Shown here in pieces: positions 1-11,556 of a stretch of DNA of 11,556 bases; position 1 is the first letter of the stretch, and every line of letters starts with the position of its first letter. The notes under the pieces are model-generated. The model was not told the DNA's origin. It was given only the letters and a program-made list of their open reading frames with translations, and searched no databases. This DNA comes from Candidatus Heimdallarchaeota archaeon (GTDB taxonomy: Archaea > Asgardarchaeota > Heimdallarchaeia > Hodarchaeales > Hodarchaeaceae), in the NCBI GenBank assembly GCA_020353515.1, contig CP070695.1:212948-224503 (forward strand), read 5' to 3'. The translations under genes and the position numbers were made by a program.

Positions 1-245
1 CCTATAATTTTATCTATATTTGATGAAATTGTTCCTGGTTCAGGATTAAAGTGGACTTGAATGTTAAAACCAAGTACTTCAAATTCAGCCTCAGAAGGCC
101 AATCATCTATTCCATTCGTTTGAGACCATGGAATAAATAAAATTATCATGATTAAGATCCAGTATATAATTCGACATGACCCCATGACATTTTTTTCGTT
201 GATTATCATGATTTCCTGCCCTTGAATGAAAAACATTTTATTCAT
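1..245 (-). CDS. 5' part of a secreted/membrane-anchored protein (runs off the left edge of the window)
   Basis: Manual translation: MNKMFFIQGQEIMIINEKNVMGSCRIIYWILIMIILFIPWSQTNGIDDWPSEAEFEVLGFNIQVHFNPEPGTISSNIDKIIG..., open to position 1. In-frame TGA upstream at 272-270. Candidate ATGs at 245, 236, 209 and 185. RIIYWILIMIILFIPWSQTNG is a signal-peptide-like stretch. Absent from the ORF track, probably because it has no stop inside the window. Confidence 0.75.
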   Translation of the reverse strand, partial: MNKMFFIQGQEIMIINEKNVMGSCRIIYWILIMIILFIPWSQTNGIDDWPSEAEFEVLGFNIQVHFNPEPGTISSNIDKII

Positions 246-252
246 AATTGAG

Positions 253-272
253 TGAATTATATATGTTATTCA
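253..272. repeat. 20-bp quasi-palindrome TGAATTATATATGTTATTCA, copy 1
   Basis: Identical to 600-619. Arms TGAATTA/TTATTCA flank a TATATG core. Lies immediately upstream of the minus-strand CDS. Confidence 0.9.
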
Positions 273-599
273 GTATTGAACATTCTATTCCATCTATGAT
301 TCCCTTTTTTATTTTGTTTTAATCAGATTTCCTTCAGAGAAATTTCTATTCTCTTGAGAATTTCATCTATATCCGTAGATTTTATTATAAGTGGTGGCAA
401 AAACTTGTTGGTGACCTTATAATTACCACAGTAATCACACCATACGCCATTTTTGATCATTGTTAGGGTGAAATATAATGAGGTGAACTCATCCTTTAAT
501 TTATAGCTTTTTCATCAAAAATAGGGAGGAAGGTTGCTAATCTCGCCATAGAAAAAACATGGAGAGAGTATCTCAAAAATCATTTGATAGATGGTTAAA

Positions 600-619
600 T
601 GAATTATATATGTTATTCA
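600..619. repeat. 20-bp quasi-palindrome TGAATTATATATGTTATTCA, copy 2 (contains TATA-like TTATATAT)
   Basis: Identical to 253-272, same orientation, 347-bp period; the flanks are not homologous. A partial copy AGTGAATTATAT at 673-684 matches 251-262. Confidence 0.9.
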
Positions 620-821
620 ATTCTTCAGGATGCAAATACAAACTGGCAAGTATTAAATAGCTGAATTGACCTAGTGAATTATATTGAGCATGTGACTTTC
701 ATACACAAAAAAAAGAATGTAGGTGGAAGGAAATCCTTTCTTCTATCAATCCCTCATTATGTTAAAGAATTAATTTGGACATAGATTCAGCTTGAATTAG
801 AATGCACCATATTTTTCATTC

Positions 822-3800
822 GTGGTTTTAATATTGATATTAAATCATAAAGGAAGAATAAAAAATCAGATTGGTTGTTCTTTGTCTTTCATTTTCCTAG
901 TACTAATTATTTTTCCCTTTTCGATTAACAAGCGTGTTCCTCTTGATTCAACATCATTGGACAAGGATACAATTATTGAGAGGCTTTTGAATTCAGGGGG
1001 AGGAGTGGGTAGTAGCATTGGAATTGAAATTAAAATTGATACTGTTTATGATGCCACGGATGAATATAATCCTGGTCCGAATGTGGTCTTCATTAATGAT
1101 TCCCATGGATATATGTTCTTCCAAAAAACAAATAATGACAGAGCTGAAATCGTTTACTATAAAACGACGGATAATGGCTCAAGCTGGTCTGGGCCCAAGA
1201 ACATTGATTGTGGCCCTCCCCAGTACACATTCCGAAGCTTTTCATGTTGGTACGACCAATGGACACCTAATAATTCAGGGACAAAGATACACTTTATTGT
1301 TAATGGATTTGATAATGATGAAATGGTCTATAATTATTTAAATACCTCAGATGATAGTACCAACGGAACTTGGACTTCTGTGATGGCTTCTGGTGGTTCA
1401 CATAATGCACCAGACGGTGGAGGAGTGGTTACAGTATCAACAGAGGGTTTTATCTTTGGAGCTTCGTGGATGGCTAATGGACCACAATTTGGAAAATATA
1501 TATCAAGTTGGTCGGATATTACGCCGACTTATCCGTTCTTGGATGACGATGACGACCACGGGCAGCTCTTTCCTTTGAACGGGGGGGATATTCTCAGCCT
1601 GTACGAGGATTCAACAGCTAATACTCTCTATTCTTTTGTATATTATGAAACAACTGATACTTGGGATGCTTCTGCAACTACAGTGACTAATATTACTTCA
1701 GAAAGCTCAATAGGAACTGAAGACGCCAATTGGGGAGCAGTATTAGACCCTTCTACTCATAATGTATACTTATTGTTGAACAATGATATTTTAAACTCTA
1801 GTGGGGATTTAGAAACATGGATTTTCTTTAATAGTAATCGGTCGTGGAGTCGAAAGACTAACGTAGTTACTAACATTGGGACTGATGGGGATGAAGTTAA
1901 ACCTGCTTATGATTATGCCAGTAAAACTTTATTTGCCATTTATGTCAACGGGGATAATATTTTCGTTAAAAACTCAACGGATGGAGGAGGCTCATGGGGA
2001 TCAGCTCTGGAAGTCACCACTGCTAGTCGGGAGTGGAATGTTATTCGGACGAATTTCATTTCAATCAATAGAATTTATGTGATCTATTTTGATGAGGGAA
2101 ACGATGAAGTGTTCGGTAATACTATTGCTGATTTGAAATTAGGACAGGAGAATGCAACTATACAAGTTAATGTCAAAGATTTAGATAATAGGGATGTTCC
2201 GAATGCGCGGGTGAATCTTACAGATTCTGGGAATCCAGTACTAACCTGGATCCAAAATACAACGAGTGGAGGGTATACCATATTCACCAACCTCCCTTTT
2301 AGTTATTATAATATCACAGTTGAGTATGAGGACTCTATAAACGATACATTAACCTTTCTGGAAATAGTGGGAGAAAACCCTTACGAAACTGACCCCCAAT
2401 TTGAATTTACAGTTATTGTCTCTGAATATATAGATAATTTTCTTCCAGTAGTGGAAAATATATACTTTGATAATGATACTAATACCTTCTTTGCTCATGT
2501 TTTTGATGAGAGCGTAATATCTTCTGTGTATCTAAATTTAACTGCGATTAATCTTACTGATGCCATGGTGTGTATTAACCAGACAAAATTTTTAATGGTT
2601 GAACAAACAGAAAATCAATATTATAATGCTACAGCACTCAATACCTTAACTAATAACGATGTCAAGGTATTTTACAATATTATCGCCTCTGATATAGCCA
2701 ACAATACTAGAGTGACCAAGATTCGATCTCTGAATTTACAAGATATCATTCCCCCAACAATCCATGAATATAATGTGACTGATTATGGGAATGGAACACT
2801 TCAATTCTATGCTAATATAACGGACGATTCCAGCTTTATACAGGATCCTGTTGAACTAAAAATCAATGAAAGTCTGGTACTAATGCATCTAAATAGCTCT
2901 GGTTATTGGATCTACTGGACACAGGCTTTCTATGGAAAATCCCTAATTTTTACAATTTATTCAGTCAACGACAGTGTAGGAAATGAGAATGGTTCGAAAG
3001 TTGATTCTCTAATTCCTCCATATAAGGTAATTACTCCTTCAGACAACGTTCCCCCAGTTATTTGGGGAACCACAGACACTTTTAGCAACCATCAAAAGGG
3101 ATACGTAAATTTCTCAACATACATTAACGACTGGAATGACTATCAGAGTGGTGTGAATACTAGCGAAGTTAAAATAATTCTTTCAAAAAATAATCAAAAT
3201 TTAACCTATCTTATGGAGGCTGTAGAAGAAGAAAGATATTATTTTGAATTTACTTTTGAATTTAATGATAATATTACATATTGGATTACTGCAATTGATC
3301 TGGCTGGTAATATAAATCCTGGTTACCGACATAATTTCATCATTGATGATAATAGCATCCCAGACGTAACATTTGAAGCAAGAGAATTTGGAAATAGTAC
3401 AGTAGAATTTACAGCTAAAGTTATAGATTGGCCAAATAATCAGACAACAGTTACTCTTTATTTTACACAAGACTACTTTGGTACATGGATGAATACTTCA
3501 ATGATGAATATCACAGAGAATACATTTACTAAGCGCCTTCAGGACTTTGATTATAACCGATACGACGTCTGGTATTACGTGACTGCCAATGATACGGCGC
3601 ACAACTTATTTGAACCATCTTCTGATCAATTTTCTAAGATTGAATTAACTGATAAAGTATCACCTGAAGTGACATTCACCATTACAAATTCCTCAGAAAA
3701 TGATGGCGAAATCACCATCATTGCGTGGGCTATTGACTCCTATGGAAGGACACTGTACATAAATAACACATTTTATATAAATATAACAACCCCAGAAGGA

Positions 3801-6047
3801 ACGCTTAGATCTGAGATGGAATATGAAGCCTTTAATTATCATTTTTTTACTCAAAGCTTCAAATACAGTGAGCAGGTATCGATTCTAATTTACACGATGG
3901 ATGAAGCAGGTAATTTAGGAAAAATCAACAAAACTATAATTATAGGAGATTTTACTCCGCCTAAAATCGAAAAATGGGGTGTTCAGGAATATCAGACTGG
4001 GATTATTACTATATGGGCTGAGATAATAGAGGGAGTCAATGGAAGTGGGTTACCTACAGATAACTCATCAATTATGCTCGAATATACTTTTATAACAATT
4101 AATGAAGTCCCAATGGTTTGGAATGGTTCGAACAATTTTTTTGAATATACTTTATCAACGTTCAAACCTGGAGACACAATCGTTTTCCGTATTCAAGCTT
4201 CTGACATTATCGGTAACACCAATTCAATTCCATTAGAACTCTTTACCGTTCCTGATACTACACCTCCAGTAATCTATGATTATGGTTATTCAGAGTCGTT
4301 ACTATCAAGTTATGAGTCTACATTAGAATTCTGGGTAAACACCCTTGATCCATTTGGATTGATTACCAATGTAACAATATCTATTTTTAATTTCAATTCA
4401 TCTCAAAGAGAAACAGAAATAATGAATCTTAATGGATCATATTATTACTATACAGCTAGAATCGTATGCACACATATTTTTAATTATAGTATTGTAGTTC
4501 AAGATGGATGGAACGTTGTTACTGTCAGTAACATCAGTTTACAAGCATCTAACTTCCACCCTCCTGAAATTATTGACTTTGGAATGAAGTTTAATCAATC
4601 GGAAAGTCATATAGGACAAGCTCAATTTTATATTGAGATAAATACTACCTTTCAAAATAATGTTAATGTAACTCTCTCTGTATTCGACGAAACAGAAGCT
4701 ATTTGGGTTTTGCATCAATTTCTCTTGAAGGACACGTTCCTGAATACAAGCAACATCGTTTATTACATTTATTTGGAGTTGTCCTATCAGCATATTTTTT
4801 CCTTTACTTTTCATGTAACCGATTACGGTGTTATGGAAGGTTATTATCATTTTGACGACTTTTTTAATTCCAGAATAATGGAGGATAATTGGGGGCCTAT
4901 AATTTATCGGCAGGGAATTGACGATTTTGGTAATGGCACCCTCAGGGTGTGGGCCAACGTCTCTGATTGGGGGTCTGGAGTGGCTGCAGTTTTCCTTGAT
5001 TATTATCCACCAAATACCTCTAAATTTTTGGTGGGCCTCGGGGCGGAATCCCCACTTCAAACAGTCCCTATGCATTTTAATGGAAGCTTTTACATCGGGA
5101 TACTTACTTTTTCTGCAAGTGGAACCTTGAAAGGAGTTATTAGAGCTATAGACCATGCTGGTTTTTCTAGCCATACTATTGATTTATCTGAAGAGCCTTA
5201 TTTCTTTGCTATACGAAAGAACAATATTGAATGGAGTGATATAATCCCGTTATTGATAGTAGTGGGAGTTATCCCAGTTCTACTGATGACTCTTGCTATT
5301 ATGGCTCGGAAGCATCAGCAGAAACGACTAGTAATTCATAAAAGAAAACAAAAAGAAATTCTAGATAAAAGCTCTGACATCTTTTCTTTACGAGCGATTA
5401 TCTGTCGAAATCAGTTTGGACTCGCTTTTTATACCGAAAATTTCATGGGAAGAGATCAAGATGAAGATATAATTGCCGGAGTAACCTCTGCAATGTCCAT
5501 TATGGTTAGTGAAATAGCCCAACAAGAAATAAAGAGTGGGGAATTTGATGTCTTGGAACGAGAGAGATTTAACATTCTTTCTTACCATGGTAAGTATGTC
5601 ATCATAAGTGTGATATCAGAAGAGAAATTGAGTTCCTTCATGAAATCAAAGATAAAGGAGCTGACTTATCAAATTGAAAGTCAGTTTGCTAAGGAAGTAT
5701 TAGAAGGCCCAATTATTGAAGTAAAGGAAAAAATGAGAAAAATAGTATATGAAACGCTCCCTGTGGGATTACTTCAGCTTCTAACTGTCGATCACATGCT
5801 TTTAAAAGAAAAAAAGAAACAATTTAAGAAAAATGAGAGAAAATGGTTTAGATATTTAAACGAAATTCCTTCTTCTATTGATGGACAACAAGCATTTTAC
5901 GCCATGGCATTTATTTCCTCCTTTACTGCTCATGGAATTCCCTTTGTAAAATCGTTTCGTTTTCTTGATCGCTGTTACAACCTCGGTGTTATTCGAAACC
6001 TTTCAGAAGTTGATAGAAGATCTATTGACAAACCTTCAACCACCTAA
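822..6047 (+). CDS. Large single-pass cell-surface glycoprotein/receptor: BNR/Asp-box beta-propeller, carboxypeptidase-regulatory-like domain, nine Ig-like repeats, TM helix, cytoplasmic longin/roadblock-like + winged-helix-like domains
   Basis: 1741-aa ORF, GTG start (TTG 834 possible; in-frame TAG at 798-800). N-terminal basic + hydrophobic segment. Asp-boxes KTTDNGSSW (1161-1187) and NSTDGGGSW (1971-1997). TIQVNVKDLDNRDVPNARVNL...GGYTIFTNLPFSYYNITV is typical of CarboxypepD_reg-like domains. D-x-x-x-P repeat starts recur every ~300 nt. TM IIPLLIVVGVIPVLLMTLAIMA (5241-5306) is followed by basic RKHQQKR. Longin-like pattern LRAIICRNQFGLAFY...DEDIIAGVTSAMSIMVSEI...FNILSYHGKYVIISVISEE. Confidence 0.92.
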   Translation: MVLILILNHKGRIKNQIGCSLSFIFLVLIIFPFSINKRVPLDSTSLDKDTIIERLLNSGGGVGSSIGIEIKIDTVYDATDEYNPGPNVVFINDSHGYMFFQKTNNDRAEIVYYKTTDNGSSWSGPKNIDCGPPQYTFRSFSCWYDQWTPNNSGTKIHFIVNGFDNDEMVYNYLNTSDDSTNGTWTSVMASGGSHNAPDGGGVVTVSTEGFIFGASWMANGPQFGKYISSWSDITPTYPFLDDDDDHGQLFPLNGGDILSLYEDSTANTLYSFVYYETTDTWDASATTVTNITSESSIGTEDANWGAVLDPSTHNVYLLLNNDILNSSGDLETWIFFNSNRSWSRKTNVVTNIGTDGDEVKPAYDYASKTLFAIYVNGDNIFVKNSTDGGGSWGSALEVTTASREWNVIRTNFISINRIYVIYFDEGNDEVFGNTIADLKLGQENATIQVNVKDLDNRDVPNARVNLTDSGNPVLTWIQNTTSGGYTIFTNLPFSYYNITVEYEDSINDTLTFLEIVGENPYETDPQFEFTVIVSEYIDNFLPVVENIYFDNDTNTFFAHVFDESVISSVYLNLTAINLTDAMVCINQTKFLMVEQTENQYYNATALNTLTNNDVKVFYNIIASDIANNTRVTKIRSLNLQDIIPPTIHEYNVTDYGNGTLQFYANITDDSSFIQDPVELKINESLVLMHLNSSGYWIYWTQAFYGKSLIFTIYSVNDSVGNENGSKVDSLIPPYKVITPSDNVPPVIWGTTDTFSNHQKGYVNFSTYINDWNDYQSGVNTSEVKIILSKNNQNLTYLMEAVEEERYYFEFTFEFNDNITYWITAIDLAGNINPGYRHNFIIDDNSIPDVTFEAREFGNSTVEFTAKVIDWPNNQTTVTLYFTQDYFGTWMNTSMMNITENTFTKRLQDFDYNRYDVWYYVTANDTAHNLFEPSSDQFSKIELTDKVSPEVTFTITNSSENDGEITIIAWAIDSYGRTLYINNTFYINITTPEGTLRSEMEYEAFNYHFFTQSFKYSEQVSILIYTMDEAGNLGKINKTIIIGDFTPPKIEKWGVQEYQTGIITIWAEIIEGVNGSGLPTDNSSIMLEYTFITINEVPMVWNGSNNFFEYTLSTFKPGDTIVFRIQASDIIGNTNSIPLELFTVPDTTPPVIYDYGYSESLLSSYESTLEFWVNTLDPFGLITNVTISIFNFNSSQRETEIMNLNGSYYYYTARIVCTHIFNYSIVVQDGWNVVTVSNISLQASNFHPPEIIDFGMKFNQSESHIGQAQFYIEINTTFQNNVNVTLSVFDETEAIWVLHQFLLKDTFLNTSNIVYYIYLELSYQHIFSFTFHVTDYGVMEGYYHFDDFFNSRIMEDNWGPIIYRQGIDDFGNGTLRVWANVSDWGSGVAAVFLDYYPPNTSKFLVGLGAESPLQTVPMHFNGSFYIGILTFSASGTLKGVIRAIDHAGFSSHTIDLSEEPYFFAIRKNNIEWSDIIPLLIVVGVIPVLLMTLAIMARKHQQKRLVIHKRKQKEILDKSSDIFSLRAIICRNQFGLAFYTENFMGRDQDEDIIAGVTSAMSIMVSEIAQQEIKSGEFDVLERERFNILSYHGKYVIISVISEEKLSSFMKSKIKELTYQIESQFAKEVLEGPIIEVKEKMRKIVYETLPVGLLQLLTVDHMLLKEKKKQFKKNERKWFRYLNEIPSSIDGQQAFYAMAFISSFTAHGIPFVKSFRFLDRCYNLGVIRNLSEVDRRSIDKPSTT
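2433..5200 (+). repeat. Nine diverged ~100-aa Ig-like repeats within the 1741-aa CDS
   Basis: Repeat starts DNFLP 2433, DIIPP 2742, DNVPP 3042, DNSIP 3348, DKVSP 3651, DFTPP 3948, DTTPP 4254, NFHPP 4551, DNWGP 4884. Most end in an A-x-D-x-x-G-N-like motif (ASDIANN, VNDSVGN, AIDLAGN, ANDTAHN, TMDEAGN, ASDIIGN, AIDHAGF). The right boundary is approximate. Confidence 0.8.
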
Positions 6048-6156
6048 ATTATTAACTCTTCGGTAATTTAGCCAGGTTTTGCTATTCAGTTGGATTCAAA
6101 CAATTTCCTGATCTCACATTTGAACACGAAATAGGAACTATACAGTCAAGTATGAG

Positions 6157-6164
6157 AAAAAAAA
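6157..6164 (-). terminator. Possible archaeal oligo-T terminator (T8 on minus strand)
   Basis: A8 run on the plus strand ~100 nt past the stop of the 510-aa gene, in the convergent intergenic gap. Confidence 0.3.
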
Positions 6165-6260
6165 TGATAGAGGTGCTTTTAATATATCCCCCAATATTTA
6201 GATTTACTAGTTCAGTATTAGAGGTAGTGTTCAGAATATGTGATTGTTTAGCCATTCAGA

Positions 6261-7793
6261 TTATTTAGAGTTTCGTCTTCTTCTTCTATAGAGGAAAACA
6301 CCTGCAATCAAAAAAGCTATAATAGGAATTATTTCAAACCCTGAAGTACCCTCACCATCACTCCAGTCAGAAGAAAAATCTTCTTCAGTGATAGGTTCTT
6401 CGGGTGTGGTCGTCAGCTCTTCATTTGTGGTAAAGGTTAGATAACTTGAATCGTCAGGATATCGATGAGTATTATCATCGTCAGGTCCAGGAAATTCAAG
6501 ATCGTGAGTAATCTCGAGATAGTATGAATATTCGGAATTGGGAATGAGTCCAGTTAAGGTGATAACATGATTAAGAGACAGTGAGGTAACTTCAGTTGAG
6601 TAAGTTGGCGTACCAACGCCATAATAACATACCACAAAACCTTCTTTATGGAGTGTTAGTGTAATAGTTGCAGAGTTTGTAGTAGATACACTGAGGGTAG
6701 AAACACAACTATGTAGTACGTTCATAAGAGCGGCATATGCTCTTTTGAATTCCTTGATGGCATTGTCGTATTTTCCCTGGCCAATCTTTGTGAGTGCATT
6801 TTCATATTTTTCTTGTGCTTCAATAACGTGTGGATTTTCCTCTCCGACCAACTCAATGGCATCATTCATCGCTTGATCTACTATACATTGAACCAAATCG
6901 ATGAGATTATCAATAACTTCCTGGGTACCAGCACCATCCTCATTTTGGGCATCCATCAGGTCTTCGACTGCGTATCTGATCTTGCGAAATGCACATCCGA
7001 TGAGCTCTCTCTCGAATGCTTCTATCGCCTTTTCAAGATAGTCTATAGCGTCGTTAATTTCATCTTCCGCTTCTGAATTCTCAATATCTTCTAATAAAGC
7101 TATTTGTTCTTCAATATATTCTATTGGTGAGGAACATGTGTCTTCGTCGTCATCATCGAAAGGTGGGGTTGCAGTAGCAATACCTATATTTCCAGCGTCA
7201 TCTACAGCTGTAACTTTGAGTAAATCAGTAACCATTGAAATAGGCTCTCCTTCAAAATTCGTTAGTTCTATTTTCCCTGTTTGGGGTTCCAATAGCTCTA
7301 TCTCTACTTTGTCATCTTTCAGCTCGATCTGCAGAAGCTGACCATTATCTACTACTAGTCCCCCAAGATCTATGAGATCGTTCAAGATTTTTTCTGAATC
7401 AGGACCTTCTATTTCTATTTCTTCATCATCATAATTGACTTCTATTTTGATCTCAGATGGATCATTTTCCCATTCAGCCCAATCAAGCCAACCTTCTGGT
7501 AAGAAGATCTGGAGAATCGCGGTGATCTCGGGTTCAGGATCATTATCAGTTACAGTGAAATAAATAACGAATATTCCTTCCATGCTTTCCACATGGGTTG
7601 GAATGAAAGCTGCTTCGACTAATGGGTCAGTAATGTCACCCTCCTCCCCAGTCACCCCTAGGTCGATGTCTAAACGGTCACTAAGAGGAATCAATCCAGA
7701 AAGAAGCGATCCAGAAACAGCTACAAGTAATAAAATGGATGGTATGACAAGTATCAGAATACAACTCAGTTGAATTTCAGTGATTTTTTTCAT
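6261..7793 (-). CDS. Acidic cell-surface protein with PGF-CTERM-like (SGF variant) sorting signal; Ig-like domain, helical-bundle region, FN3-like domain
   Basis: 510 aa. Signal peptide MKKITEIQLSCILILVIPSILLLVAVSG. Ig-like DITDPLV...LKVTAVDDAGN. Two Cys-bracketed amphipathic helical units. FN3/purple-acid-phosphatase-N-like STTNSATITL...YGVGT...HVITLTGLIPNSEYSYYLE. Thr/Glu-rich linker, then TSGFE-IIPIIAFLIAGVFLY-RRRRR. SD-like GGAGTG upstream. Confidence 0.9.
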   Translation of the reverse strand: MKKITEIQLSCILILVIPSILLLVAVSGSLLSGLIPLSDRLDIDLGVTGEEGDITDPLVEAAFIPTHVESMEGIFVIYFTVTDNDPEPEITAILQIFLPEGWLDWAEWENDPSEIKIEVNYDDEEIEIEGPDSEKILNDLIDLGGLVVDNGQLLQIELKDDKVEIELLEPQTGKIELTNFEGEPISMVTDLLKVTAVDDAGNIGIATATPPFDDDDEDTCSSPIEYIEEQIALLEDIENSEAEDEINDAIDYLEKAIEAFERELIGCAFRKIRYAVEDLMDAQNEDGAGTQEVIDNLIDLVQCIVDQAMNDAIELVGEENPHVIEAQEKYENALTKIGQGKYDNAIKEFKRAYAALMNVLHSCVSTLSVSTTNSATITLTLHKEGFVVCYYGVGTPTYSTEVTSLSLNHVITLTGLIPNSEYSYYLEITHDLEFPGPDDDNTHRYPDDSSYLTFTTNEELTTTPEEPITEEDFSSDWSDGEGTSGFEIIPIIAFLIAGVFLYRRRRRNSK

Positions 7794-7912
7794 TTGTAAT
7801 CTGACACTCCATATCTGTCTACAGGGTTGGTTTTTTGTTGGTGATTTCTATTATTTTTTTTCCTATTTTTGGTTGAAGATCATTTTTTTTATCGAATTTT
7901 GGTAACCTCATG

Positions 7913-7950
7913 AAAAAAAGTGGAAAGGAATAGAAATAGCATAAAGCTAC
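7913..7950 (-). terminator. Pyrimidine-rich tract ending in T7 after the 215-aa gene
   Basis: The minus strand reads GTAGCTTTATGCTATTTCTATTCCTTTCCACTTTTTTT directly after the TAG stop, consistent with archaeal oligo-T termination. Confidence 0.45.
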
Positions 7951-7952
7951 CT

Positions 7953-8600
7953 CTACACCGATTCACCCATGAGTCGAAATGAAAGACGGAAAAGGTTTCC
8001 AGGAGTCGCACCAGGAGCCACAGCTTGGTCATTTATCCAAAATCGAAATGTAATATATTCTATATCCCCAGCTACCATTGATGATAGTCCAGCGTCTGAC
8101 TGTCCAAAATCTGTTTTAAACCCATTGGTATGAGGTGAAGGTAAAGGATTCATACCTCCGTCATAAGGAGCCCAGTCGGTGGATGTCATACCCAAGTTAC
8201 TGTAGGAGAGTACGCCAGCCAAACCATCTCCATTGGCCCATTCAGTACCCATATCATTTGCGTCCTGCATACCGGCAGGGTCATCGGTTTGTATTACAAT
8301 TTCTATATAGAGATCCCATTCGCCGGCAACTCCAGAATCAGCCTCTATTTCCAGTACGACATAATACCAAGTTAAATAATTAACATAACCTGGTGAACCA
8401 TGTGGAATATCTGTATCAAACGCTAAGGTGAAAAGGCCAAGTCCTGTCACTGCAATATCATCTTGTTCGGTTGTAGCTGGATTGGAATCTAGTCTTGTCC
8501 ATTTTAAAACCTCAATAACCGTGCCTACTGCCATTGTAGAACCCACCAGTATTACAGCTATTAGAGGAATTATTCTCTTTAATTTATTCATTTTTTTCAC
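7953..8600 (-). CDS. Secreted beta-rich protein without C-terminal anchor; possible TasA/camelysin-like filament subunit
   Basis: 215-aa ORF (GTG). ATG 8591 (212 aa) is the more likely start, with SD-like GAAGTG just upstream. Signal peptide MNKLKRIIPLIAVILVGSTMAVG. Alternating beta-strand patterns and a C-terminal LSSMVAGDIEYITFRFWINDQA...GNLFRLSFRLMGE. The CDS itself is confident; the family call is tentative. Confidence 0.85.
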   Translation of the reverse strand: MKKMNKLKRIIPLIAVILVGSTMAVGTVIEVLKWTRLDSNPATTEQDDIAVTGLGLFTLAFDTDIPHGSPGYVNYLTWYYVVLEIEADSGVAGEWDLYIEIVIQTDDPAGMQDANDMGTEWANGDGLAGVLSYSNLGMTSTDWAPYDGGMNPLPSPHTNGFKTDFGQSDAGLSSMVAGDIEYITFRFWINDQAVAPGATPGNLFRLSFRLMGESV

Positions 8601-8702
8601 TTCTTTTTACTTTATTTTCTTTGCCTCTTTATCTCTTATCAGACCAAAATAGCTAAATTACCAATCTGTATGGTGAAATAATTAAATTTAGCTGCATTGG
8701 GC

Positions 8703-8738
8703 TTCTATAAAGTTTAAAAACAGTATTTCAGTACTGTT
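8703..8738 (-). promoter_or_regulatory. Putative promoter of the 215-aa gene: TATA-like TTTTTAAACTTTATA with adjacent palindrome AACAGTA-N6-TACTGTT
   Basis: Perfect 7-bp inverted repeat (8719-8725/8732-8738) directly upstream of TTTAAA/TTTATA boxes on the minus strand, ~110-130 nt before the start codon. Confidence 0.45.
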
Positions 8739-9165
8739 GTACACTCCTGAATATGCTGATGTTGCATCTCCCGCTCTCTGTTTACTACGTAAGGAGTTTT
8801 ATTCTCGAGATCGAGGAATATTTATCCAAACCATTTTTGTTGTTGAGGCTATCGTATTCTGAATCGGGAATTCAGCATGTAACGATTCTCAGTGTTCTTT
8901 TCGTTATCCTTTTGTTTTTAAACAATGGAATCAAAATCATTCCAATCACTTATAAGTTTTTCTACAAATATAAATCTATGCAGCTATAGACATACATTTA
9001 ATTTATTTAACACTAGTTATTGGTAAGCTTACGTCTTAAGCACATCATATTATAAAAACGTTACTAGTCCATGTCTCAATTGAGAAATAAAATATCACAA
9101 TAAAGTTCTTAAAATTGATTGTTCTTTTATGATTACTCTTTTGGAATGATTCCCTATTGAATAAA

Positions 9166-9600
9166 CTACAAAAATCCCCTTTGGATAATCAATAACTCAT
9201 TTATTATTTGAAGAACACTATTTTCTAATTGGCGGATATTTTCTCAGGTAAAAGGCCTTTCTATAAACAAATTATTATTGAAAAAATAACTAAATCAGAT
9301 TTCTTTTGAAATCAGGAGTAGTTTGTGACTAGAGTGGTATCTACATCGCTTGTGAATGATGAATCCACTTAATGTTCCTTTGCTTAGAATTGTTAAAATT
9401 ATCAAGAAGGTTTCACTTCCATTACCATTAATTAGAGGTACCTTTATCACTTTCCCTTCTTACCCTATTAGATCTAGGATATCCGTAAAATTAGTATTGT
9501 GTTTTCAACAACACTCACTTTCACTAATTTAAGAAGAAATCCCTCAAGGTATATCGCTAATGCTATATCTATTATCCTAAAAACTCACCCGTCTCCAACA
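9166..9600 (-). pseudogene. Decayed tandem paralog of the 3' end (last Ig repeat, TM anchor, cytoplasmic tail) of the adjacent 9628-11556 gene
   Basis: Collinear matches in manual translation (relic vs intact): IIDIALAIYLEGF vs IDDTAIIVNIEGL; VKVSVVEN vs VIVNVVDT; TNFTD vs TNSTD; GNGSETFLIILTILSKGTLSGFIIHK vs GEGTGTWLIPALLVSSTGAFAGIFIFK; FIERPFT*ENIRQLENSVLQIINEL vs FLEETGINKQLQNLEQRVAKLRGNL. Identical nt blocks at equivalent positions: 9538-9547=10046-10055 and 9314-9324=9754-9764. It carries in-frame stops, frameshifts and a deletion. Confidence 0.75.
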
Positions 9601-9614
9601 TTAATGGAGAACGG
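9579..9614 (-). terminator. Hairpin + T5 just after the stop of the Ig-repeat gene
   Basis: Minus strand CCGTTCTCCA-TTAATGT-TGGAGACGG followed by GTGAGTTTTT. It overlaps the start of the pseudogene relic, so it may be fortuitous. Confidence 0.3.
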
Positions 9615-9627
9615 TCTTGCGTATTAA

Positions 9628-11556
9628 TTAATATTCAAGATTTCCTCTTAATTTTGCAACTCTTTGTTCTAAATTCTGGAGTTGTTTATTAATTCCCGTT
9701 TCCTCAAGGAACTGTACAGTCGAATCAGTTGATCGAAACAATCCCTCAATAGTAGGAGTAGTTTTATGATGATTATTTTTATTCTTAAACCACTTGAAAA
9801 TGAAAATCCCTGCGAATGCTCCAGTGCTTGATACTAACAAAGCTGGTATCAACCAAGTACCTGTACCCTCACCTTCACTCAAAGATTCATCCCTATTCCC
9901 TATTTCTCCTTTTTCGTAAAAATTATCTGTTGAATTAGTGAAAGAAGGCGCTGCAGTATCAACAACGTTTACTATAACTGTGTCAATAGCTGAATTATTA
10001 TACGAATCTCTAACTGTAAGATTATAAAAATACACTCCAGTTGATAATCCCTCAATGTTAACTATTATAGCTGTATCATCTATCCATACTCCAGTCTCTA
10101 TTTCTGTTTCATTCCTATAGACACTATAGGTATCAGGATTCGTATCACTAACTGTCCAGCTGATTTTACATCCTATTTCTCCTTCCTCATAGGTAATATC
10201 TGATGGACTTATTACTTCCGGTGCTGAAGTATCAGGAACTACGGTCACAAGGACTGTATCATTAACCGTATATCCAACAGAATTACAAACTGAAAGCTTA
10301 AAATCATATACACCAATTGAAAGGCCGTCTACACCAAAAACTACCGTTAGTTTAGATATCCACTCCCCAGTTTCAATTTCTTTTCCATTCTGATAGATGA
10401 TATAACTATCAGGGTTCGAACCTATGACAGTCCAGTAGATCATGTTCCCTGTCGCTCCTTCCTCATAGGTGATATCATTAGAACTTGTTAAACTAGGTAC
10501 CATAGCAATATCAATGACTGTAACTACTACTGTGTCAAAAACCAAATTCTCGTATGTATCCTCAACAATGAGTGTATAGCTATAAGATCCAGATGATAGC
10601 CCATCTATGCTTATTTGAATCGGGTTCCCAGATATCCACGACCCTTTTTCGAACCTTAAACCATCTTTATAGATAAAATAGTTATCAGGATCAGAATCAA
10701 TGGCAACCCAACTGATATTATACCCTGTCGACCCTTCTATGTATGAAATATCTTCAGGACTCGTTAAAGTAGGAGCCATGGTGATATCAACTGTAACCAT
10801 TACTGTGTCGTTAATTGAGTTCCCATCTGAATCCTCAACAATGAGTGTAAAGTTATAGAATCCAACCGTTAGCCCATCTATGCTTATTTGAATCGGGTTC
10901 CCAGATATCCACGACCCTATTTCGATATTTCCGCCGTTTTTGTAGATAGTATAGTTGTCAGGATCAGAATCAATGACTGTCCAGCTTAGAGTGTGTCCTA
11001 CAGTCCCCTCAATATAAGTGATATCACTGGGAGTGGCAGAAAACACTGGGTAACTATCGTCAATAACCGTGCATAGCCAGTCAATAGTATTCCAGGCAAG
11101 AATCTCGTTGTCGCTATCATAGTAATCAAGATCTCCATCATTATCAGCATCATACGCACTATCCCATAAATTAGAATCTCCGAGAATGCATATTTTTCCC
11201 GTACCAATAGAACCACCCTCAATGACACTCATCACAGAAACAGCGTTAGCAATTGTTCCGTCATCCCATTTGGCTGTCCCATCACTATCAGTAATAATGA
11301 TAGGAATATCATTGATTGGTGCAGCAATTAAGCCATCTCCTGCATACATCTCAACACGAGAAACACCATCTGTAATAGGATGAGAGAGGAGGTTTGTATC
11401 ATCATAACTTATACGAAAATCATATCCTGTCATTACACTGTCATCAGAATCGTTTAATTTGTTGTTTGCAAAATCATATCCGAATAGAGACGCTAAGAGA
11501 TCCATTTGTGTCCCATATTGTTCCCAATCTGAAATCAATAATAAACTACCCCCATT
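9628..11556 (-). CDS. 5'-truncated membrane-anchored surface protein: GldG/DUF4350 (class I GATase-like/GIFT) domain, four Ig-like repeats plus a truncated fifth, TM helix, ~55-aa cytoplasmic tail
   Basis: The frame is open to the window edge (NGGSLLLISDWEQYG...), so TTG 11538 is probably not the true start. GGSLLLISD, HPITDGV, GKICILGDSNLW and DNEILAWNTIDWL are hallmark motifs of DUF4350/GldG-like domains. DADNDGD is a Ca-binding-like motif. TM WLIPALLVSSTGAFAGIFIF (9855-9796) is followed by KWFKNK. Confidence 0.9.
   Translation of the reverse strand, partial: NGGSLLLISDWEQYGTQMDLLASLFGYDFANNKLNDSDDSVMTGYDFRISYDDTNLLSHPITDGVSRVEMYAGDGLIAAPINDIPIIITDSDGTAKWDDGTIANAVSVMSVIEGGSIGTGKICILGDSNLWDSAYDADNDGDLDYYDSDNEILAWNTIDWLCTVIDDSYPVFSATPSDITYIEGTVGHTLSWTVIDSDPDNYTIYKNGGNIEIGSWISGNPIQISIDGLTVGFYNFTLIVEDSDGNSINDTVMVTVDITMAPTLTSPEDISYIEGSTGYNISWVAIDSDPDNYFIYKDGLRFEKGSWISGNPIQISIDGLSSGSYSYTLIVEDTYENLVFDTVVVTVIDIAMVPSLTSSNDITYEEGATGNMIYWTVIGSNPDSYIIYQNGKEIETGEWISKLTVVFGVDGLSIGVYDFKLSVCNSVGYTVNDTVLVTVVPDTSAPEVISPSDITYEEGEIGCKISWTVSDTNPDTYSVYRNETEIETGVWIDDTAIIVNIEGLSTGVYFYNLTVRDSYNNSAIDTVIVNVVDTAAPSFTNSTDNFYEKGEIGNRDESLSEGEGTGTWLIPALLVSSTGAFAGIFIFKWFKNKNNHHKTTPTIEGLFRSTDSTVQFLEETGINKQLQNLEQRVAKLRGNLEY
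9895..11061 (-). repeat. Tandem ~91-93-aa Ig-like repeats (4 complete + 22-aa stub)
   Basis: Consensus P-x-x-x-x-P-x-DITYxEGxxGxxIxWxxxDxxPDxYxIYxNG...GxW...IDGLxxGxYxxTLxVxD...DTVxVTV. Repeats 1 and 2 are offset by 273 nt and share a 49-nt identical block (10597-10645 = 10870-10918). Confidence 0.92.

Follow-up and report, generated by a model that had tools for sequence, protein, structure and literature searches.

Asgard archaeal genomes encode dozens of small GTPases together with longin/roadblock proteins, and where these act is hard to say, because the GTPases are without the kind of lipid anchor found in eukaryotes and internal membranes have not been observed (PMC4917890, PMC10933270). 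One gene of Candidatus Heimdallarchaeota archaeon, a member of the Hodarchaeales, bears on that question, as a longin domain is predicted behind the transmembrane (TM) helix of a very large surface protein. In the 11,556-nucleotide stretch of contig CP070695.1 that we analyzed (the window), the gene is the only long frame at 822..6047; GTG 822 and TTG 834 are candidate start codons, and a public record begins at residue 5. As the first-pass annotation had described, the product consists of a signal segment, a head, a stalk, one TM helix, and a basic tail of 246 aa (Table 1). Hydropathy analysis of the whole protein identified two hydrophobic segments only, the second of which precedes the tail, and the N-terminal layout is alike in P0105, an 83%-identical relative. 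The ectodomain contains 56 N-x-S/T sequons as opposed to 24 ± 4 in shuffled sequences, whereas the tail contains one; the pI falls at 4.2 for the ectodomain and 9.4 for the tail, and the basic stretch RKHQQKR directly follows the TM helix on its C-terminal side. The sequon split, the pI contrast, and the position of RKHQQKR together place the tail in the cytoplasm, and the single-pass type I layout proposed at first reading is likewise upheld. From its sequons and topology, the product is predicted to be a type I protein of the cell surface with heavy glycosylation. Searches of Pfam, NCBIfam, and PDB, by sequence or by profile, returned nothing usable with the whole protein, the head, and the tail, and an Rfam scan of the whole window gave no match. 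Matching DNA among sequencing runs came from sediment metagenomes only, with no RNA run listed.

Table 1. Predicted features of the surface protein gene, with positions in the protein and in the window
Feature	Residues (aa)	Nucleotides	Strand	Basis
Whole gene, type I surface glycoprotein, 1741 aa		822..6047 (stop 6045-6047)	+	ORF call
N-terminal signal peptide or signal anchor, preceded by basic n-region	15-37	864..932	+	Hydropathy
Head, BNR/sialidase-type module	73-437	1038..2132	+	Homologues; BNR_2 in relatives; two Asp-boxes
CarboxypepD_reg / Big_1-like beta-sandwich candidate	446-503	2157..2330	+	Pfam E 0.0017, short of cut-off
Stalk, about nine diverged ~100-aa repeats, sequon-rich	535-1470	2424..5231	+	Iterated profile against shuffled decoys
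Single transmembrane helix	1473-1495	5238..5306	+	Hydropathy; TM precedes tail in 46/46 family representatives
Basic juxtamembrane helix, pI 10.6	1496-1521	5307..5384	+	Model pLDDT 93-95; charge
Longin-fold domain, beta-beta-alpha-beta-beta-beta-alpha-alpha	1522-1652	5385..5777	+	AF2 model; VIA-align; Foldseek
Basic C-terminal subdomain (CTD), winged-helix-like, pI 9.9	1653-1741	5778..6044	+	Model pLDDT 83

The tail was modeled with AF2 (pLDDT 89, pTM 0.83 over 246 aa). In this model the juxtamembrane helix runs from the TM helix without a break into the first longin strand, and DSSP assigns strands at model residues 28-35 and 40-45, a helix at 53-71, strands at 80-85, 88-94, and 98-104, a helix at 110-126, and further helices after that. 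Structural alignments start at model residue 22-27, past the juxtamembrane helix, and contain a five-stranded antiparallel sheet in longin order. The beta-beta-alpha-beta-beta-beta-alpha-alpha pattern noted at first reading is thus present, at about the position given then (nt 5373-5760). When the tail model was compared with all PDB structures, each of the best 21 matches was a longin domain (Z 10.3-13.0), from sedlin, VAMP7, synbindin, AP sigma, Sec22, Ykt6, and a Loki longin, with VIA-align Z scores of 13.0 for sedlin, 12.7 for VAMP7, 11.9 for AP-3 sigma, and 10.5 for the Loki longin 8yqg. Foldseek returned 35 matches at E < 1e-3, all of them longin/roadblock folds. Roadblock, MglB, and LAMTOR structures align with the tail at Z 8.0-8.4, well under the longins. 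The first half of the tail is therefore confidently predicted to be a longin fold, and the modeled tail is closer in structure to solved longins than to roadblock, profilin, and further alpha/beta-sandwich folds, which upholds the longin call of the first-pass annotation. Roadblocks have the order alpha-beta-beta-alpha-beta-beta-beta. The Pfam longin families (PF13774 Longin, Sedlin_N, Sybindin, and Clat_adaptor_s) gave no match at E ≤ 0.1 in the tail or in 44 aligned relatives, among which Roadblock/LC7 (PF03259) gave a single match at E 0.022, short of family membership; PDB sequence and profile searches with the tail were empty. Longin/roadblock platforms usually bind small GTPases as dimers; a co-fold of two copies of the tail (alignment A2) scored 0.11 against a mark of 0.42, a value that indicates nothing either way on a homodimer.

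The remainder of the tail is plausibly winged-helix-like, as had been proposed, by a model whose matches lie below significance. When the last 111 aa were folded alone, most of the 50 neighbors listed were of winged-helix type (RRE, MCM/ORC/Cdc6, NB-ARC WHD, Fur, MarR, DEP, and Rpa2), but at Z 4.6-6.6 these are under the noise level of the structural search itself (Z 7-8), and Foldseek with the CTD gave no match under E = 1 (best E 1.3). Helices at residues 64-73 and 78-90 and a strand at 94-96 of the subdomain model fit the winged-helix pattern, in which a beta-hairpin wing follows the third helix of a bundle of three, and one Atlas neighbor cluster has HTH_47. The basic character of the CTD and the presence of MarR, Fur, and other DNA-binding winged helices among these neighbors would suit a membrane-tethered transcription regulator of the ToxR/CadC kind, one that perceives a ligand through its ectodomain and contacts DNA through its C-terminal end. 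We consider this very improbable: apart from the insignificance of the matches, conservation of the helix that would recognize DNA (aa 1708-1721) falls chiefly on hydrophobic positions (Phe, Leu, and Cys), this helix appears from the pTM of the model to be packed with the longin domain as one compact unit, and such proteins occur in 3-9 copies per genome with huge adhesin-like ectodomains, unlike known one-component regulators.

Nearly every Asgard genome searched encodes several copies of the TM-longin-CTD unit (280 of 301; 89 of the 90 high-quality ones), and the tail profile has ~1,300 genomic matches overall. Ninety-two representative clusters have the tail, every one of the 46 family representatives carries a TM helix immediately before it, and all named members are Asgard entries annotated as "hypothetical protein." The tail is 48-67% identical among proteins whose ectodomains differ and include LamG, DUF2341, and BNR modules, and the profile of the unit (A2) matched no Pfam or NCBIfam family. 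By sequence comparison, TM-longin-CTD is a conserved Asgard-wide cassette coupled to many different ectodomains. The tail might be a tethered version of soluble proteins of the same genome that combine longin and winged helix and are associated with MinD, but an hhalign comparison with these gave a probability of only 21% and E 0.001, over the longin part. A candidate soluble stand-alone copy, a 251-aa frame (G113:C25), is uninformative about soluble copies because the contig end cuts the frame.

The longin/roadblock superfamily is greatly expanded in Asgard archaea, and its members there have been described as soluble proteins or as fusions with GTPases, TRAPPC3, or two-component domains (PMC10933270; Liu et al. 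bioRxiv 10.1101/2020.10.19.343400). The tail shares phylum and fold with soluble proteins such as the Roadblock-Longin protein 8yqg (Z 10.5 to 8yqg_B) and the Thor and MK-D1 roadblocks, but here the domain is TM-tethered behind an ectodomain, a form that the papers we searched do not describe. In architecture the gene is a new arrangement within a known fold family, with the longin behind a TM helix on a surface protein. Eukaryotic longins (sedlin and synbindin of TRAPP; VAMP7, Sec22b, and Ykt6; AP sigma and mu; COPI zeta) have the same order of strands and helices and superpose on the modeled tail at Z 11-13, with an r.m.s.d. of 2.5-3.3 Å over 115-127 residues. They too sit at the cytoplasmic membrane face, here by predicted topology, yet they have no detectable sequence relation to the tail. 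The longin SNAREs end in a C-terminal anchor and lie wholly in the cytosol, and the subunits of TRAPP and AP are soluble proteins, whereas here the longin follows a TM helix and a giant ectodomain, lacks a SNARE motif, and is joined to the additional winged-helix-like subdomain.

Outside the cell, the head is by homology a unit of ~365 aa related to BNR_2 (sialidase-type) modules. It contains two Asp-boxes, TTDNGSSW at aa 115 (nt 1164-1187) and STDGGGSW at aa 385 (nt 1974-1997). Its homologues extend to E values of 1e-239, and BNR_2 is present in 8 of 18 of them; in homologues at E 1e-40 to 1e-170 it lies inside the aligned unit, one being over the cut-off. The head's own match to PF13088 BNR_2 is weak (E 0.06), and in P0113 and P0127 the unit is repeated in tandem with BNR_2 within it. 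The head is probably carbohydrate-binding or carbohydrate-cleaving; the (F)RIP motif that marks catalytic sialidases along with an arginine triad was sought as R[IVL]P in aa 73-437 with no match, and the region contains only 7 arginines. The Asp-boxes of the first-pass annotation are confirmed, whereas its comparison with the Vps10/sortilin propeller is ruled out by size and family, since a discrete tandem unit of ~365 aa is too small for 10 blades and the protein gave no Sortilin-Vps10 Pfam match at E ≤ 1. In Vps10/sortilin the head combines 10CC modules with a propeller of 10 blades and about 700 aa. The two receptors resemble each other as type I membrane proteins that pair an Asp-box head with a cytoplasmic portion in contact with adaptor-type folds, but the tail of Vps10/sortilin consists of a short peptide motif to which separate adaptors bind, whereas here an adaptor-like fold would lie within the receptor chain. 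Between head and membrane, the stalk is ~1,000 aa long. Three of its repeats show a clear relationship, another three score marginally higher than 300 shuffled decoys, and the others are too diverged; because the ~100-aa repeat tiles aa 535-1470, the earlier count of about 10 domains is plausible in number, while their beta-sandwich fold stays putative.

The first-pass annotation also coupled the protein to small GTPases and membrane remodeling, a claim for which its surroundings provide no support. The genome encodes ~64 Ras-family proteins and 10 roadblock proteins. Neither a GTPase gene nor a roadblock gene occurs near 822-6047, the nearest Ras-family gene being 67 kb and the nearest roadblock gene 76 kb away. 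The loci of the relatives P0004 and P0002 have no conserved neighbors in common and contain no GTPase/roadblock, coat, or ESCRT gene. Across the genome, 3 of the 9 family members have a Ras-family gene within 3 kb, an adjacency that is not significant by permutation (P = 0.07), and for the three paralogues whose tail has both longin and CTD in full, every GTPase gene is >23 kb distant. Rab-like neighbors were seen only for more distant paralogues, one of which has the same head: P0109, with a head 66% identical and a distant longin tail (hhalign 96.9%), lies immediately behind two Rab-like genes. Two other Asgard families contain a receptor with the longin plus CTD module that is preceded, 0.9-1.2 kb upstream, by a gene for a roadblock-Ras fusion.

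A solitary gene with no signaling neighbors, in a window that is a surface-protein island, could be expected of a structural anchor, whose tail would have no GTPase partner and would fasten the coat proteins to a cytoplasmic scaffold or to each other. The scaffold might be a cytoskeleton of the actin-like or tubulin-like kind or else a lattice that shapes the membrane, with the adhesins set on protrusions in the manner of cadherin and integrin tails. The use of one tail on many unrelated ectodomains and its rigid connection to the TM helix are in keeping with such a role. We nevertheless regard it as somewhat unlikely, as no cytoskeletal gene is linked to the gene in the loci examined and the distant paralogues adjoin Rab-like genes; moreover, to our knowledge longin domains do not bind the cytoskeleton, although profilin, a related fold, does. 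The tail might instead be a sorting or turnover tag, a handle by which ESCRT-type, vesicle-budding, or quality-control machinery recognizes cargo, a counterpart, fused in cis, of the cargo tail and small adaptor chain that eukaryotes combine. Its best structural neighbors do include AP sigma, the N-terminal domains of AP mu, and COPI zeta, and the cassette occurs throughout the Asgard archaea, where ESCRT systems are present as well. This role is quite improbable, given the gene content of the P0004 and P0002 loci and given that internal membranes and vesicle trafficking are undemonstrated in cultured Asgard archaea (PMC10933270).

We tentatively favor another reading, plausible rather than probable, in which the cassette is a membrane docking platform for a conserved partner, most likely a Ras-superfamily small GTPase. 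In the predicted anatomy, the BNR/sialidase-type tip is held off the cell by the stalk of repeated modules, and the TM helix continues as a rigid basic helix into the cytoplasmic longin domain, packed on the winged-helix-like subdomain. Fixed in this way to the inner face of the membrane, the platform would tie surface proteins to one conserved cytoplasmic partner. A Ras-superfamily GTPase is the likeliest such partner because longin platforms bind these proteins in TRAPP, Mon1-Ccz1, SRX-SRbeta, and the small chains of AP and COPI. Since the Asgard GTPases are without lipid anchors, they could simply be recruited beneath a surface protein by a longin that a TM helix tethers there. Longin platforms and the missing prenylation machinery of Lokiarchaeum have both been described (PMC10933270, PMC4917890). 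For this protein itself, we infer coupling to a small GTPase by analogy.

A prokaryotic analogy for the docking platform may be found in the conservons and in MglA-MglB, which likewise combine a membrane sensor, a roadblock/longin-superfamily protein, and a small GTPase. The Streptomyces conservons consist of the membrane sensor CvnA, the roadblock/LC7 protein CvnB, and the Ras-like GTPase CvnD. Those are separate proteins of one operon with a roadblock fold, whereas here there is one chain, a predicted longin fold, and no linked GTPase gene. Against a GTPase partner, the longin fold has several unrelated uses, among them SNARE regulation, the SRP receptor, and adaptor cores.

A longin welded to a TM helix beneath many surface heads specifies both an address at the membrane and a bait, and the 246-residue tail can be expressed alone to capture its partner, which would turn a long-held inference from genotype into a bench experiment. 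A more specific version of the docking platform, which we consider unlikely, is that the cassette places Rab/Arf/Rag-like GTPases without lipid anchors at the plasma membrane beneath specific receptors, with the receptor serving as a membrane-bound GEF/GAP or adaptor half. If this were true, the family would represent a single-chain forerunner of the eukaryotic scheme in which a cargo receptor works with a longin adaptor, as in AP sigma/mu, TRAPP, and SRX-SRbeta, and external contact would be linked to GTPase-driven remodeling of the membrane or cytoskeleton. Should the partner not be a GTPase, the cassette would represent a new use of the longin fold; should it be one, the family would provide the first known case of a receptor wired to a GTPase among the archaea related to eukaryotes.

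The main gene is the sole long frame of its region, in a single-contig 4.94-Mb genome (window at positions 212,948-224,503), and its relatives carry the labels Hodarchaeales, Heimdallarchaeota or Promethearchaeota. Because the public record begins at residue 5 (TTG 834), translation starts at either 822 or 834. Hydropathy analysis of the 1,741-residue product revealed hydrophobic segments at aa 15-37 and aa 1473-1495 only. Between them lie 56 N-glycosylation sequons, compared with 24 ± 4 in composition-matched shuffles, and a single sequon follows the second segment. The ectodomain is acidic (pI 4.2), whereas the tail, which starts RKHQQKR, is basic (pI 9.4). These three independent signs point to a type I membrane protein whose C terminus is cytoplasmic, in agreement with the first-pass annotation.

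A search with the last 252 residues returned 14 long Asgard proteins (48-67% identity) with differing ectodomains, LamG, DUF2341 and BNR among them, and searching 1.8 billion representatives exhaustively, without a profile, gave 92 clusters matching the tail, nearly always at the extreme C terminus. By sequence, the longin domain of the tail has no Pfam or NCBIfam family membership. In the AlphaFold2 model of the tail, built from a 44-sequence alignment (pLDDT 89.3, pTM 0.83), residues 2-26 form a helix continuing from the transmembrane segment, followed by strands 28-35 and 40-45, helix 53-71, strands 80-85, 88-94 and 98-104, helix 110-126 and more helices; this is the order of a longin domain, and the model ends in a helical subdomain with short strands. 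A structural search with this model against 48,161 PDB representatives, independent of Foldseek, placed longin domains in rows 1-21. The matches include sedlin (Z 13.0, r.m.s.d. 2.5 Å over 124 aligned residues), VAMP7 (Z 12.7), synbindin (Z 12.2), AP-3 sigma (Z 11.9), Sec22 and Ykt6 (Z 11.6), the AP-2 mu N-terminal domain (Z 11.4) and the Lokiarchaeota longin 8yqg (Z 10.5), with FLCN, SMCR8, Lst4 and Mon1-Ccz1 at Z of about 9-10 and roadblock, MglB and LAMTOR at about 8. Foldseek agrees, with 35 matches at E < 1e-3, every one longin or roadblock, so that, as far as fold is concerned, the longin call made from the sequence has good support.

The tail had also been read as ending in a winged helix, which is loosely right. 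Folded alone, aa 1631-1741 gave a pLDDT of 83, and the structural neighbours of this model are overwhelmingly winged-helix-type (among them RiPP recognition elements, MCM/ORC/Cdc6 and NB-ARC winged helices, Fur/Zur, DEP and Rpa2), but their Z scores of 4.6-6.6 fall under the tool's level for unrelated models, and Foldseek gave no match below E = 1. For the whole tail, one neighbour in the ESM Atlas is an Asgard cluster; the wHTH family HTH_47 is present in half of its members. The subdomain is best described, tentatively, as winged-helix-like. In the would-be recognition helix the conserved positions are mostly hydrophobic, and the longin domain and C-terminal subdomain are predicted to pack as a single compact body (pTM 0.83); both points would argue against a DNA-reading role.

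The tail family is widespread. Of 301 genomes taken from across the phylum, 280 match its profile, usually three to nine times each; these include 89 of 90 high-quality genomes and represent 66 of 70 genera. Nine members occur in the genome studied here. Three have the full tail (the main gene and frames at 2.118 and 3.379 Mb); the other six are more distant and match the longin part only. In all 46 representatives a hydrophobic segment ends no more than 25 residues from the start of the tail, which is C-terminal. The invariant unit is thus the transmembrane segment, juxtamembrane helix, longin domain and C-terminal subdomain, and the ectodomain is the variable part. The paralogue P0109 has a head 66% identical to that of the main protein, plus an added LamG/DUF2341 N terminus, and a longin tail only distantly related to it (hhalign 96.9%, E 1.4e-10), so that one genome pairs the same head with two different cytoplasmic longin tails.

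The head contains two Asp-boxes, at aa 115 and aa 385, and the main protein's own Pfam BNR_2 match is sub-threshold (E 0.06). Residues 40-470 retrieved 36 homologues (E down to 1e-239); 8 of the 18 aligned head homologues match BNR_2, and 2 match the BNR repeat family. Pairwise alignment delimits aa 73-437 as a discrete unit, present as four tandem copies in the homologue P0113 and two in P0127. Because the BNR_2 matches of both proteins fall within this unit, the head can be assigned by transitive homology as a sialidase-superfamily BNR module, comparable in size to a six-bladed propeller. By size and family it is not a ten-bladed propeller of the Vps10/sortilin type, and the earlier likening to Vps10 was wrong. 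Classical sialidase chemistry is doubtful, since the head lacks the RIP motif. Giant proteins, both of Asgard archaea and of candidate-phyla-radiation bacteria, contain relatives of the head. The ~365-aa BNR-type unit is also present in the giant proteins P0113, P0127, P0120, P0126 and P0131, which are labelled candidate-phyla-radiation bacteria (Dojkabacteria, Paceibacterota, Falkowbacteria) and carry two to four tandem copies of it. This distribution suggests a mobile adhesion or glycan-binding module common to Asgard archaea and episymbiotic bacteria.

Between head and membrane, aa 446-503 resembles CarboxypepD_reg/Big_1 below threshold. Residues 635-744 and 1349-1470 recognise each other (E 2e-6), and an iterated profile from the two strongly matches aa 1037-1148; three more copies score 10.4, 9.1 and 8.1 bits, against 7.7 for the best of 300 shuffled decoys. 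Across aa 535-1470 the repeat profile recurs every ~100 residues, so the earlier count of about ten stalk modules is reasonable, and these probably have an Ig-like fold.

Eukaryotic longin platforms bind small GTPases or form adaptor cores (PMC10933270), and we therefore looked for genomic linkage to GTPases. Searches of the genome gave 64 Ras-family matches and 10 roadblock matches. The closest Ras-family gene lies 67 kb from the main gene, all three full-tail paralogues are >23 kb from any, and the neighbours of two close relatives of the main gene are unrelated and non-signalling. Rab-like genes are found within 3 kb of three of the six distant paralogues, and P0109 immediately follows two such genes on the same strand; three of nine family members are thus near Ras-family genes, against 1.0 expected at random, a difference short of significance (P = 0.07). 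Adjacency of several members to Ras-family genes recurs in five further Asgard genomes that are complete or nearly so. Two loci of different families, L023 and L024, share the order Ras-family GTPase (358-359 aa, with a roadblock N terminus in L024), ATP-grasp gene (ATP-grasp_5 proteins 57% identical to each other) and giant receptor (1,553-3,031 aa), in which the longin and C-terminal module is internal and followed by 230-390 more residues. Given the fold class and this scattered linkage in the wider family, a link between tail and GTPases is a reasonable inference, and for the main gene a putative one. At a further locus, L011, genes for a ParA/MinD-type ATPase and, after it, a 190-aa protein lie ~8 kb upstream of P0002, a relative; no significant similarity to the receptor tail was found.

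Signal-anchored and PKD/Ig-like proteins accompany the main gene, making the window a surface-protein island. The acidic protein beside the main gene scores 23.1 bits with NCBIfam NF045529 (cut-off 24) and matches no other family; the AT-rich stretch holds no ORF of at least 80 aa and no Rfam match.

Features of the window and of related loci
Feature	Position	Strand	Remarks
Main gene	window 822-6047	+	
Head	window 1038-2132	+	
Secreted protein, 510 aa, very acidic	window 6261-7793	-	N-terminal signal; C-terminal Heimdall-CTERM-type sorting signal GFEIIPIIAFLIAGVFLYRRRRR
Signal-anchored protein, 215 aa	window 7953-8600	-	without any family
AT-rich stretch, ~1 kb	window 8601-9627		GC about 0.30
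PKD/Ig-like protein, >640 aa	window 9628-11556	-	runs off window; K319L-like PKD, E 1e-14
P0109, 2,180 aa	same genome, 2,428,249-2,434,810	-	
P0109 with Rab-like genes	G000:C1:2428249-2436254		
GTPase, ATP-grasp, receptor	L023 1795-12836		
GTPase, ATP-grasp, receptor	L024 1184-8120		
ATPase and 190-aa genes	L011 585-1942		

Lokiarchaeum has 41 longin domains, the superfamily comprises 130 asCOGs, and known Asgard longin/roadblock fusions involve GTPases, TRAPPC3 and two-component domains (PMC4917890, PMC10933270, bioRxiv 10.1101/2020.10.19.343400). Asgard longin/roadblock proteins are well documented. Full-text literature searching found no description of a membrane-tethered longin behind an ectodomain, as in the main protein, an earlier mention being possible; database members of the tail family are all named 'hypothetical protein'. 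The first-pass observation stands as a whole, with head, stalk, single transmembrane helix and basic cytoplasmic tail all present. The main protein is judged to bring a new architecture to a known fold family, and this transmembrane-longin surface-protein architecture is of genuine interest to the cell biology of Asgard archaea.
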